DNA of 64,000 nucleotides, from contig CAZBUH010000001.1 of the NCBI GenBank assembly GCA_964495095.1, forward strand, positions 2,491 through 66,490, written 5' to 3'. Each line of letters starts with the position of its first letter. Position 1 is the first letter of the stretch. A program made the translations under genes and the position numbers. The stretch comes from an uncultured Oscillospiraceae bacterium. Lineage in GTDB: Bacteria; Bacillota; Clostridia; Oscillospirales; Oscillospiraceae. This document shows, piece by piece, positions 1 through 64,000 of this stretch. The notes beneath the pieces are model-generated. The model ran no database searches and was not told where the DNA came from. It saw only the letters and a program-made list of their open reading frames with translations.

Positions 1-580
1 CCAGCAGACGGTATTTCTGGTCGTAATTCCGCACCATAACCCCTGCCACCCGGCCGGAATTATCCGTTATGATGTCGGAGAAAAATGTGCGGCTGCTGAA
101 GGTCACATTTTCACGCTCGGCCACTATATAGGAGAGGGCTTTTACGGCCTCGCGCCCGGTTGCGTCGCCTCCGGCGTGGACTATCCTGTTTTTGCGGTGG
201 CCGCCCTCGCGGGTTATTTGCAGGTCGCCGTATTCGTTCAGATCAAAAGGAACGTTCATGGAGATAAGCTCTTTTACATCTTTTGGTCCCTCGTCAACAA
301 GCACCTTGACGGCCGCCTCGTTGCACAGCCCGGCTCCGGCGATAAGGGTGTCCTGAAAATGGAGCTCCGGGTCGTCGTCCGTGGAGATGGCCGCAGCAAT
401 ACCGCCCTGGGCCAGCCAGGTGTTGGAGATGGAAAGGTTTTCTTTTGTCAGGATACAGCAGGAGTAGTTTTCGTCCACATTGAGAGCGGTGTACAGCCCG
501 GCAAGTCCGGCGCCGACAATAACTACGTCGTAATACTGGACCTCTGAAATTTTTATGGAACTATCTGTCGCGTAACGCAT
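1..580 (-). CDS. nadB: L-aspartate oxidase, N-terminal ~193 codons (gene continues past the left window edge)
   Basis: Absent from the ORF track because it is open at the window edge. Manual minus-strand translation from ATG at 578-580 gives MRYATDSSIKISEVQYYDVVIVGAGLAGLYTAL..TWLAQGGIAAA..HFQDTLIAGAGLCNE..EGGHRKNRIVHAGGDATGRE. This shows the FAD GxGxxG fold plus NadB-type blocks. The + ORF 176..547 is its antisense shadow. Confidence 0.8.
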   Translation of the reverse strand, partial: MRYATDSSIKISEVQYYDVVIVGAGLAGLYTALNVDENYSCCILTKENLSISNTWLAQGGIAAAISTDDDPELHFQDTLIAGAGLCNEAAVKVLVDEGPKDVKELISMNVPFDLNEYGDLQITREGGHRKNRIVHAGGDATGREAVKALSYIVAERENVTFSSRTFFSDIITDNSGRVAGVMVRNYDQKYRLL

Positions 581-665
581 AAGCTTACCTCTATTTCCGG
601 CAACATGTATTTAACAGTTATTTTACCACATGGCGTCTATTTTGCAAGTAAAATTATCTTTGATT

Positions 666-1274
666 TCATATTCCGAACTTGAACACAATGCCTATGACTG
701 CCGAGGCCGCGAGAAAGAAAATGGGGTGTATTTTAACTTTTTTCATAACGATAAACAGGATAACGGCCAGGAGAATGGCTTTTATATTAAATATATCGGT
801 AAAAACGCCTGTCTCTTTCCATAAGTCCAGATTAATAAGGGATATCTTCATTACCTCCACGCCGGCGGCGGCGATAAGTCCTACGGAAGCGGGGCGCAGG
901 CCATAGAAAATGCTGTCTACAAGAGGGCTTTCGCGGAATTTCCTGAGCACCTTGGAAATGAGGATTATGACTGTCACCGAGGGCGTTACAAGCCCGATTA
1001 TGGCTATGATGCTGCCGGGTATTCCCGCCGTCGTAAAGCCCACGTAGGAGGCCATATTGCAGCCCATGGCGCCGGGGGTTGACTCGGATATAGCAATCAT
1101 GTCGGCAAGCTGCGCATGGGTAAACCAGCCGGTGGCGTCAGACATGTCGTACAGAAACGGTATTGTGGCAAGGCCGCCTCCGACCGAAAAAAGGCCGGTT
1201 TTGAAAAATTCGTAAAAAAGACGCAGGTAGGTGGGGATATACCCGGCAAGCTGTGAAAAAAATTCCGTTATCAT
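666..1274 (-). CDS. chromate transporter (CHR) family protein, second half of a split pair
   Basis: 202-aa polytopic membrane protein. GLFSVGGGLATIPF and ISESTPGAMGCNMA blocks are typical of the CHR family. It overlaps the upstream half-gene by 4 nt. Confidence 0.8.
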   Translation of the reverse strand: MITEFFSQLAGYIPTYLRLFYEFFKTGLFSVGGGLATIPFLYDMSDATGWFTHAQLADMIAISESTPGAMGCNMASYVGFTTAGIPGSIIAIIGLVTPSVTVIILISKVLRKFRESPLVDSIFYGLRPASVGLIAAAGVEVMKISLINLDLWKETGVFTDIFNIKAILLAVILFIVMKKVKIHPIFFLAASAVIGIVFKFGI

Positions 1275-1816
1275 TTTGCCGCCTCCCTGCGAATACGCTT
1301 TATTATATAACCGGTAAGCCCGGCGGCCAGAACCACAAGCGCGGTGGGTATGTCAAGGAAAACGGCGATTATAAAAACTATGCCGAAGATTATCATCCCT
1401 GTTTTGTCCTTAACAGCGCTCTTCCAGAGCTTTATAACCGAATTGAGTATAAGAACGCATACGCAGACCCGGACTCCGGCGAAAGCGTTTTTGACCACGT
1501 CAAGCTCTGCGAAATTCTGCACGAATGCAGCAATTATCGTAATTATCACCATGGCCGGAAAGCATATCCCGAGAGTGGCGAATATGCTGCCCGGTATGCC
1601 GCGCTTTTTATACCCGATAAAGGTGGCGGTGTTGACGGCAATGACTCCCGGCGTACACTGGCCTATGGCAAAATAGTCTGTAAGCTCCTCGTCGGTAGTC
1701 CAGCCCTTTTTTTCCACAAGCTCCCGCTGAAGTATAGGGAGCATGGCGTAGCCGCCGCCGAAGGTCATGGTGCCTATTTTGGCGAAAGTAATGAACATTG
1801 TTAAGAGTTCCTTCAT
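1271..1816 (-). CDS. chromate transporter (CHR) family protein, first half of a split pair
   Basis: 181 aa. KIGTMTFGGGYAMLPILQRE and GQCTPGVIAVNTATFIGY blocks are present, giving the short-chain CHR paired arrangement. Confidence 0.8.
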   Translation of the reverse strand: MKELLTMFITFAKIGTMTFGGGYAMLPILQRELVEKKGWTTDEELTDYFAIGQCTPGVIAVNTATFIGYKKRGIPGSIFATLGICFPAMVIITIIAAFVQNFAELDVVKNAFAGVRVCVCVLILNSVIKLWKSAVKDKTGMIIFGIVFIIAVFLDIPTALVVLAAGLTGYIIKRIRREAAK

Positions 1817-1984
1817 ACTTATCAGCCTTTCCTGATATTCTCAATTATTGTAGCAGAATAAGCATACATTTTCAATATGGAGAAATTCTTCTGAGAAGTT
1901 TACATAATTTACATAAAATTACTGGATATTTTTTCGGATATATGTTATGATGTATTCATATATAGAAACATAGGGGGCGGAGCA

Positions 1985-2821
1985 ATGACATACCTAATGT
2001 CTATTTTTCTTGGATTTGTACAGGGAGTGGCGGAATTCCTGCCGATTTCCAGCTCAGGGCATCTTTCCATTCTGCAAAACCTTATGCACTTGCAATATTC
2101 CGAGGAGGATAACCTGTTTTTTGACGTACTCCTGCATCTTGGTACGCTGATTTCCGTGTGTTTTGTATACCGCAAGGAACTTCAGGCTATGATAGTTGAC
2201 ACGGTGGGAGCTATCAGGGGCGTCGGCGGAAAGACCGGCGACGGAGCCAGGTTTACGCCGTCCGTACGCACCGTGGTAATGATAGTCATAGCCACTCTGC
2301 CGCTTATAGTGATCCTGCCGTTTAACGGGCTTTTGGATAAATTGTATTCCAATACGCTTTTCATAGGCTTTGCGCTTATAATTACAGGAGGAATACTGTT
2401 TACGTCAGATAAGCTCCAGGCCGGAAGGAAAAACGCCAAGAGCATGACAGTTATGGATGCGGTGCTGATAGGCATAGCCCAGGCTATCGCCGTGATACCC
2501 GGCGTCTCCCGCTCCGGCTCAACAATTTCTGTCGGTGTCGCCCAGGGGCTTGACAGGAATTTTGCCGTAAAATTCTCCTTCCTTGTCTCCATACCCGCCG
2601 TATTGGGGGCAAACATAATAAGCCTTATAAAGGCTATCTCCAGAGGAATAAATTCAGCGCTTATCCCTATGTACTTAGTGGGCATGCTGGTTGCCATGGT
2701 GTCGGGCTATTTCGCCATACGCCTTATAAAGCTGCTTATGGAAAAGGGCAAATTCGGCAAATTCGCATATTACTGCTGGGCCGTGGGCGCAGTCGTAATG
2801 ATAGTTTCATTTATTGTATAG
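1985..2821 (+). CDS. uppP: undecaprenyl-diphosphate phosphatase
   Basis: 278 aa, polytopic. It carries the BacA/UppP signatures GVAEFLPISSSGHL and PGVSRSGSTI. Confidence 0.9.
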   Translation: MTYLMSIFLGFVQGVAEFLPISSSGHLSILQNLMHLQYSEEDNLFFDVLLHLGTLISVCFVYRKELQAMIVDTVGAIRGVGGKTGDGARFTPSVRTVVMIVIATLPLIVILPFNGLLDKLYSNTLFIGFALIITGGILFTSDKLQAGRKNAKSMTVMDAVLIGIAQAIAVIPGVSRSGSTISVGVAQGLDRNFAVKFSFLVSIPAVLGANIISLIKAISRGINSALIPMYLVGMLVAMVSGYFAIRLIKLLMEKGKFGKFAYYCWAVGAVVMIVSFIV

Positions 2822-2840
2822 TCTGAGGTGACTTTATTCA

Positions 2841-5486
2841 ATGGCTCAAGCTAATGCTAAAAAGAGTACCGCGAAAAAAAATACAAAGACCTCCCAGGCC
2901 ACGGAAAAAACGCAAAAAACTCCCAGACGCCGTGAGATAGGTGCCTTTGTATGTCTGGTGCTCGGTATTCTCTCATTTATAGGGTACGTGCCCCTTGACG
3001 CGGTATTTATAAAATATTTCTGCGGCTCAATAAAGGGCATAATCGGCTGGGGTTTTTACCTTCTGCCGCCGATGCTTCTTTTGTGCTCCTACATACTGTT
3101 CTTCCACAGAGGAAGGCCGGTGCGCTTCAGGGTGTTTTCCGCCCTCATAACCACGGTGTTTTTAGGGGCGCTTCTCCATATTTTTATATGCAAAGTTGAT
3201 TACACTCTGTCCGGCGCCATGTTCAAGGAACTGGCCCGGGACTCCTTTTGGCATATCTTCAAATCGGGGGAGAGCGGACTTATCTGCGGCGGAGTGGTAA
3301 GCGGAGTCCTAGCCGTGGTGTTTCAGAAGCTCTTCAGTACGGTGGGCGCTGTAATACTGCTTATTCTGGGACTTGCCTTCTTCGCCTTTTCCGCATGCAA
3401 TCTGACCCTTGTGTATGTCATAGATAAGTTTAAAAACCGCCGCCGCCTTGAATACGAGCCGGAGCCGGAGCCGGAAAAGCGTAAAAAATACCGCCCGGAG
3501 CCGTCGGACGAGCATATTTCAGTGCGCCGGAACAATTCGCGCCCGGAGATTGATATACCTATAGACGACCCCATAATGCCGGAGCCGGAGAGGAAGAAAG
3601 GCTCGTTTTTCAATAAAAAAGCGGGCGTAAAGCGGCCGGACCAGCTTTTTGAAAACAAGAAGGAAAAGGCGGGGACGGAAGAAACTGAAAAAGCTCCTGT
3701 GGAATTCGACGTTATATATAAAGAGGACTCCTCTGAGGCTTCTGCCGCTGCTTCGGAGCCACTTACCCAACCGGAGCCCGAGACTTCCGGAGCGGACGAT
3801 ATAGACATCCCGTTCTTTGGCAGAAACGGCGAAAAACGGGTTATGCCTGCAAATCAGGGGCCCGCAAGAGCGGAAACCGAGCCGAAGCTTACTAAGGCCG
3901 GCATTGCAAAGGAACAGGCGGAGATAGCAAGGCAGGCCGAGCAGGGGATGGCTGCGGATGAGAGCGATTACCAGTTCCCGCCGCTGAGCCTTTTAAACTG
4001 CGCCGCACCGGGAAATCTGGTGGACAGCGGCGCAGAGCAGCGTGAGACAAGGGAACGGCTTGAGACGGCCATAAGAAGCTTTGGGATCAATGTAGAGGTC
4101 AGCAATATAGTTCACGGCCCGTCAGTCACCAGATATGAAATTGAGCTTGAGGCAGGCGTAAAGCTCAACAAGCTCACGAACCTTGCCGACGATATCGCCC
4201 TTTCCCTTGGGGCCAGCGGAGTGAGAATAGCGCCTATACCGAATAAAATATCAACCGTGGGCATAGAGGTGCCCAACCGGCATGTGAGCACGGTGTACCT
4301 GCGGGATATAATTGATTCCGATGAGTTTAAAAACGCAAAATCGAAGCTCACCTTCGCCATAGGCAAGAATATAAGCGGCGAGGCCGTGGTGGGGAACATT
4401 TCAAAGCTTCCCCATATGCTGGTGGCCGGTACAACCGGCTCCGGCAAATCCGTATGTCTCAACTCGCTTATTCTGAGCATACTCTACAAGGCAAAGCCGG
4501 ATGAAGTGAAATTCATCATGGTAGACCCCAAGATGGTTGAATTTAAAATCTACAACGGTATACCGCATCTGCTTATCCCTGTCGTTACAGAGGCTAAGAA
4601 GGCCGCCGGTGCGCTGCAGTGGGCCGTTACGGAGATGATGAAGCGCTACAGGCTGTTTTCCGAGACAAACGCCAGGGATTTGGCCGGATACAATGCCGCT
4701 TGCAGGGCCAGCGAGGACGAGAATATGACGCCGCTTCCGCAGATAGTGGTAGTTATAGATGAGCTGGCGGACCTTATGATGGTAGCGGCCAAAGAGGTCG
4801 AGGAGTCCATATGCCGTGTGGCCCAAATGGGACGGGCTGCCGGCGTACACCTTGTAATTGCTACCCAAAGCCCACGGGCCGACGTTATCACGGGGCTTAT
4901 GAAGGCCAATATCCCGTCCAGAATAGCCCTTAAGGTTTCCTCCGGACTTGAATCCAGGATTATACTTGATAGCGGCGGCAACGCTGAAGCCCTTATGGGC
5001 AACGGCGATATGCTGTACGCGCCCATAGGCACCAGCAAGCCTGTAAGAATACAGGGCACCTGGGTCAGCGACGAGGAACGTGAGGCAATTGTGGAGTTCT
5101 TGAAAAACTCCGGTACTGCCGAATACGCCGAGGACGTTATTGACCAGATAGAAAAAGCCGCGGCGGGAAAGGACGCCCAGAAATCCGAGCCGGAGCAGGC
5201 TGACAGCAGCGACTATGACGAGCTTCTGCCGCAGGCGGTGGATGTTGTTTTGGAAATGGGACAGGCCTCCGTATCGATGCTCCAGCGGAAGCTTAAGCTT
5301 GGATACTCACGGGCCGCCAGAATCGTCGATCAGATGGAGGAAATAGGCGTTGTAGGCCCATTTGAGGGCGCAAAGCCGAGGCCCCTGCTCATAACCCGCC
5401 AGCAGTGGCAGGAGATGCAGTTTATTAACGGCACGGCGCCTGTGGAACAGATAAACGGCGACGCGCCGTATACAGAAGAACTTTGA
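2841..5486 (+). CDS. ftsK: DNA translocase FtsK/SpoIIIE
   Basis: 881 aa with N-terminal TM segments and a low-complexity P/E-rich linker. Walker A is GTTGSGKS and Walker B is VVVIDELADLM. The C-terminal gamma wHTH is SVSMLQRKLKLGYSRAARIVDQME. Confidence 0.93.
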   Translation: MAQANAKKSTAKKNTKTSQATEKTQKTPRRREIGAFVCLVLGILSFIGYVPLDAVFIKYFCGSIKGIIGWGFYLLPPMLLLCSYILFFHRGRPVRFRVFSALITTVFLGALLHIFICKVDYTLSGAMFKELARDSFWHIFKSGESGLICGGVVSGVLAVVFQKLFSTVGAVILLILGLAFFAFSACNLTLVYVIDKFKNRRRLEYEPEPEPEKRKKYRPEPSDEHISVRRNNSRPEIDIPIDDPIMPEPERKKGSFFNKKAGVKRPDQLFENKKEKAGTEETEKAPVEFDVIYKEDSSEASAAASEPLTQPEPETSGADDIDIPFFGRNGEKRVMPANQGPARAETEPKLTKAGIAKEQAEIARQAEQGMAADESDYQFPPLSLLNCAAPGNLVDSGAEQRETRERLETAIRSFGINVEVSNIVHGPSVTRYEIELEAGVKLNKLTNLADDIALSLGASGVRIAPIPNKISTVGIEVPNRHVSTVYLRDIIDSDEFKNAKSKLTFAIGKNISGEAVVGNISKLPHMLVAGTTGSGKSVCLNSLILSILYKAKPDEVKFIMVDPKMVEFKIYNGIPHLLIPVVTEAKKAAGALQWAVTEMMKRYRLFSETNARDLAGYNAACRASEDENMTPLPQIVVVIDELADLMMVAAKEVEESICRVAQMGRAAGVHLVIATQSPRADVITGLMKANIPSRIALKVSSGLESRIILDSGGNAEALMGNGDMLYAPIGTSKPVRIQGTWVSDEEREAIVEFLKNSGTAEYAEDVIDQIEKAAAGKDAQKSEPEQADSSDYDELLPQAVDVVLEMGQASVSMLQRKLKLGYSRAARIVDQMEEIGVVGPFEGAKPRPLLITRQQWQEMQFINGTAPVEQINGDAPYTEEL

Positions 5487-5490
5487 TGAA

Positions 5491-5531
5491 AAAGAGCTGT
5501 TTTGCTAATAGATTTAAAACAGCTCTTTTTT
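5491..5531 (+). terminator. rho-independent terminator after ftsK
   Basis: Perfect 13-bp stem AAAGAGCTGTTTT / AAAACAGCTCTTT followed by a T run. Confidence 0.75.
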
Positions 5532-5555
5532 ATGCAAAAAAGTGAGGAATACGCT

Positions 5556-6911
5556 ATGAATATTTTTGTAAAGGACAGAGGATTCTATAAGAGCCTTGTG
5601 TCCATCGCCGTGCCGATACTCCTGCAGAATATCATCTCCTTTGGGGTGAACATGATGGATACGGTGATGCTGGGCAAATTCGGAGAGGTTGCCCTTTCCG
5701 GCTCGTCCATGGCAAACCAGTATTTTGTGATATTCAACATGATAACCCTCGGCCTGGGCGGGGGAGCGGCGGTGATAACAGCTCAATACTGGGGCAAAAA
5801 GGAGATACAGCCAATAAAGGAAATGACCTCTATCCTTATGCGGATGGCGATATGTATCTCGATAGTATTCGGGGCGCTGGCGGCAATTTTTCCGACCCAG
5901 ATACTGACGATATATACCAATGACCGGGAGGTAATTGCGGCGGGAGCGAAATATCTGAGGATACTCAGCATTTCATTCCTGTTTTTCGGCGTCTCCATGT
6001 CCGCTACCGGTATACTTCGTTCCATAGGCGTAGTACGGCTTCCTCTCTGTACCTCCATAGGCTCATTCATTCTGAATATCTTTTTTAACTATGTCTTTAT
6101 ATTCGGCAAATTCGGCGCCCCACGGATGGAGCTTGCAGGCGCCGCAGTGGGCACGGTAATAGCCAGGGGCTTTGAATTCTGCGTGATGGGCGGATACCTT
6201 TTCTTTTTCAATAAGCGCCTTAATTTCCGGCTGCGCGATATGAGGCTTTTCAGCCGCTCAATGCTGAAAAGCTACGCCAAAAGCGGCCTTCCAGTGCTTG
6301 TATCCGACTTTGTGACAGTGCTCTCCATATCGATAACCTCTATAATTATCGGCCACTGCGGCCAGGAATACATAGCGGCAAACAGTATTGTGTCCATTGT
6401 GAATAACCTTGTGGGGCTTATAACAATGAGCCTTGCTGCCGCGTCCAGCATAATAACCGGCAATACCGTTGGGGCAGGCGGCAGGGACATGGCCTACCGG
6501 CAGGGCATTACGATAATCGCCCTGGGCGTTCTGCTCGGTATTTTCGGCTCTGTAATACTGCTTCTTATACAGACTCCGTTTATCGGCATTTATGACGTGG
6601 GGGAGGTCACTAAAAATTTCGCGCATCAAATGCTGAATGCGCTGGCTGGGCTATTTATTTTCCAGTCTCTGGACGGCCTTTTGACAAAGGGGATACTCCG
6701 GGGAGGCGGCGACACAAAATACCTGCTTTTCGGAGATCCGGTCTTTATATGGATAATTTCCATACCCTTCGGATATCTGGCTGCTTTCGTGTGGGATTTT
6801 CCAGTGTGGGGCATATTTCTGGCGCTGAATTCTGATAGATTCGTAAAGGTTATCATAAATCTTGTAAGATTTTTCAGCAGGAGATGGATAAAGGATATTA
6901 CCGTCTCTTAA
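5556..6911 (+). CDS. MATE family efflux transporter
   Basis: ~12-TM protein with a MATE-like N-terminus (SLVSIAVPILLQNIISFGVNMMDTVMLG). ATG 5556 is preferred over 5502 for two reasons: 5502-5531 lies inside the ftsK terminator hairpin, and a GAGGA RBS precedes 5556. Confidence 0.85.
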   Translation: MNIFVKDRGFYKSLVSIAVPILLQNIISFGVNMMDTVMLGKFGEVALSGSSMANQYFVIFNMITLGLGGGAAVITAQYWGKKEIQPIKEMTSILMRMAICISIVFGALAAIFPTQILTIYTNDREVIAAGAKYLRILSISFLFFGVSMSATGILRSIGVVRLPLCTSIGSFILNIFFNYVFIFGKFGAPRMELAGAAVGTVIARGFEFCVMGGYLFFFNKRLNFRLRDMRLFSRSMLKSYAKSGLPVLVSDFVTVLSISITSIIIGHCGQEYIAANSIVSIVNNLVGLITMSLAAASSIITGNTVGAGGRDMAYRQGITIIALGVLLGIFGSVILLLIQTPFIGIYDVGEVTKNFAHQMLNALAGLFIFQSLDGLLTKGILRGGGDTKYLLFGDPVFIWIISIPFGYLAAFVWDFPVWGIFLALNSDRFVKVIINLVRFFSRRWIKDITVS

Positions 6912-6977
6912 ATTTCTTTTCCGCCGACACAGAGAGTACAAATCTTCAGTGTACTATGGGGATAGAGGGGTGATTGT

Positions 6978-7649
6978 ATGAACTACCGAATACTTATAGT
7001 GGAAGATGAAGATAAGCTCCGGGAGGTACTCTGTGATTATTTTATAAGCCGCGGTGATATCCCGACGGAGGCCCCGGATGGCGGGCGTGCGTTGGAGCTT
7101 ATTCAGGAAAACAGCTTTGACGCAGTGCTTCTGGATATTATGATGCCGGGGCTGGACGGCTTTTCCGTCTGCCGCGCTCTCCGCCGTGAGAGCGACGTGC
7201 CCGTGATTTTCCTGACGGCGATGTCCGATGAGGACGACAAGCTCCTGGGATACGAGCTGGGTGCCGACGACTATATTACAAAGCCCTTTTCCATGTCCGT
7301 ACTCTACGCTAAGGTCTGCGCCCTTATAAAGAGAAACCGGGGCAGCATTTCGTCCGACGGCAAATTTATACTTGGCGGCATAACAATAGATACGAAAACA
7401 CACCGCGTGGTGGCCGGCGGCAGGGAGGCGGCACTTACTCCAAAGGAGTATGATATCCTGATGTGCCTTGCCAGAAATAAAAATATCGTTATGACAAGGG
7501 AGCAGCTTCTTATAAAATGCTGGGGCTACGACTACGAGGGGAACATCAGGGCAGTGGACACCCAAATAAAGCGCCTTCGGGAGAAGCTGGGACAGCAGGG
7601 AGCCATGATAAAGACAGTCATAAAATCCGGATATAAGCTGGAGGTGTGA
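6978..7649 (+). CDS. OmpR-family response regulator
   Basis: Receiver domain (ILIVEDE, LLDIMMPGLDG, ITKPF) plus a Trans_reg_C effector (LTPKEYDILMCLARN..IKSGYKLEV). Confidence 0.9.
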   Translation: MNYRILIVEDEDKLREVLCDYFISRGDIPTEAPDGGRALELIQENSFDAVLLDIMMPGLDGFSVCRALRRESDVPVIFLTAMSDEDDKLLGYELGADDYITKPFSMSVLYAKVCALIKRNRGSISSDGKFILGGITIDTKTHRVVAGGREAALTPKEYDILMCLARNKNIVMTREQLLIKCWGYDYEGNIRAVDTQIKRLREKLGQQGAMIKTVIKSGYKLEV

Positions 7650-7650
7650 C

Positions 7651-9495
7651 ATGCTTTTTCACGGAAAGAATAAAAAGATAACGAAGGCCTTCGGGCTGTC
7701 GGCGCTTGTGATAATGCTGTCCTTCTGGGCAGTCTGCATGTACTGGCTCACCTATGAGTCGGCATACGAAATACGGGAGAGCGCTACTGTCAAGGCAAAT
7801 TACTCCGCCCGGGAGGTTATGGAGCATGTCGGCGCCTGTTTTGAGCGTATAAATACCGGAAACCCGGGAGCAGTAGGCTATGCAGTGTGCCAGAGCCTGG
7901 ATATGCCGATATATGCGTCTTTTGGAGCAACGCTTGCGACTGCAAGCTATGATCTTAACGACGCTTACGCCGCGGCGATTTACGACAGCGAGGGCAATGA
8001 GCTTTTCAGGTCCGGAAATTTTATATATTTTAATTACTGCGACGACAGCGGAAATATTGATAATTTAGCCTACGCAATGCTGGATAAACAGTTTCCAAAC
8101 GCTGAGGCGGATGAGAACGGGTATAAATTTCCGGATATGTTTTCATTTATGTCCTGCCAGGAAGTGGAGCTTACGGGCGTGATGGACGGCGGTGAGCTTT
8201 TGCTGCAAAAAATAGTGGGCTTTGTACCGAAAGCGCCTGGTTCTGTCTCCGGTGACTGGATCACATTTTTTGAGGACTACTCCCTTGTGCCCAGGAATGC
8301 GGAAACCGTCACGCTTTCAACAGAGTTCGGATATTTCCATTTATCGTCTTATAATTACAGTGACCGCAAAGAACTGTGGAATACCCTCGAAAGCAATGCC
8401 AAATACAACATCGAGGGAAATGAGAACGTGGTTTTTAATTTGGAAAAGCTTTGGGATACCCGGCGTGTATATCAATATGAGATAATATGCGGCGGGGAAA
8501 AGCTCTATTATGCGGCGGCTGTCGGCTTTAACCCGCTAAGAGCAGCCGTGTCGCGGCTTTTGGGCGTCTATCTTATAACATTCGTTATGACTGTAGGCTG
8601 GCCTGCTGGTATGCTATTAGATCTGCGGAGTCGTATCGAAAAGCCGCTGAAGGAACTGAACAGAAGCTATTCCGCCGGATATAAGCGGCACCCCCTCTAC
8701 GGAAACAGCCTTAAATTTGCCGAGATAGAGCGCCTTGCGGAAAATTACGATGATGTCCAGCGGAAGCTGGATGAGAGGGATTCGCAGCTTATCGCCGCCC
8801 AAAAGGCCCTGGATTTTGCCAAAACAGCGGAGGAGAACAGAAGAATCCTAACCTCAAATATCGCGCATGAGCTGAAAACGCCCCTTGCCGTTATACATAG
8901 CTATGCCGAGGGCCTTCAGGAGCACATAGCGGAGGATAAGCGGGACCACTATCTTCGGGTTATCCTGGACGAGACGGAGCGGCTGGACAGCATGGTGCTG
9001 GATATGCTGGATATCTCAAGGATGGAGGCAGGAAAGACAAAGCTGTATAAGGAGAGCTTTTCCCTCCTTGAGCTTACGGAATCGGTGTTTGACAGGCTGC
9101 GTATGGCCTGCGAGGGCAAGAATATACAGGTCGAAATAAAGGCAGCGGAGAGAGTTGACACCTTTGCCGATGTGAGGCGGATGGAACAGGTGGTTGAAAA
9201 TTTGGCCACAAACGCCGTCAAGAATACCCGCTCCGGCGGCAGCATAACGGTAAATATCATCAAAAACAGCGGCGGCGACAAGACGCGTTTCTCCATAGAA
9301 AACGACGGCGATAATATCCCCGAGGATAAGCTGGAAAAGCTGTGGGACGTTTTTTACAGGACCGACAATTCCCGTGACCGTTCCGGCGGCACTGGCCTCG
9401 GCCTTGCCATAGTGAAAAATATAATCCAGCTCCACGGAGGGGGCTGCACTGTCCAAAACACTCCAAGGGGAGTGAGATTCAGCTTTACGGTATAA
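7651..9495 (+). CDS. sensor histidine kinase with a large extracytoplasmic domain
   Basis: Two TM segments flank a ~290-aa unrecognised sensor region. H-box is SNIAHELKTPL; N/G1/G2 boxes are present (ENDGDNIP, GTGLGLAIV). The start lies 2 nt after the regulator stop. Confidence 0.9.
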   Translation: MLFHGKNKKITKAFGLSALVIMLSFWAVCMYWLTYESAYEIRESATVKANYSAREVMEHVGACFERINTGNPGAVGYAVCQSLDMPIYASFGATLATASYDLNDAYAAAIYDSEGNELFRSGNFIYFNYCDDSGNIDNLAYAMLDKQFPNAEADENGYKFPDMFSFMSCQEVELTGVMDGGELLLQKIVGFVPKAPGSVSGDWITFFEDYSLVPRNAETVTLSTEFGYFHLSSYNYSDRKELWNTLESNAKYNIEGNENVVFNLEKLWDTRRVYQYEIICGGEKLYYAAAVGFNPLRAAVSRLLGVYLITFVMTVGWPAGMLLDLRSRIEKPLKELNRSYSAGYKRHPLYGNSLKFAEIERLAENYDDVQRKLDERDSQLIAAQKALDFAKTAEENRRILTSNIAHELKTPLAVIHSYAEGLQEHIAEDKRDHYLRVILDETERLDSMVLDMLDISRMEAGKTKLYKESFSLLELTESVFDRLRMACEGKNIQVEIKAAERVDTFADVRRMEQVVENLATNAVKNTRSGGSITVNIIKNSGGDKTRFSIENDGDNIPEDKLEKLWDVFYRTDNSRDRSGGTGLGLAIVKNIIQLHGGGCTVQNTPRGVRFSFTV

Positions 9496-9537
9496 AAAGC
9501 AATGCCCCCGGCGCATCTGCGCCGGGGGCATTGCTTT
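9492..9537. terminator. bidirectional terminator between convergent genes
   Basis: 17-bp perfect stem GCAATGCCCCCGGCGCA / TGCGCCGGGGGCATTGC with A/T runs on both sides. Confidence 0.8.
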
Positions 9538-9542
9538 GGCAG

Positions 9543-10853
9543 TTATTGCTTAAGTCCTGTCAGTATATCGTACACATCCTCCGCCGAAATACCCTTGGAG
9601 TTTATGCTGACTACCGTATCGCCGTATATCACTGAAAAGCTCATGCGCACTTCTGGCGTGTCGCCGGCGTCCTGTACGGAATAAGCCCTGGCCTCCACCA
9701 TCTGAAGCGTCAGCTCATCAATAAGGAATACAGGTGACGACACCACTTCCCGCAGTTCTTCAGGCACTGAATCTGCAAAGGGAACAGAGTACAGCGACAT
9801 GTCGTATTTTTCCTTTTCATCCGGTGAAACAACAAGCTCCCGCACATCCTTGGAGACTAAGGAGGCATTCCAGCTTATTGAATCATACCCACGGCTCCAA
9901 AAAAGGCTCAGGCCGCCGTTTTTATATGCCGATTCAAATGTCCAGCCGGCAGATGAGAAATCCGGGATGTATTTTCCAAAGTCCGGGTTGGAAAGGGCGG
10001 CCTCCAAAGTTATTCCCTCCGGCGGGAGGGGCAGGCCGCTGCACATATACGGATCAGCTTCCGGCGTCTCCTCCGCAGACGGAGAGCTTTGATTTAAAAT
10101 TAAATCTATGTCCGGCTCCACCGGGCTGCCATCGCCGTTTTTGGGAAAGTAGAGCGCGGCGGCATAGCCCTCGGGAGGCGTAAAAGCTTCAAGCTCCCCG
10201 GGGGTGAAAAGCCCGCTTAAAAAAGGTATCGGCACATCCTCATCCTCGTTGCCGTATTCCCAGCAGACGGAAAACTCCACATGATAGCCCAGCGCTCTGA
10301 AAGCGTCTATGACGGCAGCCAGCGCCTCTGAGCCGGCAATAAGCCTTTCGCTGCCGTCAAATACGTCTATGCCGACGAAGAAAAGTGTGTTCTCGCTGAA
10401 ATTGCCCGTCTCGAGCGCCAGACTGACTTCGGTATAATATAATGTTTCTCCCTCTTTAGGAGCCCTGTAACAGGCGCTGGGGGTAGACGCATCGACTTCC
10501 ATAACATCAGAAAGGCTGTTTATCACAATATAGCTTTCTGTCTCCGGCATATGGGACACCTGAGGCGTGCCCGGCGCTATAACGTTTTCGCTTTCGGGAG
10601 CGGAGCTGCCGCGGCTGGCATCGTCGAGCATCGGCTGGGCGCTTATATCAGGCGTGGCTATAACTATACTGTCCCGATAGTTTTTAAGAGCAAAGGGCAG
10701 GGCCGCGCAGAGCAGCACAGCGGCTGCGGCAGCCATTGCCGGGATATATTTGTTCCAGCGCTTTTTTGTACTTTTTGCTGCGGCGGAAAGAATACGTTTT
10801 TTTAATGCCGCGTCCGGTGCTATGCTGTCATAATAGGCGCTATATTCCTGCAT
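9543..10853 (-). CDS. membrane protein, putative anti-sigma factor (role assigned by position only)
   Basis: Overlaps the upstream ECF sigma gene by 14 nt. It has a ~35-aa cytoplasmic N-terminus, one TM (IPAMAAAAAVLLCAALPFAL) and a ~370-aa external part. No zinc-binding anti-sigma motif was seen. Confidence 0.5.
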   Translation of the reverse strand: MQEYSAYYDSIAPDAALKKRILSAAAKSTKKRWNKYIPAMAAAAAVLLCAALPFALKNYRDSIVIATPDISAQPMLDDASRGSSAPESENVIAPGTPQVSHMPETESYIVINSLSDVMEVDASTPSACYRAPKEGETLYYTEVSLALETGNFSENTLFFVGIDVFDGSERLIAGSEALAAVIDAFRALGYHVEFSVCWEYGNEDEDVPIPFLSGLFTPGELEAFTPPEGYAAALYFPKNGDGSPVEPDIDLILNQSSPSAEETPEADPYMCSGLPLPPEGITLEAALSNPDFGKYIPDFSSAGWTFESAYKNGGLSLFWSRGYDSISWNASLVSKDVRELVVSPDEKEKYDMSLYSVPFADSVPEELREVVSSPVFLIDELTLQMVEARAYSVQDAGDTPEVRMSFSVIYGDTVVSINSKGISAEDVYDILTGLKQ

Positions 10854-11349
10854 TGTTATCCTCCTTTAAAAGACTTCCTAATTTTTGCCTTGCACGGGTC
10901 AGCATACTGCGTACAGTGCCCTCGCGCCGCTTTAAAAGCTTTGCTATATCCTTCACCGGATATCCCTCATAGTAAAAAAGGTGAATTACCGCCCTGTAAT
11001 CCGGCGGCAGCTTTGCTATGGAGTCCAGCAACTCAAACTGCTCCGGCGTCTCGGCGGGATAAATGTCCAAAAGCTCCTCACGCCTTGCCCTGGCAGGCGA
11101 GCGCAGTATAGATCTGCAGATGTTCACCGTCACGTGTATGAGCCACGCCCGCTCGTGGTTTTCATCATTAAATTTCGGCTCTTTTTCCATCACCCGGGCA
11201 AATGCTTCCTGAACGGCGTCCTCCGCGTCCTCCTTGTTCTGGGTTATCGCCGCTGCAGTTCTGTACAAGGCGGCTTCGTGTCTGTCCAAAAGTGTCTCTA
11301 TATATTCCAGCCGGCCGGCAGGAAGCTTCAATTCCGCCACCCCCTTCAC
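10840..11349 (-). CDS. ECF-type RNA polymerase sigma factor
   Basis: 169 aa. Region 2 is DAEDAVQEAFARV..WLIHVTVNICRS. The region 4 HTH is YEGYPVKDIAKLLKRREGTVRSMLTRARQKL. Confidence 0.88.
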   Translation of the reverse strand: MKGVAELKLPAGRLEYIETLLDRHEAALYRTAAAITQNKEDAEDAVQEAFARVMEKEPKFNDENHERAWLIHVTVNICRSILRSPARARREELLDIYPAETPEQFELLDSIAKLPPDYRAVIHLFYYEGYPVKDIAKLLKRREGTVRSMLTRARQKLGSLLKEDNNAGI

Positions 11350-11377
11350 TATATAAACGCATAAGCCGGTAAAAAGG

Positions 11378-11410
11378 CTGCAAAAAGCCGCAGAAATTTT
11401 TTCTGCGGCT
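11378..11410 (-). terminator. rho-independent terminator after the FAD-protein gene
   Basis: 11-bp stem AGCCGCAGAAA / TTTCTGCGGCT, followed on the minus strand by a T run. Confidence 0.7.
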
Positions 11411-11420
11411 TTGCGTTAAA

Positions 11421-13004
11421 CTATATTTCTGCAAGATACCGGCAGGCCATCTCTGCGCATTTTATGCCGTCCACCGCAGCGGAGGTTATGCCTCCCGCGT
11501 AGCCCGCCCCCTCTCCGCAGGGGAAAAGACCTTTTACGGAAGAAGAAAAATCCCCGTCCCTGTCAATCCTTACAGGACATGAGCTTCTTGTCTCCACAGC
11601 CGTCAGGACGGCGTCCGGCGAGGCAAAACCGCGGATTTTCCGGTCCATTTCAGGCAGCGCCTCCGCAATGGCGCTGCATATAAATTCAGGCAGCACATTC
11701 CAGAGATTGCAGAAACAGACCTCCGGCCTGTAGCTTGGCGTCACTTTGCCGGCGGAAGTGCTGGTGCGCTTATTCAGGAAGTCGCCTACAAGCTGGGCGG
11801 GAGCGATGAATCTGCCGCCGCCGGCCTTATAGGCCGCCTCCTCAAGGCTTATCTGAAGGTCGATTCCAGCCAGGGGAGAGCCGGGATAGTCCTCCGGCGT
11901 GACGCCGACCAGCAGGCCGCCGTTTATATTCTCCAGGTCTCTGGCGTATTCGCTCATGCCGTTTGTGACAAGGCGTCCGTTTTCCGAGGCTGCGGCCACG
12001 ACCTGGCCTCCGGGGCACACACAGAAGGTGAAAACGGAACGGCCGCCCGGAATATGGGCCGCCAGCTTATAATTTGAGGCGGGCAGCGTACCGAGAGTTG
12101 CGGCCTCGCCGTACTGGGCCGTGTCTATATCACGCTGCAGGTGCTCGATACGCACTCCCACGGCAAAGCTTTTGGCGGAGAGCTTTACGCCCTTTTCATA
12201 CAGCATCCTGAAGGTGTCCCTGGCGCCGTTTCCCGGGGCGAGAATCAGGCATTTGCAGGGCATACTGTATTTTTTACCGGCGTGTTCCACCGTTATGCCG
12301 GTAAGGCTGCCGCCGGCGCAGTCAATACAGCAGAGTCTGCTCGTAAAGCGTATATCGCAGCCCAGCTCCAAGAGCCGTCTGCGCATGTTGGCCACAACTG
12401 TTTTCAGGTTGTCCGTGCCTATGTGCGGGGCCGAGAGATATTCAATGTCGGACGGGGCGCCGAATTCCGCAAAGCGCCGGAAAACATAGGGTATCCGTAT
12501 ATCGTTTACTCCCGTGGAGAGCTTGCCGTCGGAAAATGTACCGGCGCCGCCCTCTCCGAACTGGACGTTGGAGGACTCGTCCAGCGCTCCTGTGCGCCAA
12601 AATCTCTCCACATCCCCGGTGCGCTGCTCCACTGGCCGGCCCCGCTCAAGGACAGTGCATTTTATACCGGCTTCCGCCAGTGAGAGGGCCGCAAAAAGCC
12701 CAGCGGGGCCCATTCCCACAACAACTGCCTGTTCCCGGATGTTTTCGGCGGTGGGGAAGGAATAGAGTTTTTGAGAGTAGGGCGATACATTTTTTGCAAA
12801 ACGGACGCGCTTTTCGTCTTTAAGCTTCGCCGCCACTGAATAAACAAAGTATATTTCAGGCTTTTTCCGGGAGTCTATTGATTTTTTCAGGATTTTGAGA
12901 TTAAGGATATCGGATTCCCGCAGACCCAAGGCCCTGGCCGCCGCTTTTTTAAGCCCGCCGTCCCCAAGCCCGGCCTTAATTCTTATACCTGTAATTTTTA
13001 TCAT
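11421..13004 (-). CDS. uncharacterised FAD-dependent dehydrogenase family protein
   Basis: 527 aa. It has a dinucleotide-binding motif VVVGMGPAGLFAAL and a C-terminal GEGAGYAGGI. The overall pattern matches the conserved FAD-dependent protein family of unknown substrate. Confidence 0.75.
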   Translation of the reverse strand: MIKITGIRIKAGLGDGGLKKAAARALGLRESDILNLKILKKSIDSRKKPEIYFVYSVAAKLKDEKRVRFAKNVSPYSQKLYSFPTAENIREQAVVVGMGPAGLFAALSLAEAGIKCTVLERGRPVEQRTGDVERFWRTGALDESSNVQFGEGGAGTFSDGKLSTGVNDIRIPYVFRRFAEFGAPSDIEYLSAPHIGTDNLKTVVANMRRRLLELGCDIRFTSRLCCIDCAGGSLTGITVEHAGKKYSMPCKCLILAPGNGARDTFRMLYEKGVKLSAKSFAVGVRIEHLQRDIDTAQYGEAATLGTLPASNYKLAAHIPGGRSVFTFCVCPGGQVVAAASENGRLVTNGMSEYARDLENINGGLLVGVTPEDYPGSPLAGIDLQISLEEAAYKAGGGRFIAPAQLVGDFLNKRTSTSAGKVTPSYRPEVCFCNLWNVLPEFICSAIAEALPEMDRKIRGFASPDAVLTAVETRSSCPVRIDRDGDFSSSVKGLFPCGEGAGYAGGITSAAVDGIKCAEMACRYLAEI

Positions 13005-13087
13005 CTTTCGTCACCACAGTTAAGAGCTTTCGTTAGCTGTCAAAAATACGAATATAGTATAGCATTAATTGCAAAACGGCGCAATTA

Positions 13088-13516
13088 GTGTTATTATCTT
13101 TCCTGGTGATGATCTTGACGGACTATTTTCATGTCTCCATGGAGTTAGAGGAGATAAATAAAATTTCAAATCTGGGCCTTGCCCATATAGGCGACGCCGT
13201 ATATGAGCTTATGGTGCGCTCCTGGCTGTGCGTTCGCGGCAAGGCCACGTCAAAAGGGCTGCACGCCGCCACGGTGTCCTATGTCCGGGCGCCGGCCCAG
13301 GCCGCAGCCGCCGGCAAGCTTCTGCCGGAGCTTACGGAGAGCGAGCGGGGAGTATATAAGCGCGGCAGGAACTCGCGTGTAAATTCCGTACCTCAGAAGT
13401 CCACACTGGAGGAGTACCATGCGGCTACAGGGCTGGAAGCGCTTTTTGGCTGGCTTTATCTCCAGGGGAAAACGGACAGGCTGAACGAGATTTTTAGTAT
13501 TATCATGGAGGACTGA
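13088..13516 (+). CDS. mrnC: mini-ribonuclease III
   Basis: Carries the RNase III-like signature LGLAHIGDAVYEL and a size of ~125-140 aa. The start is uncertain: GTG 13088, ATG 13109 or ATG 13139. Confidence 0.8.
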   Translation: MLLSFLVMILTDYFHVSMELEEINKISNLGLAHIGDAVYELMVRSWLCVRGKATSKGLHAATVSYVRAPAQAAAAGKLLPELTESERGVYKRGRNSRVNSVPQKSTLEEYHAATGLEALFGWLYLQGKTDRLNEIFSIIMED

Positions 13517-13518
13517 CA

Positions 13519-15267
13519 ATGCCACTTGACGCGGTATGCCTTTCGGCCCTTTGCGGTGAGCTGGGCCGGCGCATAATCGGTATGAAAATAGATAAGGTGC
13601 AGCAGCCTGAGAGGGACGAGATACTGCTGAATCTCCGGGGAAACGGCGACAACTGCCGGCTTCTTATATCAGCCGGAACGGGAAATGCCAGGGTGCATGT
13701 GACGGAGTTTTCCTACGAAAATCCTCAGACGCCGCCCATGTTCTGTATGCTTCTGCGAAAGCACCTTGTGGGCGCAAAGATATGCGGGCTCACGCAGCCG
13801 CCTATGGAGCGGATGCTGGATATGGAACTGGACACCTACGACGAGATGGGCGTATACTGCAAAAAACGGCTTATATTGGAGATTATGGGCCGCTACTCAA
13901 ATATCATCCTGGTGGGGCCCGACGGTATAATAATTGACTGCCTCCGGCGCGTCGATTCGGAGATGTCCGAAAGGCGCCAGGTGCTGCCGGGTCTTATATA
14001 CAGGCTTCCGCCGAAGCAGGATAAGCTTAACCCGGCGGAGACAGGCAGCCTTGAAGCTGTTTTTGGCCTGAATCCTCCGGCAGGGCAGCTTGATAAATGG
14101 CTTCTGGGCAATTTTGAAGGGCTTTCCCCCCTGATATGCCGCGAAATCGTAAGCCGGGCCTACGGCAGGACGGATATAAGAGCGGAGGAGTGTGACGATC
14201 TTCGCCCCCTGGCGTCGGAATTTGAAAGGCTTATGGGGAGCGTAAAAAGCGGAAGCTTTACTCCGCTGCTGCTCTCCGAACAGGGGAAACCGGCGGATTT
14301 CTCATATACGGACATAACCCAGTACGGCGATATATACGATAAAGAGAATATGGGGGGCTTTTCCCAGCTTCTTGAAGCGTATTATACAAGACGCGATAAA
14401 GCCGACCGGGTGCGCCAGCGGGCGCAGTCCATGACCAAAACCGTAAAAAACGCGGCAGCCAGGATAGAGCGGAAATTAAATCTCCAGCGTCAGGAGTACA
14501 CCGCCACCCTGGACAGGGACAGGCTCCGTCAGCAGGGCGATATAATCACTGCAAACCTCTATCAGATGCAAAAGGGCATGACGGTGCTGAAGGCCGCGGA
14601 CTTTTACTCTGAAGACGGTGTGGAGGTGGAAATTCGCCTTGACCCACGGAAAACCCCGCAGCAGAACGCGGCGAAATACTACAGGGATTACACAAAGGCG
14701 AAAAACGCCGAAAAGGTGCTGTCTGAGCAGATTTTAAGCGGGGAGAACGAGCTTCAGTATTTAAACAGCGTAATAGAGGAGATAGAAAAGGCCGAGGGCG
14801 AGCGGGATCTTGCGGAGATACGCCAGGAGCTTACGGACACGGGTTATCTCCGGCGCCAGAAGAGCGGGAAAAAGGAAAAGCGTGTTGAGCAGAAGCCCAT
14901 GCACTTCCGCTCGGAGAGCGGCTACGACATATGGGTGGGCAAAAACAATATCCAAAACGACCGTCTGACGCTGAAAACGGCTCTTAAAACGGATATCTGG
15001 CTCCACACCCAGAAAATACACGGCTCACATGTTATCATATCCTGCGGAGGCACAACGCCTGACAACGGGACGGTTGAGACTGCGGCGATGCTTGCCGCTC
15101 TCTATTCCCAGGGGCGGGAAAGCCGGAAGGTGCCAGTGGATTACACGGCGGTAAAAAATGTAAAAAAGCCCTCGGGAGGAAAGCCGGGAATGGTCATATA
15201 TGTGGACTACAAAACGGTTTTTGTTACGCCGGATGAAAAGCTCGCTGAAAAGCTCCGGGTAAAATAA
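13519..15267 (+). CDS. rqcH: ribosome quality control protein RqcH (NFACT family, formerly FbpA-like)
   Basis: 582 aa with an N-terminal NFACT-N pattern, a central coiled coil and a C-terminal DIWLHTQKIHGSHVII block. Confidence 0.85.
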   Translation: MPLDAVCLSALCGELGRRIIGMKIDKVQQPERDEILLNLRGNGDNCRLLISAGTGNARVHVTEFSYENPQTPPMFCMLLRKHLVGAKICGLTQPPMERMLDMELDTYDEMGVYCKKRLILEIMGRYSNIILVGPDGIIIDCLRRVDSEMSERRQVLPGLIYRLPPKQDKLNPAETGSLEAVFGLNPPAGQLDKWLLGNFEGLSPLICREIVSRAYGRTDIRAEECDDLRPLASEFERLMGSVKSGSFTPLLLSEQGKPADFSYTDITQYGDIYDKENMGGFSQLLEAYYTRRDKADRVRQRAQSMTKTVKNAAARIERKLNLQRQEYTATLDRDRLRQQGDIITANLYQMQKGMTVLKAADFYSEDGVEVEIRLDPRKTPQQNAAKYYRDYTKAKNAEKVLSEQILSGENELQYLNSVIEEIEKAEGERDLAEIRQELTDTGYLRRQKSGKKEKRVEQKPMHFRSESGYDIWVGKNNIQNDRLTLKTALKTDIWLHTQKIHGSHVIISCGGTTPDNGTVETAAMLAALYSQGRESRKVPVDYTAVKNVKKPSGGKPGMVIYVDYKTVFVTPDEKLAEKLRVK

Positions 15268-15269
15268 CT

Positions 15270-15305
15270 AAAACGCTGATTGCACAATTTAGCAATCAGC
15301 GTTTT
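15270..15305. terminator. bidirectional terminator between rqcH and feoB
   Basis: 14-bp perfect stem AAAACGCTGATTGC / GCAATCAGCGTTTT. The A and T runs lie within the stem ends. Confidence 0.8.
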
Positions 15306-15307
15306 AA

Positions 15308-17110
15308 CTATATAAGCGAAAACAGCTTTGACAGAAGATTTGTGATAACGCATATGGCCCCGCCGCATATTGCCGGTATGAATATTGCGGCAAGGGTCCA
15401 TTTTACGCTGCCGGTTTCCTTTTTTATAGTCATTATCGTGGTGGCGCAGGGCCAGTGGAGAAGGAAAAATATCACGGTGTTCAACGCTGTAAGCCAGGTC
15501 CAGCCGTTATCTGCAAAAAGTGTTCGGATAGCTTCCAGACTCGTCAGCTCTGTAAGGGAGCCGGAGGCGGTGTAGGCCATTATCATTATCGGTATTACTA
15601 TCTCGCTTGCCGGAAGTCCCAGTATAAAAGCCAGCAGTATCACGCCGTCAAGCCCCATAAGACGCCCTGCCGGCTCCAAAAAGGAGGCCGCGTGGCTTAA
15701 AAGGGAAGCCCCGCCAACGGAGATATTGGCTAATATCCATATAAGTATGCCGGCCGGGGCCGCGGCGGTAATTGCCCGCCCCAGGACAAATATGCCTCTG
15801 TCGCATATAGAGCGGATGATTATTTTCCCAAGCTGCGGTTTCCGGTAGGGAGGAAGCTCCAGGGTGAATGTGGTCGTCTCGCCTTTTAATATCGTTTTAG
15901 AGAGCGCCGCCGATACTAAAAAGGTCATCAATATCCCAAAGACTATCACAGCCGTAAGCGTCAGCGCAGAGCCTGCTGAGGAGGCAAACATAAAGCAGCC
16001 GATCAGCGTGAGCATAGCCGGAAAACGACCGTTGCAGGGCAGAAAACAATTTGTGATAATGGCTATAAGCCGCTCCCTGGGAGAGTCGATTATGCGGCAA
16101 CCGGTGACGCCCACGGCGTTGCATCCAAGGCCCTGGCACATGGTAAGGGCCTGCTTTCCGCAGGTGCCGCAGGCTTTGAAGAATTTATCAAGATTAAAGG
16201 CCACCCGGGGCAGATAGCCCAGATCCTCCAGGAATGTAAACAGCGGGAAAAATATGAGCATCGGCGGCAGCATGACGGACACCACCCAGGCCACCGTCCG
16301 CCAGCAGCCGTCGGCCAAAAGCGAGCAGAGCCAGTCGGGCAGATGCAGCGACAGGAGCCCGGAATAAATATTGTCCTGGGCGCCCAGCAGAATATTTGAG
16401 AGCCACTGGGAGGGATAGTTTGACCCCTGTATTGTAAGCCAGAATATTACCGCCAGCATAAGTAGCATTATGGGAAGCCCGGTGAATTTTCCCGTAAGCA
16501 GCTTATCTATCTTTCTGTCCTTTTTATCCGGCGCTTCGGTGAATTCAACGCACTCCGCGGCAACGCCCTCGGCCATTATGACCGCGCACTTTTCATCCTC
16601 CGGCGGCAGCGAAAAAGCCGGGGATCCGGATGTCCTGGAAAGTATCGCGTTCTTGAGCCGCCGCAGATCCGCGGGGTTTCTGGCGGTGATGCCCACTACC
16701 GGTACGCCGAGCTCCCTGGAGAGCTTTTTTAAATCTATCCTGACGCCGCGCGCTGTGGCTTCATCCATAAGGTTTACGCAGACAATGGAGTTATGGCACA
16801 TATTTATTACCTGGAGAGCCAGAATAAGATTCCGCTCAAGGCAGGAAGCGTCACAAACTATCACCACCCGGTCGTACTGCCCGTTTACGAGGTAGTCCCT
16901 GGTGACCTTCTCCTCCGCCGAGCTGGGGCGGAGGGAATATGTACCGGGCAAATCCACAAGGGTACATTCTGTACCTCTGTCGGCAAAAGTGCCCATCGCC
17001 ACACCGACGGTTTTGCCGGGCCAGTTCCCGGTATGCTGATTCATACCTGTAAGCCCGTTAAAAACAGTGCTTTTTCCTACGTTAGGGTTTCCGACCAAGG
17101 CTACCTGCAT
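15308..17110 (-). CDS. feoB: ferrous iron transporter FeoB
   Basis: 600 aa with an N-terminal G domain (GNPNVGKST, DLPG) and a polytopic C-terminal permease. Confidence 0.93.
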   Translation of the reverse strand: MQVALVGNPNVGKSTVFNGLTGMNQHTGNWPGKTVGVAMGTFADRGTECTLVDLPGTYSLRPSSAEEKVTRDYLVNGQYDRVVIVCDASCLERNLILALQVINMCHNSIVCVNLMDEATARGVRIDLKKLSRELGVPVVGITARNPADLRRLKNAILSRTSGSPAFSLPPEDEKCAVIMAEGVAAECVEFTEAPDKKDRKIDKLLTGKFTGLPIMLLMLAVIFWLTIQGSNYPSQWLSNILLGAQDNIYSGLLSLHLPDWLCSLLADGCWRTVAWVVSVMLPPMLIFFPLFTFLEDLGYLPRVAFNLDKFFKACGTCGKQALTMCQGLGCNAVGVTGCRIIDSPRERLIAIITNCFLPCNGRFPAMLTLIGCFMFASSAGSALTLTAVIVFGILMTFLVSAALSKTILKGETTTFTLELPPYRKPQLGKIIIRSICDRGIFVLGRAITAAAPAGILIWILANISVGGASLLSHAASFLEPAGRLMGLDGVILLAFILGLPASEIVIPIMIMAYTASGSLTELTSLEAIRTLFADNGWTWLTALNTVIFFLLHWPCATTIMTIKKETGSVKWTLAAIFIPAICGGAICVITNLLSKLFSLI

Positions 17111-17114
17111 CGGC

Positions 17115-17348
17115 TTACCCTACCATTATGCGGCGGGCGTCCTCGGAGCGGAGGGCTATTACTGCTCCGCGTATCATATACGCCGTCGGGTCGCCAAAGG
17201 GGCTTTTTTGCAGGCACTTTATGCCGGTGCCCTCGATAAGACCTATATCAGAAAGCCGCCGCCGCATAGCCTCGCTGCAGCTCAGGCTGTGTACCGTGGC
17301 GCTGCCGCCCACCTGTAAGGTGTTCAGCGGAAAAATATTTTGTTCCAT
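17115..17348 (-). CDS. feoA: FeoA family protein
   Basis: 77 aa with an SH3-like FeoA pattern (RRRLSDIGLIEGTGI..VIALRSEDARRIMV), directly upstream of feoB. Confidence 0.88.
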   Translation of the reverse strand: MEQNIFPLNTLQVGGSATVHSLSCSEAMRRRLSDIGLIEGTGIKCLQKSPFGDPTAYMIRGAVIALRSEDARRIMVG

Positions 17349-17474
17349 GATGTATCGGCTCCGTTCAAATTTAAGTATGGGAATGGAGTTATCCCGATAT
17401 ATACTATGACGGAGCCGGTGCTGTGGTGTCCGGACACGGCGGCGTATGCGTCAGGAGATTTTTTGAATTTTTCC

Positions 17475-17513
17475 AGAATAAAACCCCGGAAGCTGATTTG
17501 TCAGCTTCCGGGG
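17475..17513 (-). terminator. rho-independent terminator after pfp
   Basis: 13-bp stem CCCCGGAAGCTGA / TCAGCTTCCGGGG, followed by TTTTATT on the minus strand. Confidence 0.8.
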
Positions 17514-17549
17514 TTATTGGCCTGCGGCATTGCCGCCGTATATTATTTA

Positions 17550-18794
17550 TCAGGCATTTGCCAGGACTTTTTTCAGCTTTGCAAAGCGGGGAAGGGAATT
17601 TTCAAGCTTGCGGGCCGGCTCACCCTGGATAAGGGGCAGGGCATAGTCGATAAATTCCTGAGTAACGCCGTCGCCGGTGGGGGTTATCCACTCCAGCGGG
17701 ACCTTCTTTTCGTAGTTTGCAACGGAGGTCAGGGGGAGCAGAGCGGTTTTGCAGACATATTTGCCGTCAACATACTCTCTCTCAAAGGCCACCATCATAC
17801 CTGTGGTGCCGTTTACCGCGCTCTCAACGGCAACCTTACCTGCCATGAAAGCCTCGTCAATATCAGTCTGGGAGGCCAAATGAGCGCCGCAGCGCTGGAG
17901 AAGGCTCAGCTCTATGCCCCTTACCTTGGCGCCGGTCTTTTCCTTTACCACATTTGCCAGCAGGGAAGCAAGACCGCCGAGCTGCGCGTGGCCAAAGCCG
18001 TCGGTAGCGGAGGTTTTTGCCTCGGAGACAAAGGAGCCGTCGGCATAGTGGATGCCCTCGGAAACGGCCACAATGCAGTTGCCTTTTTTGCTGTATATAT
18101 CCGACACCTTCTTTAAGAAGCTGTCCATGTCAAAATCAACTTCGGGGAGATAGATAAGGTCGGGGCCCGCTCCTGCGACAGAGGCAAGGGAGGCGGCGCC
18201 TGCCAGCCATCCGGCGTGGCGGCCCATAATCTCGATTATAGTGACCATCCCGGTGTCGTACACATGGGCGTCTTTATATACCTCGGCAATGGAGGTAGCT
18301 ATGTATTTTGCGGCGCTTGCGAAGCCGGGGCAGTGGTCGGTGCCGTAGAGGTCGTTGTCAATGGTTTTGGGTATGCCCATGACGTTGCACTCATATCCGC
18401 TCTTGGCCATATATCTGCTTATTTTGTCGCAGGTATCCATGGAGTCGTTTCCGCCGTTATAGAAGAAGTAGCGGACATTGTATTTTTTGAATATTTCAAG
18501 AATGCGCTTATAGTCGGTATCATCCTTTTCCGGGTCTGCCATTTTGTAGCGGCAGGAGCCAAGCTCCGAAGAGGGAGTGTTGAGAAGAAGCTCCAGCTCC
18601 GCCGGGTCCTCCTTGTCCATAACGTAGAGCTTGTCGTCCAATACGCCCTTTATGCCATGGGCCGCGCCCAGTACCATAGTGATTTCTTCCGCCTCAAGAG
18701 CTGTCTTTATTGCGCCGTATGCGCTGGCGTTTATGACCGCGGTAGGTCCGCCGGACTGGCCGATAATGCACGCGCCTTTTAATCCTTTGCTCAT
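17550..18794 (-). CDS. pfp: pyrophosphate-dependent 6-phosphofructokinase (long PFK type)
   Basis: 414 aa PFK fold. The diagnostic residues are GGNDS (Asp where ATP-PFKs have Gly in GGDGS) and PKTIDND (Lys where ATP-PFKs have Gly). Confidence 0.8.
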   Translation of the reverse strand: MSKGLKGACIIGQSGGPTAVINASAYGAIKTALEAEEITMVLGAAHGIKGVLDDKLYVMDKEDPAELELLLNTPSSELGSCRYKMADPEKDDTDYKRILEIFKKYNVRYFFYNGGNDSMDTCDKISRYMAKSGYECNVMGIPKTIDNDLYGTDHCPGFASAAKYIATSIAEVYKDAHVYDTGMVTIIEIMGRHAGWLAGAASLASVAGAGPDLIYLPEVDFDMDSFLKKVSDIYSKKGNCIVAVSEGIHYADGSFVSEAKTSATDGFGHAQLGGLASLLANVVKEKTGAKVRGIELSLLQRCGAHLASQTDIDEAFMAGKVAVESAVNGTTGMMVAFEREYVDGKYVCKTALLPLTSVANYEKKVPLEWITPTGDGVTQEFIDYALPLIQGEPARKLENSLPRFAKLKKVLANA

Positions 18795-18965
18795 AAAAAA
18801 GCCTCCCGTAATTTATATTTATCATGAAACCTATTGAATAATAACACATAGATGGGACAAAATCAAACTGCAAATTGTTTAAATTTACGCTTGAAATAGT
18901 GCGGAAATATGTTAGTATATTTATGGTTAAGTGACATTTTATTCTTATTAAGGAGATGCTGAACT

Positions 18966-19931
18966 ATGGCATTAGTAACAACTACTGAAATGTTCAAGAA
19001 AGCCTATAACGGCGGCTACGCTATCGGCGCTTTCAATGTGAACAACATGGAGATCGTCCAGGGCATTACGGAGGCCGCCAAAGAGGTCAACGCTCCGCTG
19101 ATCCTCCAGGTATCCAAGGGCGCCCGCGCCTATGCAAATCACACATATCTTGTAAAGCTGGTGGAGGCCGCCATTATCGAGACCGGTCTGCCCATCTGCC
19201 TGCACCTTGACCACGGCGACAGCTTCGAGACCTGCAAATCCTGCGTTGACGGCGGTTTTACCTCCGTTATGATCGACGCTTCCAGCAAACCTTTTAATGA
19301 GAACATAGAGATTACAAAAAAGGTTGTGGAATACGCCCATGACCATGGGGTTGTGGTAGAGGCCGAGCTTGGCACTCTGGCCGGTGTTGAGGATGAAGTT
19401 AAGGTCTCTGCCGAGGATTCCTCTTACACACACCCTGAAGAGGTTGAGGAATTCGTCACAAAGACCGGCTGCGACTCGCTGGCTATCGCCATCGGCACAT
19501 CTCACGGCGCATATAAGTTCACCCCCGAGCAGTGCACCCGCAATGAGCAGGGTATCCTTGTGCCGCCTCCGCTCCGCTTCGACGTGTTGGAGGAGGTCTC
19601 CAGACGCCTGCCCGGATTCCCGATAGTCCTCCACGGCTCATCCTCAGTACCCCAGGAGTTCGTTAAGATGGTAAACGAAAACGGCGGCAACATGCCCAAC
19701 GCCATCGGCGTTCCTGAGGAGCAGCTCCGCAAGGCCGCTTCGATGTCCGTCTGCAAGATAAACATCGACTCCGACCTGCGTCTTGCCATGACCGGCACCA
19801 TACGCCAGTATTTGAACGAGCATCCCGCGGACTTTGATCCCCGCCAGTATCTGAAGCCCGCACGTGCCGCTATAAAAGAGCTTGTAAAGCACAAGCTTGT
19901 GGATGTGCTCGGCTGCGCCGGCAAGGCATAA
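18966..19931 (+). CDS. fba: class II fructose-1,6-bisphosphate aldolase
   Basis: 321 aa with FNVNNME, LHLDHG and GTSHGAYKF motifs. Confidence 0.92.
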   Translation: MALVTTTEMFKKAYNGGYAIGAFNVNNMEIVQGITEAAKEVNAPLILQVSKGARAYANHTYLVKLVEAAIIETGLPICLHLDHGDSFETCKSCVDGGFTSVMIDASSKPFNENIEITKKVVEYAHDHGVVVEAELGTLAGVEDEVKVSAEDSSYTHPEEVEEFVTKTGCDSLAIAIGTSHGAYKFTPEQCTRNEQGILVPPPLRFDVLEEVSRRLPGFPIVLHGSSSVPQEFVKMVNENGGNMPNAIGVPEEQLRKAASMSVCKINIDSDLRLAMTGTIRQYLNEHPADFDPRQYLKPARAAIKELVKHKLVDVLGCAGKA

Positions 19932-20000
19932 GAGCAAAAAAACTATGGCAGGTATTCGGTCCACGGATGCCTGCCTTTTATTGTAAGAGGAGGCGAAAAT

Positions 20001-20747
20001 GTGAAGCTTAAAAATATCCCCGGTGGGGAATATATAATTTTTGCGGCGCTGTCGCTTTTATTCCTGCTTCTTGGAATATTTATAAGCGGATCATCGCCGC
20101 TGGCCATGTTTTTCTGCCTGCTGTCATTTCTGATTTCAGGCTTCTCCACAATATCTGCGGCGGGCAAAAACGCCATATGGCGCAAAAACGTGGACGAGAG
20201 GCTTATCGTTTCCGGCTGCTGCGCTGCGGCGTTTCTCAGCGGACATTATATTGACGGCGCGGTGTCAATGCTCGTTTTTCAGCTATTGTACCCGCTGAGG
20301 AACGATTTGGCGATGTACGCCGTAAAAAATGATTTTCTGCCGGCAGAGAGGGAGATCAAGGCGGTGCGCCTTGGCAGGCTTCTGCTGATTCCCGCCGCCG
20401 CTGTAGTCGATTTACTCCTTATTTTTGCCTTTAAGCTGCCGGCAGGGGAGACGGCGTATCGGACGGCTGGAATTCTGGTGCCGCTGTTTCCGACGGTCAT
20501 CCTGATGTTCATAACGGCTGTCAGGCAGAACTTTAAGGATAAAATAAAGTTTTCCGGCTTTCTCTATCTGCTCACTGTAATGTCGATGATAAAAATTATT
20601 ACGGCGGTACTTATGGGAATGGGTATTATAAATGCCTGGGCTGTGATATTAATCGATTACAGTGCGTCGGCAGCCGCCGAAGGAGCTGTGATTTTACTGA
20701 TGCAGAGCGCCCATCTCTATTGTAAAAAAACCGGTAATGATATATAA
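20001..20747 (+). CDS. polytopic membrane protein of unknown function (resembles only the membrane core of P1B-type ATPases)
   Basis: GTG start 7 nt after an AGGAGG RBS; ~6-7 hydrophobic segments. The segment GKNAIWRKNVDERLIVSGCCAAAFLSGHYIDGAVSMLVFQLLYPL resembles the TM region of heavy-metal P-type ATPases. No A, P or N domains are present. Confidence 0.55.
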   Translation: MKLKNIPGGEYIIFAALSLLFLLLGIFISGSSPLAMFFCLLSFLISGFSTISAAGKNAIWRKNVDERLIVSGCCAAAFLSGHYIDGAVSMLVFQLLYPLRNDLAMYAVKNDFLPAEREIKAVRLGRLLLIPAAAVVDLLLIFAFKLPAGETAYRTAGILVPLFPTVILMFITAVRQNFKDKIKFSGFLYLLTVMSMIKIITAVLMGMGIINAWAVILIDYSASAAAEGAVILLMQSAHLYCKKTGNDI

Positions 20748-20788
20748 TTACTCTATTATCAGGATAATTTTATTGGGAGCCGTATAGT

Positions 20789-22150
20789 ATGGATTTCAGG
20801 CATATTGTAATAAAACATAATATGAAGTCCCGAAAATTCAGTCCTACAAGAATAATCATTTTTGTATTTATTGCCATTATAGCCGTGGGGACGCTGCTGC
20901 TTATGCTCCCGGTTTCATCGGCCTCCGGCGAATTTACGGACCCATTTACTGCGCTTTTTACTGCCACGTCCGCCACCTGTGTTACGGGTCTTGTGGTAAG
21001 GGATACATATGCGTATTGGAGCACCTTTGGCCAGATCATTATACTCATAATGATACAGGCCGGAGGGCTTGGCTTTATGAGTATCGTATCCATTTTCTTC
21101 TTCCTTATGAATAAGAAAATCGGCCTGAGGGAGAGGCTCCTTATGATGCAGAGCCTGAACCTCAATGATTTGGGCGGCGTTGTGAGCATCTCAAAGCATA
21201 TCCTGCTGGGTACGCTTATTTTTGAAGGACTTGGAGCGGCGATACTTTCGCTGTGCTTTGTACCCGCCCAGGGATTACGGGGAATATGGATGGGCATATT
21301 TCATTCGGTGTCGGCCTTCTGCAACGCGGGCTTTGATATTATAGGCAGCACCAGCGTCATGCCATACAGTAATAACCCGATTGTGCTTCTGACTCTGGCA
21401 GCCCTTGTGGTTATAGGCGGCCTTGGGTTCTTTGTCTGGGAGGATCTTATACGTCTTTTCCGCAGGAAAAAACGGCTTACGGTTTATACAAAGATAGTAC
21501 TTGTGTCTACCGGTATACTGCTTGCAGGCGGTACCGTCTGTTTTTTGATAACAGAATACGCCAATCCGGAAACCTTAGGCGGGATGAGCGCTCCCTATAA
21601 GCTGCTGCACGCGTTTTTCCAGTCCGTTACTACGAGAACTGCGGGATTCGATGCTGTGGGGCAGGAAAAACTTACCGACACCTCAAAAATGCTCTCCATA
21701 ATTCTTATGCTCATCGGCGGCTCAGGTGGCTCGACAGCCGGCGGTATCAAAACCGTGACCGTCTCGGTGCTGTTTTTATCGGTGATAGCAGCTTTCCGCG
21801 GCAAACGGGAGCTTGTGATATTCGGGCGGCGGATTTCTGACACAAATATCAGCAACGCCGTCGCCGTCGCCGTTATGGGAGTATCCATCGCGCTGATTTC
21901 AGGTATGCTCATATCCTTTATAAACGGTATCCCGATGCTGGACTCCCTGTATGAAGCGGCCTCGGCTTACGGCACCGTGGGCCTTACGTCTGGGGTGACC
22001 GGTGCTGCAAATACCGTGTCGAAGGTAATACTTATAATCTGCATGTTTGCCGGCAAGGTCGGCGTTACCACAATAAGCGTCGCGTTTATGGTGAACAGGA
22101 GCAGTAATTCCAATATACGATATCCAAGCGAAAACATCATGATAGGCTGA
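20789..22150 (+). CDS. ktrB: TrkH/KtrB family potassium uptake protein
   Basis: 453 aa, polytopic, with repeated selectivity-filter-like MPM motifs (TATSATCVTGL, VSAFCNAGF, TTRTAGF, GTVGLTSG). Confidence 0.88.
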   Translation: MDFRHIVIKHNMKSRKFSPTRIIIFVFIAIIAVGTLLLMLPVSSASGEFTDPFTALFTATSATCVTGLVVRDTYAYWSTFGQIIILIMIQAGGLGFMSIVSIFFFLMNKKIGLRERLLMMQSLNLNDLGGVVSISKHILLGTLIFEGLGAAILSLCFVPAQGLRGIWMGIFHSVSAFCNAGFDIIGSTSVMPYSNNPIVLLTLAALVVIGGLGFFVWEDLIRLFRRKKRLTVYTKIVLVSTGILLAGGTVCFLITEYANPETLGGMSAPYKLLHAFFQSVTTRTAGFDAVGQEKLTDTSKMLSIILMLIGGSGGSTAGGIKTVTVSVLFLSVIAAFRGKRELVIFGRRISDTNISNAVAVAVMGVSIALISGMLISFINGIPMLDSLYEAASAYGTVGLTSGVTGAANTVSKVILIICMFAGKVGVTTISVAFMVNRSSNSNIRYPSENIMIG

Positions 22151-22163
22151 GCGGAGGGATAGA

Positions 22164-22814
22164 GTGAAGATGAAAACTTTTGCAGTTATCGGAATAGGCC
22201 GTTTCGGTCAGGCCGTGGCAGAACGCCTTTACGAGATGGGACATGAGGTTTTGGCTGTAGATACGGACGATGAACGGATACAGGAGATATCTGACAAGGT
22301 CACCCATGCGGTGGTGGCCGACGCAAAAGACGCCGACACGCTGGCAAGTCTCGGCGTAAGAAATTACGACTGCGCCGTTGTGTCTATAGGCGAAAATATT
22401 GCCGACAGCACACTTGTTACACTATCTCTCAAAGAGGCGGGGGTGGCTAACATAATATGTAAGGCGAAAAATGAGCAGCACAAAAAAATACTGCTTAAGA
22501 TAGGCGCCGATAAGGTCATAATCCCGGAGGAGGAGATGGGGAAAAAAGTCGCTTCCCAGCTTGCCTCCACAAATCTCATGGGTTTTCTGGAGCTGTCCGA
22601 CAACTACAGCATATCAGAGATAAAAGCTCCGGCCAAATGGGTAGGGAAGTCGGTCGCCGCTTTGGATGTGCGGAATAAATGCCATGTGAATATTGCCGCG
22701 GTAAAAGAGGCGGGCAGGGATATGAATGTGACGATAGGCGCCGACTACAGCTTTAAGTCTGACGATATAATCGTGGTCATAGGCAGAAGACAGGATGTTG
22801 AAGCGCTGCAATAA
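22164..22814 (+). CDS. ktrA: TrkA/KtrA family potassium uptake regulatory subunit
   Basis: 216 aa with an RCK N-terminal Rossmann motif (VIGIGRFGQAVA) and an RCK_C part. Confidence 0.88.
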   Translation: MKMKTFAVIGIGRFGQAVAERLYEMGHEVLAVDTDDERIQEISDKVTHAVVADAKDADTLASLGVRNYDCAVVSIGENIADSTLVTLSLKEAGVANIICKAKNEQHKKILLKIGADKVIIPEEEMGKKVASQLASTNLMGFLELSDNYSISEIKAPAKWVGKSVAALDVRNKCHVNIAAVKEAGRDMNVTIGADYSFKSDDIIVVIGRRQDVEALQ

Positions 22815-22857
22815 AAGATAAAATAAAAAAGACGGGCTGAGGCTGCGAAAGCAGAGA

Positions 22858-22900
22858 CTTGGGGCACCCTCCGTAAGGAAGGTGCCCCAAGGTGTGTTTT
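22858..22900 (+). terminator. rho-independent terminator after ktrA
   Basis: 11-bp stem CTTGGGGCACC / GGTGCCCCAAG followed by GTGTGTTTT. Confidence 0.75.
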
Positions 22901-22975
22901 ATCCAAAATTTATTTTGTTGAGCGGGTTGGAGATTTAATCCCGCTGATATTTTTCGTCGTTCGATGAACTGGAAA

Positions 22976-23497
22976 TTATTTTGCTAACAGTTTTTGAAAA
23001 TACAATTCAAATCTTGGATCAGCCTTTAATTTTGTGAGACCGAAATCCTTGATCCTTTCTAATAATTCATCCCGCAAAAATTTTTGGTATGATTCATCTT
23101 CTGAATACTTATGAAATATGCAGTCGCCTTTTTCAATCGAAATCATAATCTCTTCATAGATATTCTCAATCTTTTCTTCGCAAACAACGGGAACAGTGCG
23201 CTCACAGACCAGTTCTGGTTCCCAACCGGTCTGGTCTAAAAGAAATCCTTTTTCCATAAGTCCATACAAAGAGCAGGATTTTCCTAAATATATCCTTTTT
23301 AGCGCATTTGGATAGCACTCATAGATAACAGGTTTTCCATTTAGCTCATCCATAAGGATATCAAAATCATCTTTAGGAGCGCCAAAGAAAATTGCCGTTA
23401 TTCTATTATTGATAGCATAAACATACTTCTTTGCATGAGTAGACGCTTGAGGAATCAATTCTTTTAGTCCCGCCTGTTTGGATGCATGATATATCAA
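22976..23497 (-). CDS. hypothetical protein (AT-rich orphan)
   Basis: 173-aa ORF with a TTG start and an AGGGG RBS ~10 nt upstream. It is visibly AT-richer than its flanks. No family was recognised and there is no TM or signal peptide. Confidence 0.55.
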   Translation of the reverse strand: MIYHASKQAGLKELIPQASTHAKKYVYAINNRITAIFFGAPKDDFDILMDELNGKPVIYECYPNALKRIYLGKSCSLYGLMEKGFLLDQTGWEPELVCERTVPVVCEEKIENIYEEIMISIEKGDCIFHKYSEDESYQKFLRDELLERIKDFGLTKLKADPRFELYFQKLLAK

Positions 23498-23642
23498 ACT
23501 CTCGTACCCCTATCAATCTTGGTTTGGCGCTTAGACATGAAAAATTATACTACATTTTGTAGAATTTATATTAGAAAAAACAATTGATTACATAGAAGCT
23601 GTTTTTCCGCAGCTTCTGCCGGACTGTTTTTTCATTCAGCCG

Positions 23643-24764
23643 TTATCTTCCGGCCAGGAATACGTTGCTATCGCTGGAGAAGTTGTCGGCGCTGTAGCTT
23701 ACCAGCACACAGTCGATATTGTTTTCCTGAATATACTCCTGAATGCTCATTTTATAATACCTCAGGTCTATTATATGGATGTTTGAAAAGTGGGCGAAAA
23801 AGTAGGGGCTTTCGCTGTCCATATATGAATCCCGGAGTATAAGGAGGTTGGGCAGGTCCGCGTTCCCCGTGTCTATAGTGAGAAGGGGAGTGTTGCCGCC
23901 GTAGAACATGGAGTATTTATCTTTCTTTTCAAGATAGCTGTAGTCGTAAAGCTTACCTTCATGCGCCGTGCCGTCGGAATAGTTGGTTACTGTGACGCCC
24001 TCCTCCGGGACATAGGTGGTTATGGTGTCAGGGGAGACCCAGCGCATACCGGAGCTTGAGTACACAGTGCCGTAAAAGCTGTCCGTAACCTCGTCTGCCT
24101 CGTAATTTTCCAGAGGCACAGGCTGCAGACCCATCTTTTCCGCCACGGCGCAATAGCCGTAGTAGGCGCCAAGGGTGGTCCAGTGGTGGTCGGTGCGGTA
24201 GAAAATATATTCGTCCTTATGGGGCTCCAGAGCAGAATAGATATCCACATTGTTTGCCTGGGATTTTTTGTAGATGTAGTCTATAAGCTCAAGCTGGTCG
24301 CAGTTGGGAGCGCCCTCCGGCATCTTGTAGTCCCAAATTTTCGCTGCTCCCGGTATGATAGAGAGGTATACCGGCACACCGGCATTTTCCGCAAGGGTAT
24401 TTACGGCGGTTATATTCCTGTCCACAACGGTGTAATCAGGCTCATCAAAGCGCTCTATCAGAGTTTCTCCCTCACAGAGATACACTCCGTTATTCTCTTT
24501 TTTTCCAAGGGCCAGCTCCGCATAGGATTTAAGGCTTATCCAGCCGTCCCGGCCGGCAAACTGGTCTGTGACGTAGCTTTCAAAATCCGACATAAATTCC
24601 CCGCTGAAAAGGGAGGAGAAGGAGAAAGCCGGACGCTGGGCCAGAGTGCGGTTTTCCATCTCTGAAAAATCCTTTGATGGGACTATCAGATTTACAATGA
24701 AAAATCCGAAAATAAAGACGAGAAACAGCGACACTGTTACTATACTGCAAACTTTTTTACTCAT
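23643..24764 (-). CDS. DHHW family protein (acyl-group handling partner of MBOAT)
   Basis: Contains YRTDHHWTTLGAYYGY and an N-terminal membrane anchor. ATG 24764 (MSKKVCS..) is preferred: an AGAGG RBS precedes it, and the 24845 extension overlaps the MBOAT gene. Confidence 0.85.
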   Translation of the reverse strand: MSKKVCSIVTVSLFLVFIFGFFIVNLIVPSKDFSEMENRTLAQRPAFSFSSLFSGEFMSDFESYVTDQFAGRDGWISLKSYAELALGKKENNGVYLCEGETLIERFDEPDYTVVDRNITAVNTLAENAGVPVYLSIIPGAAKIWDYKMPEGAPNCDQLELIDYIYKKSQANNVDIYSALEPHKDEYIFYRTDHHWTTLGAYYGYCAVAEKMGLQPVPLENYEADEVTDSFYGTVYSSSGMRWVSPDTITTYVPEEGVTVTNYSDGTAHEGKLYDYSYLEKKDKYSMFYGGNTPLLTIDTGNADLPNLLILRDSYMDSESPYFFAHFSNIHIIDLRYYKMSIQEYIQENNIDCVLVSYSADNFSSDSNVFLAGR

Positions 24765-24775
24765 TGTTCGTACCT

Positions 24776-26176
24776 CTAAAATCTGAAATACAGGAAGGGA
24801 TTGTACGTGGCGTCCACAAGATAGGCGGTGGAAAGGACAAGGCAAATAAGAATCAGAGCCGGTATGGCAAGGTTTCTGGTTCTCTCAGGTATTTTGCTGA
24901 AAACGGTTTTTGCAAGGGGAGTGCAGGCGACGCACAGGATAATAAGCGTAACGCCGTAGTTTCTTAGATAATACAGCACGGAGTCTGAGATGAGGCCCGC
25001 GGAGCCTATGCCGAACATCGACCCAATATATGTGACGCAGGACGTAAGGCTCTCGTTTGCGAAAATTGCCCAGCCTACTATCACGAAGAACATGGTGTAT
25101 ATGTGGGCCACAAATCCAGGGGCTTTCTCAAGCCATTTCAGAAGAAACGCCTTCTCAACCATCAGCAGCACAGCGTAGTACAGGCCCCATATGATAAAAT
25201 TCCAGTTTGCCCCGTGCCACATTCCGGTAAGCATCCAGACCACTAAAATATTGAAAAAATTCCTGTATTTTTTGCATCTGTTTCCGCCCATGGGGATATA
25301 GACGTATTCCCTGAACCATGTGCCCAGGGAGATGTGCCATCTGCGCCAAAACTCGCTTATGCTTTTTGAGATATAGGGATAGTTGAAGTTTTCCAAAAAT
25401 TCAAAACCGAACATCCGTCCAAGGCCAACGGCCATATCCGAATAGCCGGAGAAGTCGAAATAAATCTGAAAGGTGTAGGCGATAGCTCCCAGCCAGGCAC
25501 CGGCAACGGTCAGCTCGCCGGCGGGAACGGCTTTGTACACATCCCACAGCATGCCTATGCTGTTTGCCAAAAGCACCTTTTTGCCGAGACCCACAATAAA
25601 TCGCTCAACGCCGGAGGCAAATTTATCCACGGAATGCTCCCGCTGCTGGAGCTGGTCGGCTATGTCCTTATACCGGACTATGGGGCCGGCTATAAGCTGA
25701 GGAAAAAGGGAAACATAGGAGCCGAAATTTATTATATTTTTCTGAGCTTTGGCTTCGCCCCGGTAAATATCAATGGTGTAGGACATTGTCTGGAAGGTAT
25801 AGAAGGAGATACCGATGGGAAGGGGAATGCCCAGAGGCTTTATAAAGTCAAGTCCCGGAATTCTGGCCAGATTTACCGCAAAGAAGTCAAAATATTTAAA
25901 GAACATCAAAAGCGACAGGTTTATTACCACGGAGGACACTACGAACTTTTTCGCCAGTCTGTCGTTTGACCTGTATTTTTCCACAAGCATTCCGTGGATA
26001 TAGTCCACCAGTGTGGAGAAAATCATTATAAGTACGTATACGGGCTCGCCCCAGCCGTAAAAAATCAGGTTTGCTATAAAGAGAAAAATATTGCGTATTT
26101 TCAGCGGGCATATATAATAAATCGCCAGCACTGCCGCAAGATATATAAAAATAAAAAGTATACTGGAAAATACCAT
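24776..26176 (-). CDS. MBOAT family O-acyltransferase (AlgI/DltB/PatA-like)
   Basis: Polytopic, with a conserved His block (WRRWHISLGTWFREYVYIPMGG) and WHGANW. ATG 26176 (MVFSSIL..) is preferred over TTG 26188. Confidence 0.88.
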   Translation of the reverse strand: MVFSSILFIFIYLAAVLAIYYICPLKIRNIFLFIANLIFYGWGEPVYVLIMIFSTLVDYIHGMLVEKYRSNDRLAKKFVVSSVVINLSLLMFFKYFDFFAVNLARIPGLDFIKPLGIPLPIGISFYTFQTMSYTIDIYRGEAKAQKNIINFGSYVSLFPQLIAGPIVRYKDIADQLQQREHSVDKFASGVERFIVGLGKKVLLANSIGMLWDVYKAVPAGELTVAGAWLGAIAYTFQIYFDFSGYSDMAVGLGRMFGFEFLENFNYPYISKSISEFWRRWHISLGTWFREYVYIPMGGNRCKKYRNFFNILVVWMLTGMWHGANWNFIIWGLYYAVLLMVEKAFLLKWLEKAPGFVAHIYTMFFVIVGWAIFANESLTSCVTYIGSMFGIGSAGLISDSVLYYLRNYGVTLIILCVACTPLAKTVFSKIPERTRNLAIPALILICLVLSTAYLVDATYNPFLYFRF

Positions 26177-26188
26177 TGGACACCTCAA

Positions 26189-27193
26189 TTAATTTTTTTC
26201 TTCTTTTTTATAAGCGGCGAGGGGATTCATAACAGCGGCCTCGCGGAGATTCTGATCGTCTACGTGGGTGTATATTTCGGTGGTGTTCAAATGCTCGTGA
26301 CCCAGCAGCTCCTGCAGGGTTCTGACATCCACGCCGTTGTGCAGCATAAGCGTGGCGGCAGTATGCCGGAGCTTGTGAGCGGAATACTTGGTGCTGTCTA
26401 TCCCGGCGTATGCAAGGTGTTTTTTTACGAGGTTATGTACGGTGGAACGGCTTATGCGCTTTCTTTGGGCCGAGAGGAAAAGTGCGTTTTTATCCACCGC
26501 CGCGATATTTTTGCGTATATCAAGATACTGGTTTATAGCATCGGCGCAGGCGTCGTTCAGGAAAACCATGCGCTCCTTATTTCCCTTGCCAAGTACCCTG
26601 ATGGAATCCGGCCGGATATCTGTGAGATTTAAGCCCACAAGCTCAGATATACGCAATCCGCAGTTTAAAAAAATTGTCAGGATGCAAAAATCACGTTCCC
26701 GGTTTTTTCCATCAACAGAATTTAAAAGCTGTATACTTTCGTCAAGGGTCAGATAGTGGGGAAGTGACTTCATAATTTTCGGAGAGTCCAGGTCCTCAAG
26801 AGGATTTGTCTCCAGTATTCCGGCCTTTGTGGAAAGGTACTTGTAATAGGAACGGAGAGTTGAAATTTTTCTGGCCCTTGAGGTGGCGCCGAGCCCGTAA
26901 TCGGTGGAGCGGCTGTTCTGGTGCTTTGCCCGGTCCCTTGCCAAAAAGCCGAGAAAATCGTAAACATCGGAAAGGGTTACGGATTTTACAAAATCGGCGT
27001 CAACGTCTGAGATGGTTATGCTCTCAAACTCCGTATCCCTGGGGACGATATTACGTTTGATTTTCATATATCTAAAGAACATGCGCAAATCGAGATAGTA
27101 TTCGTCCACGGTTTTTCTCGAGTGGCCCTTGACCGTCTCGTGATATGTGAGGAAATTCCTTATAATCTCAGGCGCTTCATTCCGGTAATCCAT
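26189..27193 (-). CDS. tyrosine recombinase (XerC/XerD-like)
   Basis: 334 aa with an N-terminal SAM-like core-binding domain. The catalytic set R..K..HKLRHT..LLGHEHLNTTEIYTHV carries the R-H-R-Y signature. Confidence 0.88.
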   Translation of the reverse strand: MDYRNEAPEIIRNFLTYHETVKGHSRKTVDEYYLDLRMFFRYMKIKRNIVPRDTEFESITISDVDADFVKSVTLSDVYDFLGFLARDRAKHQNSRSTDYGLGATSRARKISTLRSYYKYLSTKAGILETNPLEDLDSPKIMKSLPHYLTLDESIQLLNSVDGKNRERDFCILTIFLNCGLRISELVGLNLTDIRPDSIRVLGKGNKERMVFLNDACADAINQYLDIRKNIAAVDKNALFLSAQRKRISRSTVHNLVKKHLAYAGIDSTKYSAHKLRHTAATLMLHNGVDVRTLQELLGHEHLNTTEIYTHVDDQNLREAAVMNPLAAYKKEEKN

Positions 27194-27340
27194 TTAAAAA
27201 CAGCCTTTCACAAAATATCTGGATTATTATACAACAGAATACCGCTTTTTTCAATTATCAATTAGCATGTGCGAAAATCATAGTTTCCGACTTAAACGCT
27301 CCCTGGGGATAGTAGAACAGGGGGAATTAATAAAAGCAGA

Positions 27341-27372
27341 AAATTGAACAAAATAAAAATTTTGTTCAATTT
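27341..27372 (-). terminator. AT-rich hairpin terminator after gene 27403..28173
   Basis: Perfect 14-bp palindrome arms AAATTGAACAAAAT / ATTTTGTTCAATTT with an AAAA loop. Confidence 0.6.
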
Positions 27373-27402
27373 AGGGGAGCGGAAAACAGGTAAAAGGCCC
27401 TT

Positions 27403-28173
27403 TCACACGGTATATTCAAAACCCGGCAGTATCGAGCCTATATCAAAACACGGCCGGTCTGTAAGGTACACTATTTTAAGACCCAGCTTACTTATATAGT
27501 TCTCAATTCTGTCTTTGTCAGGATGGTTATTAAGCTTTCCTGTGAACGCTATTGTGTCCGCATCCAGCTTTCCGCAGGCGCCGCCGATAAAGCCTGTATT
27601 ATATCCAGGCAGTTCAATAAATCCCGGACTTATCAAAAGAGCTTCTATGCCGTGCATTACAGCGGCCTTATGGATGCCTGTATCTGATGTGATTACAGCG
27701 CTGCGGCTCAGCACACACACCGAGCATTTTGAATAGCCCTGATTTACATTCACAGGCTTAAACCTTTTATATAAAAGCTCCTTTGCTTTGGAATCAGTAT
27801 ATTTTTCATTGTGTATAACATACTCTCCAATAACACAGGCGTTTAAACCGATATCCAGCGGATAGTCCGGGGACTGCTCCTTCTGCGCTTCAAAAACATT
27901 TATGCCCCTATTCGTTAAAAAATTAACGAATAGGGGCATCCCCTTTGCGCATACATAATCTGAAGCTCCGCAGTGCAGCACCGACATGTCGGCATGGCCC
28001 GATATTCCCGGCTGCAAATTTCTGTTATCAGGAACTATTATGATAGAAATATCGCGTTTTTTCAAGCTATCAGCCAAAATATCGGCATATTTTTCGCCGA
28101 TAATTACAGTGGACACCTTTCCTGCGGGCAAGTTTGGATTTTTTACCGGCCTTTCTTTTGCAGTTTTTTTCAT
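27403..28173 (-). CDS. conserved hypothetical protein
   Basis: 256-aa soluble protein. The motifs SGHADMSVLH and TGFIGGACGKL were noted, but no confident family assignment was possible. Confidence 0.6.
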   Translation of the reverse strand: MKKTAKERPVKNPNLPAGKVSTVIIGEKYADILADSLKKRDISIIIVPDNRNLQPGISGHADMSVLHCGASDYVCAKGMPLFVNFLTNRGINVFEAQKEQSPDYPLDIGLNACVIGEYVIHNEKYTDSKAKELLYKRFKPVNVNQGYSKCSVCVLSRSAVITSDTGIHKAAVMHGIEALLISPGFIELPGYNTGFIGGACGKLDADTIAFTGKLNNHPDKDRIENYISKLGLKIVYLTDRPCFDIGSILPGFEYTV

Positions 28174-28224
28174 ATAAACCTCTTAAGCTCCATAAAATAA
28201 TGTATAAATTCTGGAGGCGATTTT

Positions 28225-28377
28225 TTGAGCTTTATTATCTGTACCTGCGACTGCGTTTATCAAAAGGACGGCTGCTGTCAGCTTGAACGTGCCGTGTCGT
28301 CCTCCGGAAGCCGCGGCGCAAAATGCGTTTACTATGTAAAGGCGTCGAGAGCTAAAGCCAAAAAGCCTAAAAATTAG
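28225..28377 (+). CDS. small Cys-rich protein, 50 aa (not in ORF track)
   Basis: TTG start 7 nt after GGAGG. The translation is (M)SFIICTCDCVYQKDGCCQLERAVSSSGSRGAKCVYYVKASRAKAKKPKN, with six Cys and a basic tail. The C.C.Y.KDG.C pattern is reminiscent of DUF1540-type small proteins. Confidence 0.4.
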   Translation: MSFIICTCDCVYQKDGCCQLERAVSSSGSRGAKCVYYVKASRAKAKKPKN

Positions 28378-29735
28378 TTCAAAGCGTATTTCAGCGCATC
28401 GCTGATGGTTTTTGCCCGGAACACCTCAAGCTCCGGCGGTATGGACAGGCTTCCCCGGACATAGGCCGGGATTATACATCTTTTAAAACCCATCCGGGCG
28501 GTTTCGGAAAGGCGCTGATTCATTGAATTTACAGATCTCAGCTCCCCTGTAAGGCCCACCTCCCCTATCGCCGCAATATCGTCCCCTACCGGTCGGTCGC
28601 GGTAGCTTGAGGCAATGGCGATAATTGTGGGCAGATCCGCCCCGGGCTCGTTGAGATTTAGGCCGCCGATTACATTTATATACGCGTCGCATGAGCCAAC
28701 ACGCATACCGCCGCGTTTTTCCAAAACCGCCAGCAGCAGCATGGCACGGTTAAAATCCACGCCGTTTGTGGTACGCCGCGGCACATTGAAGCTCGTAGGC
28801 GTCACCAGCGCCTGCACTTCGGCCAGCACCGGCCGTGTGCCCTCGATTACACAGGCGACGCAGGTGCCCGGTGAATTCGCAGGGCGCTCAGACAGGAGCA
28901 TTTCAGAGGGGTTTGAAACGCCGGCAAGGCCCACATCGAGCATTTCAAAAACGCCTATTTCGTTTGTGGAGCCAAAACGGTTTTTAGCCGCCCGCAGGAC
29001 CCGGTAGCTCATGTTCTGCTCCCCTTCAAAATACAGGACGCAGTCCACCATATGCTCTAAAACCTTCGGCCCTGCGATGGCCCCTTCCTTGTTTACGTGG
29101 CCGACTACAAAAACCGTTATATTTTCCCCTTTTGCAAGCCGCATAAGGGCCATTGTGCAGTCCTTAACCTGCCCCACACTGCCGGGGGCGGAGCTTAATT
29201 CCTCGTTATACAGGGTTTGGATTGAGTCTATAATAAGGATATCCGGCTTTACGGTATCGGCAGAGCTGAGAATCTCCGCCAAATTTGTCTCAGCCAGTAT
29301 ATACAGGTCGCCGCCGCTGACCCCTAAACGCTGGGCCCTCATTTTTACCTGTCGCTGAGATTCCTCGCCTGTGACGTATAATATTCTGGCGGCTTTGCCC
29401 AGCTCCTGGCATATCTGCAGAAGCAGTGTCGATTTACCTATGCCCGGTGCGCCGCCAACCAGCACCAGAGAGCCCTTGACAGCGCCGCCGCCCAATACCC
29501 GATCGAGCTCAGACATACCGGTTGAAAAACGTATTTCCTCCGCAGCGTCCAGCTTATCAATGGGCGTGGCGGAATTATTCGCCCTTGGCGCCGACGCGGC
29601 TTTTGAAGCCGGTTTTACAGGCTGTACGGTCTGCTCCACCAAGGTGTTCCAGCTCCCGCAGCCAGGGCACTTTCCCATCCATTTCGGCGTTTCATATCCA
29701 CATTCGTTACAGTAAAATACGGTTTTAGCTTTCAT
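28374..29735 (-). CDS. radA: DNA repair protein RadA
   Basis: Zinc finger CNECGYETPKWMGKCPGCGSWN, Walker A GGAPGIGKST, a KNRFG block (AAKNRFGSTNE) and a Lon-like C-terminal domain. Confidence 0.95.
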   Translation of the reverse strand: MKAKTVFYCNECGYETPKWMGKCPGCGSWNTLVEQTVQPVKPASKAASAPRANNSATPIDKLDAAEEIRFSTGMSELDRVLGGGAVKGSLVLVGGAPGIGKSTLLLQICQELGKAARILYVTGEESQRQVKMRAQRLGVSGGDLYILAETNLAEILSSADTVKPDILIIDSIQTLYNEELSSAPGSVGQVKDCTMALMRLAKGENITVFVVGHVNKEGAIAGPKVLEHMVDCVLYFEGEQNMSYRVLRAAKNRFGSTNEIGVFEMLDVGLAGVSNPSEMLLSERPANSPGTCVACVIEGTRPVLAEVQALVTPTSFNVPRRTTNGVDFNRAMLLLAVLEKRGGMRVGSCDAYINVIGGLNLNEPGADLPTIIAIASSYRDRPVGDDIAAIGEVGLTGELRSVNSMNQRLSETARMGFKRCIIPAYVRGSLSIPPELEVFRAKTISDALKYALN

Positions 29736-30471
29736 CTGTGTCCCCCAAATAAATCTCCTTAAAAATATCCCTTGAGGAGAGGTATGACGCGCCTATTACG
29801 GCGGCAGTTTTAAGCTGATATTCCTTTGTCCTCAAAAGCGGCTCCTCAGTGGGATTTGATAAAAAGCCGCACTCAACAAGCACTCCCGGACAGCGGATAT
29901 TATTCATAATATAGATGCTGCCCTGTATTTGGGCGGCGGTCCTGTAGTTTTCGGGGTTCAAAGCGCTGATAAGGTTATCCTGAAGCGTTTCGGCAAACTC
30001 GCGGCTTCCGTCTGTGGGAGCGTAAAGGGCCTGCGCGCCGAATGGCGACGGGCCGGTATACTGATTTTGGTGTATGCTGATAAGTACGGAATTCGGCGTG
30101 GAATTGATAAGCTCCAGCCTGTTTTTCTGGTCGGCGGTCTTTTTGGCCTTGATGGTATCGGCGCTGTCAGGATAGTCGATGCTCTCGCTGTCTCTCGTCA
30201 TTACCGTGTTAATGCCAAAAAAGTTCATCATATCGCGCAGCTTCAGGGAAATAGCCAGATTGATTTCGCTCTCATAGGCGCCTGTGACCGACACTGCCCC
30301 GCCGTCCTCGCCTCCGTGGCCCGGGTCTATTATAAGCGTCAGGTCTTTGACGCCAGTAAAGGCCGGCTCTGAACGGAGCCAGTTAAAATATATCAAAGTC
30401 CCAAGGATTATGGCGGTAAAAACCATCCCGGCGCAAAACAGCGCCGCTTTTCTCTCCACACCCATATTCAT
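29725..30471 (-). CDS. cwlD: N-acetylmuramoyl-L-alanine amidase, CwlD-like (germination-specific type)
   Basis: N-terminal TM anchor and an Amidase_3 signature (IIDPGHGGEDGGAV, SIHQN, ECGFLSN). Its size is ~240 aa. Confidence 0.8.
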   Translation of the reverse strand: MNMGVERKAALFCAGMVFTAIILGTLIYFNWLRSEPAFTGVKDLTLIIDPGHGGEDGGAVSVTGAYESEINLAISLKLRDMMNFFGINTVMTRDSESIDYPDSADTIKAKKTADQKNRLELINSTPNSVLISIHQNQYTGPSPFGAQALYAPTDGSREFAETLQDNLISALNPENYRTAAQIQGSIYIMNNIRCPGVLVECGFLSNPTEEPLLRTKEYQLKTAAVIGASYLSSRDIFKEIYLGDTDES

Positions 30472-30506
30472 CCCTCCGGAATAAGAATATGAGCAGAGTT
30501 CGGGTT

Positions 30507-31055
30507 TTATCTCAGATTCTCATAGTTTTTGTCATTTACAAATACTATCTTATCAAAAAGCCGCGTCCCCTTATAGCCCAGCCTGTAGGCTATGGAAGCG
30601 GTGACCGGCGCGAAAACCAGCGGGATAAAATACGCCGCTTTTGTTCCCTCGGCAAGGAGATTTACCACATAGCAGAAAAACAGGTATATCCATCTGTATG
30701 CCTGTCCAAAGAAATCCCCTTTAGTATAAAATATAAGCACTGCCGCCAGAATAAGCCCGGGTATCTGGGAGATTATCGAGGCCTTGAGGCCCTTGAGCTT
30801 ATCCTCTTTTATGTGGCCGTACTTCACAAGGTTATAATCACGCTGTCCCGTGCGCCATGCGTCCACGTAGATACACGCAATATAGACGGCGGTAGAGAGT
30901 ATGGTCGCAATTATGACTGACGGCGTATCGCCCATGAGCTGTGCAGTAAGCACAAGTACAAAAAGGTATATGACCATCGCTATGATGTGTACCGTCCATA
31001 TTTTCAGCGTAAAAAGGCCGATGCTGCTTTTAGGCTGTTTGCCGGAAGAACTCAT
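30507..31055 (-). CDS. hypothetical membrane protein
   Basis: 182 aa with ~5 hydrophobic segments. No family was recognised. Confidence 0.6.
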   Translation of the reverse strand: MSSSGKQPKSSIGLFTLKIWTVHIIAMVIYLFVLVLTAQLMGDTPSVIIATILSTAVYIACIYVDAWRTGQRDYNLVKYGHIKEDKLKGLKASIISQIPGLILAAVLIFYTKGDFFGQAYRWIYLFFCYVVNLLAEGTKAAYFIPLVFAPVTASIAYRLGYKGTRLFDKIVFVNDKNYENLR

Positions 31056-31227
31056 AATAAAAACTCCTTTACCTGCCGCTGTGCTTGTACTTTAAATTGT
31101 ATCATAAACTGCAATAATTAACAAGCGCAAAACCGTGCACGGGGCCAGATTTGTATCTTTTTGCGATAGACTGGAAACGCCGCTGCTGATATAATGGCGT
31201 TGACCAAAAAAATCAGATGATTGGAGA

Positions 31228-32208
31228 GTGGCTGCTTTGGCAAAAAGAATCGGCGTACTTACAAGCGGCGGTGACGCACCGGGTATGAATTCCGCGATAG
31301 CCGCCGTGGTCGATACCGCCAATTCCATGGGCATAGAATGTGTAGGTATCAGGCGCGGCTACAGCGGGCTTATCAATAACGATATATTCCCCCTCGATTT
31401 GGAATTTGTAAGCGCTATCGGCTCCCGCGGCGGCACGGCCCTGTATACGGCAAGAAGCGAGGAGTTTAAAACGCCCGAGGGGCTTAAACGGGCGGCTGAC
31501 AACTGCAAATTCATGGGCATAGACAGTCTTGTAGCGATTGGCGGTGACGGCACCTTCCGCGGCGCGCTGGCCCTTTCAAAACACGGCGTTTCAGTTGTAG
31601 CCATTCCCGGTACGATAGATAATGACATCCCCTGTACAGAGTACACCATCGGTTTCGACACCGCCTGCAACACGGCCATCGAGATGGTGGATAAGCTCCG
31701 GGACACTATGAAATCCCATGAGCGCTGCTCTGTTGTGGAGGTAATGGGACACAGATCAGGAAATCTTGCCCTGAATGTTGGCATTGCCTGCTCCGCGGCG
31801 GCTGTGCTTATTCCGGAGCATAATATTGATTTTAAAAATGACGTAATTGAGAAAATACGTAGCGCAAGGCTCCGCGGCGGCACACATTTTACGGTTATAG
31901 TGGCCGAGGGCGCGGCATCCGGCAATGAGATTGGGCAGAAGATACTGGAGGAGACCGGGATAGATACCCGCGTCACTGTACTGGGCCATGTTCAGCGCGG
32001 CGGCTCCCCTAACGCCCACGACAGGATATCGGCGGCTCTTATGGGGTATCACGCGGTAAAGGTTTTGGCCTCAGGCGGGACCAACCGTGTAATCTGCCTG
32101 CGTGACGGAAAATACGTGGACATGGATATTACCGAGGCTCTGGATATCCCCTATCGGGTATGCGAAGAGCATCTTCTGGCTCTGGAGGCTATTGGCTCCG
32201 GAGTATAA
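31228..32208 (+). CDS. pfkA: ATP-dependent 6-phosphofructokinase
   Basis: Contains IGVLTSGGDAPGMN, IGGDGTFRG and PGTIDNDI (Gly/Gly = ATP type). The true start is probably TTG 31237 (LAKRIGVL..), 8 nt after GGAGAG, rather than GTG 31228. Confidence 0.92.
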   Translation: MAALAKRIGVLTSGGDAPGMNSAIAAVVDTANSMGIECVGIRRGYSGLINNDIFPLDLEFVSAIGSRGGTALYTARSEEFKTPEGLKRAADNCKFMGIDSLVAIGGDGTFRGALALSKHGVSVVAIPGTIDNDIPCTEYTIGFDTACNTAIEMVDKLRDTMKSHERCSVVEVMGHRSGNLALNVGIACSAAAVLIPEHNIDFKNDVIEKIRSARLRGGTHFTVIVAEGAASGNEIGQKILEETGIDTRVTVLGHVQRGGSPNAHDRISAALMGYHAVKVLASGGTNRVICLRDGKYVDMDITEALDIPYRVCEEHLLALEAIGSGV

Positions 32209-32230
32209 TCCGGCATAACATCAATCCTTC

Positions 32231-32271
32231 TCCCCCCCGTCCGGTGTTTTATTCAGGATGGGGGGATTTTT
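32231..32271 (+). terminator. possible terminator after pfkA
   Basis: Stem TCCCCCC / GGGGGGA with a long (~22 nt) loop, followed by TTTTT. Confidence 0.45.
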
Positions 32272-32453
32272 GCAGATGTCAGCTTCCATTAGAGAACACA
32301 ACAGATAATCCCTATATAAATAACTGAATATCCTTCTTTTTAGAACGGACTGAAAGAATGAATAACCTACGGGCCTTGTGCGATGGAGATTGTGAACAAA
32401 AAATCATTTTCACACAACAGACAGGCTGCAGGGAGAAATCCCTGCCGTATCAC

Positions 32454-32472
32454 TTCCGAAAAGTTTCCGAAA
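32454..32472 (+). repeat. direct repeat 2 x TTCCGAAA with 11-bp period; candidate operator
   Basis: Exact 8-mers at 32454-32461 and 32465-32472. A degenerate third copy TTGAAAAG at 32486-32493 overlaps the -35 hexamer. Confidence 0.9.
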
Positions 32473-32485
32473 TACACAGGGTGTA

Positions 32486-32514
32486 TTGAAAAGTCAAAAA
32501 CAAAAATCTATAAT
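32486..32514 (+). promoter_or_regulatory. sigma-A type promoter for the riboswitch-ribU operon
   Basis: TTGAAA, a 17-nt spacer, then TATAAT. It lies ~20 nt upstream of the riboswitch. Confidence 0.65.
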
Positions 32515-32532
32515 TTATCTGACAACTGAATA

Positions 32533-32672
32533 AGGGTATCTTCAGGGCAGGGTGAAATTCCCGATTGGCGGTATAGTCCGCGAGCGTGAAAACGCAGGAT
32601 TTGGCATTGTTCGGATCAGGATTTGGTGAAATTCCAAAACCAACAGTATAGTCTGGATAGAAGAAGATAAAT
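32533..32672 (+). promoter_or_regulatory. FMN riboswitch (RFN element) aptamer
   Basis: Conserved core blocks are present: CTTCAGGGCAGGGTGAAATTCCCGATTGGCGGTATAGTCCGCGAGC, then GATTTGGTGAAATTCCAAAACCAACAGTATAGTCTGGATAGAAGAAGA. Confidence 0.93.
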
Positions 32673-32725
32673 CTCGTGTGTAAGCTGCTATTTTGCTAAT
32701 ATACGATGTTCCTTTGACTTTTTTC

Positions 32726-32766
32726 GCACCTGAAAGATATTTTTCAGGTGCAAATTTTATTTTACG
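32726..32766 (+). terminator. riboswitch expression-platform terminator
   Basis: Hairpin GCACCTGAAAGATA / TTTTTCAGGTGC followed by AAATTTTATTTT. Its left arm CCTGAAAGATA (32729-32739) can alternatively pair with the P1 5' strand TATCTTCAGG (32537-32546). That is a plausible antiterminator, so this would be an FMN OFF switch. Confidence 0.75.
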
Positions 32767-32779
32767 GAGGCATTTAACT

Positions 32780-33430
32780 ATGGAAAGCAAAACAAAGAAA
32801 ATGGCCACGATAGCAACGCTTGCAGCAATGGCGTTCGTAATGGTGACTTTCGTTCGTATTCCAGTTGTACTATTTTTGGAATATGAGCCTAAAGACATTA
32901 TCATTACATTAGGCGGCTTTATATGGGGACCGCTGGCTTCTTTTATTGTTTCGGTAATTGTTTCATTGATTGAATTGGTGACAATCAGCGAAGACGGAAT
33001 TTTGGGATTTATTATGAATATCATATCGACCTGCGCGTTTGCCTGCACGGCAGCTTTTATTTACAAGAAGAAACGGACATTGTCTGGTGCTGTTATCGGT
33101 TTATGTGCGGGCACATTGTTGATGGTGGTAGTAATGCTGTTGTGGAACTATTTAATTACACCGATTTACATGGGATTTCCTCGTGAAGCTGTTGCCGAAC
33201 TACTTATTCCCGCTTTTCTTCCATTCAATTTGATTAAAGGCGGATTAAACGCAGCATTTACATTTATGCTTTATAAGCCGGTAACAACAGCATTACGAAA
33301 AACAGGATATATATCAGCTTCCCATAATGAACAAGCGCCAAAGAAAAAGCCGATTGGATTGTGGATACTTTTTGGAATAATCATTGTTACTTGTATTTTG
33401 CTTACATTATCATTAAATGGGATTATATGA
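32780..33430 (+). CDS. ribU: ECF-transporter S component, riboflavin-specific (RibU/FmnP-like)
   Basis: 216 aa with ~6 TM. ATG 32780 follows a GGAGG RBS. The upstream ORF extension from 32693 runs through the terminator. Substrate is inferred from the FMN riboswitch directly upstream. Confidence 0.8.
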   Translation: MESKTKKMATIATLAAMAFVMVTFVRIPVVLFLEYEPKDIIITLGGFIWGPLASFIVSVIVSLIELVTISEDGILGFIMNIISTCAFACTAAFIYKKKRTLSGAVIGLCAGTLLMVVVMLLWNYLITPIYMGFPREAVAELLIPAFLPFNLIKGGLNAAFTFMLYKPVTTALRKTGYISASHNEQAPKKKPIGLWILFGIIIVTCILLTLSLNGII

Positions 33431-33439
33431 GGAAATATT

Positions 33440-34135
33440 ATGCAACGAATTTCAGATAATTCCCCATTATGTAAGTTTTCAGGTGAAGTAATACATGGGC
33501 GTGGCATAGGAAAGTTAGTCGGGATGCCAACGGCTAATCTGCAAATATCATCTGATGTGAAATTGCCGCCCAATGGGGTTTATATTACAAAAATTATATA
33601 TAATAGCTACATATATTACGGGATAACCAATATAGGGACTCGTCCTACGATTGATACAGACAGCGAAATATCTGTTGAAACGCATATTCTTAACTTCAAT
33701 CAAGGGATATATGGAGAGAGATTGGAAATTGAACTCTTTGAGATGCTTCGCAGTATCAGAAAATTTGAGGATTTTTCTTCTCTTTTAGAGCAGATACGAA
33801 AGGATTGCATTGCAACACAAGATTTTTTCGGCTTAGAAAGAACCTACTCACGGTTGCAGATGGATATTGAAAAACATCAAGCAAGAGTTGATAACCGAGA
33901 GGTCTGTCTATCAAACAAAGAATTTGATGTCTTGTATATGCTATATTCCAATCCCGATATTAGCTATACGAAAGAGCAAATTTATGAAGCTATCTGGCAT
34001 GAGCCATCTATAGGCAATTGCCATGCCGTAGAAAATACTGTTTTTCAAATTAGAAAAAAGTGCAAAGCACTTGCAGAAAATGTTGAATTCATCAAAACTG
34101 TTGTTGGATACGGATATAAGTTTTGCAGCAATTAA
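33440..34135 (+). CDS. riboflavin-kinase domain fused to an OmpR/PhoB-type winged-helix DNA-binding domain (putative flavin-responsive transcription regulator)
   Basis: Single 231-aa ORF. The N-terminal part is GEVIHGRGIGKLVGMPTANL..NGVY..NIGTRPT..ETHILNF..IYGERLEIELFEMLR..KFEDFSSLLEQIRKD. The C-terminal part is LSNKEFDVLYMLYSNP..YTKEQIYEAIW..AVENTVFQIRKK..IKTVVGYGYKF. A GAGGA RBS is present, 9 nt after the ribU stop. Confidence 0.8.
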   Translation: MQRISDNSPLCKFSGEVIHGRGIGKLVGMPTANLQISSDVKLPPNGVYITKIIYNSYIYYGITNIGTRPTIDTDSEISVETHILNFNQGIYGERLEIELFEMLRSIRKFEDFSSLLEQIRKDCIATQDFFGLERTYSRLQMDIEKHQARVDNREVCLSNKEFDVLYMLYSNPDISYTKEQIYEAIWHEPSIGNCHAVENTVFQIRKKCKALAENVEFIKTVVGYGYKFCSN

Positions 34136-34225
34136 AATGCAGACAACAATGACAACCGTTGAGGAAATCCGTACTTATGACCGAGTAGAGTTTAATTCCA
34201 AAATGGGATTTCACAGATACAAAGT

Positions 34226-34264
34226 TACCGGGGCAAAGCTGCAGCCCGCAGTTCTGCCCCGGTA
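34226..34264. terminator. bidirectional terminator between the flavin operon and the symporter gene
   Basis: 10-bp outer stem TACCGGGGCA / TGCCCCGGTA with additional inner pairing. Confidence 0.6.
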
Positions 34265-34269
34265 TTCCA

Positions 34270-35628
34270 TTAAGCTTTTTTCAGTATTTTTTCTTTTTGG
34301 GAAAAGTATTCCCGCAGCATTTTGCAGACAACGCCCGACAGGCCTGTCACTCCTATGAGATTTGGAACGCACATAAGCCCGTTTAAGGCGTCGGAAATAT
34401 CCCACAGCATTTCTGAAGTGCCGATACAGCCTAAAAACACCGCCAGTATTACGATGCAGTTATATACCGGCACCAGCCTTTCGCCGCCCAGATACCGGCA
34501 GCAGGTCCTGCCGTAGTGGGACCACCCAATTATAGTGGTAAAGGCGAACAGGGCTATGGCAGCGGCGATGCCGATTCCGGCAAAATCTCCAAAGCCGTTT
34601 ACAAACGCCCTTATTGTTATGGCCGCGCCGTTCATGCCGCAGTCGGTTATCTGGATGCCGGACGTCAAAATTACAAGCGCCGTCATGGTACAGATAACTA
34701 TAGTGTCCACGAACACCTCAAAGCAGCCCCACATGGCCTGATCTATGCCGCTTTTCACCTCCGCCGAGGAGTGAGCCATAGCCGAGGAGCCGATTCCGGC
34801 CTCATTCGAGGATATGCCGCGGCTTATTCCAAACCGCACGGCCCTGGATGCGGCGACGCCCAGTATACCGCCCCGGACAGCGCTGCCCGCAAAGGCGTCC
34901 CGGAATATTGCCAATATTGCTTCCGGCAGCTTTGTGAAATTAAGCCCTATAAGAACCAGGCTGCCCAATATATACAGTATCGCGGCGGCGGGCACTATCT
35001 TTTCCGCAGCTGCGCTTATTCTTTTTGCTCCGCCGAATATCACCGCGGCGGAGACCGCCGACAGAACTATGCCCGTGACGCAGGGCTTTACTCCAAACAT
35101 GGTCTCCATGGCGGAGGAGACGGAATTTGACTGTACGCCGGCCCCGACTCCCAGAGAGGCGCCCAGGCACAGCACTGCGTAAATTACGGCCAGCCATCTG
35201 CAATGCAGCCCCTTTTCAATGTAGACCATCGGCCCGCCTATCCACTGGCCGTCTTTTCCCATATATCTGTATCCGACAGCAAGGGCTATCTCAAAAAACT
35301 TGGTCATCATGCCGAAAAGCGCCGACACCCACATCCAGAATACAGCCCCCGGCCCGCCGGAATATATAGCGACGGCAACGCCCACGATATTTCCCGTGCC
35401 GATTGTGGCCGCCAAGGCCGTACACAGCGCCTGAAACGGGGTTATGGCGTTCTTTTTGTTTTTATTTCCGCTCTTTATCGCCCCTATGGTGCCTTTCATC
35501 CACAGGGGGAATTTCTTAAATTGAAAAAATCCGGAACGGGCGGTAAAAAACACGCTCAGAATAAGCAGAATGGCGCACATAACAGGGCTCCACACAAAAT
35601 TCCCAAGGGCCGACACAAAATTTCCCAT
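34270..35628 (-). CDS. alanine/glycine:cation (sodium) symporter, AGCS family
   Basis: Polytopic, with a typical AGCS N-terminus (MGNFVSALGNFVWSPVMCAILL..) and GTGNIVGVA. ATG 35628 has a GGAGGGA RBS. The 98-codon extension in the track crosses a terminator and the neighbouring gene. Confidence 0.88.
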   Translation of the reverse strand: MGNFVSALGNFVWSPVMCAILLILSVFFTARSGFFQFKKFPLWMKGTIGAIKSGNKNKKNAITPFQALCTALAATIGTGNIVGVAVAIYSGGPGAVFWMWVSALFGMMTKFFEIALAVGYRYMGKDGQWIGGPMVYIEKGLHCRWLAVIYAVLCLGASLGVGAGVQSNSVSSAMETMFGVKPCVTGIVLSAVSAAVIFGGAKRISAAAEKIVPAAAILYILGSLVLIGLNFTKLPEAILAIFRDAFAGSAVRGGILGVAASRAVRFGISRGISSNEAGIGSSAMAHSSAEVKSGIDQAMWGCFEVFVDTIVICTMTALVILTSGIQITDCGMNGAAITIRAFVNGFGDFAGIGIAAAIALFAFTTIIGWSHYGRTCCRYLGGERLVPVYNCIVILAVFLGCIGTSEMLWDISDALNGLMCVPNLIGVTGLSGVVCKMLREYFSQKEKILKKA

Positions 35629-35668
35629 AGCGCTTCCCTCCTTCTTGTCCAAAATATGAACTGAGAAG

Positions 35669-35707
35669 CAGAAAAATACCGCCCGTCCGGTTTTTCCGGG
35701 CGGGCGG
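35669..35707 (-). terminator. rho-independent terminator after the TIGR03936-type gene
   Basis: 12-bp stem CCGCCCGTCCGG / CCGGGCGGGCGG, followed by TATTTTTCTG on the minus strand. Confidence 0.8.
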
Positions 35708-35723
35708 CTTCGTCGCAGGGATA

Positions 35724-36389
35724 TTATCTGAACACATTCATATCCGAATCCAGCACTTCCATTCGCTTGAATTCCGTGAAATCCGGAGCCAGAAACGGCT
35801 TTTTCTGTTCGATTGCTGAAATTATATTGTTTGGATTCAAGGCCGGATTCTGAGCTGAAATTACGGCTCTTACAAAGATTCCCGTATCGGACAGTTTGGA
35901 AAACAGGATGGCGTTTATACACGGGATAATGTCAAAATCCGTTATGCCCTTTTTCGATTTTTTCTGTATCACCAGATTATCGCCGGTGAAAAGGCTGTTA
36001 AGCTCCCCGCAGGCGCTGTCAGGGACGCCCTTATCGTATGTGAGCAGACCGCAGATCTCCAGCCAGGCTATTTCCTTTAATTTGCGCTCGGCCTCATAGA
36101 CCTTTACGACAGTTATGCCGGAGGGCATGGAGGCGTTCATCATTTCCGGAACCTTTTCAAGGGGGATGTCGCTTAAAAGCTCAAAATCCATTAGCTCGCA
36201 CTGGCTCTCACATCCCACTGAAAGCGGCAGCGCGATTGAGATAAACGGGTGCGGGTTAAATCCCTCTGTGTGCTTTACGCTTAGGCCGGAGCGTATAAAA
36301 ACCCTCTGCATGGTGCGCATAAGGTCAAGATGGGAGATATACTGGGCAAGCCCTTCCTTGTAAAACAGCATTCTGTGCTTATTATTCAT
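35724..36389 (-). CDS. radical SAM-associated protein, TIGR03936/DUF2344 type
   Basis: 221 aa containing YISHLDLMRTMQRVFIRSGL..HTEGFNPHP. It overlaps the upstream radical SAM gene by 8 nt. Confidence 0.8.
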   Translation of the reverse strand: MNNKHRMLFYKEGLAQYISHLDLMRTMQRVFIRSGLSVKHTEGFNPHPFISIALPLSVGCESQCELMDFELLSDIPLEKVPEMMNASMPSGITVVKVYEAERKLKEIAWLEICGLLTYDKGVPDSACGELNSLFTGDNLVIQKKSKKGITDFDIIPCINAILFSKLSDTGIFVRAVISAQNPALNPNNIISAIEQKKPFLAPDFTEFKRMEVLDSDMNVFR

Positions 36390-38217
36390 CGCACGGGCCC
36401 CCTTTGTAAAGAATGTTGGCGCCGCAGCCTGTGCATTTTACACGGCAGTCGGGGGTTATCTCGCTCCTGTAGGCGGCCTCTCTCTCACGCCACATAAAAT
36501 CCTTGCTTACGCCGACACTCGTAACGCTCCAGGGCAGTATCTCGTCTTTTTCCCGTACCCGATGGGCATAAAACGACGGTTTAACGCCAACGGCATTAAA
36601 CGCATCCATCCAGCACTGGAAGGAGAAATATTCGCCCCAGGAGTCCAGCTTGGCGCCGTTTTTCCAGGCTTCCTCGATAACCGCGCCTATCCGCCTGTCC
36701 CCTCTTGAGAGTACGGCCTCCATATAGCTTGTCTCCGGCTCGTGCCAGTTGTATGTGATATTCTTTACCCGCAGGTTTTCCCGCAGGAGCGTAACCTTGC
36801 GCATGTATTCCTCCATTGTGTTCTGCGCCTCCCACTGGAATGGCGTGTGAGGCTTGGGCACAAAGCAGGAGGTGCTGACTGTAACTCTCACGCCGCGGCT
36901 TTTATTGGGCGTTACCTCGCGCCACAGGCTGAGCACTTTTTTTGCAAGCTCCGCAATGGCGATAACGTCCTCGTCCGTTTCTGTGGGAAGTCCCAGCATA
37001 AAATAGAGCTTAAGTCCGCTCCAGCCGCCCTCAAAGGCGATACGGCAGGAATTTAAAACGTCCTCCTCCCGGACATTCTTGTTGATAGCGTCCCGCAGCC
37101 GCTGGCTCCCCGCCTCCGGAGCAAATGTAAGTCCTGTTTTCCTGACTTTCTGGACCCGCTGCATAAGGTCCATGGAGAAATTATCCGCCCGGAGGGACGG
37201 AAGCGAAAGGCTTATATTCCTCGGCTCACACCACTCCAAAAGCCCGTCGCAGAGATTGTAGAGAGGCTTATAGTCGCTGGTACTCAGGGAGGACAGCGTG
37301 ACCTCCTCGTAGCCGGAATTCAAAAGGGCCTCTTTTCCCTGTTCTATAAGCTTTTCATACGCTCTCGGACGCACAGGCCGGTAGGCGTATCCCGCCTGGC
37401 AGAAGCGGCAGCCCCGTATGCAGCCGCGGAATATTTCAAGAACCACCCTGTCATGGACTATCTCCGTGGAGGGCACTATCTGATGCACGGGGAAATAGGA
37501 ATTTGTAAAATCCTGCACTATGCGTTTTGTGACCGGCATTTTTGCCCCCTCTGCAGGGGTAATGCTCTCAATAGTGCCGTCATTCTTATATTTCACGTCA
37601 TACAGCGACGGAACATACACTCCGTCGATTTTTGCTGCCTCACAGAGAAAACTCTGTTTATCCCATCCCTCGTTTCTCGCTTTCCGGTAAAGCTCGATTA
37701 CTTCAGGATCCATGTCCTCCCCTTCTCCCAAAACGAAGAGGTCGATAAAATCTGACATGGGCTCCGGGTTATAACAGCTTGTACCTCCGGCGAAAACAAT
37801 AGGCGTGAGTTCGTGCCTGTCCGCTGAGTGGAGAGGCAGCCCGGCCATATCCAGCATATTCAGCACGTTGGTGTACGCCATCTCATAGCCCAGGGAAAAG
37901 GCTATCATGTCAAAATCCGAAACAGGGTCGCCGCTCTCCAAGGCGTAAAGAGGGATGCCGTTTTCCCGCATCTCCTTTTCCATGTCGCCCCAGGGCGCAA
38001 ATACACGCTCACACCACACGCCGTCCATATTATTTATAACGCCGTAAAGTATCTTCATTCCCAAATTGGACATGCCTATCTCGTAAGTATCAGGGAAACA
38101 GAAGGCCACTCTGGTGTCAACCCGGTTTTTATCCTTGATTATCTCGTTATATTCTCCCCCGGTATAGCGCGCGGGCTTCTGTACCCTGGGCAGAATACGC
38201 TTTAATCTGCTGTCCAT
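36382..38217 (-). CDS. B12-binding-domain radical SAM protein, TIGR03960 type
   Basis: Contains KPARYTGGEYN near the N-terminus and a radical SAM cluster motif CIRGCRFCQAG. The start is taken at MDSRLKRIL (38217). The longer ORF to 38331 overlaps the M50 peptidase gene. Confidence 0.82.
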   Translation of the reverse strand: MDSRLKRILPRVQKPARYTGGEYNEIIKDKNRVDTRVAFCFPDTYEIGMSNLGMKILYGVINNMDGVWCERVFAPWGDMEKEMRENGIPLYALESGDPVSDFDMIAFSLGYEMAYTNVLNMLDMAGLPLHSADRHELTPIVFAGGTSCYNPEPMSDFIDLFVLGEGEDMDPEVIELYRKARNEGWDKQSFLCEAAKIDGVYVPSLYDVKYKNDGTIESITPAEGAKMPVTKRIVQDFTNSYFPVHQIVPSTEIVHDRVVLEIFRGCIRGCRFCQAGYAYRPVRPRAYEKLIEQGKEALLNSGYEEVTLSSLSTSDYKPLYNLCDGLLEWCEPRNISLSLPSLRADNFSMDLMQRVQKVRKTGLTFAPEAGSQRLRDAINKNVREEDVLNSCRIAFEGGWSGLKLYFMLGLPTETDEDVIAIAELAKKVLSLWREVTPNKSRGVRVTVSTSCFVPKPHTPFQWEAQNTMEEYMRKVTLLRENLRVKNITYNWHEPETSYMEAVLSRGDRRIGAVIEEAWKNGAKLDSWGEYFSFQCWMDAFNAVGVKPSFYAHRVREKDEILPWSVTSVGVSKDFMWREREAAYRSEITPDCRVKCTGCGANILYKGGPCDE

Positions 38218-38281
38218 AAAAACACATCCATAAAAATATTGCATGTCCTTGCCATCTGAAAGACCGACAGGCAAACATGGG

Positions 38282-38908
38282 CTAATAGTATTGTATACCC
38301 CCGCCGCGGCTTTTACAAGAATTAAAAGCAAGCCAAAGCGCCATGAAAAGCAGGGTAAAATTTCTGCCGGTGCTTATAAGCAGATAAATTCCGGCCGGCA
38401 GCATCAGGGCCAGAATAATGATATCAATAATTTTTGAAACCCTCTCCGCAGTCTCAACCCCGCCCTTCATGGCGGTAAAAGCGAAAACAAGGCCGCCTCC
38501 GTCAAGGCCGCTTACAGGAATCAGGTTAAAAACGCCGTAAATAAGGCTAAGCCCCGCGGCGTCATAAAAGCGCTCTCCGAAAAGCGACAGCAGGTATGCT
38601 GAAATAAAGCTCGCCGCTGGCCCGGCGGCGATGGCGGCTATTTCACCCCAATAGCCCAGCGTTCCGGCAGAACAGCTCATAGTCAGTCCTGAGACCGAAA
38701 ATTTGAGAAGCCTTATCTCCGCCCCCTGAAGCTTCAGCGCAGCGGCGTGGCCAAGCTCATGCAGAAATATCGCGCATAGGGCGCTGAGGCACAGCTTTCC
38801 GTCAAAAAAGTAAAGCACGGAAAAAATCAGCAAAAAACCGCTTGTTATCCGTGCTTTGCCCGCGGAGATAACGTTATTGTCCGCCATTGTCAGAAAAAGC
38901 CGTCTCAT
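38282..38908 (-). CDS. site-2 protease family (M50) metallopeptidase, short form without a CBS domain
   Basis: Has HELGH (FLHELGHAAAL) and NLIPVSGLDGG motifs and is polytopic. The alternative start ATG 38887 is possible. Confidence 0.8.
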   Translation of the reverse strand: MRRLFLTMADNNVISAGKARITSGFLLIFSVLYFFDGKLCLSALCAIFLHELGHAAALKLQGAEIRLLKFSVSGLTMSCSAGTLGYWGEIAAIAAGPAASFISAYLLSLFGERFYDAAGLSLIYGVFNLIPVSGLDGGGLVFAFTAMKGGVETAERVSKIIDIIILALMLPAGIYLLISTGRNFTLLFMALWLAFNSCKSRGGGIQYY

Positions 38909-39215
38909 ATCCGCGGCTGAAGGCCTCGATGATGTTTTCTCCGCCGCTTAATGAGGAGCCTACGGCCTCTATCGCCGATTGGTAATCCACATCGCCGCCG
39001 ATAACCATCTTTACCCTGTCCCCCGCCCTCTCGGCAAAGTCCGGGAACAGCAGCTTTATCGTCACTGCCGCGGCGATTATAACGACGCACACAAAAAGGC
39101 GCAGAGCCTCCGCTGTAAGGACGGGGTTATCCGCCGCCGATACGGTTCTGCGCTTTGCGGCGGAGTACCGGTGGTTTACGCTGTATTTTCCCTGCATAGC
39201 ATCATCGCCTTTCAC
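38874..39215 (-). CDS. hypothetical single-pass membrane protein
   Basis: 113 aa with one TM (LRLFVCVVIIAAAVTIKLLF). It overlaps the M50 gene start. Confidence 0.5.
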   Translation of the reverse strand: MKGDDAMQGKYSVNHRYSAAKRRTVSAADNPVLTAEALRLFVCVVIIAAAVTIKLLFPDFAERAGDRVKMVIGGDVDYQSAIEAVGSSLSGGENIIEAFSRGYETAFSDNGGQ

Positions 39216-39247
39216 ATTATGATACTATGTCCCGGAAAAGCTTTTTA

Positions 39248-40075
39248 TTACAGCTTGCCCAACCTTATAACAGAGCTTGTTATAAGGCTCTTAAACGCCG
39301 GCGCCGCAAGCAGGGCGGCCTCCTGTACCTCCTTATGGGAGAGGGGCGCGGGAGAAATACCGGCGGCAAGATTTGAAATGCAGGATATGCCGCAGACCTT
39401 CATGCCCATATGGTTGGCGGCAATCGCCTCGCATGCAGTGCTCATGCCAACAACGTCCGCGCCCAGCGCGGCGCAGGCCCTTATTTCCGCAGGACTTTCA
39501 TAGTTAGGGCCCTTCAGTTGGAGGTATACCCCTTCCGGCAGGTCGATATTAAGCTCTGCTGCGGCGGCCTTTATCTCGTCTCTCAGGGCCTTGTCGTAAA
39601 TTTCGCTCATGTCCGGAAAGCGCGGCCCCAGCTCGTCTATATTCGGGCCTAAAAGAGGAGAAGGGACAAATAAGGATATCTGGTCTTTTATAAGCATAAA
39701 GCTGCCGGTTTTGAGGTCTTTTCTTATGCCGCCCACAGCGTTTGTGAGCATAAGGATATCGGCGCCCAGGAGCTTCATAAGCCTTACCGGCATCACTACC
39801 TGCTCCATGGAGTATCCCTCGTAAAAATGTACCCGGCCCTGCATAATGACGACCGGCACATCCTCCACGTATCCGAAAATGAACCTGCCCTTATGTCCCT
39901 GCACGGTGCTCACCGGAAATCCGGGAATATCGTGGTAATCCACAATGCCCCGCACGTCTATGGTATCGCCGTAATCTCCAAGCCCCGAGCCAAGAACCAG
40001 GGCCACCTTCGGCACAAATGCCGTTTTCATGCGCACGGCCTCCAGGGCCGCCTGAAGCTTTTCGTATTCGCTCAT
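39248..40075 (-). CDS. punA: purine nucleoside phosphorylase (PNP/MTAP family)
   Basis: 275 aa containing LGSGLG, GHKGRFIFG, TNAVGG and VGMSTACE blocks. Confidence 0.88.
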   Translation of the reverse strand: MSEYEKLQAALEAVRMKTAFVPKVALVLGSGLGDYGDTIDVRGIVDYHDIPGFPVSTVQGHKGRFIFGYVEDVPVVIMQGRVHFYEGYSMEQVVMPVRLMKLLGADILMLTNAVGGIRKDLKTGSFMLIKDQISLFVPSPLLGPNIDELGPRFPDMSEIYDKALRDEIKAAAAELNIDLPEGVYLQLKGPNYESPAEIRACAALGADVVGMSTACEAIAANHMGMKVCGISCISNLAAGISPAPLSHKEVQEAALLAAPAFKSLITSSVIRLGKL

Positions 40076-40088
40076 TTGGTCTGCCTCC

Positions 40089-41006
40089 CTAAAGCATCAT
40101 TGCAAGCAGCGGAATTGTGATTATTGAAAGTACAGTCGTGATAAATGTGAGCTGGGCCATGGTTTTCTCATCTCCGCCGTAGCGGTAGCACAGCATAGTG
40201 CCGTTTGTGGCCACAGGCATTGCCGTTATTACAACCGAAACCCCTATTACAAGCTGGCTGCTTATGCACATCTTAAGTCCCCAAAGCAGCGCTATTGGGA
40301 AAAGGAGCAGCCTGAACAGAGCGATAATATACATTTTCGGCGAGCCCAGGACGCTCCTCAGCGGAATATCAGCCAGAGAGGAGCCTATTATCATAAGCGC
40401 CGCCGGCGTTGTGAGGTCTCCAAGCGTCTCAAAGCCCTCCCCTATCGCCGCCGGGCATTTCACCTTGAGCACCGCCAGTACAAGCGCTATCAGCGACGCC
40501 ACTGTGCAGGGAGAGAAAAATGTTTTCCAGCTCATCTCGCCCTTGCCGGTCTTGCCTGAAATGAATATCCTGCCGACAGTAAAAACGAGTACGTTAAAAA
40601 GAATATTGAACATTGAGGCATAAAATAACCCCTCGTTTCCGTACAGGGCTATGCAGACGGGATAGCCTATAAATCCCACGTTTCCGAACATAACGGCAAA
40701 TCTGTACGCCCCAACCGATTCCGCTTTTACACGCAGAAGTTTTGGGATAAACGCGGCAAAAGCGGCCAGAACCGCATATATCACAAGGGATATGAGAAGG
40801 GTCATGCCTATTTCTTTTATTCCCAGCTCTGAAGTGCTTGTAAGCACGGATGCGATTATCATGGATGGCAGCGTTATGTCCAGCACCAGCGCGGAGAGCT
40901 TCTTATTCATATCCCTGTCGATAATTTTCAGCTTGTTTGCCGCATAGCCGACAATAACTATTGCGAACAGGATAAGCATTTTCATTAAGACGCTTGAAAA
41001 ATCCAT
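40089..41006 (-). CDS. AEC (auxin efflux carrier) family transporter
   Basis: 305 aa with ~10 TM and the typical AEC N-terminus and C-terminal PVATNGTM block. Confidence 0.8.
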   Translation of the reverse strand: MDFSSVLMKMLILFAIVIVGYAANKLKIIDRDMNKKLSALVLDITLPSMIIASVLTSTSELGIKEIGMTLLISLVIYAVLAAFAAFIPKLLRVKAESVGAYRFAVMFGNVGFIGYPVCIALYGNEGLFYASMFNILFNVLVFTVGRIFISGKTGKGEMSWKTFFSPCTVASLIALVLAVLKVKCPAAIGEGFETLGDLTTPAALMIIGSSLADIPLRSVLGSPKMYIIALFRLLLFPIALLWGLKMCISSQLVIGVSVVITAMPVATNGTMLCYRYGGDEKTMAQLTFITTVLSIITIPLLAMML

Positions 41007-41044
41007 CAGTTTTTCTCTTTTCCAAATATTTTAAACAGCTTTTT

Positions 41045-41072
41045 GACAGGAGCGGTGTGTGCCGCTCCTGTC
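41045..41072 (-). terminator. GC-rich hairpin after valS (no clear U tract)
   Basis: 11-bp stem GACAGGAGCGG / CCGCTCCTGTC, 17 nt after the valS stop. Confidence 0.4.
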
Positions 41073-41088
41073 CGTGCGTTCATTTATA

Positions 41089-43707
41089 TCAGTAGCTCCT
41101 GAGGCTTTCGGTGAGGTTTGCTATAAGCGCTTTTGCTTTTTCAGCCTTCTCGCGCTCGGCGTTTACGACGCTCTCCGGGGCTTTCGCCACAAACTGCTGG
41201 TTTGCCAGCTTGCCCTCTATCCTCTGGAGCTCCTTCTGCGCTTTTTCAAGCTCTTTCTCTATGCGCTGACGCTCCTTTTCCAAATCCACAAGCTCGGCAA
41301 GGGGCATATAGAGCTTTGCGTCGTTTGTCACAACGCTCACCATGTCCTCAACGCTCTCAGGGGCCTTGCCGGTTATAGTGACCTCTGCGGCGTATGCAAG
41401 CTTTGAGAGATATGTGGTTCCGGAATTGAACACTTCCGCTTTATCGGTGACAATAATAAGGTGCGGCTTCTTGGAGGGCGGGACGTTCATCTCCGCACGC
41501 CTTGCGCGTACAGCTTTCACAGCCGCCATTATAATTTCAAAAGAGGTCTCCTCTCCGGCAAAATCCATCTCCGGCTCATACTTTGGATATTCCTGTATCA
41601 TAAGGGCCTCGCCCTCGTGGGGCAGAGCCTGCCATATTTCCTCCGTTATAAACGGCATAAACGGATGCAGGAGCTTCAGAATGCCGTTGAGCACATACAG
41701 GAGCACCTTCTGGGCATTTATATTCGCCTCCGGGTCGCCGCTGTTGAGACGCGGCTTTGTAAGCTCTATATACCAGTCGCAGTAGGAATCCCAGATGAAG
41801 TCGTACACCTTCTGGGCGGCGATGCCCAGCTCGTACTTATCCATATTTTCCACGACTTCCGCCGCCACCCGGTTGAAGCTGGACAGTATCCATTTGTCCT
41901 CCAGCTCCAGCTTATCCGGCAGCTCGCATTTATCTATGGTCAGATTCATCATGACAAAGCGGCTGGCGTTCCATATCTTATTTGCAAAATTGCGCATAGC
42001 CTCACAGCGCTCAGTGTAAAAGCGCATGTCGTTTCCGGGGGAATTGCCGGTAACCAGGTTAAAGCGCAGTGCGTCGGAGCCGTAGGAGTCGATTATTTCG
42101 AGGGGGTCTATGCCGTTTCCGAGGGATTTGGACATTTTACGGCCCTTATCGTCCCTCACAAGTCCGTGAATAAGCACCGTGTGGAAAGGCGTCTTTTTCA
42201 TATGCTCGCAGCCGGAGAATATCATCCTGGCTACCCAGAAAAAGATGATGTCGTAGCCGGTAACAAGCACGTCCGTAGGATAGAAGAAATCAAGATCCTC
42301 CGTCTTATCCGGCCAGCCCAGGGTCTCAAAGGGCCACAGGGCGGATGAAAACCAGGTGTCAAGCACATCCTCGTCACGTGTTATATTCCGGCTGCCGCAC
42401 TTTTCGCACTCTGTGGGGTCGCTGCGGCTTACGGTGATATGGCCGCAGTCGGCACAGTACCAGGCCGGTATCTGGTGTCCCCACCAGAGCTGACGTGAGA
42501 TGCACCAGTCACGGACGTTTTCCATCCAGTTAAGGTATGTGTGTGAAAAACGCTCAGGCACGAATTTTGTCTCTCCGTCCTTTACGACACGTATGGCCTC
42601 CTCTGCCAGGGGCTTCATTTTCACAAACCACTGGGATGAGATTATGGGCTCCACGTCATTATGGCAGCGGTAGCAGGTACCCACGTTGTGGTCATGGTCC
42701 TCTATTTTCTCCAAAAGGCCCATGGCGTCCAAATCGGCAATTATTGCTTTTCTGGCCTCGTACCTGTCCATACCCTGATATTTGCCGCCGTACTCGTTTA
42801 CTTTCCCGTTATCGTCCAATACGCGGATGACCTCGAGATTGTGGCGAAGTCCCACATCGAAATCATTGGGGTCGTGGGCCGGGGTCATTTTGACGCAGCC
42901 CGTGCCGAACTCCATATCCACATATTCGTCGGCCACAATGGGTATCTCGCGGTTGACCAGGGGCAGTATGCACTTTTTGCCCACAAGGTTTGCGTATCTC
43001 TCGTCGTTTGGGTTTACCGCAACGCCGCTGTCGCCCAGCATCGTCTCCGGACGTGTGGTTGCAACTATCACATATTCGCTGCTGTCCTTTATCGGATAGC
43101 GCAGATGCCAGAGCTTGCCCGGCTTATCCTGGTATTCCACTTCAGCGTCTGAAAGCGCCGTAACGCAGTGGGGGCACCAGTTTATAATGCGGCTGCCCTT
43201 ATAGATAAGGCCCTTTTCGTACAGGCTTACAAAAACCTCCCGGACGGCCTTCGAGCACCCCTCGTCCATAGTAAACCTGGCCCTGTCCCAATCGCAGGAG
43301 GCGCCCAGCTTCTTCTGCTGCTCGACAATCCTGTTGCCGTATTTATTTTTCCACTCCCAGACCTTTTCGAGGAATTTTTCCCGGCCCAAGTCGTGGCGGG
43401 AAACGCCGTCCTTGCGGAGCTCCTCCTCCACCTTTATCTGCGTCGCTATTCCGGCATGGTCTACGCCGGGCACCCAAAGGGCCGCATAGCCCTGCATACG
43501 CTTATAGCGTATAAGGATATCCTGAAGCGCGTCGTCCATAGCGTGGCCCATGTGGAGCTGGCCTGTGACGTTGGGGGGCGGCATAACGATAGTGAACGGC
43601 TTTTTCTCCCGGTCTATCTCCGTATGGAAATATCCGCCCTTCTCCCACATTTCGTAAATTTTTGATTCCACTGCCTTTGGGTCATAAATTTTTGGCAATT
43701 CCTGCAT
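41089..43707 (-). CDS. valS: valine--tRNA ligase
   Basis: 872 aa with a HIGH region ([12 protein letters not shown]), KMSKS ([10 protein letters not shown]), an editing domain and a C-terminal coiled coil. Confidence 0.96.
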
Positions 43708-43711
43708 TGTA

Positions 43712-43930
43712 AACCCCTCCGAAAAAAGTAAAATCCCTGAGGTATAAACCTCAGGGCGAATAATATCCGTGGTACCACCTGAATTCCGTAAAAACAGCTC
43801 TCACATGCCCGATAACGGAGGCTGCCCGTCCGGGCTTAATCTGTTTCGGCCCGGAGGTTCATGGACGACTTCCCTCCCGCTTCACGAAAGCTCACACCAG
43901 ACGCTTTCTCTCTTTGCTTCGGCCGCAGAG
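43712..43930 (-). promoter_or_regulatory. T-box leader (Val) with terminator/antiterminator
   Basis: On the minus strand: an AGAGA motif early in stem I, GAA-GUC-GUC in the specifier region (plus 43864-43869) and the T-box sequence AAUUCAGGUGGUACCACG (plus 43769-43786). The terminator is CCCTGAGGT / ACCTCAGGG (43735-43756) plus a U run. Confidence 0.85.
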
Positions 43931-43979
43931 GTACTGCTTCCAATCTTAACCTTTGTAATATAAAAGAAGTATACAAAAT

Positions 43980-44297
43980 TTAGTCTATTATGTCAAGAAG
44001 CATATTTTCATAAACTTCCTGGGCCTCGGCGCCAATCTTCGTGGAAGCTATCGCGCCGTTTTTAAAGGATATAACCGTAGGTATGCTCATAACGCCGAAA
44101 CGGACTGCCAGAGCCGGCTCCTCATCCACATTGACTTTGCCTACACAGGCTTTTCCGTCCAGCTTTTCCGCAACAGCCTCGATGGACGGAGCTATCATAC
44201 GGCAGGGACCGCACCAGGAGGCCCAGAAATCCACCAGAACGGGGCCGCCGGATATGAAATCATCAAAATTATCTTTTGTAAGAGTGACTATAGCCAT
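43980..44297 (-). CDS. trxA: thioredoxin
   Basis: WCGPC active site. ATG 44297 (MAIVTLTKDNF..) lies just after the trxB-like stop with an AAGGAAG RBS. Confidence 0.92.
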   Translation of the reverse strand: MAIVTLTKDNFDDFISGGPVLVDFWASWCGPCRMIAPSIEAVAEKLDGKACVGKVNVDEEPALAVRFGVMSIPTVISFKNGAIASTKIGAEAQEVYENMLLDIID

Positions 44298-44298
44298 T

Positions 44299-45240
44299 TT
44301 AATCTTCCTTTCCGTCATTTTGACTTTTTAAATATTTCACAGCGGAAAACGCCGCAGTCTGTCCCTCGCCTACAGCCTTCGCCGCCTGATACGGAAGTCC
44401 GGCGCAGTCGCCGGCCGCGAAAACCCCCGGGATATTTGTCTCTCCGCTTCTGTTTACCTTTATATGCCCGTCCTCAAGCTCCAGTCCGGAGAGCATCACA
44501 GCCGGCGCTATTGACCTGCGCAGGATAAAGACGCCGCTGCATTTTATTTCAGTATCTCCCAAAATGGCCGCTTCAACACGTTCTCCGCCTTTTATTATGA
44601 GCTTTTCACCCTTAATTGAGGTGATATTTTCCTCATAAACCTTCTCTTTTGAGATATAGGTAACGCCGCAGCCCAAATCGCGCAGGTATTTTGCATCTTC
44701 AAGAGCCTCGCCGCTGTCACCGAAAACGCAGACGTCTTTTCCCCTGTAGAGCATCCCGTCGCATACGGCGCAGTAGCTCACTCCCCTGCCCAGATATTCC
44801 TTTTCTCCGGGGAATGTCACGCACCTCACAACGCCGGTGGCGATGATTACGGCTTTCGCCATAAGAAATTCCGTCCCAAAGCTTATACCAAACCTGCCGT
44901 TTGCAGGGATTATATTAAGCACCTGGCCGTTATAGATGGGCACGCCCATAGCCTGGGCATGGCTGTACAGCTTTTTTATAAGCTCAGGGCCGGATATGCC
45001 GTATTCTCCGGGGAAATTATCTATCCGCTCGGCCTTGGAAAGCCCGCTGTTGTCGGCGCTTCCTGATATTATAACAGTCTTTTTATTCATAGCGGCGCAG
45101 TTTACTGCCGCCGATATCCCGGCAGGCCCGGAACCTATAACAGTCACATCAGCTTCCACGTTTGGGGTCACAACATCGCCTCCTGTATTTACAGCAGCCG
45201 TTTTGGTAATTATATCAGATAAATCAGCCCTTGACAACAC
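44299..45240 (-). CDS. thioredoxin reductase-like flavoprotein lacking canonical NADPH motifs
   Basis: FAD motif VIGSGPAGISAA, redox CAVCDG and C-terminal GVFAAGDC. The NADPH site positions read VCVFGDSGEALEDA and ISKEKVY instead of GGGxxA and HRRxxxR. Confidence 0.8.
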   Translation of the reverse strand: MLSRADLSDIITKTAAVNTGGDVVTPNVEADVTVIGSGPAGISAAVNCAAMNKKTVIISGSADNSGLSKAERIDNFPGEYGISGPELIKKLYSHAQAMGVPIYNGQVLNIIPANGRFGISFGTEFLMAKAVIIATGVVRCVTFPGEKEYLGRGVSYCAVCDGMLYRGKDVCVFGDSGEALEDAKYLRDLGCGVTYISKEKVYEENITSIKGEKLIIKGGERVEAAILGDTEIKCSGVFILRRSIAPAVMLSGLELEDGHIKVNRSGETNIPGVFAAGDCAGLPYQAAKAVGEGQTAAFSAVKYLKSQNDGKED

Positions 45241-45292
45241 AATTCGCCGCGGCTATTATTTGTTTATCATTGGGAATCAGGAGGTCATTGAT

Positions 45293-45502
45293 TTGAAAAA
45301 ATGGGTCGCTAAATTCAACCTTGGGGACGAGCCCTGGGGCGAGGAAATACGCCTCTCTATCGAAGGCGATGAAATGGGTTTTTCCGCCCAGCCGGAGGAC
45401 GGCAGTGAGCTTGACATCTGGCCCGCCTACACCGAGGAGGAGGCGCTTGAAAATATGGACGAGTATTTTACGGGCTGGGATACCTATCAGAGACTTGACT
45501 AA
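45293..45502 (+). CDS. small acidic hypothetical protein, 69 aa
   Basis: TTG start 7 nt after AGGAGG, giving (M)KKWVAKFNLGDEPWGEEIRLSIEGDEMGF... The longer tracked ORF (44936..) is antisense to the trxB-like gene and is therefore not credible upstream of 45293. Confidence 0.5.
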   Translation: MKKWVAKFNLGDEPWGEEIRLSIEGDEMGFSAQPEDGSELDIWPAYTEEEALENMDEYFTGWDTYQRLD

Positions 45503-45506
45503 AATA

Positions 45507-45535
45507 TTGACACGTTTTGACTGTTTTAGTATAAT
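45507..45535 (+). promoter_or_regulatory. consensus sigma-A promoter for glnS
   Basis: TTGACA, a 17-nt spacer, then TATAAT (a perfect match to consensus), ~40 nt upstream of glnS. Confidence 0.7.
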
Positions 45536-45574
45536 GTTAAATTATCATATTGGTTATACTAACCTGCGAAAGGA

Positions 45575-47278
45575 ATGTCGGCCATGCCTGAAATAACAGA
45601 GAAAAATGAAGAAGAGATAAAAAATTTTATACACGGATTTGTCGCCGAGGATATAGCGCAGGGAGGCCAGTATGAGGGAAAGCAGGTGCATACCCGTTTC
45701 CCGCCTGAGCCCAACGGCTATCTGCACATCGGCCATTGCAAGGCCCTGTGCATAGATTTCGGCACTGCGGAGAAATTCGGAGGCATCTGCAACCTGCGTA
45801 TGGATGACACAAATCCCGCCAAGGAGGACGAGGAATATGTCGAGGCCATCAAGGAGGATATCCATTGGCTGGGCTTTGACTGGGACGACAGATTTTTCTA
45901 CGCCTCCGACTACTTTGACAAGATGTACGAATATGCCGTGGAGCTTATAAAAAAGGGGTTGGCTTACGTCTGCGAGCTTACCCCGGAGGAGTTTAAGGAG
46001 TACCGCGGAGATATAAACACTCCGGCCCGCTCTCCCTGGCGGGACAGACCGGTGGAGGAATCCCTCGACCTTTTTACAAGAATGAAAAACGGCGAATTTC
46101 CCAGCGGTAAATACACCCTTCGTGCTAAAATCGATTTGGCCTCCGGCAACTTCAATATGCGCGACCCTGTCATCTATCGGATAAATCACGCGCCCCACCA
46201 CCGTCAGGGCGATAAATGGTGCATCTATCCCATGTATGATTTTGCCCATCCCATAGAGGACGCGCTGGAGGGTATAACCCACTCCCTGTGCTCGCTGGAA
46301 TTTGAGGATCACCGCCCTCTATATAACTGGGTGGTGGAGCACATATCTGTCCCGTATCACAGGCCAAGGCAGATAGAATTTGCGCGTCTTGGAATAAATT
46401 ATACCGTTATGTCCAAACGCAAGCTCCGCCGGCTTGTTGAGGAAGGATACGTATCCGGCTGGGACGACCCGCGTATGCCCACCCTCTGCGGCCTGCGCCG
46501 CCGCGGGTACACGCCCGAGTCTATCCGCAATTTCTGCGAGCGGATTGGCGTGGCCAAGGCCGCCTCAACTGTGGAATACAGCTTTTTGGAGCACTGCCTG
46601 CGGGAGAACCTTAACGACACCGCCGGACGCGTTATGGCCGTGCTCCGCCCGGTAAAGCTCACCATAACGAACTATCCGGAGGGCAAAACCGAGGAATTTG
46701 AAATTGAAAACAACCCCAACCATCCGGAGGACGGCGTCAGGAAGATTTCCTTCTCCAGGAATCTCTATGTAGAGCAGGATGATTTCACGGAGACGCCCGT
46801 GCCAAAATATAAGCGTCTTACGCCAAATGGCCCTGAATGCCGGCTCAAGGGAGCATATCTTGTCACCTGCACCGGCTGCGTAAAGGATGAAAACGGAAAT
46901 GTGACTGAGATATTCTGCGAATACGACCCTAATTCCAGAGGCGGAAACCCGTCGGACGGTCGCAAGGTGAAAGGTGCAACGCTCCATTGGGTGGACGCGG
47001 ACACAGCAGTTGACGCCGAGGTGCGGCTTTACGGCAATCTGTTCTCAGACCCGGACCCGGACGCCGGGGACAAGGATTATATCGGATGCCTCAATCCCAA
47101 TTCATTGGAGGTGCTCACCGGCTGCAAGCTGGAATCGTCGCTAGCGGGCGCCGGACCCGCGGCGTCATATCAGTTTATGCGCCTTGGATATTTCTGCGCC
47201 GACAGCAAAGATTCCTCGCCGGAGCATCTTGTGTTTAACCGTTCTGTCAGCCTTAAGGACAGCTTCAAAGTAAAATAA
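45575..47278 (+). CDS. glnS: glutamine--tRNA ligase
   Basis: HIGH region (PEPNGYLHIGH), an MSK region (TVMSKRKL) and C-terminal beta-barrel anticodon-binding domains. ATG 45584 is an equally plausible start. Confidence 0.94.
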   Translation: MSAMPEITEKNEEEIKNFIHGFVAEDIAQGGQYEGKQVHTRFPPEPNGYLHIGHCKALCIDFGTAEKFGGICNLRMDDTNPAKEDEEYVEAIKEDIHWLGFDWDDRFFYASDYFDKMYEYAVELIKKGLAYVCELTPEEFKEYRGDINTPARSPWRDRPVEESLDLFTRMKNGEFPSGKYTLRAKIDLASGNFNMRDPVIYRINHAPHHRQGDKWCIYPMYDFAHPIEDALEGITHSLCSLEFEDHRPLYNWVVEHISVPYHRPRQIEFARLGINYTVMSKRKLRRLVEEGYVSGWDDPRMPTLCGLRRRGYTPESIRNFCERIGVAKAASTVEYSFLEHCLRENLNDTAGRVMAVLRPVKLTITNYPEGKTEEFEIENNPNHPEDGVRKISFSRNLYVEQDDFTETPVPKYKRLTPNGPECRLKGAYLVTCTGCVKDENGNVTEIFCEYDPNSRGGNPSDGRKVKGATLHWVDADTAVDAEVRLYGNLFSDPDPDAGDKDYIGCLNPNSLEVLTGCKLESSLAGAGPAASYQFMRLGYFCADSKDSSPEHLVFNRSVSLKDSFKVK

Positions 47279-47290
47279 AATAGTGTATAA

Positions 47291-47332
47291 AGAAGCCGCA
47301 TTGGACGCCCAATGCGGCTTCTTTATATTTTT
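47291..47332. terminator. bidirectional terminator between glnS and the phosphoglucomutase gene
   Basis: 13-bp stem AGAAGCCGCATTG / CAATGCGGCTTCT followed by TTATATTTTTT. Confidence 0.8.
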
Positions 47333-49047
47333 TATCCCTTAAGTTCCTCGGCGCAGCGGGAGTATTTTTCAACCTTTTCCGCGCATTCGGCCTTGCTTTT
47401 GCCGCTGGTTAAAATATATATCTTAACCTTTGGCTCAGTCCCGGAAGGACGGACAATAAACGAAGTGCCGTCCTGAAGCTCAAAATACAGCACGTTAGAG
47501 CCGCTCATGGGAAGCTTTGACTTCCCTTTCTGGCTGTAATATACGCCGTCGCTGTAATCCCGAAGCCCCTTTACCGCAGTGCCGGCTATATCCTTCGGCG
47601 GATTTTTTCTGAGCCCGGCCATAAGCTCCGCCATTTTGGCAAGGCCGTCCACACCGGGCATCATAAGGTTGAGCGTCTTTTCGCTGTAATAGCCGTATTT
47701 TTCGTAAAGCTCCTGCATTGCGTCGTAAAGCGTCATGCCTCTGTCGAAATAATACGCCGCCATTTCGGCTATCATCATGCTTGCGGTAACGGCGTCCTTA
47801 TCCCGGACGTAATTTCCAAGCATATATCCGTAGGACTCCTCATAGGAGAAGATCACCTGGTGCTCCCCTGTCGTCTCGTATTCTTTTATCTTTTCGGCCA
47901 TGAATTTAAATCCGGTGAATGTCTCCTCCATATATACGCCGTTTTTCTCGCAGACAGCCCGGGCCATCTCAGTGGTCACGATGGTTTTCAGCGCAGCGGC
48001 GTTTTTGGGGAGCGTGCCCGCCGCTTTTTTCGCGGTGATGATATAGTCTAAAAGCAGTACGCCCATCTGGTTGCCTGAAATAGTGACATACTCCCCCTCC
48101 TTATTTCTCACCATTACGCCAACTCTGTCGGCGTCCGGGTCCGTGCCGATAATAAGGTCGGAGCCGTGCTTTTTGGCAAGCTCTATACCAAGAGCAAAGC
48201 CCTCGGGGTTTTCCGGGTTTGGACTTACCACCGTCGGGAAATCCCCGTCTATGACCATCTGCTCCTCCACAGGGATAATATGCTTTATTCCGAGCCTTTT
48301 CAGGGCCTCCGGCACCAGCTTATAGCCCGTGCCGTGAAACGGCGTGTAAACGATTTTAAAATCACCGGCGACTTTCTTTACCACATCGCGGTTTATTGCC
48401 TGGGACAGCACCTTTTTCAGAAATTTTTCGTCTGTCTCTCTGCCCAACTCGGTTATAATCCCCGCACGCACGGCATCATCATAGTCCATGCGCGTTATGC
48501 CGGTGAAAATATCCGTTTCAGCTATGGCCGCCGCCACCGCGGAGGCGTGCTTCGGCGGAAGCTGCGCACCGTCCTCCCAGTACACCTTGTAGCCGTTATA
48601 TTCTTTGGGATTATGGCTGGCGGTGATATTTATACCCGCTATTGCGCCGTACTCCCTTATTGCAAAGCTCAGCTCAGGCGTAGGGCGCAGATTTTCAAAA
48701 AGCCTCACCTTTATGCCGTTTCCCGCCATAACGCAGGCCGCCTCAACAGCAAATTCCCGGCTGTAATTCCGGCAGTCGTGGCATATCACCACGCCCCTCT
48801 CAGCGCCGTTATCGCCCTCGTCCAATATCACCCGGGCAAATCCCTGGGTGGCCTGGCGGACCACATATACGTTCATCCTGTTTATGCCCATTCCCAAAAC
48901 GCCCCGGAGTCCGGCCGTACCGAACTCAAGGGCCGAGTAAAACCGGCTCTCAATATCCTTTTCGTCTATGCCGCTAAGTTCGCTTCTTTCCTTATCACTC
49001 AGCGCCTGGCTTTCCATCCATTTCTTATACTCGTCCATATAAGCCAT
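47332..49047 (-). CDS. phosphoglucomutase/phosphomannomutase family protein (alpha-D-phosphohexomutase)
   Basis: 571 aa with a phosphoserine loop TASHNPKEYNGYKV and a metal loop GTDPDADR. Confidence 0.9.
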   Translation of the reverse strand: MAYMDEYKKWMESQALSDKERSELSGIDEKDIESRFYSALEFGTAGLRGVLGMGINRMNVYVVRQATQGFARVILDEGDNGAERGVVICHDCRNYSREFAVEAACVMAGNGIKVRLFENLRPTPELSFAIREYGAIAGINITASHNPKEYNGYKVYWEDGAQLPPKHASAVAAAIAETDIFTGITRMDYDDAVRAGIITELGRETDEKFLKKVLSQAINRDVVKKVAGDFKIVYTPFHGTGYKLVPEALKRLGIKHIIPVEEQMVIDGDFPTVVSPNPENPEGFALGIELAKKHGSDLIIGTDPDADRVGVMVRNKEGEYVTISGNQMGVLLLDYIITAKKAAGTLPKNAAALKTIVTTEMARAVCEKNGVYMEETFTGFKFMAEKIKEYETTGEHQVIFSYEESYGYMLGNYVRDKDAVTASMMIAEMAAYYFDRGMTLYDAMQELYEKYGYYSEKTLNLMMPGVDGLAKMAELMAGLRKNPPKDIAGTAVKGLRDYSDGVYYSQKGKSKLPMSGSNVLYFELQDGTSFIVRPSGTEPKVKIYILTSGKSKAECAEKVEKYSRCAEELKG

Positions 49048-49370
49048 TATTCTTCCTCCAGTTCGTCTGAAATTTCAAATTCACTGTTAATAAGCTGACA
49101 GGCTTCCTCGGCCATAGAAGCCGGCACAAGCAAATCCACTCCCGTACCGGACATACCCAGTATGAGCTTTCCAAACTGCCCGTCCAGCGGATAGTGCTCC
49201 AACACCGGTATGCCAAACGCCGAAAGCATATTTTTGTGCATAGCTATCTCAAACTGCGAGCCTGTGATATGTTCAAGGAATTTCGGCTCCTCCGGCTCGC
49301 CGTTTTCGTCCTTTGGCCACTTATCTGTAAGTTCGCCTGTCTTTTCCCAGCCCCACGACAAATCTGCCAT
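49047..49370 (-). CDS. small hypothetical protein (DUF2007-like pattern)
   Basis: 107 aa, acidic. The segment MLSAFGIPVLEHY..VDLLVPASMAEEACQLI resembles the putative signal-transducing small-domain family. Its stop overlaps the pgm start. Confidence 0.5.
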   Translation of the reverse strand: MADLSWGWEKTGELTDKWPKDENGEPEEPKFLEHITGSQFEIAMHKNMLSAFGIPVLEHYPLDGQFGKLILGMSGTGVDLLVPASMAEEACQLINSEFEISDELEEE

Positions 49371-49385
49371 ACTAGTCCCTCCAAA

Positions 49386-49868
49386 TTATTTGTGATATTC
49401 CGACCCTTCTGAAATTTTAAATCCTCTGTAAAGCTGCTCCAGCAGCATCACCCGAAAAAGGTGGTGGGGAAAGGTCATTCTAGACACAGATACCCTGTAC
49501 GATGCGGCCTTTTTTACGCTCTCGTGCAGGCCGTAGGAGCCTCCCACCACGAAGCACAGCCTTGACGCGCCGTTTACTGCGGCCTTCTCCAGAAGCCTTG
49601 AAAACTCACGGCTTGAATACTCCGCCCCTTCTACGCACATGGCGGCCGCGACGGCGCCTCTGGGTATATTTTTCAAAATTTCCGACGCCTCCTTTAAAAG
49701 TGCGGCGTCTATGTCCCCCTGGGACGGCGACTGGGGCAGCCTTGATTCTGCTAATTCCAGTATTTCAAGCTTGCAGAAGGCTTTCAGCCTTTTTTCATAT
49801 TCGCTTACGGCGGCCTCATAAAATTTTTCTTTCAGCTTTCCCACACAAATGATTTTAATACTAAGCAT
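49386..49868 (-). CDS. rlmH: 23S rRNA (pseudouridine1915-N3)-methyltransferase
   Basis: 160-aa SPOUT fold with a typical RlmH N-terminus (IKIICVGKLKEKF) and a C-terminal MTFPHHL..LEQLYR. Confidence 0.9.
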   Translation of the reverse strand: MLSIKIICVGKLKEKFYEAAVSEYEKRLKAFCKLEILELAESRLPQSPSQGDIDAALLKEASEILKNIPRGAVAAAMCVEGAEYSSREFSRLLEKAAVNGASRLCFVVGGSYGLHESVKKAASYRVSVSRMTFPHHLFRVMLLEQLYRGFKISEGSEYHK

Positions 49869-49885
49869 ATCAAATTATGTATCCC

Positions 49886-49915
49886 GTCCAAAAAAGGCGT
49901 CACATGCGACGCCTG
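49886..49915 (-). terminator. terminator after murA
   Basis: Stem GGCGTC / GACGCC, followed on the minus strand by TTTTTT. Confidence 0.55.
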
Positions 49916-49920
49916 TTTTG

Positions 49921-51222
49921 TTATCCTATTTCCTTTACAGTGTCCTGATTTTCGTCCGGCAGGTATTCGTTGGAGATATCCGCGCCAACGGCCCGGAGCT
50001 TCTCGATTATATTTTCATATCCGCGCTCAATATAGTGTACGCCCTCAATATGGGTAACGCCGCTTGCGCACAGACCCGCTATCACAAGTGCCGCGCCCGC
50101 TCTCAAATCACAGGCTTTTATCGGAGCGCCGGTGAGTCTGCTCACGCCTTCGATTATGGCTATTTTGCCGTCCACCTGGATATTGGCGCCCATTTTGTTG
50201 AGCTCATCCGTATATTTATAACGGCTGTCCCACACGCCCTCGGTTATAATGCTTGTCCCTTTTGCAAGGCAGAGGACTGTAGATATCTGTGGCTGCATAT
50301 CCGTCGGAAATCCCGGATACGGCAGCGTTTTCACATTCACCTTTTTAAGCTCGCCGGTACGCTCGACAAGAACCGCGTCCTCCATATCCGTTACTGTCAC
50401 ACCCATCTCACGGAGCTTTGCGCTTATGCAGTCAAGATGCTTGGGAATGACGTTTTTTATAAGCACTCTGCCGCCGGTGCCGGCCACCGCTGCCATATAA
50501 GTGCCGGCCTCTATCTGGTCGGGAATTATGGAATAGGAGCCTCCCCGCAGCTCTTTTACACCCTGTATTTTAATTATATTTGTACCGGCGCCCCTTATTT
50601 TCGCACCCATGGCGTTTAAGAAGTTTGCCAAATCGACGATATGCGGCTCTTTTGCCGCGTTTTCAATAACAGTGCGCCCATCTGCCAGAACAGCGGCAAG
50701 CATTATATTTATCGTAGCTCCCACTGATACTACGTCAAGATATATATTCGCGCCGTGTATGCCGTTTTCCCTGGCGTCTGCATAGATAACTCCGCTTTTA
50801 AGCTCTATATTTGCGCCCATAGCGGTAAAGCCCTTTATGTGCTGGTCGATGGGCCGCACCCCGCCGAAATTACATCCGCCGGGCAGAGCCACTGTGGCCT
50901 TTTTAAAACGCCCCAGCATGGAACCGATAAGATAATAGGATGCCCGTATCTTCCGCATAAGGTCGGAGGTAGCCTCCGCGTGTCTTATGGGGGTGCAGTC
51001 GATATCCATTGTGCTGCGATCTACAGTCCTGATTTTTGCGCCCATTTCGGCCAGGATGTCGAGCAGCATGGTCACATCGCTTATCTGCGGTATGTTTTCT
51101 ATGCGGCAGACACCGTTTACCATAAGAGCGGCGGGAATAATAGCTACCGCAGCGTTTTTCGCGCCGCTCACCTTTATTTCGCCGTTTAACGGTTTACCAC
51201 CCTTGATAACATATCTTTTCAA
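49921..51222 (-). CDS. murA: UDP-N-acetylglucosamine 1-carboxyvinyltransferase
   Basis: Contains VSGAKNAAV and the catalytic Cys loop LPGGCNFGGVRPID. TTG 51222 (LKRYVIKGG..) after GGAAGG is preferred over the 21-codon extension. Confidence 0.93.
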   Translation of the reverse strand: MKRYVIKGGKPLNGEIKVSGAKNAAVAIIPAALMVNGVCRIENIPQISDVTMLLDILAEMGAKIRTVDRSTMDIDCTPIRHAEATSDLMRKIRASYYLIGSMLGRFKKATVALPGGCNFGGVRPIDQHIKGFTAMGANIELKSGVIYADARENGIHGANIYLDVVSVGATINIMLAAVLADGRTVIENAAKEPHIVDLANFLNAMGAKIRGAGTNIIKIQGVKELRGGSYSIIPDQIEAGTYMAAVAGTGGRVLIKNVIPKHLDCISAKLREMGVTVTDMEDAVLVERTGELKKVNVKTLPYPGFPTDMQPQISTVLCLAKGTSIITEGVWDSRYKYTDELNKMGANIQVDGKIAIIEGVSRLTGAPIKACDLRAGAALVIAGLCASGVTHIEGVHYIERGYENIIEKLRAVGADISNEYLPDENQDTVKEIG

Positions 51223-51327
51223 AGGTACACCTTCCCGTTTGTTTTTTGGGGGTTTGCGCAGTTTTTTCCAAAAGCGAAAATACACGATTATTAGAAGTAT
51301 AGCACTTTTTCATAAATAATGCAACTT

Positions 51328-52158
51328 TTAAGAAGCCATATCCGCAATGGTTTCCAGGACCTTACAGCTACAGGCGTCTATGTAGTATTCACCGCTGTCC
51401 GCCGAGATTTTCCACACAGGCGTAAGCTCCCCCATTCCGGCCACCGGAACAGACATATAGTAGCCTGGCTCCGCACTGTATATCTCAGTGCATGATATGT
51501 TGTTATCTGTTACATGCCGCAAAAACACCATAAGCACATCGTACCTGCCAAATGCTGCGCTGCCGTCCCCGTCCACCGAAGGAGCTGACGTAAGGCGCTG
51601 CCCGCTCACGGAGCGGAGCCGGCCTTCTGAAAACTCAAACGCTGCGGTACAGTTTAGAACATCCAGCCCGCCGCAGACATACTGCACTGTTATTATATCT
51701 CCATCCTGCCCTGTTATCCTTGCGTCCGCATCCAGGCTGTCAATTAATTTTTTTACAGTTTTGGCGCAATCTGCCCCATATTTTACCATTTCATCTGATA
51801 GGATGTCAATAGTAAATTCTCCGCTTCCCCGGAAAACGGCAATGCCGTTCCTGCTCTCATATCCGAAAATATTTCCGCCGTGGTTTGAAAACTCCACGTC
51901 CCCTATAAGCGCCGCAGAAAATTTCTGCTCGCTGTCGCTGTCGCGGCCCATTCTGTAGGGCACCATAGACACATCGTCGGACACATTTTCCATATTAAGC
52001 GCTATGCCGTTTTTTCTAAAAACCTCAGTGATGTTGGCCTCAAGGCTGTTTTCCTCGCGGCTGCTCACCAGACGCTCTTTTATTATAAGGCCGATAAATA
52101 TAATATTGACAAGCAGCAGCACGATTATAACAACTGTTTTTATGCCGGATACCTTCAT
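51328..52158 (-). CDS. YycI-like two-component regulatory membrane protein (putative)
   Basis: ~276 aa with an N-terminal TM (IKTVVIIVLLLVNIIFIGLII) and an external domain. Its size and position (4th gene after a WalRK-like pair) match Bacillus yycI. Confidence 0.5.
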   Translation of the reverse strand: MKVSGIKTVVIIVLLLVNIIFIGLIIKERLVSSREENSLEANITEVFRKNGIALNMENVSDDVSMVPYRMGRDSDSEQKFSAALIGDVEFSNHGGNIFGYESRNGIAVFRGSGEFTIDILSDEMVKYGADCAKTVKKLIDSLDADARITGQDGDIITVQYVCGGLDVLNCTAAFEFSEGRLRSVSGQRLTSAPSVDGDGSAAFGRYDVLMVFLRHVTDNNISCTEIYSAEPGYYMSVPVAGMGELTPVWKISADSGEYYIDACSCKVLETIADMAS

Positions 52159-52290
52159 TGCAGCAATCCCCCACGCCGCCGGTATACGCGGCACAAATAG
52201 AAATAAATTTTACATCCCCGCAGGATTGAGAATCATCCACCGTAACGGCCAAAAACCTGTTAAGACGCCCGGATTTTTATGTCGGACATT

Positions 52291-53568
52291 TCACCTGACT
52301 ATCCACTCCGGCATCTGCTCCCCATCTGCCGTATCGGAATAAACTATCGCAAGCTCCCCGTCTCCGGCAGCGGCGGCGGCCAGTATTTCCGGCAAAAGCT
52401 CCACAGTCCGACCGCTTAAAGTCCAGGAGCCGAAATATAAATAAAGTTCTGATATCTCGCCGCCGTCAATGACGGCGCGGGCCGCCCCGAACTCGCTGCC
52501 CGTGATTTCTGAGGAATTAATATAATATTTGAAATTCACAGTATATCCGTTTTCCGACTGGGTAACGCCGGACATGCACACAATGGCATCGCCGCTGTAT
52601 TTTGCGACAGTGTCATTTACAACGCCGCAGGCCATGTCTATCGCGGCGGTAATGCCTGTTTCGCCGCTTCCGGCCTTGGACCGGCGCAGGATTACAGTGC
52701 CGTTATTTATATTAAGACGCAGTGTGTGGTCTGATTCGACAAAAACTATCGTCCCGTCGTTCTCGGTGTATCTGGAATTTACATAAGAGCTGACATCGAA
52801 ATACTGGAGCACAGCGTCCACATTGCCGCCGTTCTCCTTAAGAGGCGAACTTTTAATTACAGTCTCATAGCCTACGGTCTCCGGCAGCAAAAACTGGTAA
52901 AGGTCGCCGTTCCCCAGTATATCCTCAAGCTCAAATCCGAAAACGGCGCTGTTTGGCGTATACTCGCGTATTCTCGCCTGGAGGCTACGGTATATTATAG
53001 CGGTATCAGCTCTGTACACCGCCCCTGTGTGTGCGTCCTTTATATACAGCATAACATTGCCGCCCTGGGCCGCGACGCAGAGCCTTCTGGCCGTATATAC
53101 GGAGATGTCCTCGCTGACCTCCGTCCCCAGCCATGATGAGATCACCGATACATACGCAGGATTTACATAGTCAAAGAAAATACTCTCCCCGGAAAGGGCG
53201 GCTTGAAGCTCCGTTTCGCTCACAAGCTCCGGATGCCTTGCCGAGCCGAGAGCCTCGCCGAAAAGGTTGCCTATTTTATCATACATGGCCCGCAGCTCGC
53301 TGCTGTTGTATTTTATACCGCAATGTCCCCCATTCTCGTCGGTTATTACGGCATAAAGGGGCAGTACCGCCGTGTGGGTTTCCGGCTCCTCTGTGACCTC
53401 AGACGCCAGTTCCCGATGGGAAAACCACTCTATAATATCGGTCACCACCGGCATGGGTACGCCTCCCAGCACTCCGTCCCGGGTGCCGAGAAAAATCGCG
53501 CTGGCAGTGAGGCAGACTATAATAATTGTCTTTGCGGCTTCCAGCCGGCGGCGTTTTTCCATAGTCAT
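52291..53568 (-). CDS. YycH-like two-component regulatory membrane protein (putative)
   Basis: 425 aa with an N-terminal TM (AKTIIIVCLTASAIFLG) and a large external domain. It overlaps the kinase stop by 4 nt. Size and position match Bacillus yycH. Confidence 0.5.
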   Translation of the reverse strand: MTMEKRRRLEAAKTIIIVCLTASAIFLGTRDGVLGGVPMPVVTDIIEWFSHRELASEVTEEPETHTAVLPLYAVITDENGGHCGIKYNSSELRAMYDKIGNLFGEALGSARHPELVSETELQAALSGESIFFDYVNPAYVSVISSWLGTEVSEDISVYTARRLCVAAQGGNVMLYIKDAHTGAVYRADTAIIYRSLQARIREYTPNSAVFGFELEDILGNGDLYQFLLPETVGYETVIKSSPLKENGGNVDAVLQYFDVSSYVNSRYTENDGTIVFVESDHTLRLNINNGTVILRRSKAGSGETGITAAIDMACGVVNDTVAKYSGDAIVCMSGVTQSENGYTVNFKYYINSSEITGSEFGAARAVIDGGEISELYLYFGSWTLSGRTVELLPEILAAAAAGDGELAIVYSDTADGEQMPEWIVR

Positions 53569-55016
53569 TGCGTCCTCTTATCCGCCTCGCCGGCGGGCAG
53601 TACTATCGTGACAGCGGTGCCTTCGTTCAGTTTGCTCTCCACCTCAATACGCCCGTTGTGCCTTGAAATTATCTCCTGGGCTATGGAGAGGCCGAGACCT
53701 GTGCCTCCGGTCTCTCTGGAGCGGGCCTTGTCCACACGGTAAAACCTGTCAAATATCCTGGGGATGTCCTCTTCCGGGATGCCTATGCCGTTATCACGCA
53801 CGGTTATAAAAACCTCGTCATCCTCCGCCCTGCCGCTTACGGATATTTTCCCGCCCTCGGGGGTGTATTTTATGGAATTTGAGATTATGTTCATTATAAC
53901 CTGTTCGATCCGGGAACTGTCGCCGTATATTTCAGGAAGCTCGTTTTCTATCTCAAGGCTCATCTCGTGCCCCGACTTCTGGGCGTCAAGGAGCACCGCG
54001 TCATAAACGTCCTGTATGGACTGGGTAATATTGAATTTTTTGAAGGATATTTTGATTTTTCCCGCGTCAAATTTTGAAAGCTCCAGAAGATCCTGAACTA
54101 TCTTTGTCATCCGGTCGCTTTCATTCAGTATGACATGGAGGAAATTTTCCTCCATATCCCGCGGTATATCCTCAGACGCCGTAAGCGTCTCCGCATAGGT
54201 GCGTATACTGGTAATGGGGGTCCGCAGCTCATGGGACACGTTTGCCACAAATTCACGCCGCAGCTCCTCCGAGCGGCGCAGCTCCTCAATATTGTTTTCA
54301 AGCTGGTCGGCCATGTTGTTGAATGTGTCCGCCAGAACGCCTATCTCGTCTTTTTCCTCCACAGTTATCTTCTTGGAAAAATCTCCTCCGGCCACACGCT
54401 CGGCAGCCCTTGTAAGAGCCTGGATCGGTACGACCATTGTTTTCGACAGCATAAAGCATAAAAATACGGCAATAAGAAGCCCTATAAGCAGCGCCTCAAG
54501 GATTATAGTTATAAGCTCTCCGCTCAGCTTGCTTACTGACTGCTTGTTATCGCGGATATATATAATATATCCGTGTCCGCCCTTGCCGGCAACTGGGACT
54601 GCGATATCCATATAATCCGAATAGAGATTTCCCTCGCTCCCGCTGGAGCCGTTTAACGCGGTGAAAATATTGGGGGTCATATCTACCTGCTCCGCATCCT
54701 GATCGGAGCTTAAAATAAGTCTGCCCGTATCCCCGTCCAGGATATAGTAATTCCTGTCCCCGGCGTCTATGCCGAGAAAACCTGAATAGGCCACAAGTAT
54801 TTCCCGCAGCTTCTGAGCCCCGTCCTCCGATGCGGCTCTCGCCGCCACCTCTGAGGAAAATTCCTCGCCGGAAAAAACGCCCTGCATCTGCTCATAAAAT
54901 TCATCCAGATAAAAGCGCTGCACCCCCTGGACAAGGAAAGCGCCAACCACCACCATAAGAAGGACTATTATGAGCAGCATTACGACCACAAGCTTAATAT
55001 GGAGGCTTTTTCCCAT
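53565..55016 (-). CDS. sensor histidine kinase, WalK-like but without a cytoplasmic PAS domain
   Basis: Two TM, a ~150-aa external loop, HAMP (GDFSKKITVEEKDEIGVLADTFNNM), H-box SHELRTPITSI and an HATPase domain (DNGIGIP, GGTGLGLSIA). The start is ATG 55016. Confidence 0.85.
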   Translation of the reverse strand: MGKSLHIKLVVVMLLIIVLLMVVVGAFLVQGVQRFYLDEFYEQMQGVFSGEEFSSEVAARAASEDGAQKLREILVAYSGFLGIDAGDRNYYILDGDTGRLILSSDQDAEQVDMTPNIFTALNGSSGSEGNLYSDYMDIAVPVAGKGGHGYIIYIRDNKQSVSKLSGELITIILEALLIGLLIAVFLCFMLSKTMVVPIQALTRAAERVAGGDFSKKITVEEKDEIGVLADTFNNMADQLENNIEELRRSEELRREFVANVSHELRTPITSIRTYAETLTASEDIPRDMEENFLHVILNESDRMTKIVQDLLELSKFDAGKIKISFKKFNITQSIQDVYDAVLLDAQKSGHEMSLEIENELPEIYGDSSRIEQVIMNIISNSIKYTPEGGKISVSGRAEDDEVFITVRDNGIGIPEEDIPRIFDRFYRVDKARSRETGGTGLGLSIAQEIISRHNGRIEVESKLNEGTAVTIVLPAGEADKRTQ

Positions 55017-55027
55017 AACCACAACCC

Positions 55028-55729
55028 CTAATCGGCGAAATAATATCCGGCTCCGCGTTTTGTTATTATACATGTGGGAGTTGCCGGGTCATCCTCTATC
55101 TTCTCCCTGAGGCGCCTGACGGCAACATCCACCGCTCGAAGGTCGCCCAGATAATCGTACTGCCACACGTCCTGCATAAGCTGCTCCCGGGAAAAAACCT
55201 TTCCCGGCTGTGATGCCATAAATTTCAAAAGGTCAAACTCAAGCTGCGTAAGCTCCACAGGCTTATCATTTTTCTTTACCTCTATGCGCTCCGGATCAAT
55301 GGAAAGGTTTCCGGAAACTATGGCGTTCCTGCCCTTGATGTCGGTGGAAATGCCCTGTATGGAGATGGCGCGGCGGATGTTGGTCTTTACCCGGGCCATT
55401 ACCTCCCTTATGGAAAAGGGCTTTGTAATATAGTCGTCAGCGCCCAGCTCCAGACCGAATACCTTGTCCGTCTCCTCTTCTCTCGCGGTGAGCATTATTA
55501 CGGGCGTTGAAAAATTCTGTTTTCTGAATTCCCGGCAAACCTCAAAGCCGTCCATTTTAGGGAGCATGACGTCAAGCAGAATGAGGTCGGGGTTTTCGGC
55601 TCTGGCCATCTCAAGGCCGCTGGCCCCGTCATAAGCCGCCAGTGTTGTGTACCCCTCCTTGCGGAGGTTGAATTCAAGTATGTCAACTATATTTTTCTCG
55701 TCGTCAACTATCAGTATTTTACCGGCCAC
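55028..55729 (-). CDS. OmpR-family response regulator, WalR-like
   Basis: KILIVDDEKNIV, LLDVMLPKMDG, ITKPF and Trans_reg_C (LTQLEFDLLKFMASQPGKVFSREQL..RGAGYYF). GTG 55729 after AGGAGG is preferred. Confidence 0.88.
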   Translation of the reverse strand: MAGKILIVDDEKNIVDILEFNLRKEGYTTLAAYDGASGLEMARAENPDLILLDVMLPKMDGFEVCREFRKQNFSTPVIMLTAREEETDKVFGLELGADDYITKPFSIREVMARVKTNIRRAISIQGISTDIKGRNAIVSGNLSIDPERIEVKKNDKPVELTQLEFDLLKFMASQPGKVFSREQLMQDVWQYDYLGDLRAVDVAVRRLREKIEDDPATPTCIITKRGAGYYFAD

Positions 55730-56273
55730 AAGACCTCTCCTCCTGTAAATACGCCTTTGCCTTAAGTACCGCAATAACTGTTTTGCCGTCGGCTATCTCA
55801 TTATTCATTATCATCCCGACCAGCTTATCAACGCTCATTTTTTCCACTTTCAGAAATTCGTCCTCGTCGAGGTGCATTTGGCCGCTGTGAAGGCCCCTGG
55901 CCATATAGATATGGAGTATCTCTTCGCAAAAACCGGGAGAAGGATACGTTTCGCCCAGATATATCATCTCGTCGGCCATGTAACCGGTCTCCTCGCTGAG
56001 CTCTCTTACAGCGCACTGGAGAGGCTCCTCTCCCTGCTCCATTTTTCCGGCGGGTATTTCAAGAAGCTCCCTGCCGAAGGGATAACGGAACTGGCGGACC
56101 ATCGTCACATCGCCGTTTTCATCTATCGGTATTATCCCAACTCCGCCGGGGTGCTCAACAACCTCCCTGGGCACCTGCTTCCCGTTAATAAGCTCCGCCT
56201 TATCCAGCCGGACGTTTACTATAAGCCCGCTATATACTGTGCTTTTTGAGACACATTTTTCTTTGATTTCCAT
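55719..56273 (-). CDS. NUDIX hydrolase (ADP-ribose pyrophosphatase-like)
   Basis: Nudix box GKMEQGEEPLQCAVRELSEETGY. The start is ATG 56273 (MEIKEKC..). Confidence 0.85.
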   Translation of the reverse strand: MEIKEKCVSKSTVYSGLIVNVRLDKAELINGKQVPREVVEHPGGVGIIPIDENGDVTMVRQFRYPFGRELLEIPAGKMEQGEEPLQCAVRELSEETGYMADEMIYLGETYPSPGFCEEILHIYMARGLHSGQMHLDEDEFLKVEKMSVDKLVGMIMNNEIADGKTVIAVLKAKAYLQEERSCGR

Positions 56274-56430
56274 AATACCACCATCATATTTGCCATACAT
56301 TTTGTTTTTATTATACACCCTGTACCTGGAAAAATAAAGCGTAAAAAGCGGCAAATTTTCCTTTTAACTTGAGCCAACCTGTGTTATACTGTATTTTAGC
56401 CTGATTTGTCCAATGAGAGGGGGCCGGGAA

Positions 56431-56904
56431 ATGCCGAAAAGTCAGGGCGTAAAAGTTGCCGCACAGAACAGAAAGGCCTATCACGATTACTTCATTCTTG
56501 AAAAATACGAGGCCGGTATAGAGCTTGCGGGAACGGAGGTAAAATCCATCCGCCAGGGTACCCTGAATTTGAAGGACTCCTTCTGCACTATAAAGGATGG
56601 CCAGCTTATCCTCCGCAATATGCACATAAGCCCATATGAGAAAGGCAATATTTTCAATAAGGACCCGATGCGTCCCAGGCGCCTGCTTATGCACAAAAAG
56701 GAGATAGCAAAGCTGTCGGGACGGATACAGCAGGACGGACTGACGCTTGTACCGCTGAGCGTTTATTTTAAAAATTCACTTGTAAAAATTGAGCTTGGTC
56801 TTGCAAAAGGCAAAAGGCTTCACGACAAGCGGGACGCTATGGCGTCGAGAGACGCCGGCCGCGAAATGGACAGAATAATCAAAGAAAGGAACACAAGAAT
56901 ATGA
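56431..56904 (+). CDS. smpB: SsrA-binding protein
   Basis: Contains NRKAYHDYFILEKYEAGIELAGTEVKS and a basic C-terminal tail. ATG 56431 is preferred. Confidence 0.93.
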   Translation: MPKSQGVKVAAQNRKAYHDYFILEKYEAGIELAGTEVKSIRQGTLNLKDSFCTIKDGQLILRNMHISPYEKGNIFNKDPMRPRRLLMHKKEIAKLSGRIQQDGLTLVPLSVYFKNSLVKIELGLAKGKRLHDKRDAMASRDAGREMDRIIKERNTRI

Positions 56905-57419
56905 GTAATCCGATAGTTACCATTGAAATGGAAAACGGCAAAATCATCAAGGCGGAACTCTATCCCGATACAGCTCCAAATACAGTAAACAATTTCATCT
57001 CTCTTGCCGGCAAAGGCTTTTATGACGGGCTTATCTTCCACAGGGTCATAGAGGGCTTTATGATACAGGGCGGCGACCCTCTCGGAAAAGGGACCGGCGG
57101 CCCCGGCTACTCCATCCGCGGAGAATTTGCCGCAAACGGTTTTAAAAACGATTTAAAGCACAGCCGCGGCGTTCTCTCCATGGCTCGCTCCATGATGCCC
57201 GATTCCGCCGGCAGCCAGTTTTTTATTATGCACGCTTCCGCTCCCCATCTGGACGGGCAGTACGCCGCTTTCGGCAAGGTCATTGAGGGCATTGAGGTTG
57301 TCGATGAGATAGCCGGCGCCGATGTTGACTTTAACGACAAGCCGCTTAAGGACCAGCGTATGGCTAAAGTTACCGTAGATACCCTCGGCGTCGATTATCC
57401 CCAGCCGGAAAAGGTATGA
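56901..57419 (+). CDS. ppiB: peptidylprolyl isomerase, cyclophilin type
   Basis: Contains FHRVIEGFMIQGGDP, SAGSQFFI and AFGKVIEG. Confidence 0.92.
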   Translation: MSNPIVTIEMENGKIIKAELYPDTAPNTVNNFISLAGKGFYDGLIFHRVIEGFMIQGGDPLGKGTGGPGYSIRGEFAANGFKNDLKHSRGVLSMARSMMPDSAGSQFFIMHASAPHLDGQYAAFGKVIEGIEVVDEIAGADVDFNDKPLKDQRMAKVTVDTLGVDYPQPEKV

Positions 57420-58174
57420 ATACCGCTGTAATTACCGGCGCTTCTGCCGGACTTGGCCGTGAGTTTGCGCTTCAGGCGTCAAAAAAGTTCCCGGATATTG
57501 AAGAATACTGGGTTATAGCCCGCCGGGCCGACAAACTGGAGGAGCTCAAAACTCTTATGGCCCCTAAAAGTGTCCGTATTTTTCCCCTTGACTTGTGCGA
57601 CGAAAAGAGTTTTAATATACTCTCCGGTGAGCTTCAGAAGTCAAAGCCGCAGGTATCGCTGCTGATAAATAATTCCGGCTGCGGATATCTCAATAATGTC
57701 GGAGACGGTTCTCTGGACGAGCAGCTTCGCATGGTTGACCTTAATCTCCGTGCGCTGACGGCTGTGTCCCATATTGTCATTCCGTATATGATAAACGGCG
57801 GCAGAATAATCAACATATCGTCCATCGCCTCCTTCTGCCCAAATCCGCGGATGACTGTCTACAGCGCCGGAAAATCCTATGTATCCGCGTTCAGCCGCGG
57901 AATAGGCTACGAGCTAAAGCCCAGGAAAATAACGGTCACAGCCGTCTGCCCAGGGCCTATGGACACTGAGTTTATATACCTCGGAAAAATCAAGGGCGAC
58001 TCAAAAACCTTTGACACTCTCCCCTACTGCGTGCCTGAGAAGGTCGTGGCGGGTGCGCTAAACGCAGCCGTCAAGGGGCGGGAAGTCTATACGCCGACGG
58101 CGTTCTATAAATTTTACAGGTTTTTGGCAAAGATTTTACCCCAGAAGCTTATGATTCATTTTACAACGACTTAA
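57416..58174 (+). CDS. SDR family oxidoreductase
   Basis: TGASAGLG cofactor motif, NNSG, and the catalytic YSAGK. Confidence 0.85.
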   Translation: MNTAVITGASAGLGREFALQASKKFPDIEEYWVIARRADKLEELKTLMAPKSVRIFPLDLCDEKSFNILSGELQKSKPQVSLLINNSGCGYLNNVGDGSLDEQLRMVDLNLRALTAVSHIVIPYMINGGRIINISSIASFCPNPRMTVYSAGKSYVSAFSRGIGYELKPRKITVTAVCPGPMDTEFIYLGKIKGDSKTFDTLPYCVPEKVVAGALNAAVKGREVYTPTAFYKFYRFLAKILPQKLMIHFTTT

Positions 58175-58219
58175 TTTACTGATTAACCTACATACGGGCC
58201 GCATCCCGGCCCGTTATAT

Positions 58220-58575
58220 GGGGGTGTACCGGTTTCGACGGGGGTGTGGAGGCCGGAATAGCGGGCGGATGCGCCTAACATCCATAAAATGGGCAACTTA
58301 TAAATTAAAGAACAACGATTCTTTAGAATTAGCGGCTGCTTAACGCCGCTCGCTCCCCCGGAGAGGGCCACGGCTTCGGGCTGAGCGTCACTTAGTGGCG
58401 TCCGTGAGTGTGCAAAGCTTTGAGTACACCATGCACAATGAAGCTACCGAATTCTGACGCGTGACGGTTTGCGTCATAATAAGGGAACTGGCTATGCCGA
58501 AATAACCGCCTGCGCCCGGAGAAGTTCCTGTTAAAACACTTTCGGACAGGGGTTCAACTCCCCTCACCTCCACCA
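58220..58575 (+). ncRNA. ssrA: transfer-messenger RNA
   Basis: 5' GGGGGTGTACCGGTTTCGACGGGG and 3' GGACAGGGGTTCAACTCCCCTCACCTCCACCA form an acceptor stem with a G3:U70 pair. The internal tag ORF GCA ACT TAT AAA .. GCG GCT GCT TAA gives ATYKLKNNDSLELAAA. smpB lies 1.3 kb upstream. Confidence 0.93.
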
Positions 58576-58697
58576 AAACCATATTACTCAAACCTTTATT
58601 GCTATGTCGGCGGTTGTGCCGTGACAATTTGGTTTGGGTGATTTATGATAAAAAGCCAAAGAGTATTTTTTGCTCTTTGGCTCAGAGTATCGAAAAA

Positions 58698-58720
58698 GTC
58701 CGGCATTTTGCCGGGCTTTT
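58698..58720 (+). terminator. possible terminator downstream of ssrA
   Basis: 7-bp stem GTCCGGC / GCCGGGC (one G:U) followed by TTTT. Confidence 0.45.
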
Positions 58721-58758
58721 CCCATTTTCCATGCTGGAATAGCGGCGGGTGATGCAAG

Positions 58759-59094
58759 ATGCCGGAACGCGGAAAATTTGACTGGATATCGGAGAAAATC
58801 GCGGGCGCCGTCGTACGCATCCCCGGAGCAGTGTTTGCAGATGGTGCCCATGCTAGAGCCGATTCAAGCATCAAGAAGGCAGTAAAAGAAAAGATTCCCG
58901 TCGCGGCCAGGCGTTATGCCGAGAAACTTATGGAGGAGGTAAACGCAGACCGTGAGGCCCATGGGAAGAAGCCGTTTGCAGAGGATGCCCGGTACACACC
59001 AATGTACAGGCGGCTGTACGGGCCGCGAAAAGAGACAATAGAGCGTGTATTTGCGGATGCCAGTGAGCGGCACGGAATGCGATTTTTACATTAA
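58759..59094 (+). pseudogene. transposase remnant (IS1182-like blocks, DDE core missing)
   Basis: The 111-aa ORF carries DREAHGKKPF and a C-terminal-type block RKETIERVFADASERHGMR, as recalled from IS1182-family transposases. There is no catalytic core and no terminal repeats were seen. It stops where the converging gene ends. Confidence 0.5.
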
Positions 59095-59095
59095 A

Positions 59096-60481
59096 TTATA
59101 TTTTCACGCACCAGCTTTTAAGGAAAGCCAGCTTTTCCTCCCGACCGGCCTCTGTAGAGGCTGCGCCGCGGCATGCCTCATAAAAGCCCTCGGTGTCCAC
59201 CCTGACGCCCGCAGTGTCCCAAACAGCCATATAGTCTTTATAAATTATATTGTAAAGCTCCTTTCTTCTGTCCGTTATGTCCAGTGAAAAGAAGTCCCGC
59301 GCCGTTATTTTATTGTTGTGGCTGTCCGTGCAGTGGAGGTACGGGCCGGTTATAAAGCGCTCGTCCACCTTGTAGGTGTCGTTGAATATTGGCTTTTCCG
59401 TCATCCTTATTTCAAGCTCCGTGCCGTATTCTGAGGCGCACTGGCATAAATCGTAAAACACCTTAAAATAATTGTCGGTAACGTCCTCGTTGCCGTATAC
59501 AAGGCGGAAAGTCTCGCTCCACGGCGCCACGGTGAGCACCTTTATTTTCAAATCCCTGGAATTTTTGCAGCAGGCACATATGGCTTTCCTGAAGGACACC
59601 TTCGCTGTCATAATCAGCCTGTAGCCGGATATCCACAGCTCCTCCGAGGCATTGGGAATTATGGATTCCAGAAGCTCATCCTTATAAAATTGCAGATTTT
59701 CTATACCGAAGCTCTTTAAAGTGTTTATGTACTCGTCATTTTTTGACTCCCGGTATTTAAGTACGGAGTCTGATAAAAGGCACAGCGCTGAGGCAATAAG
59801 CGACGTGGCCACTGCGATGGAGAGCTCATGGAGCACCCCGTCGCCCGTAAGGAGCCAGGAGGTCAAAAACAGCGCAGTCAAAATTACAAGCAGAGCCAGG
59901 AAAATGAAATTTCCCGTCAGCCGGTACTGCTTTATTATCTGCCGCTTTGTCTGGGACGCCGGCGAATAGTGGTAGTAGACCGTGTCTATCCCATCCCCCC
60001 GGTCGTCCTTTATCCGGCGGTGCTCAAAAAACCTGTGGGACAGGAGTATGCGGGTGTGGGAGTAATTTGTGGACCACGTGCGGGTAAATATGTGGTATTC
60101 TCTGAATTTATTGAGAAGCGTCTCATAAAACTGATTCGTAACGCCCCGGTTCCGGCACATCGGATGGACTATAACTGTGGTGATATACAAATTCGGCAGA
60201 TATTCCGGCGATATCTCCCGGCAGATATAGTTCCGCTTAAACGACATAAAGCCTATTACCTTCCGCCCCTCAAGCGCCACAAACGCCTCCTGCCGGCTCA
60301 GGGCTTCAAAATATTCCTCCGGTATCCGGGACTCCGCCTCCTGCCCCTTTAGGAAGCTCTGGGTGGTGGAATTGCGCTGTGAAAGGGGTGGCACAAACTC
60401 GCTGTCGCAGAGGGTAAGCAGTTCCTTTATTCCCGACAGGATGTTTTCTCTTTTTACATGCTTATAGTATTTTATCGTCAT
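59096..60481 (-). CDS. membrane-anchored GNAT acetyltransferase-domain protein with an unassigned C-terminal domain
   Basis: 461 aa. The GNAT motif A region is VIVHPMCRNRGVTNQFYETLLNKF. Two TM segments follow (FIFLALLVILTALFLTSWLL, LSIAVATSLIASALCLLSDSVL), then a ~210-aa soluble C-terminal domain. A GAGGGGGA RBS is present. Confidence 0.8.
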   Translation of the reverse strand: MTIKYYKHVKRENILSGIKELLTLCDSEFVPPLSQRNSTTQSFLKGQEAESRIPEEYFEALSRQEAFVALEGRKVIGFMSFKRNYICREISPEYLPNLYITTVIVHPMCRNRGVTNQFYETLLNKFREYHIFTRTWSTNYSHTRILLSHRFFEHRRIKDDRGDGIDTVYYHYSPASQTKRQIIKQYRLTGNFIFLALLVILTALFLTSWLLTGDGVLHELSIAVATSLIASALCLLSDSVLKYRESKNDEYINTLKSFGIENLQFYKDELLESIIPNASEELWISGYRLIMTAKVSFRKAICACCKNSRDLKIKVLTVAPWSETFRLVYGNEDVTDNYFKVFYDLCQCASEYGTELEIRMTEKPIFNDTYKVDERFITGPYLHCTDSHNNKITARDFFSLDITDRRKELYNIIYKDYMAVWDTAGVRVDTEGFYEACRGAASTEAGREEKLAFLKSWCVKI

Positions 60482-60525
60482 ATCCGGTCCCCCTCACAGT
60501 TTTTGAACAGTCGTTTAATACTCAA

Positions 60526-60560
60526 ATAAAAAGACGACATGCCGAAGCACGCCGTCTTTT
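60526..60560 (-). terminator. terminator after tRNA-Arg
   Basis: The minus strand reads AAAGACGGCGTGCTTCGGCATGTCGTCTTTTT, with a GACG/CGTC-based stem and a T run. Confidence 0.55.
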
Positions 60561-60562
60561 GC

Positions 60563-60639
60563 TGGTACGCCAGAAGGGACTCGAACCCCCGATCTCACGG
60601 TTCGTAGCCGTGCACTCTATCCAGCTGAGCTACTGGCGC
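60563..60639 (-). tRNA. tRNA-Arg (anticodon ACG)
   Basis: 77-nt cloverleaf with encoded CCA: GCGCCAG TA GCTC AGCTGGATA GAGT G CACGG CT-ACG-AA CCGTG AGATC GGGGG TTCGAGT CCCTT CTGGCGT A CCA. Confidence 0.9.
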
Positions 60640-60768
60640 ATACCATTTTTTGAACGCTTCAATATGATATCACAGCTTTTTATAAAAATCAACCTCTATC
60701 ATAAATTTTCTTCAAATTTTTTCTTCTGTCCCATACATCTTTTATATGATATTATTTCACAACTGGAA

Positions 60769-60797
60769 TTGACTTTTATCCATATAGACCTTAAAAT
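60769..60797 (+). promoter_or_regulatory. sigma-A type promoter for the SLH/L,D-transpeptidase gene
   Basis: TTGACT, a 17-nt spacer, then TAAAAT, ~40 nt upstream of the ATG. Confidence 0.55.
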
Positions 60798-60836
60798 AGA
60801 AAATATCGCTATCTGAATCAGTTTAGGGGAATCAAG

Positions 60837-62966
60837 ATGAACGCAAAAGCAAAGATCATATCCGCAGTTCTTGCACTGGCAATCGTATTTACACACAGCG
60901 CAGTTCCAATTTCCGCTCTCTGGGAGGATTACCCGGACGGCCAGGGGCACTGGGCGGAGGCCACGCTGAAGCGGGCCGTTGATGACGGCATACTTCAGGG
61001 CAGCGGGAACAGCCTCAATCCCGACGGGAACATCACACTGGCCCAGGTTGTGACCATAATAAACCGTGTGCTTAAAACAGACGTCACCTCCGAGACCACG
61101 CTTTCAGGCCCATATGAAGCAGACTGGTACTGGGACGACATGCTCAAGGCGCAGGCGCTGGGCCTTATCTCCCCCTCGTCAAAATCTGAAATGACGGCAC
61201 CGATAACACGTTCCGCAGTGTTTTCGATTTTCGGAGAGGCGTTTCAGTTAAACGCGGCGGAGACAGACTATTCGTCGCTCAAGGGCTTTACCGATTCCGG
61301 CCTTCTGACGGGGGCCGCCAAGGACGCCGCCGCGGCTATGGCAGGCAAAGGGATCCTCACCGGCGCCAACGGGTATCTGAATCCCGGCAGTTATATCACC
61401 CGGGCTGAATTTGTGACCCTCCTCTACAGGATTTTGGATACATATTCGATTTACGACTGCACCGCAAGGAGCGTCTCTGTAAGCTCTTCCGAAAAGGCCG
61501 CTCTCGTGCGCAGCTCCTCCATATCCGGCCTTTACATTAACGGCTCCGTACCTGAGCTCTGCATCGCATCCCTTTCCGGGAACGTCAGCGTGTCTCCATA
61601 CGCCTCCGTGCCGCTTGTTAAGATTGGCGCCGGCTCGGGAAACGTCTCCGTATCCGGCTCTGTAAAAAATGTTGAGATAACCGGCGGAGGGCGGAATATA
61701 ACCATATCCGGATATTCAGTAAAATCCGTTAAAATAAGCGGCAGCGGCAACACAGTCAGCATCGCCTCGGGCCTTTCCCTGGACGAGCTTAAAATAACCG
61801 GCGGCAATAATACCGTAATTTTAAACGGCAAAACGGCGCTGCTCAGCGTCTCCGGCTCCGAAAACGAAATCTCCGGCTCCGGCTCAGTACAGGAGGCTTC
61901 CATAAACACCGCCAGGTGCTCCGTCGCGCTGAAATCCGGCTACGGCGCTTCAAAGCTGGATGGCACCGAAGTAATCCTTTCCGCCCCGGACAAGGTGCCT
62001 GCCGGCGGCTCCCTTACAGTCACAGCGAGCTTCGAGACCAACTTATCCGATACGGCTGTCGCCGCCCAGTGGTACAAAAACGGCGAGGCGCTTTACGGAT
62101 ATTCAAACAGTGAATTTATAATTTCCGCCGACGCTTCCTCATCATACACCCCGGAGATAATCTTCACCGAGGATATGGACGAGGAAATAACCGTCGGCCT
62201 CTCCCTCACCTATTCCACAAACGGCGAATTCCGGTATATTTACAAAGAGATCACCGTGCCCATAGAAAACTACTCCCAGCAGTATTATTTAAAGCCTGAA
62301 ATAGACCGGGTTCAAAAACTCGTAAAAACCTACGAATATCCCGCCACTATCCGCACCTCCTGCTCGCTGTACAAAAGCGGCGATCTCTCCGGCTGGATTC
62401 AGACGCTGGATCGCGGAACCACCGGCACCTGTATATACAGGAACGGTTTTTACTCCATGAAAATAAGGCTTTCCAACGGCGTTACAGGTTGGGTAAAATA
62501 TTCAAACGTATCCCTCGGCACAGGAAATTACACACGCTCTGAGGACTATACCGCATCCGATAAGGAGCTGTGGGTAAATTCAATGGGTTATTCCAGCTCC
62601 ACCAACTACCTGGTCTGGGTAAACCTCGGCTGCCAGAAGGTAAACGTGTTCCAGGGCTCCGAGGGAAACTGGGAGCTTATAAAAACCTTCTCCTGCGCTT
62701 CCGGCCGGTCGTCTACCCCCTCCCCAATGGGCACCTTTAAAATAATTTACAAAATGGACAGGTGGAATTTCGGCTCCTACTACTGCGGCCCTGTCACCGG
62801 ATTTTACGGCGAGTACGCCTTCCATTCATGGCTGCACACGCCCAGCGGCGGCCAGTACGACTACACCATGGGCCGTCCCGCCTCCCACGGCTGCATCCGC
62901 ATGGAGGACGAGGGCGCGAAATACATGTATTCCCTGCCGTTTAATACCACAGTTGTTGTATTCTGA
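60837..62966 (+). CDS. secreted SLH-domain protein with a beta-helix-like repeat region, an SH3b-like domain and a C-terminal L,D-transpeptidase (YkuD) domain
   Basis: Signal peptide; SLH-like segments (GHWAEATLKRAVDDGIL, ITRAEFVTLLYRIL); ~17-aa G-x-N-[VI]-[ST]-[VI]-S-G repeats at aa ~240-340; a YkuD catalytic block HSW..GRPASHGCIRM. Confidence 0.82.
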   Translation: MNAKAKIISAVLALAIVFTHSAVPISALWEDYPDGQGHWAEATLKRAVDDGILQGSGNSLNPDGNITLAQVVTIINRVLKTDVTSETTLSGPYEADWYWDDMLKAQALGLISPSSKSEMTAPITRSAVFSIFGEAFQLNAAETDYSSLKGFTDSGLLTGAAKDAAAAMAGKGILTGANGYLNPGSYITRAEFVTLLYRILDTYSIYDCTARSVSVSSSEKAALVRSSSISGLYINGSVPELCIASLSGNVSVSPYASVPLVKIGAGSGNVSVSGSVKNVEITGGGRNITISGYSVKSVKISGSGNTVSIASGLSLDELKITGGNNTVILNGKTALLSVSGSENEISGSGSVQEASINTARCSVALKSGYGASKLDGTEVILSAPDKVPAGGSLTVTASFETNLSDTAVAAQWYKNGEALYGYSNSEFIISADASSSYTPEIIFTEDMDEEITVGLSLTYSTNGEFRYIYKEITVPIENYSQQYYLKPEIDRVQKLVKTYEYPATIRTSCSLYKSGDLSGWIQTLDRGTTGTCIYRNGFYSMKIRLSNGVTGWVKYSNVSLGTGNYTRSEDYTASDKELWVNSMGYSSSTNYLVWVNLGCQKVNVFQGSEGNWELIKTFSCASGRSSTPSPMGTFKIIYKMDRWNFGSYYCGPVTGFYGEYAFHSWLHTPSGGQYDYTMGRPASHGCIRMEDEGAKYMYSLPFNTTVVVF

Positions 62967-62987
62967 ATTTACAAAGGAGGCACAAAA

Positions 62988-63473
62988 ATGGAACGCACAG
63001 ACAAGGAAAATTACTATCTGGATATAGCGGAAACTGTTGCAAAACGCTCTACCTGCCTGCGCCGCAAATACGGCGCTATTATCGTCCGGAACGATGAAAT
63101 AGTGTCCACCGGCTACAACGGCGCTCCGAGGGGCCGCAAAAACTGCTCAGACGTGGGCTTTTGCGTCAGGGACAGCCTGAATATCCCCACGGGGCAGAGA
63201 TATGAGCTGTGCCGCAGCGTACACGCCGAGGCAAACGCCATAATCTCCGCCGCAAGGAACGAGGTCATCGGCGGCACACTGTATCTCACTGGCCGAAGCA
63301 GCAAAACAGGCGAGCTTCTCAGCGACACCACCCCCTGCTTTATGTGCAGGCGGTACATAATAAACGCCGGCATCACAAAGGTAGTCTGCCGCACAGGCGA
63401 AAGCAGCTACACCGTCACAAACGTGCGGGACTGGGTATTTAACGACGAATCGCTGGACATCGCCGACGTATAA
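62988..63473 (+). CDS. comEB: dCMP deaminase family protein (ComEB-like)
   Basis: Zinc-ligand motifs HAEANAI and PCFMCRRYIINAGI; 161 aa. Confidence 0.88.
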   Translation: MERTDKENYYLDIAETVAKRSTCLRRKYGAIIVRNDEIVSTGYNGAPRGRKNCSDVGFCVRDSLNIPTGQRYELCRSVHAEANAIISAARNEVIGGTLYLTGRSSKTGELLSDTTPCFMCRRYIINAGITKVVCRTGESSYTVTNVRDWVFNDESLDIADV

Positions 63474-63495
63474 AAACAGCTAAGGAGAGAGAGAA

Positions 63496-64000
63496 ATGAA
63501 ATTTATCGGGAAGAACTGGAAAGGCATTCTCGTCTGCCTCTGCATCGCCGTCCCCGGATGGTTTTTCGGAAACCTTGTGCCCGTAGTTGGCGGTCCTGTT
63601 TTCGCCATCGTCGTGGGCATGGTCATATCCCTCTTCTGGAAGGATAAAAAGGACGCCCAGACCGGCATCGCCTTTACGTCGAAAAAGATACTGCAATACG
63701 CGGTAATTCTGCTGGGCTTTGGACTGAACATCACCAAGGTGCTTGAGGTCGGAAAGCAGTCGCTGCCCATAATTCTGGCCACCGTATTCACTTCCCTCAT
63801 AATAGCCTTTGTACTGTGCAAGGTGCTGAAAGTCCCGTCAAAAACCGCCACGCTTGTGGGCGTAGGCTCCTCCATCTGCGGAGGCTCTGCCATCGCCGCC
63901 ACAGCCCCGGTCATCGGCGCGGATGACGAGGAGATTGCACAGTCCATATCGGTAATTTTCCTCTTTAATGTAATAGCCGCCATCATCTTCCCCACTTTGG
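63496..64000 (+). CDS. YeiH/UPF0324 family putative sulfate exporter, N-terminal part (runs off the right edge)
   Basis: Manual translation from ATG 63496 gives MKFIGKNWKGILVCLCIAVPGWFFGNL..LVGVGSSICGGSAIAATAPVIGA... It is polytopic and absent from the ORF track because it is open-ended. Confidence 0.75.
   Translation, partial: MKFIGKNWKGILVCLCIAVPGWFFGNLVPVVGGPVFAIVVGMVISLFWKDKKDAQTGIAFTSKKILQYAVILLGFGLNITKVLEVGKQSLPIILATVFTSLIIAFVLCKVLKVPSKTATLVGVGSSICGGSAIAATAPVIGADDEEIAQSISVIFLFNVIAAIIFPTL

Follow-up and report, generated by a model that had tools for sequence, protein, structure and literature searches.

To our knowledge, control of riboflavin genes in bacteria has been described almost wholly through the FMN riboswitch, an element that Archaea, as far as we know, lack. 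By mechanism, the closest known system to the one described in this work is the archaeal regulator RbkR. Its kinase is of the CTP-dependent archaeal type, which is expected to differ in fold from kinases of the RibF type, and the domain with which it binds DNA is not known to belong to the OmpR group. RbkR is a fusion of a riboflavin kinase with a winged-helix DNA-binding domain, and it was introduced as the first transcription factor of riboflavin metabolism (Rodionova et al. 2017, PMC5397151). It was described as a 'likely activator' whose binding to DNA is suppressed by FMN. Its operators are located just upstream of promoter elements, both at genes for the synthesis and uptake of riboflavin and at the gene for RbkR itself; one or two sites are present per genome, and the sites vary between lineages (PMC5397151). 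The window analysed here, a stretch of 64,000 nucleotides from an uncultured Oscillospiraceae bacterium, encodes a protein which shares with RbkR the fusion of a riboflavin kinase to a winged helix-turn-helix (wHTH) domain, the promoter-adjacent position of the putative sites, and the association of these sites with flavin genes and with its own gene. It differs from RbkR in that a bacterial, RibF-type kinase (PF01687) is joined to an OmpR/PhoB-type domain (PF00486), in that the candidate site is a tandem direct repeat which is almost invariant, and in that it coexists with FMN riboswitches. The resemblance between the two systems looks convergent, an assessment based on Pfam scores for the fusion and on the domain types given above for RbkR.

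Boxes recognised by regulators of the OmpR/PhoB family consist of two direct repeats, each with about seven conserved and four variable base pairs and hence with an 11-bp period, and they are located in fixed orientation upstream of or next to the -35 element; the pho box replaces this element. The fusion has the effector-domain fold and the direct-repeat architecture in common with such regulators (PhoB with its pho box, and WalR and VanR with their sites), but it is devoid of a receiver domain, a phospho-acceptor and a partner histidine kinase, and its N-terminal signalling module is a metabolic enzyme. Unlike the pho box, its presumptive site leaves the -35 element intact and is located 14 bp upstream of it. 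BirA and NadR, two enzymes with a regulatory function, have palindromic sites. In these trigger enzymes, one polypeptide catalyses a step in cofactor metabolism and regulates the genes of the pathway, with the ligand state serving as the signal (PMC5397151). The fusion likewise appears to unite a cofactor-metabolism enzyme and a regulator in one polypeptide; folds, DNA-binding domains and operators are different. Finally, RibR of Bacillus subtilis, a protein of about 230 aa, possesses an N-terminal flavokinase of the RibF type and a C-terminal regulatory part for riboflavin genes, and it is described as an RNA-binding protein which acts on the FMN riboswitch leader and not on DNA (PMC12542839). 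Flavokinase N-terminus and overall size are the same in RibR and the fusion. In contrast to RibR, the conserved target at the loci studied here is DNA that precedes the promoter and is not transcribed, and it is retained where no riboswitch is present. The fusion may bind RNA in addition. Literature searches found neither a published description of this fusion system nor a published bacterial transcription factor of this type for riboflavin genes.

The operon in the window is arranged in the order promoter, FMN riboswitch, ribU and gene for the flavokinase::OmpR-wHTH fusion, with a pair of direct repeats upstream of the promoter (Table 1).

Table 1. Location of the repeat pair, the promoter and the genes discussed in the text, in window coordinates.
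Feature	Position	Strand	Description
Canonical OmpR-family response regulator	6978-7649	+	Response_reg and Trans_reg_C
Distal repeat TTCCGAAA	32454-32461	+	exact 8-mer; 7-bp core TTCCGAA at 32454-32460
Proximal repeat TTCCGAAA	32465-32472	+	exact 8-mer; core at 32465-32471
Spacer between proximal core and -35	32472-32485	+	14 bp; sequence free, length invariant across orthologues
SigA/sigma-70-type promoter	32486-32514	+	-35 TTGAAA at 32486-32491, 17-bp spacer, -10 TATAAT at 32509-32514
FMN riboswitch aptamer	32534-32672	+	Rfam RF00050, 106.9 bits, E = 7e-24
Riboswitch terminator hairpin followed by T-run	32726-32761	+	11-pair stem GCACCTGAAAGA/TTTTTCAGGTGC, then AAATTTTATT
ribU-like ECF transporter S component, 216 aa	32780-33430	+	Pfam ECF_trnsprt 64.1 bits; ECF-ribofla_trS 35.2 bits (cut-off 26.7)
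Riboflavin kinase::OmpR/PhoB-type winged-helix fusion, 231 aa	33440-34135	+	Pfam Flavokinase and Trans_reg_C
Canonical OmpR-family response regulator	55028-55774	-	Response_reg and Trans_reg_C

Both exact 8-mers reported in the first-pass annotation were read in the sequence at the positions and with the 11-bp distance given there, here measured from start to start. Their cores make up a tandem direct repeat of 7+4+7 architecture whose period is 11 bp, and the order of elements in the window is TCAC TTCCGAAA AGT TTCCGAAA TACACAGGGTGTA TTGAAA -17- TATAAT. The promoter, which had been called near-consensus, was recovered in a promoter scan with 11 of 12 consensus matches. Assuming that transcription starts near 32521, the distal core extends from about -67 to -61 and the proximal core from about -56 to -50, which places the centre of the tandem site at about -58.5; neither the -35 nor the -10 element is overlapped. 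Within the window, the repeat pair occurs at the level of chance: one exact 8-mer pair at 11-bp spacing was present compared to a mean of 1.02 per 64 kb in first-order Markov simulations, and the 8-mer TTCCGAAA itself was found five times with 3.5 occurrences expected. The significance of the pair thus comes solely from its conservation across genomes, which is overwhelming.

Two further features of this region were seen in passing. A perfect 7-bp hairpin (GCAGGGA-GAAA-TCCCTGC, 32428-32445) precedes the distal repeat by nine bases; it has no T-run behind it, and the orthologous loci do not share it. The segment 32340-32394, upstream of the repeats, is common only to the window and to locus L028 of Clostridium sp. 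Marseille-P3244 (approximately 2905-2960), and in both cases this stretch of about 55 nt holds an ATG (32359 in the window) that opens a short ORF.

Conservation was determined in a scan of one genome per species, which yielded 31 loci encoding a full-length fusion, in Lachnospiraceae, Oscillospiraceae (Flavonifractor, Angelakisella, Pseudoflavonifractor, Faecalibacterium), Sedimentibacter and others. The fusion proteins encoded at these loci are only 36-77% identical. When the pattern TTCCGAA-N4-TTCCGAA was searched with up to two mismatches, 29 of the 31 loci were found to possess the tandem site, each of them once, ahead of the operon to which the fusion gene belongs and on the same strand as that gene. 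One of the two remaining loci is uninformative because its contig begins inside ribU (L021); the other, from Sedimentibacter (L008), has a fusion and a broken-looking ribU but no recognisable site. An FMN riboswitch is present upstream in 19 of the 31 loci, and in all 19 the sequence [T/C]TTCCGAA-N4-TTCCGAA, within unrelated flanks, has the same position with respect to the promoter. Ten loci have the site although they have no riboswitch, and their promoter and 14-bp spacer are retained as well. A single match was obtained in the plasmid collection, on a 247-kb replicon of Subdoligranulum variabile, where the site is located about 980 bp upstream of the fusion gene. Conservation upstream of orthologous operons, which the first-pass annotation had named as a check on its proposal, is thus seen in 29 of 31 loci, with unchanged orientation and an invariant 14 bp to the -35 element.

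An ungapped alignment anchored on the site contained 27 unique orthologous sequences. Mean information per position amounted to 1.91 bits in the two 7-bp cores, 0.14 bits in the 5' flank, 0.48 bits in the 14-bp spacer and 1.17 bits in the -35 hexamer, where it derives from TTG only. Each of the 27 sequences has 14 bp between the core and this TTG, and with few exceptions a 17-bp spacer and a conserved TAnnnT as the -10 element come next. The -35 hexamer is reduced to TTG in nine of the 27 orthologues, while the promoter of the riboswitch-less loci L004 and L030 is near-consensus (TTGATA-17-TATAAT). The alignment also bears on a degenerate third copy, TTGAAAAG at 32486-32493, that had been claimed in the first-pass annotation to lie on the same helix face. 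This claim was not upheld: the sequence is 21 bp and not 22 bp away from the second copy, and it is the -35 element itself, of which only TTG is kept among the 27 promoters. Against a background of about 1.75 matches to the 7-bp core, the 27 promoters averaged 6.9 matches at the two repeats (offsets 0 and 11), 2.0 where a third copy in phase would fall (offset 22) and 3.6 at the -35 element, the last value being due to TT plus some A residues. No further conserved copy was detected up- or downstream of the two repeats in these promoters.

The genes between promoter and fusion vary, and four types of operons with the site at their head were distinguished: (i) P-RFN-ribU-fusion, as in this window and most other loci; (ii) P-ribU-fusion, without riboswitch; (iii) P-RFN-ribDEBAH-fusion, in which the riboswitch is followed by ribD, ribE, ribBA, ribH and the fusion gene (L003); (iv) P-fusion-ribDEBAH without RFN, represented by L030 and probably by L004, the latter judged by promoter and leader alone. 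Site, promoter and fusion gene are the constants among these types. The site is therefore linked to the fusion gene, and neither to the riboswitch nor to ribU. As in the regulon of RbkR, it stands in front of riboflavin synthesis or uptake genes together with the gene of the fusion itself. Its arrangement is also that of an OmpR/PhoB-type operator, as direct repeats with an 11-bp period, a candidate cognate Trans_reg_C protein and a fixed orientation and position were all found.

Specificity of the linkage was assessed in several ways. None of 49 control loci encoding other OmpR-type proteins contained an exact site. The exact site occurs once in the 2.0-Mb genome from which the window is derived and about once per genome in the 31 fusion genomes, where two extra exact sites lie inside coding regions. 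A site with one mismatch on contig C61 was considered as an additional regulon member and rejected, as it is located between convergent gene ends without a promoter and the number of such sites equals chance expectation. Likewise, six extra exact or one-mismatch sites inspected in the 31 fusion genomes, which are part of a larger set with many other one-mismatch matches, were all located in coding sequence and had no promoter geometry. Among 301 genomes of the same order the fusion is present only in this genome, and the bare pattern was found in 16 of the 301, a frequency similar to that of a reversed-pattern control. In a reverse test, metagenome contigs were fetched solely by virtue of the site followed by 14 bp and TTG, with at least 1.7 kb of downstream room required. 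The fusion was encoded downstream in 22 of 25 contigs that had a -10 element at 17 bp, compared to one of 31 contigs without such an element. The three exceptions were two degraded cassettes (L157 and L184) and an apparent chance match to a promoter-like sequence (L172).

Two Pfam domains were detected in the fusion, namely Flavokinase (PF01687; residues 12-129, E = 4.3e-36) and Trans_reg_C (PF00486; residues 153-228, E = 1.1e-15, 57.9 bits with a cut-off of 26.2). There was no match to a receiver domain (Response_reg) in the protein; residues 12-129 are occupied by Flavokinase. Because it has no receiver domain, the fusion is not a response regulator. An AF2 model consists of a beta-barrel domain and a domain made up of a beta-sheet, three helices and a wing, with the wHTH elements in the order E139-155, H159-170, H178-185, H195-211 and E218-228. 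In agreement with this, sequence matches in the PDB were RibF kinase modules for the N-terminal half and effector domains of response regulators (E of about 1e-8) for the C-terminal half. Among 20 aligned members, which share 52-92% of their residues with the query, there is no variation in the recognition helix HAVENT[VI]FQ[IV]RK, and equally invariant are the kinase motifs PTAN (P30-N33), E80 and Y91-G92, which align with solved RibF kinase modules. Given the invariance of PTAN and E80, the kinase domain is probably active, and its ligand state would be the natural signal.

The family includes more than 400 cluster representatives (90% clustering) with both Pfam domains and is widespread in gut Lachnospiraceae and Oscillospiraceae; no curated NCBIfam model exists for the fusion, and protein names in the source are generic. 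Family-wide, the recognition helix reads HAVENT[VI][FY]Q[IVL]R, and the sole change is A to P (HPVENT) in L011 and L016. The family-wide conservation of this helix matches the near invariance of the site; as both scarcely vary, no covariation between them is visible. Small stand-alone or truncated ORFs which are 63-75% identical to the wHTH domain only were also encountered (L032, 3956-4282; L034-L036, 3893-4237; L037; L038, 4052-4333). The one at L034 has as its neighbours a resolvase gene and another small gene for a wHTH protein. These wHTH-only loci (L032 and L034-L038) were examined as further carriers of the site and dismissed, as no tandem site is present at a promoter and the 'site' with two mismatches at L034-L036 lies inside the resolvase gene.

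The first-pass annotation had suggested that the repeats are the operator of the fusion and that the operon is autoregulated. This suggestion gains support from the conservation of the repeats, their linkage to the fusion gene regardless of operon type, their uniqueness within genomes and the outcome of the reverse test. As far as can be judged from sequence comparison, TTCCGAA-N4-TTCCGAA at 32454-32471 is very likely the operator of the fusion encoded at 33440-34135. It had also been stated that no other protein of the OmpR type is encoded nearby, which is true of the operon; the window as a whole, however, also encodes the two canonical response regulators listed in Table 1.

By analogy with OmpR/PhoB-type regulators, two wHTH domains would probably bind head-to-tail, one per repeat, on a single face of the helix. 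The bound dimer would then contact RNA polymerase and activate initiation at the operon, including the fusion's own gene. A positive effect of the site is slightly favoured; it is inferred from the position, that is, from a site at about -58.5 that keeps a rigid distance of 14 bp to the -35 element without overlapping the core promoter. The nine of 27 -35 hexamers which keep TTG only might also speak for activation, although a comparable -35 element (TTGCAA) precedes the riboswitch-only ribU of this genome, which has no repeat. The kinase domain would act as the flavin sensor, and binding of FMN might weaken the interaction with DNA, so that transcription would begin only when flavins are scarce. 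The role of FMN as an anti-inducer is put forward tentatively. It is proposed because DNA binding by archaeal RbkR is suppressed by FMN (PMC5397151), and because a riboswitch-less ribDEBAH operon needs an 'on' signal at flavin scarcity for sensible feedback. In this genome a two-step gate would result, in which the protein licenses initiation and the riboswitch terminates transcription when FMN is ample; in riboswitch-less genomes the protein would be the sole flavin control. Taken as a whole, an explanation that combines an operator bound by the fusion, activation, and flavin sensing by the kinase domain appears likely.

The same protein and site might also work with the opposite sign, such that the flavin-bound fusion represses a constitutively strong promoter, its occupancy possibly spreading or looping towards the -35 element or blocking contacts of the alpha-CTD. 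Near-consensus promoters are usually independent of activators, which speaks for repression, and promoters of this kind are found in the window as well as at L004 and L030; in addition, negative control of ribDEBAH would be the simplest form of feedback. The enzyme-regulator fusions BirA, NadR and PutA are repressors (PMC5397151). It is difficult to reconcile with repression, however, that in none of the 27 promoters the site overlaps the -35 element, the -10 element or the start, that a steric block would not need a rigid distance of 14 bp to the -35 element, that no conserved third or fourth half-site bridges the gap to this element, and that one third of the -35 hexamers (9 of 27) are reduced to TTG. 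Repression is thus regarded as rather unlikely.

It is highly improbable that the repeats are bound by another, unlinked factor, for example an OmpR-type response regulator, and that the fusion binds riboswitch RNA in the manner of RibR. Such a scenario would account for the presence of two OmpR-family response regulators in the window and for the FMN riboswitch that accompanies the fusion at most loci, and a flavokinase of the same length, RibR, does bind rib leader RNA with its C-terminal part (PMC12542839). Yet both response regulators are encoded more than 20 kb away from the site and have no linkage to it, control loci with other OmpR-type proteins have no such site, and the site is found only where the fusion gene is, following it across families and into a cassette that was probably acquired horizontally. 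A function in RNA does not fit with the location of the site upstream of the -35 element, where it is not transcribed, with its retention at ten loci that have no riboswitch, or with a C-terminal domain that is a bona fide Trans_reg_C DNA-binding domain. Least credible of all is a chance or structural origin of the repeat, for example as the boundary of a mobile cassette, as a site of recombination or as a UP-like element. The chance-level frequency of exact 8-mer pairs in the window, the horizontally acquired appearance of the cassette, and a similarity to the closest relatives that begins essentially at the repeats would be compatible with such an origin. It is contradicted by a conservation far above that of the flanks among loci whose proteins share only 36-77% identity, and by the invariant phase with the promoter; a second copy at the far end of the cassette and a recombinase are both lacking, and the sequence is not A/T-rich as would be expected of a UP element.

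Activation of the operon by the fusion, as preferred above, would make the system a counterpart of RbkR. On balance we consider it probable that Clostridia possess a sensor composed of a RibF-type kinase and an OmpR-type domain that acts beside the FMN riboswitch, activates via an 18-bp operator and is carried on a mobile cassette. In the window, the block at approximately 32.2-34.2 kb (32200-34250) has a G+C content of 35-42%, compared to 50-58% in the flanks and 54% in the genome. Given this AT-rich block and the absence of the fusion from 300 other genomes of the order, the cassette, which consists of operator, promoter, riboswitch, ribU and regulator, was probably acquired horizontally as a self-contained unit. 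The fusion is the only DNA-binding protein carried along with the site. Inspection of the cassette revealed no second copy of the repeat at its other end and no recombinase.

The same genome harbours a second FMN riboswitch (C82:8595-9467), which drives a second, canonical-looking ribU of 226 aa; at the promoter of this riboswitch-only ribU there is no repeat. A separate RibF-like flavokinase is encoded on contig C8. In the assembly, which is 90% complete, there was no sign of a riboswitch of riboflavin synthesis, and this suggests that the host may depend on imported riboflavin. The leader ACAACTGAATAA (32522-32533), located where the transcript is predicted to begin and immediately ahead of the FMN aptamer, is conserved among L001-L031 and is similar to the terminator's 5' arm (GCACCTGAAAGA, 32726-32737). 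This leader was considered as a second operator, and this was ruled out because a similar leader, AACATTTGAATA (C82:8575-8594), is located ahead of the riboswitch-only ribU of the same genome. The leader seems to belong to the expression platform of the riboswitch and not to the operator of the protein.

The system very probably represents a trigger enzyme, an enzyme and regulator in one, which makes use of an OmpR-type tandem-repeat operator and adds a protein regulator to a pathway that, in bacteria, is viewed as riboswitch-controlled. If this is true, bacteria would have a convergent counterpart of archaeal RbkR, and the system would be part of a natural circuit with two checkpoints, in which the protein at initiation and the RNA at elongation read the same metabolite pool. 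The 18-bp operator and the 231-aa regulator constitute a directly testable pair, which could also serve as a compact flavin-responsive expression switch. Loci with and without riboswitch offer a natural experiment on the stacking of protein and RNA control on one operon. As the family occurs in gut Lachnospiraceae and Oscillospiraceae, it bears on the vitamin B2 economy and on cross-feeding in the gut.

Some additional observations were made in the course of the searches. Degraded cassettes are present in gut metagenomes (L184, 25-330; L148, 51-3073; L157, 5361-6100; L163; L179). One of them is composed of site, promoter and riboswitch with no genes behind, and in another, ribU is separated by a 1.4-kb insertion from a fusion that is truncated at its N-terminus; the others have a truncated ribU or frameshifted fusions. 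In a fusion-less genome of the same order, 11-bp units of the form TTCCGAAC(C/T)C(A/T)T follow one another in an array (G105:C106:45158-45230) that matches the pattern at least four times, with overlaps, and is unrelated to the fusion. At one Lachnospiraceae locus (L002), an azaaromatic (yjdF) riboswitch is located directly downstream of the fusion gene (4777-4897).

Follow-up and report, generated by a model that had tools for sequence, protein, structure and literature searches.

A riboflavin kinase joined to an OmpR/PhoB-type winged helix in Clostridia: a candidate autoregulator of riboflavin uptake and synthesis with a conserved predicted operator

Bacterial riboflavin genes are usually described as being controlled by the FMN riboswitch. 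The locus described here, located in a 64-kb stretch of DNA (the window), raises the question of whether a protein may act on the same pathway, since a gene found directly behind a riboswitch-controlled ribU-like gene appears to join a riboflavin kinase to a DNA-binding domain and had been proposed, in a first-pass annotation, to encode a DNA-binding regulator tied to flavin metabolism. The elements of the operon are the following:

32454..32473, + strand: predicted operator, a tandem direct repeat, TTCCGAAA-N3-TTCCGAAAT
32486..32514, + strand: Sigma-A-type promoter, TTGAAA at 32486-32491, 17-nt spacer, TATAAT at 32509-32514
32534..32672, + strand: FMN riboswitch aptamer (RFN element), Rfam RF00050
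32726..32761, + strand: intrinsic terminator from a terminator scan, an 11-bp stem followed by AAATTTTATT
32780..33430, + strand: ribU-like ECF-transporter S component of 216 aa (Pfam ECF_trnsprt 2e-17, ECF-ribofla_trS 1.6e-8)
33440..34135, + strand: gene of the fusion protein (riboflavin kinase domain, short linker, OmpR/PhoB-type winged helix-turn-helix)

The fusion gene is a single intact ORF of 231 aa that runs uninterrupted from its ATG, as the first-pass annotation had read it. Pfam places Flavokinase (PF01687, the riboflavin kinase family, EC 2.7.1.26) at residues 12-129 (E=4e-36, 124.3 bits with the cut-off at 19.6, covering 6-123 of the 124 profile positions) and Trans_reg_C (PF00486) at residues 153-228 (E=1e-15, 57.9 bits against a cut-off of 26.2, the full profile, 2-77 of 77), in good agreement with the earlier expectation of ~10-135 and ~150-228. 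The same annotation had noted that this protein lacks both an FAD-synthetase module and a receiver, and scans with Pfam and NCBIfam indeed return neither an FAD-synthetase (FMN adenylyltransferase) module nor a receiver domain with its phospho-acceptor Asp, there being no Response_reg match. Among the NCBIfam models, those for RibF are matched over their C-terminal third only (model positions ~171-318) and their equivalog cut-offs are far from reached (for example, 119 vs 241), while those for OmpR-family response regulators are matched only in the C-terminal effector part, roughly positions 100-230. Judged by its domain content, the protein is thus a one-component system and not a response regulator.

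An AlphaFold model of moderate quality (pLDDT 77.6, pTM 0.58) predicts a riboflavin-kinase beta-barrel and a winged helix-turn-helix (residues ~137-228, with the recognition helix at 195-211), confirming both folds, the end of the kinase helix being separated from the first winged-helix strand by a linker of only ~8 residues. With a pTM of 0.58, the model says nothing reliable about inter-domain communication, the interface or dimerisation. When TM-scores are normalised to the target, its kinase half resembles 5a89, 5a8a, 1q9s and 1n06 (0.6-0.72) and its C-terminal half the DNA-binding domains of GlnR, CovR and YycF (0.83-0.88); no PDB chain spanning both halves was returned by the fold search with this model. 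The best PDB sequence matches of the C-terminal half are the CosR chains 8uvx and 8uuz, then 2hqn and 2hqr, which we take to be HP1043, and further response-regulator chains, namely 5vfa, 5u8k and 5u8m, the last two of which are labelled RitR in the fold search.

Both halves show strong purifying conservation across 30 homologues reaching down to 52% identity. In the kinase half, the invariant positions are G28, P30, T31, A32, N33, Y48, G66, P69, T70, E80, R104 and F109; in the recognition helix and wing they are H195, A196, E198, N199, T200, Q203, R205, K219, T220, G223, G225 and Y226. The PTAN motif (residues 30-33) aligns to P207-T208-A209-N210 of the Corynebacterium ammoniagenes FAD synthetase, and T31, N33 and E80, the last belonging to the E-T-H stretch at residues 80-82, to its T208, N210 and E268, so that the reported retention of PTAN and E-x-H is borne out by this alignment. 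One divergent clade, represented by loci L071 and L072, carries PTAD in place of PTAN. From the invariant catalytic residues and by analogy with the archaeal regulator RbkR, we infer that the protein converts riboflavin to FMN; if the genomes concerned also encode a canonical RibF, the kinase domain may be mainly a sensor. No FAD synthetase was found among the ten ORFs of the window scanned with Pfam, a window too small for a genome-wide statement. Four ORFs of RibF-like size (305-334 aa) proved to be an aldolase, an integrase, a membrane transporter and a pyridine-nucleotide oxidoreductase.

The domain co-occurrence and phyletic spread suggested for inspection by the first-pass annotation reveal a conserved family, confined to Clostridia and comprising 425 clusters at 90% identity, with relatives encoded at 98 genome loci. 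The gene is also present in the complete genomes AP031437.1 and NZ_CP173695.1. Both domains are present in all of the best 120 of these clusters, which are 52-94% identical to the fusion protein and ~231 aa long. Only a few loci retain a single half: L078 has the winged helix alone, and L079 and L080 have the kinase alone, in operons made of ribU and a stand-alone 132-aa kinase devoid of a DNA-binding domain. Such operons indicate that the pairing of ribU with the kinase is older than the fusion. Many of the nearest kinase-domain relatives in a representative library are likewise stand-alone proteins, of 126-146 aa.

In the window, the fusion gene starts 9 nt after the end of the ribU-like gene, whose product is presumed from its Pfam matches to be the riboflavin uptake subunit. 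The aptamer upstream is matched over its full length (1-138) at 106.9 bits against a gathering score of 66.2, and the terminator at 32726..32761 sits between it and the ribU start codon, where it serves as the expression platform of the riboswitch; Pfam and Rfam therefore agree with the description of the gene as following a riboswitch-controlled ribU at 9 nt. This order is widespread, as 58 of the 71 full-length fusion genes in our own ORF calling lie directly downstream of ribU on the same strand, with intergenic distances of -55 to +15 nt in all but three cases (63-141 nt), and the remaining ones adjoin ribDEBAH.

Upstream of the riboswitch, the best promoter match of the region (TTGAAA-17-TATAAT, 11/12 positions) is preceded by the predicted operator, whose two repeats, TTCCGAAA at 32454-32461 and TTCCGAAAT at 32465-32473, are 11 bp apart, measured between their centres. 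If transcription starts near 32521, as estimated, the site spans about -67 to -48 and is centred near -58, and the -35 element begins 12 nt downstream of it. An 11-bp direct repeat is the established binding geometry of OmpR/PhoB-family dimers. The site is the only exact match to the pattern in the 64-kb window and scores 35.6 bits with a position weight matrix, against 7.1 bits for the next independent match, so that no second site is found in the window by this matrix. The predicted operator falls inside 32440-32520, the stretch proposed earlier for EMSA.

The same element recurs in related genomes. It is the top match in 67 of 81 loci, at 24-38 bits and always on the + strand, while shuffled controls do not exceed 19.2 bits across 405 shuffled loci; second-best matches are mostly below 20 bits, and weak secondary matches (15-21 bits) are only four. 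It lies either 59-68 nt 5' of the riboswitch or immediately in front of ribU or the fusion gene. The 67 loci comprise riboswitch-ribU-fusion (44), ribU-fusion without a riboswitch (15), fusion-ribDEBAH without a riboswitch (7) and riboswitch-ribDEBAH-fusion (1), and the fusion gene is the only gene common to all of them, ribU being absent from operons of the ribDEBAH type. Schaedlerella arabinosiphila DSM 106076 (L015) and Lachnospiraceae bacterium M18-1 (L075) are two isolates with the fusion-ribDEBAH arrangement. When 57 unique loci are aligned without gaps, the -35 TTG and the -10 TAT..T occupy fixed columns relative to the operator, although the sequences of the spacers between the three are unconserved; the operator always stays clear of both promoter elements and of the transcription start, and its 12-nt gap to the -35 element is invariant across very divergent species.

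The link between protein and site, which is predicted from the co-occurrence of the 11-bp direct repeat and the winged-helix domain in 67 of the 81 loci, is backed by negative controls. At L079, where riboswitch and ribU precede the 132-aa kinase without winged helix, the operator is absent (at L080 the upstream DNA is too short to judge), and a second FMN riboswitch at L077, with no fusion gene downstream, has no operator either. In the divergent clade L071/L072, the recognition helix is altered to HPVENLxxKLRKK and three T(T/C)TCCA(A/G)T repeats at an 11-bp period replace the usual operator, which suggests that protein and site vary together. Against the link, L022 of Sedimentibacter has the fusion gene and no detectable operator over 8 kb of upstream DNA. 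The whole arrangement is also mobile: a 1.66-kb cassette moves between genera, its homology beginning exactly at the operator and extending as far as the fusion gene's stop codon.

An unbiased scan of metagenomes for the operator pattern TTCCGAAWWNNTTCCGAAAT, for which the figures refer to the matches listed (at least 120 stretches), gave about 17 matches with a promoter-type layout, and in these ribU and the fusion gene follow wherever the contig is long enough, L141 excepted. On its own, the pattern turns up in many unrelated sequences as well, most of them 11-bp tandem repeats of soil and water origin. No new target gene, and hence no further regulon member, appeared among the matches listed. 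L165, L175 and L092 were inspected as extra targets and judged to be chance or unrelated occurrences.

No FMN riboswitch was found in 32 loci by Rfam covariance-model scans at the gathering threshold. Riboswitches merely missed by nhmmer are rejected as an explanation, because these covariance models are also negative and the leaders of the 22 operator-bearing operons concerned, just 27-144 nt long, are mostly too short for an aptamer plus an expression platform. About one third of the related operons, including biosynthetic ones of the ribDEBAH type, have no riboswitch, and the operator is the sole recognisable regulatory element there. As far as comparative sequence evidence goes, the early idea of a flavin-linked regulator that binds DNA gains strong support from the conserved operator, present in 67 of the 81 loci, the 22 riboswitch-less operons among them.

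The fusion protein probably combines riboflavin kinase activity with the role of an autoregulatory transcription factor, as a bifunctional "trigger enzyme" exerting flavin feedback. According to this proposal, an ATP-dependent kinase converting riboflavin to FMN would be joined to an OmpR/PhoB winged-helix one-component transcription factor, and two C-terminal winged-helix domains would bind TTCCGAAA-N3-TTCCGAAAT head-to-tail, near -58. The target would be the protein's own operon, with the order ribU-fusion in the window and, in some relatives, fusion-ribD-ribE-ribBA-ribH. Whether the kinase is occupied by its substrates (riboflavin, ATP) or its products (FMN, ADP) would govern how the protein binds DNA or touches RNA polymerase, and flavin status would in this way feed back on transcription initiation of riboflavin uptake or synthesis genes. 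DNA binding, its control by ligands and the sign of regulation are what we infer here. In the window, control by the protein at initiation would operate in series with control by the FMN riboswitch at elongation, a second flavin-responsive layer that looks redundant wherever the riboswitch is present; in the riboswitch-less third of the operons, the protein would be the only recognisable flavin-linked control.

A more far-reaching account, for and against which we see the chances as evenly balanced, is that this is the first dedicated DNA-binding transcription factor of bacterial riboflavin metabolism, arisen independently of RbkR. It would have originated when a ribU-linked monofunctional riboflavin kinase was fused to an OmpR-type winged helix, would sense the substrate or product state of its own active site and would act on the promoter as an activator bound at a class-I-like position. 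The regulator would have fully supplanted the FMN riboswitch in some lineages, giving rise to the riboswitch-less ribU and ribDEBAH operons, whereas others would run a two-checkpoint circuit, with protein at initiation and RNA at elongation. The operator-promoter-riboswitch-ribU-regulator module would spread among gut genera by means of the 1.66-kb cassette and of a large mobile element.

OmpR-family sites located upstream of the -35 element are typically activating. Given that the predicted site is found 5' of the -35 element and in rigid phase with it, and by analogy with those sites and with RbkR, an activator switched off by its product FMN is marginally favoured as the sign of regulation; a ligand-dependent repressor instead is less probable, though a serious contender. 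As regards a feedback repressor with the same architecture and operator but the opposite sign, in which the FMN- or riboflavin-loaded protein binds the tandem repeat and lowers initiation, for instance by preventing alpha-CTD or UP-element contacts between about -67 and -48, we consider it rather unlikely. The promoter is close to consensus and well conserved in relatives and should fire unaided, and repression fits near-consensus promoters at least as well as activation does; moreover, feedback repression is the usual logic of vitamin operons, as it is for BirA and NadR (PMC5397151). However, a site that leaves the -35 element, the -10 element and the start clear, at an invariant 12-nt gap, is the pattern expected of an activator contacting RNA polymerase, in line with the typical behaviour of OmpR-family sites, and the functional analogue RbkR has been inferred to be an activator released by FMN (PMC5397151).

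The remaining alternatives question the regulatory role itself. The protein could be chiefly an enzyme, a monofunctional kinase that traps RibU-imported riboflavin as FMN, with no flavin sensing at the DNA and a winged helix that provides just ligand-independent constitutive autoregulation or localisation. Its invariant catalytic residues, the operons of ribU and stand-alone kinase (L079, L080) and the many stand-alone kinase relatives speak for this view; nevertheless it appears improbable, given the very short linker of the predicted structure, the retention of the fusion in hundreds of clusters and the 22 riboflavin operons, among them ribDEBAH operons needing feedback, in which the operator is the only regulatory element. 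Together, these three features argue that the DNA-binding half has a regulated function. Very improbable, in our view, is that the TTCCGAAA repeat is bound by another factor or constitutes a promoter-upstream element while the winged helix acts on other targets. The operator-protein link does rest on co-occurrence, and the bare pattern turns up in many unrelated metagenome sequences, but the fusion gene is the sole gene present in every operator-bearing operon, the site is absent where the kinase lacks the winged helix and in L071 and L072 varies in step with the recognition helix, direct repeats spaced at 11 bp are the layout that OmpR-type domains read, and the mobile cassette runs exactly from operator to fusion gene. 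Finally, the probability is negligible that the fusion stems from an error of assembly or sequencing, or that two genes were joined recently in a pseudogene-like manner: apart from the few one-half loci, this reading has nothing beyond its prior in its favour, whereas the best 120 homologues, from many independent assemblies and isolates, all carry both domains at ~231 aa, relatives occur at 98 genome loci and both halves are under strong purifying conservation, which together rule out an artefact or a frameshift.

The impression that a Flavokinase plus Trans_reg_C regulator had not been described holds within the searchable literature, in which no description of this architecture was found. 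For riboflavin control in bacteria, a 2026 review names only the riboswitch and RibR (PMC13028884), and finB of a preprint on riboflavin in C. scindens is a bifunctional RibF homologue, different from the fusion protein (bioRxiv 10.64898/2026.02.13.705874). The conserved tandem-repeat operator predicted before a vitamin B2 operon is new here, and the combined data suggest an undescribed protein regulator of riboflavin uptake and synthesis that acts with the FMN riboswitch or, in some genomes, instead of it. If true, this would be a natural case of riboswitch replacement in gut Clostridia, with a regulator placed atop the riboswitch in some operons and in its stead in about one third, so that protein and RNA sensing of one pathway could be compared directly. 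A testable operator-regulator pair for vitamin B2 uptake and synthesis would be available in Lachnospiraceae and Oscillospiraceae, the former being a family in which about half of the reference genomes are predicted riboflavin auxotrophs (bioRxiv 10.64898/2026.02.13.705874). Likewise, a small-molecule kinase would join the known inputs of OmpR-type DNA-binding domains, and the compact mobile module might serve as a flavin-responsive expression switch for anaerobes.

When compared with known systems, each half of the protein has familiar relatives. Its kinase domain is homologous to that of RibF/RibC (E=1.6e-15 to 3op1; also 1mrz, 5a88 and 2x0k), with the catalytic PTAN motif and Glu kept, but the N-terminal FMN adenylyltransferase module is lacking and a DNA-binding domain has been added. 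With OmpR/PhoB response regulators, including the atypical, phosphorylation-independent members CosR, RitR and HP1043, it shares the fold and sequence family of the C-terminal domain, and the site predicted for it, two direct repeats spaced at 11 bp and placed 5' of the -35 element, resembles theirs; in contrast to them, its input module is a small-molecule kinase, with neither receiver nor phospho-acceptor Asp.

Bacillus subtilis RibR consists of an N-terminal riboflavin kinase of the RibF C-terminal type and a nucleic-acid-binding C-terminus that influences rib and ribU expression. Compared by description, both proteins thus fuse a monofunctional riboflavin kinase domain to a regulatory nucleic-acid-binding C-terminus; that of RibR, however, binds the RNA of the FMN riboswitch and is tied to sulfur metabolism, whereas that of the fusion protein is an OmpR-type winged helix (Trans_reg_C) with a predicted DNA operator and 22 target operons devoid of a riboswitch. 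RibR is described as overriding the riboswitch (PMC13028884). BirA and NadR likewise combine an enzyme of a vitamin or cofactor pathway with a DNA-binding domain and control their own pathway according to ligand state (PMC5397151), although they are repressors built from other enzyme folds and DNA-binding domains and serve other pathways.

The closest counterpart is archaeal. RbkR, a bifunctional riboflavin kinase and transcription regulator, was presented in 2017 as the first known transcription factor of riboflavin metabolism. Its operators are located 5' of the promoters that serve ribU, the genes of riboflavin synthesis and the gene of RbkR itself; the nucleotide substrate stimulates its binding to DNA, FMN suppresses it, and RbkR is a likely activator (Rodionova et al. 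2017, PMC5397151). The likeness is functional only: both proteins pair a riboflavin kinase with a winged helix, the predicted operator of the fusion protein precedes ribU-fusion or fusion-ribDEBAH operons, and RbkR stands in for the FMN riboswitch, which is missing in archaea. The parts themselves are not homologous, RbkR being a CTP-dependent archaeal RibK-type kinase with an N-terminal winged helix, PF12802 (PMC5397151), and the fusion protein an ATP-dependent Flavokinase of the bacterial/eukaryotic type (PF01687) with a C-terminal Trans_reg_C domain (PF00486), that is, in reversed domain order. Its operator is moreover a direct repeat, and it occurs in Clostridia, often alongside an FMN riboswitch. 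The best reading of the fusion protein is as a bacterial analogue of RbkR assembled from non-homologous parts, which, if true, would make the pair a clean example of convergence.

The fusion gene (33440..34135, + strand) is one continuous 231-aa ORF, as the first-pass annotation had described it, and has an ATG start. Pfam recovers both of the domains expected there, at aa 12-129 for Flavokinase (PF01687; 124 bits, E=4.3e-36) and at aa 153-228 for Trans_reg_C (PF00486; 58 bits, E=1.1e-15). In line with that reading, Pfam and NCBIfam find no receiver domain and no FAD-synthetase module: the protein matches the NCBIfam RibF models only in their C-terminal kinase part, and the OmpR-family response-regulator models only in their C-terminal effector part, in both cases with scores far below the equivalog cut-offs. 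When 30 family members, with identity down to 52%, are aligned, the invariant residues of the kinase half are G28, P30, T31, A32, N33 (P30 to N33 forming the PTAN motif), Y48, G66, P69, T70, E80, R104 and F109, and those of the DNA-binding half are W186, H195, A196, E198, N199, T200, Q203, R205, K219, T220, G223, G225 and Y226. T31, N33 and E80 correspond in the alignment to T208, N210 and E268 of the Corynebacterium ammoniagenes FAD synthetase, positions that in riboflavin kinases bind phosphate and Mg and provide the catalytic base. The AlphaFold model (pLDDT 77.6, pTM 0.58) consists of a beta-barrel, a long helix (112-129) and, about 8 residues further on, a four-element winged-helix domain. 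In Foldseek searches the two halves match separately, the first to riboflavin-kinase modules (TM-score normalised to the target about 0.7) and the second to OmpR-family DNA-binding domains (about 0.85), and no solved chain spanning both halves was found among the structures searched.

Among 5.8 billion clustered proteins, 425 clusters match at E<=1e-5; the best 120 all have both Pfam domains and a length of about 231 aa, and the sources call them simply 'winged helix-turn-helix domain-containing protein' or 'riboflavin kinase'. The family is compact: in the library clustered at 50% identity no more than 23 representatives reach E<=1e-30, about a dozen being full-length fusions. Scanning one genome per species gave 98 loci encoding a relative, all in Clostridia: Lachnospiraceae, Oscillospiraceae, candidate Faecalibacterium species, Flavonifractor plautii, Hungatella, Sellimonas, Blautia, Lacrimispora, Faecalicatena fissicatena and Sedimentibacter. 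The co-occurrence and phyletic spread of the two domains, which the first pass had suggested examining, are on this comparative evidence those of a real, conserved family.

In the window, the fusion gene does lie 9 nt after a riboswitch-controlled ribU, as had been claimed, and the features of the region and of the rest of the window are as follows.

Features of the window
26189-27193 (-): phage-type integrase
32454-32473: predicted operator, TTTCCGAAAAGTTTCCGAAAT, same sequence as in fusion-ribDEBAH operons
32486-32491 and 32509-32514: promoter, TTGAAA, 17 nt, TATAAT, the best promoter match in the region
32534..32672: full-length FMN riboswitch upstream of the ribU-like gene, scoring 106.9 bits (gathering score 66.2)
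32726-32751 plus T-tract: intrinsic terminator between riboswitch and ribU, the riboswitch expression platform
32780..33430: ribU-like ECF S-component gene, ending 9 nt before the fusion gene (ECF_trnsprt 2e-17, ECF-ribofla_trS 1.6e-8)
33440..34135 (+): fusion gene
34270-38331 (-): sodium:alanine symporter, DUF2344 protein and radical-SAM protein, convergent with the fusion gene
43749-43956 (-): T-box leader
58220-58575 (+): tmRNA
60566-60639 (-): tRNA

No RibF/FAD synthetase was found among the window ORFs tested. When ORFs were called and clustered in 80 loci, ribU was directly upstream of the fusion gene on the same strand for 58 of 71 full-length genes, with gaps of -55 to +15 nt save for three outliers of 63-141 nt. 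Seven loci have the fusion gene first in an operon fusion-ribD-ribE-ribBA-ribH, and a single one (L003) has it last, after ribDEBAH (gene identities by Pfam). A flavodoxin gene (PF12682) follows the fusion gene in loci L019-L025.

The predicted operator, a tandem direct repeat TTTCCGAAAAGTTTCCGAAAT, was seen first upstream of the fusion-ribDEBAH operons, and its exact pattern occurs once in the 64-kb window. With a PWM made from exact pattern matches and then iterated, the window site has a score of 35.6 bits and the next independent match one of 7.1 bits. The top match reaches 24-38 bits in 67 of 81 loci, on the coding strand in every case, and lies 59-68 nt upstream of the FMN riboswitch or directly upstream of ribU or the fusion gene. 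Second-best matches mostly overlap on the reverse strand or stay below 20 bits, and order-1 Markov shuffling of the loci (405 shuffles) gave maximum scores of 3.2 bits on average and of 19.2 bits at most. Stacked without gaps, the 57 unique sites share the layout operator, 12 nt, TTG (-35), about 17 nt, TAT..T (-10), with spacers variable in sequence and fixed in length; in the window, where transcription is estimated to start near 32521, the repeats occupy about -67 to -48. Direct half-sites 11 bp apart are the geometry of OmpR/PhoB-type winged-helix dimers, as in the DNA complexes of PhoB, KdpE and PmrA.

The sole gene common to all operator-bearing operons is the fusion gene, ribU being missing from the ribDEBAH type. 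Two loci, L079:7049-8399 and L080:203-601, have a riboswitch, ribU and a stand-alone riboflavin kinase of 132 aa without a DNA-binding domain; no operator was detected in L079, and L080 has merely about 200 nt of upstream DNA, too little to judge its presence. Such operons suggest that the fusion derived from a ribU-linked monofunctional kinase, and their layout is probably the ancestral, pre-fusion state. Nor is there an operator at the second FMN riboswitch of locus L077 (11613-11724, -), which no fusion gene follows; downstream of it are a small-membrane-protein-like fragment, a 4Fe-4S protein and two flavodoxin genes. In the divergent pair L071/L072, PTAN is replaced by PTAD and the recognition helix reads HPVENLxxKLRKK rather than HAVENTxFQIRKK, and in place of the usual operator its intergenic regions (L071:7640-7700, L072:3870-3915) contain three T(T/C)TCCA(A/G)T repeats with an 11-bp period, which look like a variant operator. 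In these two loci ribU is divergently transcribed and the FMN riboswitch is immediately 5' of the fusion gene.

The operator pattern was used for an unbiased scan of metagenomes, which gave mostly unrelated tandem repeats; where a match had the promoter-type layout, ribU and the fusion gene were present whenever the contig was long enough, except in L141 (OLNY01001126.1). There, an operator, promoter and FMN riboswitch nearly identical to those of the window (25-238) are followed by convergent unrelated genes, with no ribU or fusion gene downstream; a deletion, an orphan leader or an assembly chimera might account for this. On two soil metagenome contigs (L175:60-978, L092:1188-3692), ORFs matching the winged helix of the fusion protein adjoin TTCCGAAA tandem repeats; they are otherwise unrelated to the fusion gene and resemble ToxR/CadC-type regulators, and the adjacency may be chance or may reflect related winged-helix domains reading similar half-sites. 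Sedimentibacter acidaminivorans (L022:7589-8675) has an apparently disrupted or frameshifted ribU upstream of the fusion gene, with neither operator nor FMN riboswitch detectable within 8 kb upstream of the latter.

In Rfam scans at the gathering threshold, 32 loci had no FMN riboswitch, and the 67 operator-bearing operons are distributed over four layouts.

Layouts of the 67 operator-bearing loci
Operator, riboswitch, ribU, fusion (the type of the window): 44 loci
Operator, riboswitch, ribDEBAH, fusion: 1 locus
Operator, ribU, fusion, with a leader of only 27-77 nt: 15 loci
Operator, fusion, ribDEBAH, with a leader of 68-144 nt: 7 loci

As the last two lack a riboswitch, about a third of the operons have the operator as their only recognisable regulatory element before genes of riboflavin uptake or synthesis. 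The fusion-ribDEBAH leaders share a conserved hairpin (L006:7930-8006, with equivalents in L008, L009, L012, L013, L015 and L075), in which an 8-bp stem AAAUGCCG/CGGUAUUU is nested in an outer stem and the loop C(G/A)CCUGAA is identical in six of seven sequences; three pairs show compensatory changes among just these seven related sequences, and no U-tract follows the hairpin.

One subgroup carries the unit as a 1.66-kb cassette (operator, promoter, FMN riboswitch, ribU and fusion gene; L053:7012-8679), with homology that begins at the operator and stops at the fusion gene's stop codon; its copies in several genera, which have unrelated flanks, share 93-95% identity. Counterparts are found in L042, L043, L044, L046, L048 and L051 (93-95% identity across L042-L048, 83% in L051). 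In seven loci (L050, L053, L054, L056, L057, L058 and L061), from Lacrimispora, Hominiventricola, Laedolimicola and Oscillospiraceae, nearly all of each 8-16 kb locus is 95-99% identical. This larger region, which resembles a mobile element spreading riboflavin uptake together with its regulator, also encodes a MobA/VirD2 relaxase, a YpsA protein, a sigma-70 region-4 protein and a nitroreductase. The same element has three stand-alone Trans_reg_C-only ORFs of 144-170 aa, matching fusion-protein residues ~137-230 (L053:5321-5833 (+), 8840-9274 (+) and 13232-13666 (-)), which may be competing or related winged-helix regulators, and a weaker operator-like site of 20.7 bits at L053:~3123 (-) and L058:~3124 (-).

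Most likely, the fusion protein is both a riboflavin kinase and a one-component regulator of its own operon: it would phosphorylate riboflavin, and occupancy of the kinase site would set DNA binding or contact with RNA polymerase. The operator, the promoter, the regulon layout and the natural variants without a riboswitch, all now in hand beyond the original observation, support the early proposal of a DNA-binding regulator tied to flavin metabolism, and we consider it likely that a flavin-linked autoregulatory transcription factor acts at the predicted TTCCGAAA repeats. In the window, control would have two tiers, the fusion protein acting on initiation and the FMN riboswitch on elongation. 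As to the sign of regulation, we lean slightly towards an activator contacting RNA polymerase, because the operator lies upstream of the -35 element in rigid phasing and the loop before the recognition helix (W186, H187, E188 ... H195), which we take to be the counterpart of the PhoB transactivation loop, is strongly conserved among the 30 aligned members. The promoter elements are near-consensus, which would suit a ligand-dependent repressor, a role that we hold to be possible and rather less probable.

No bacterial regulator combining Flavokinase with an OmpR-type domain is described in the full-text literature searched, most subscription journals lying outside its scope, so that the original claim of an undescribed architecture stands within that literature; a 2026 review of riboflavin regulation gives as bacterial regulators the riboswitch and RibR only (PMC13028884). 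In archaeal RbkR, DNA binding is stimulated by the nucleotide substrate and suppressed by FMN, the operators lie upstream of promoter elements, and RbkR is a likely activator (PMC5397151). The fusion protein would work alike, with the same regulatory logic, but is not a member of the RbkR family: the RbkR kinase is a CTP-dependent RibK instead of PF01687, its DNA-binding domain is PF12802 instead of Trans_reg_C, and the domain order is reversed. With OmpR/PhoB response regulators it has the output domain in common while missing their defining receiver, and with B. subtilis RibR it has the kinase domain in common, the partner domain of RibR binding RNA. Conceptually, it would be a trigger protein uniting enzyme and regulator, in the same class as BirA and NadR, and in function an analogue of RbkR.

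Follow-up and report, generated by a model that had tools for sequence, protein, structure and literature searches.

Described PLD-like and GNAT relatives

Catalytically dead phospholipase D (PLD) folds are increasingly recognised as binding modules. The archaeal regulators TrmB and TrmBL2 use such a fold as a ligand-binding or oligomerisation module, TrmB acting as a sugar sensor. MITD1 binds membranes through a PLD fold, and FAM83 (DUF1669) is a kinase scaffold that docks the enzyme CK1; these two proteins exemplify the two kinds of binding that we propose below. The sampled DUF5919 domains are located C-terminal to an XRE HTH (HTH_3/HTH_31) or to HEPN_SAV2148, for example in Streptomyces SAV_2148-type HEPN+DUF5919 proteins and XRE-HTH+DUF5919 regulators. 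DUF5919 has been called an inactive-context phospholipase-D fusion (PMC3710099). Our literature search retrieved nothing mentioning DUF5919 or a GNAT-2TM-PLD-like architecture.

The small-molecule and N-terminal GNAT acetyltransferases include phosphinothricin acetyltransferase (BAR), YncA, RimI, Naa30/50 and Clostridium GlmA (5kf1). The GNAT toxins TacT and AtaT acetylate aminoacyl-tRNA. In TacAT, AtaRT and KacAT and in fused toxin-antitoxin sensors, as at the locus described here, a small GNAT has an obligate partner.

Gene and domain organisation

A gene for a 461-aa protein was identified in the window, the whole 64,000-nt stretch of DNA that was analysed (Table 1). It starts with ATG and is a real gene, because 140 homologues were found in a 5.8-billion-protein collection (31–68% identity over the full length) and 695 in a representative library. 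The surroundings given in the preliminary description, namely the tmRNA, the tRNA-Arg and an abutting IS remnant, were confirmed by ARAGORN, Rfam and NCBIfam. The IS1182-family remnant spans positions 426–459 of the 488-position NF033551 profile, and 1 nt separates its end from the stop codon of the gene. The consensus scan has no entry for the terminator-like hairpin read upstream. A tRNA-Arg within 1.5 kb of the tmRNA was found in none of 22 relatives, so there is no empty site for comparison. The G+C content and base composition of the stretch carrying the gene are not distinct.

Table 1. Features of the 461-aa gene and its surroundings (window coordinates).
Feature	Position	Strand	Evidence
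Whole CDS, 461 aa: GNAT, 2-TM hairpin and predicted PLD-like domain	59096..60481	-	ORF list, homologues, AlphaFold
GNAT acetyltransferase domain, aa 1–175	59957..60481	-	Pfam PF00583, Foldseek, conservation
Subfamily signature EFVPPLSQRNSTTQ, aa 28–41, putative alpha1-alpha2 substrate-side region of GNAT	60359..60400	-	Conservation
Acetyl-CoA motif A CRNRGVTNQFY, aa 109–119	60125..60157	-	Direct reading and conservation
Predicted TM helix 1, aa 188–211	59849..59920	-	Hydropathy up to 2.6; model helix 188–211
Predicted TM helix 2, aa 216–240	59762..59836	-	Hydropathy 1.6–1.8
Predicted stalk helix, aa 241–257, continuous with TM2	59711..59761	-	Single AlphaFold helix 216–257
Predicted C-terminal PLD-fold, DUF5919-like domain without HKD residues, aa 258–461	59099..59710	-	Model, Foldseek, hhalign
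Beta-hairpin equivalent to the HKD motif (predicted), aa 364–380 (PIFNDTYKVDERFITGP)	59342..59392	-	Model strands 367–372 and 375–380
Shine-Dalgarno sequence GAGGGGGA, 6 nt before ATG	60488..60495	-	Direct reading
Terminator-like hairpin in the tRNA-Arg/gene gap: 11-bp stem, UUCG loop, T-run	60526..60557	-	Direct reading
tRNA-Arg (ACG), upstream neighbour on the strand of the gene	60563..60639	-	ARAGORN; Rfam, 61.4 bits
tmRNA gene	58220..58575	+	Rfam RF00023, 148.7 bits
IS1182-family transposase C-terminal remnant, convergent with the gene	58759..59094	+	NCBIfam NF033551, E 1.8e-6

The three-part architecture of a GNAT, a two-TM hairpin and a C-terminal domain is as previously described, according to Pfam, hydropathy and AlphaFold. 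The earlier statement that no characterised protein shares this architecture also holds, given the lack of family matches and of DUF5919 papers. As a whole, the 461-aa sequence yielded only generic GNAT matches in Pfam, NCBIfam, PADLOC, PHROGs and PDB sequences. The full-length AlphaFold model has a mean pLDDT of 85.9 and a pTM of 0.50, and no contact of the PLD-like domain with the GNAT is predicted confidently in it.

The N-terminal domain matches Pfam Acetyltransf_1 over aa 48–139 (30.4 bits; cut-off, 20.7 bits), as expected from the initial GNAT assignment. Its fold is modelled with pLDDT >90 across most of aa 1–172, and Foldseek aligns it to solved GNATs with a probability of 1.0 and target-normalised TM-scores of 0.65–0.79. 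These matches are phosphinothricin/YncA/RimI/Naa-type GNATs, i.e., amino-acid and N-terminal acetyltransferases; the best 50 structural matches contain no GNAT toxin. Motif A (R110-N-R-G113-V-T115) agrees with the pattern Q/R-x-x-G-x-G/A, and the family consensus is R-x-x-G-I-[AT]. R110 and Y119 do not vary among 51–99 homologues, and the conservation of G113 is ≥90%, showing that the motif is intact and not degenerate. In 51 subfamily members, 20 residues of the domain are invariant. The small-molecule and N-terminal GNATs, which are the best structural and profile matches of aa 1–175 with identities of ≤18%, have the GNAT fold and the acetyl-CoA motifs in common with this subfamily. However, the subfamily has signatures of its own (EFVPPLSxRxSTTQ, TRTWSTNxxH, and DRGxGIDTVYY) and is constantly coupled to a 2TM+PLD-like partner. 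Within aa 28–41, F29, P31, L33 and R36 are invariant and P32, T39 and Q41 are ≥90% conserved. From the model, we infer that this signature is located on the substrate side of the domain.

Hydropathy analysis detected hydrophobic segments at approximately aa 186–217 and 215–241, and AlphaFold predicts both to be helical (188–211 and 216–257) with pLDDT around 90. The K/R cluster KRQIIKQYR immediately precedes TM helix 1; K/R clusters flank the hairpin on both cytoplasmic sides, and the loop of 4–6 residues is acidic. This charge distribution agrees with the previously proposed return of the chain to the cytoplasm (N-in/C-in), and the hairpin would place both the GNAT and the PLD-like part in the cytoplasm. 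TM helix 2 bears a conserved face, E-L-x-L-A-x-A-T-S-L-x-A-S, in which A223, L228, A230 and S231 are ≥90% conserved. The invariant T226 and S227 on this small-residue face argue that TM2 is more than a passive anchor. In the Foldseek superposition, the stalk helix aligns to the pre-domain helix of TrmBL2.

The C-terminal domain is predicted to have a phospholipase-D fold that lacks the catalytic His and Lys. Its AlphaFold model has a pLDDT of 86.3 and a pTM of 0.83. All 40 PDB matches of this model at E ≤1e-3 in Foldseek belong to the PLD clan, at modest TM-scores of 0.35–0.58; among them are TrmBL2/TrmB, MITD1 and FAM83A, which are non-catalytic. PLD proteins are also the top matches among BFVD viral structures, and in the N-terminal half of the domain hhalign matches 53 columns to PLDc_2 at 84%; together these matches point to the PLD alpha/beta sandwich. 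The HKD-less PLD-superfamily fold guessed in the preliminary description is thus supported by Foldseek. By sequence, the Pfam PLDc_2 HMM (cut-off 27 bits) has no match at E ≤1 in the 461-aa protein, and two homologues score 17–19 bits, with no member passing the cut-off. The C-terminal domain (~200 aa) has no match in Pfam, NCBIfam, PADLOC, PHROGs or PDB sequences, and a search with its profile retrieved solely its own family. It does not belong to a housekeeping family.

The most conserved blocks of the family (ELWISGYRLIM, LKIKVLTVAPWS, and PIFNDTYKVDERFITGPYLH) are all present, and W283, G286, R288, F366, D368, Y370 and D373 are invariant. The hairpin equivalent to the HKD motif was mapped on HxK(x)4D by manual alignment, which is accurate to about 1 residue. 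Where HxK(x)4D(x)6G[ST]xN was looked for, the hairpin reads F366-N-D368-T-Y-K-V-D373...T-G-P. Its P364, F366, D368, Y370 and D373 vary little or not at all, with no His or Lys among them, and the structural Asp alone is kept from the HKD motif. No His or Lys is invariant in the beta core, so the domain is not a canonical HKD enzyme.

A profile of the family was aligned by hhalign with 13 DUF5919 domains, with 92.7% probability and an E-value of 4.1e-7 over 145 aligned columns. The likeness to DUF5919 noted in the preliminary description corresponds to a remote homology. The DUF5919 HMM (PF19319; cut-off 23.5 bits) has no match in the 461-aa protein or in 8 genomes carrying family members. The order of strands and helices is the same in both families, which have the blocks G-x-[RK]-[VI]-R-x-L, [EQ]-[IV]-R-x-x-x-x-x-x-F-x-x-Y-x-V-D, P-Y-[LM] and L-[FY]-x-x-x-x-x-x-[FY]-x-x-x-W in common. 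Both families lack a canonical HKD and are placed C-terminal to a different functional domain. The present family differs from DUF5919 by its additional invariant residues W283, R288, Y329, Y338, D368, Y370 and F397. The usual DUF5919 protein is soluble with an N-terminal XRE HTH or HEPN_SAV2148, whereas this family is anchored in the membrane by a 2-TM hairpin and paired with a GNAT. It is found mainly in Clostridia and Paenibacillus, in contrast to DUF5919 in Streptomyces. TrmB/TrmBL2 is the best structural match (E 1e-6), including the long pre-domain helix, but these proteins are soluble, have a wHTH N-terminus and no GNAT, and show only ~12% identity and TM-scores of ~0.4. MITD1 and FAM83 are HKD-less fold matches as well, but are eukaryotic, with no sequence similarity, TM anchor or acetyltransferase partner. 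As a catalytically dead PLD fold, the C-terminal domain links DUF5919 to a membrane-bound branch.

Gene forms, distribution and neighbourhood

Among 70 related loci, 38 are split and 25 are fused. In split loci, a GNAT gene of ~175 aa is directly followed by a 2TM+PLD-like gene of ~300 aa, with a gap of ≤31 bp or an overlap in 36 of the 38; the overlap is 4 bp in 10 of them. Fused forms fall in about three clades of the tree, which corresponds to about three fusion or fission events. As many relatives are stand-alone GNATs of ~175 aa, an existence of the GNAT subfamily apart from its partner was considered, but it was rejected. Three of these stand-alone relatives, chosen irrespective of their context, all have a ~300-aa gene without Pfam match directly downstream. 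The occurrence in both fused and split form shows that the GNAT and its 2TM+PLD-like partner form an obligate functional pair.

Two sequences deviate from this pattern. The Actinobacterial variant P0211 has a different C-terminus, and in the representative P0146 a PAS domain replaces the GNAT. P0146 was rejected as evidence of modular inputs, because it is one sequence only, looks chimeric and has a truncated GGDEF at its start.

The family comprises at least 140 clusters at 90% identity from at least 77 species and is limited to Gram-positive lineages, with gut Clostridia, Paenibacillus and Actinomycetota as carriers. In the tree, Actinomycetota are nested among Bacillota. Cultured carriers include Clostridium leptum DSM 753, Paenibacillus barengoltzii NBRC 101215, P. 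abyssi, P. mangrovi and Brachybacterium paraconglomeratum JCM 17781. The module is absent from all 60 examined relatives, showing that the gene is not a syntenic core gene. In 400 sampled Bacillota genomes, the C-domain profile retrieved the window's own copy and otherwise only weak cardiolipin-synthase-like matches. No copies of the module were detected on 72,556 plasmids or 50,697 phages; the plasmid collection yielded haloarchaeal stand-alone GNATs only, and the phage collection nothing.

Neighbours were searched by all-against-all clustering of flanking ORFs, followed by Pfam and PADLOC tallies of the 123 nearest neighbours. No conserved neighbour other than the GNAT partner was found among these 123 genes; their Pfam matches cover 137 families, in which no theme recurs. 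Matches to defence models among them are few and single (SngC, BrxH, and type IV REase). The 461-aa protein itself matches 0 families of PADLOC-DB 2.0 at E ≤1. An Rfam scan of 20 loci detected no upstream riboswitch or regulatory RNA. The cassette is regarded as autonomous, because no neighbour is conserved among the 123 genes and no riboswitch was found at the 20 loci. Collectively, the GNAT/PLD-like pair is a self-contained accessory cassette that has spread horizontally among Gram-positive bacteria. An accessory function in defence, toxicity or envelope modification, suggested earlier from the location, finds no support in the absence of PADLOC matches, of a recurring flanking theme and of phage or plasmid homologues. 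The survey of homologues for co-occurrence with defence islands or mobile elements likewise gave no clear association.

Possible roles of the GNAT/PLD-like pair

By analogy with the dead PLD folds, we give about an even chance to the gene product being a membrane-tethered two-module acetyltransferase whose PLD-like domain binds a ligand, a substrate or a partner. The PLD-like domain would be a binding module and not an enzyme. It is probably dimeric, and the rigid helix formed by TM2 and the stalk would keep it at the inner membrane face. A cluster of conserved aromatic and acidic residues, placed at the former HKD site by the manual mapping, would bind a ligand, a substrate or the GNAT itself, thereby recruiting the acetyltransferase or gating it. 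N-acetylation by the GNAT would then affect an amine-bearing target at, or arriving through, the membrane. Candidates for this target are cationic small molecules or antibiotics, lipid head groups and membrane-proximal proteins.

The rarity of the family (77 species; 0 of 460 relatives and phylum members sampled) and its patchy horizontal spread also fit a conflict or defence gene. The module might be an abortive infection or toxin-antitoxin-like system, in which the GNAT would be a growth-arresting toxin, acetylating for example aminoacyl-tRNA like TacT and AtaT, and the PLD-like partner anchored in the membrane would keep it in check. As in fused toxin-antitoxin sensors, the partner would release or activate the GNAT in response to a signal, for instance when a phage infects the cell or the membrane is damaged. 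The tight two-gene or fused pair with overlapping genes, the rare and patchy occurrence with cross-phylum transfer, and the position of the window copy beside a tRNA, a tmRNA and an IS remnant are consistent with this. Moreover, some loci lie beside R-M, TIR, nSTAND, BrxH, SngC or type IV REase genes, and the related DUF5919 is fused to HEPN, a typical conflict-system domain. GNAT and HEPN are common toxin domains, and both are partners of the DUF5919-like domain type. Yet defence-like genes are a small minority of the 123 neighbours, most of which are housekeeping genes (glutamine synthetase, SpoIVA, GerA, and transporters), and one homologue has a constant neighbourhood on most contigs carrying it. 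The lack of PADLOC matches and of plasmid or phage copies also counts against it, as do the nearest structural GNATs, which are small-molecule and N-terminal enzymes. TacAT, AtaRT and KacAT have an RHH/DUF1778 antitoxin and the opposite gene order, whereas here the GNAT comes first and the sole conserved partner, the 2TM+PLD-like gene or domain, is a membrane protein. We therefore consider a toxin-sensor module rather unlikely. It is unlikely, too, that the DUF5919-type PLD-like domain is the signal-sensing switch of a single-cassette conflict system. Such a switch would have become joined to effectors of the toxin type on more than one occasion (to a GNAT in this family and to HEPN in Streptomyces), and a growth-arresting acetyltransferase would be released at the membrane upon infection or envelope damage.

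The location of the C-terminal domain, tethered about 20 residues from the membrane surface in the AlphaFold model, is also compatible with a two-enzyme machine for lipid modification. The PLD-like domain would then perform a non-canonical catalysis or transfer on a membrane phospholipid or lipid-linked precursor, and the GNAT would acetylate a bound or exposed amine, e.g., that of an aminolipid head group. Phospholipase D, phosphatidylserine synthase and cardiolipin synthase are among its PLD-fold relatives; invariant polar residues lie inside TM2, and the family is exclusively Gram-positive. However, the conserved core has no His nucleophile and no Lys, and an Asp lies near the position of the phosphate-binding Lys, making a phosphodiester an unlikely ligand. 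Every member is below the PLDc_2 cut-off, and no lipid-synthesis genes recur nearby; this activity thus seems improbable. A signalling protein, with the 2TM+PLD-like part as the conserved sensor or output core and the GNAT as an exchangeable acetyl-CoA or metabolite sensor rather than an enzyme, would agree with the PAS domain of P0146 and with the membership of DUF5919 and TrmB-type domains in one-component regulators. This is highly improbable, since P0146 is the one chimera-like sequence described above, the GNAT subfamily retains every catalytic-site signature with strong conservation, and the protein lacks a DNA-binding domain or any other known output domain.

The family defined here is well conserved and combines a predicted dead PLD fold, an obligate pairing with a GNAT and the autonomy of a horizontally mobile cassette. 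Cultured carriers exist, so the role of the cassette is directly testable. A toxin or defence function, if true, would represent a new defence or toxin system. The coupling of a dead PLD fold to a membrane acetyltransferase in bacteria, if true, would add a new principle of regulation or recruitment.

Fused and split forms of an obligate pair

The 461-aa protein belongs to a real, conserved and uncharacterised family, and the occurrence of this family in fused and split gene forms is the main new result. A total of 140 relatives, mostly 455–500 aa in size, were retrieved from a large protein collection, with full-length coverage and 31–68% identity. An exhaustive search of representatives yielded 695 proteins at E ≤ 1e-3.

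The GNAT part and the part containing two transmembrane (TM) helices and a phospholipase-D (PLD)-like domain form an obligate pair. Seventy-seven loci were found in 185,579 species-representative genomes; after ORF calling and clustering of neighbours, the C-domain gene was identifiable in 70. A fused gene of ~460–500 aa is present in 25 of these. In 38, a ~175-aa GNAT gene lies immediately upstream of a ~300-aa gene encoding the 2TM and PLD-like part, and seven contain fragments. Among the 38 split loci, the two genes overlap or lie no more than 31 bp apart in 36. In 10 loci the overlap measures 4 bp, which is typical of translational coupling; a naive choice of start codons may have produced some of the larger ones. 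With the GNAT part as query, all three stand-alone GNAT relatives picked were followed by a ~300-aa gene without a Pfam match. The maximum-likelihood C-domain tree needs three changes between fused and split forms; when the starred branches alone are counted, a single change is required. Support for the fused clades is 99 for Oscillospirales, 100 for Eggerthellaceae and 99 for the Cellulomonas group.

Some sequences depart from the pairing. In P0146, a 473-aa protein from the representative library, PAS_3 and the first GGDEF residues replace the GNAT and are joined to the TM2 and PLD-like part; this is a natural domain swap or else a chimera that arose by assembly or recombination. A haloarchaeal stand-alone GNAT on Halobellus limi plasmid NZ_CP031312.1 (72170–72721; locus L116), flanked by methyltransferase and metallophosphoesterase genes, shares 37% identity with aa 18–146, so that the GNAT subfamily extends into Archaea without a PLD-like partner.

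Domain architecture and loss of the HKD site

The architecture and folds of the protein could be established. A Pfam GNAT domain was identified at aa 48–139 (30.4 bits; curated cut-off, 20.7). Two hydrophobic stretches follow (~aa 186–217 and 215–241, Kyte-Doolittle), with a short acidic loop (TGDGVLHE) between them and K/R clusters on both flanks, consistent with the N-in/C-in hairpin proposed in the preliminary description. The AlphaFold model, with the family alignment as input, is confident (mean pLDDT 85.9) and comprises a GNAT fold (aa 1–172), a helix (188–211), a second helix (216–257) in which TM2 continues straight into a stalk, and an alpha/beta domain (260–461). The pTM is only 0.50, so relative domain placement is undefined. 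The first structural matches of the whole model are GNATs, including phosphinothricin acetyltransferases, YncA, RimI and Naa-type enzymes.

In a 99-sequence alignment, many GNAT-part residues are at least 90% conserved, T226 and S227 in TM2 are invariant, and so are G259, K267, W283, G286, R288, F366, D368, Y370, D373, A394 and F397. The GNAT subfamily (51 members, 33–63% identity) has its own invariant signature: F29, P31, L33, R36, Y57, Y99, T102, R110, Y119, T133-R-T-W136, N139, H142, R161 and D166-T-x-Y169. This signature argues for a specific, conserved substrate.

Residues 250–461 were not recognised by Pfam, NCBIfam, PADLOC, PHROGs or PDB sequences. The C-domain was modelled alone with 54 sequences from related loci (pLDDT 86.3, pTM 0.83). 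Every significant PDB match of this model belongs to the PLD superfamily, with modest TM-scores (0.35–0.58), bearing out the fold guessed earlier. The matches are TrmBL2 (E 1e-6), Streptomyces PLD, MITD1, SauUSI, polyphosphate kinase C-domains, poxvirus F13, NucT, FAM83A, phosphatidylserine synthase, Zucchini and the TrmB sugar-binding domain. Agreement on this superfamily is complete across the structural matches, and PLD proteins likewise rank top in a viral structure library. Comparison with PLDc_2 of cardiolipin synthases gave 84% probability over the N-terminal 53 columns only, and two homologues have PLDc_2 matches below threshold.

The C-domain, probably a non-catalytic PLD-type domain, has lost the HKD residues. 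Family alignments contain no invariant His or Lys in its core. Based on model strands 367–372 and 375–380 and manual alignment, the equivalent of the catalytic HxK(x)4D hairpin is F366-N-D368-T-Y-K-V-D373, in which only the structural Asp is kept and an invariant Asp occupies the Lys position, with an uncertainty of ~1 residue. The conserved residues (W283, R288, P320/W321, Y329, N337/Y338, F366, D368, Y370, D373, T378, P380, D396, F397 and F398) probably map to the C-terminal strand ends and to this hairpin, the active-site face of PLD enzymes.

The preliminary description pointed to DUF5919 (PF19319). The protein is not matched by the Pfam model, and neither are its relatives in eight genomes that carry them, which speaks against family membership; remote homology is confirmed by hhalign (92.7% probability, E 4.1e-7, 145 columns). 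The DUF5919 profile was built from 13 aligned domains among 32 found above cut-off in 300 genomes of one Actinomycetota carrier's class. The matched blocks are W-I-S-G-Y-R-L, the strand before P-P-W-S, E-I-R-x-T-x-K-P-x-F-N-D-T-Y-K-V-D, I-T-G-P-Y and L-Y-x-x-x-x-x-E-Y-x-x-x-W. An XRE-type HTH or a SAV2148-type HEPN domain precedes DUF5919 in the samples. Two Actinomycetota loci (L092 and L104, genomes G182 and G329) encode a highly conserved ~420-aa HEPN and DUF5919 protein of the latter type (E ~1e-88, 14 genomes), and XRE HTH domains occur on other DUF5919 proteins. In the HEPN survey of Anantharaman et al. (PMC3710099), SAV_2148 is listed as a protein in which HEPN is fused to a phospholipase-D nuclease domain. 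Within the literature searched, no mention of DUF5919 by name was found.

Distribution and genomic surroundings

The pair is accessory and autonomous. It is present as a single copy in its own genome and absent from 60 relatives, which represent 36 further genera within the same family and 24 further families within the order, and from 400 genomes sampled evenly over the phylum. Carriers in Bacillota include Oscillospiraceae, Ruminococcus, Clostridium leptum DSM 753, Acutalibacteraceae, Christensenellaceae, Lachnospiraceae and eight Paenibacillus species, and those in Actinomycetota include Eggerthellaceae, Brachybacterium, Cellulomonas and Olsenella. This patchy presence, with Actinomycetota nested among Bacillota in the C-domain tree, indicates an accessory, horizontally transferred family.

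No neighbour recurs beyond the pair: 123 nearest flanking genes fall into 137 Pfam families, the commonest (ABC_tran) occurring three times. PADLOC matches among them are few (SngC, BrxH, a type IV restriction enzyme and three mad3). Some individual loci adjoin R-M genes, a TIR protein or an nSTAND ATPase; others lie amid sporulation, transport or central-metabolism genes. A scan of 20 loci revealed neither a riboswitch nor any other known RNA element upstream of the module. Just upstream of the homologue P0010, a 413–431-aa protein without a Pfam match (L001/L012 ~6400–7700; L003 193–1434) adjoins a type I/IIG R-M methylase and S subunit. PLDc_2 of the cardiolipin-synthase type has no match at E ≤ 1e-10 in the window's own genome, whereas one to four are present in each of 12 genomes among 25 relatives; the absence may be a gap, as the genome is ~90% complete.

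In the window, the ORF and its surroundings are as previously described.

Features around the GNAT gene in the window
Feature	Position	Strand	Remark
tmRNA	58220-58575	+	
IS1182-family transposase, C-terminal fragment	58759-59094	+	
GNAT-2TM-PLD-like gene	59096-60481	-	461 aa
Terminator-like hairpin	60526-60557	-	strong; directly 3' of tRNA-Arg; 11-bp stem, UUCG tetraloop, T-run
tRNA-Arg(ACG)	60563-60639	-	
tRNA promoter-like site	60692-60664		

A strong Shine-Dalgarno sequence, GAGGGGGA, lies 6 nt 5' of the ATG. The gene and the convergent IS1182-type remnant have stop codons 1 nt apart (59092–59098). The remnant ends at about profile position 462 of 488, and the variable C-terminal tail of the GNAT protein is ~5–20 residues shorter than in most homologues; both may have been clipped by one deletion. 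Only ~45 nt without a convincing promoter separate the hairpin from the gene start, and the gene may rely on read-through from the tRNA promoter-like site. The G+C content of this stretch is not distinct, and none of the relatives compared shares the tmRNA/tRNA-Arg pairing.

Possible function

Elsewhere, catalytically dead PLD folds are known to sense a ligand (TrmB), bind membranes (MITD1) or provide a scaffold for an enzyme (FAM83). In the most economical reading, to which we give an even chance, the PLD-like domain would be kept rigidly beneath the membrane by the TM2-stalk helix. Through its binding to a ligand, to the substrate or to the GNAT itself, it would recruit or gate an active acetyltransferase at the membrane. 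GNATs acetylate amines, and one might speculate that a cationic or amine ligand would fit the conserved acidic/aromatic face, with its Asp in place of the former Lys, better than a phosphodiester. DUF5919 follows a DNA-binding or HEPN domain, as a regulatory module would, and the range of partners (HEPN, HTH and GNAT) suggests that PLD-like domains of this type are reusable as such a module.

The main rival, a toxin-sensor conflict module, draws on the rarity and horizontal spread of the family, its pairing logic and the HEPN link, but appears unlikely given that a classical antitoxin is absent and that there is no association with defence islands, plasmids or phages; plasmid and phage collections contained no homologues of the module. 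A lipid-modifying two-enzyme machine is quite improbable. A signalling protein whose input domain is exchangeable seems very improbable, as the one PAS-bearing sequence in its favour, P0146, looks chimeric. Both parts of the protein, a GNAT enzyme and a non-catalytic PLD-type domain, are of known kinds, and the mechanism is not demonstrably new. The importance of the family would rise sharply if the toxin or defence reading, or a new lipid modification, were true.
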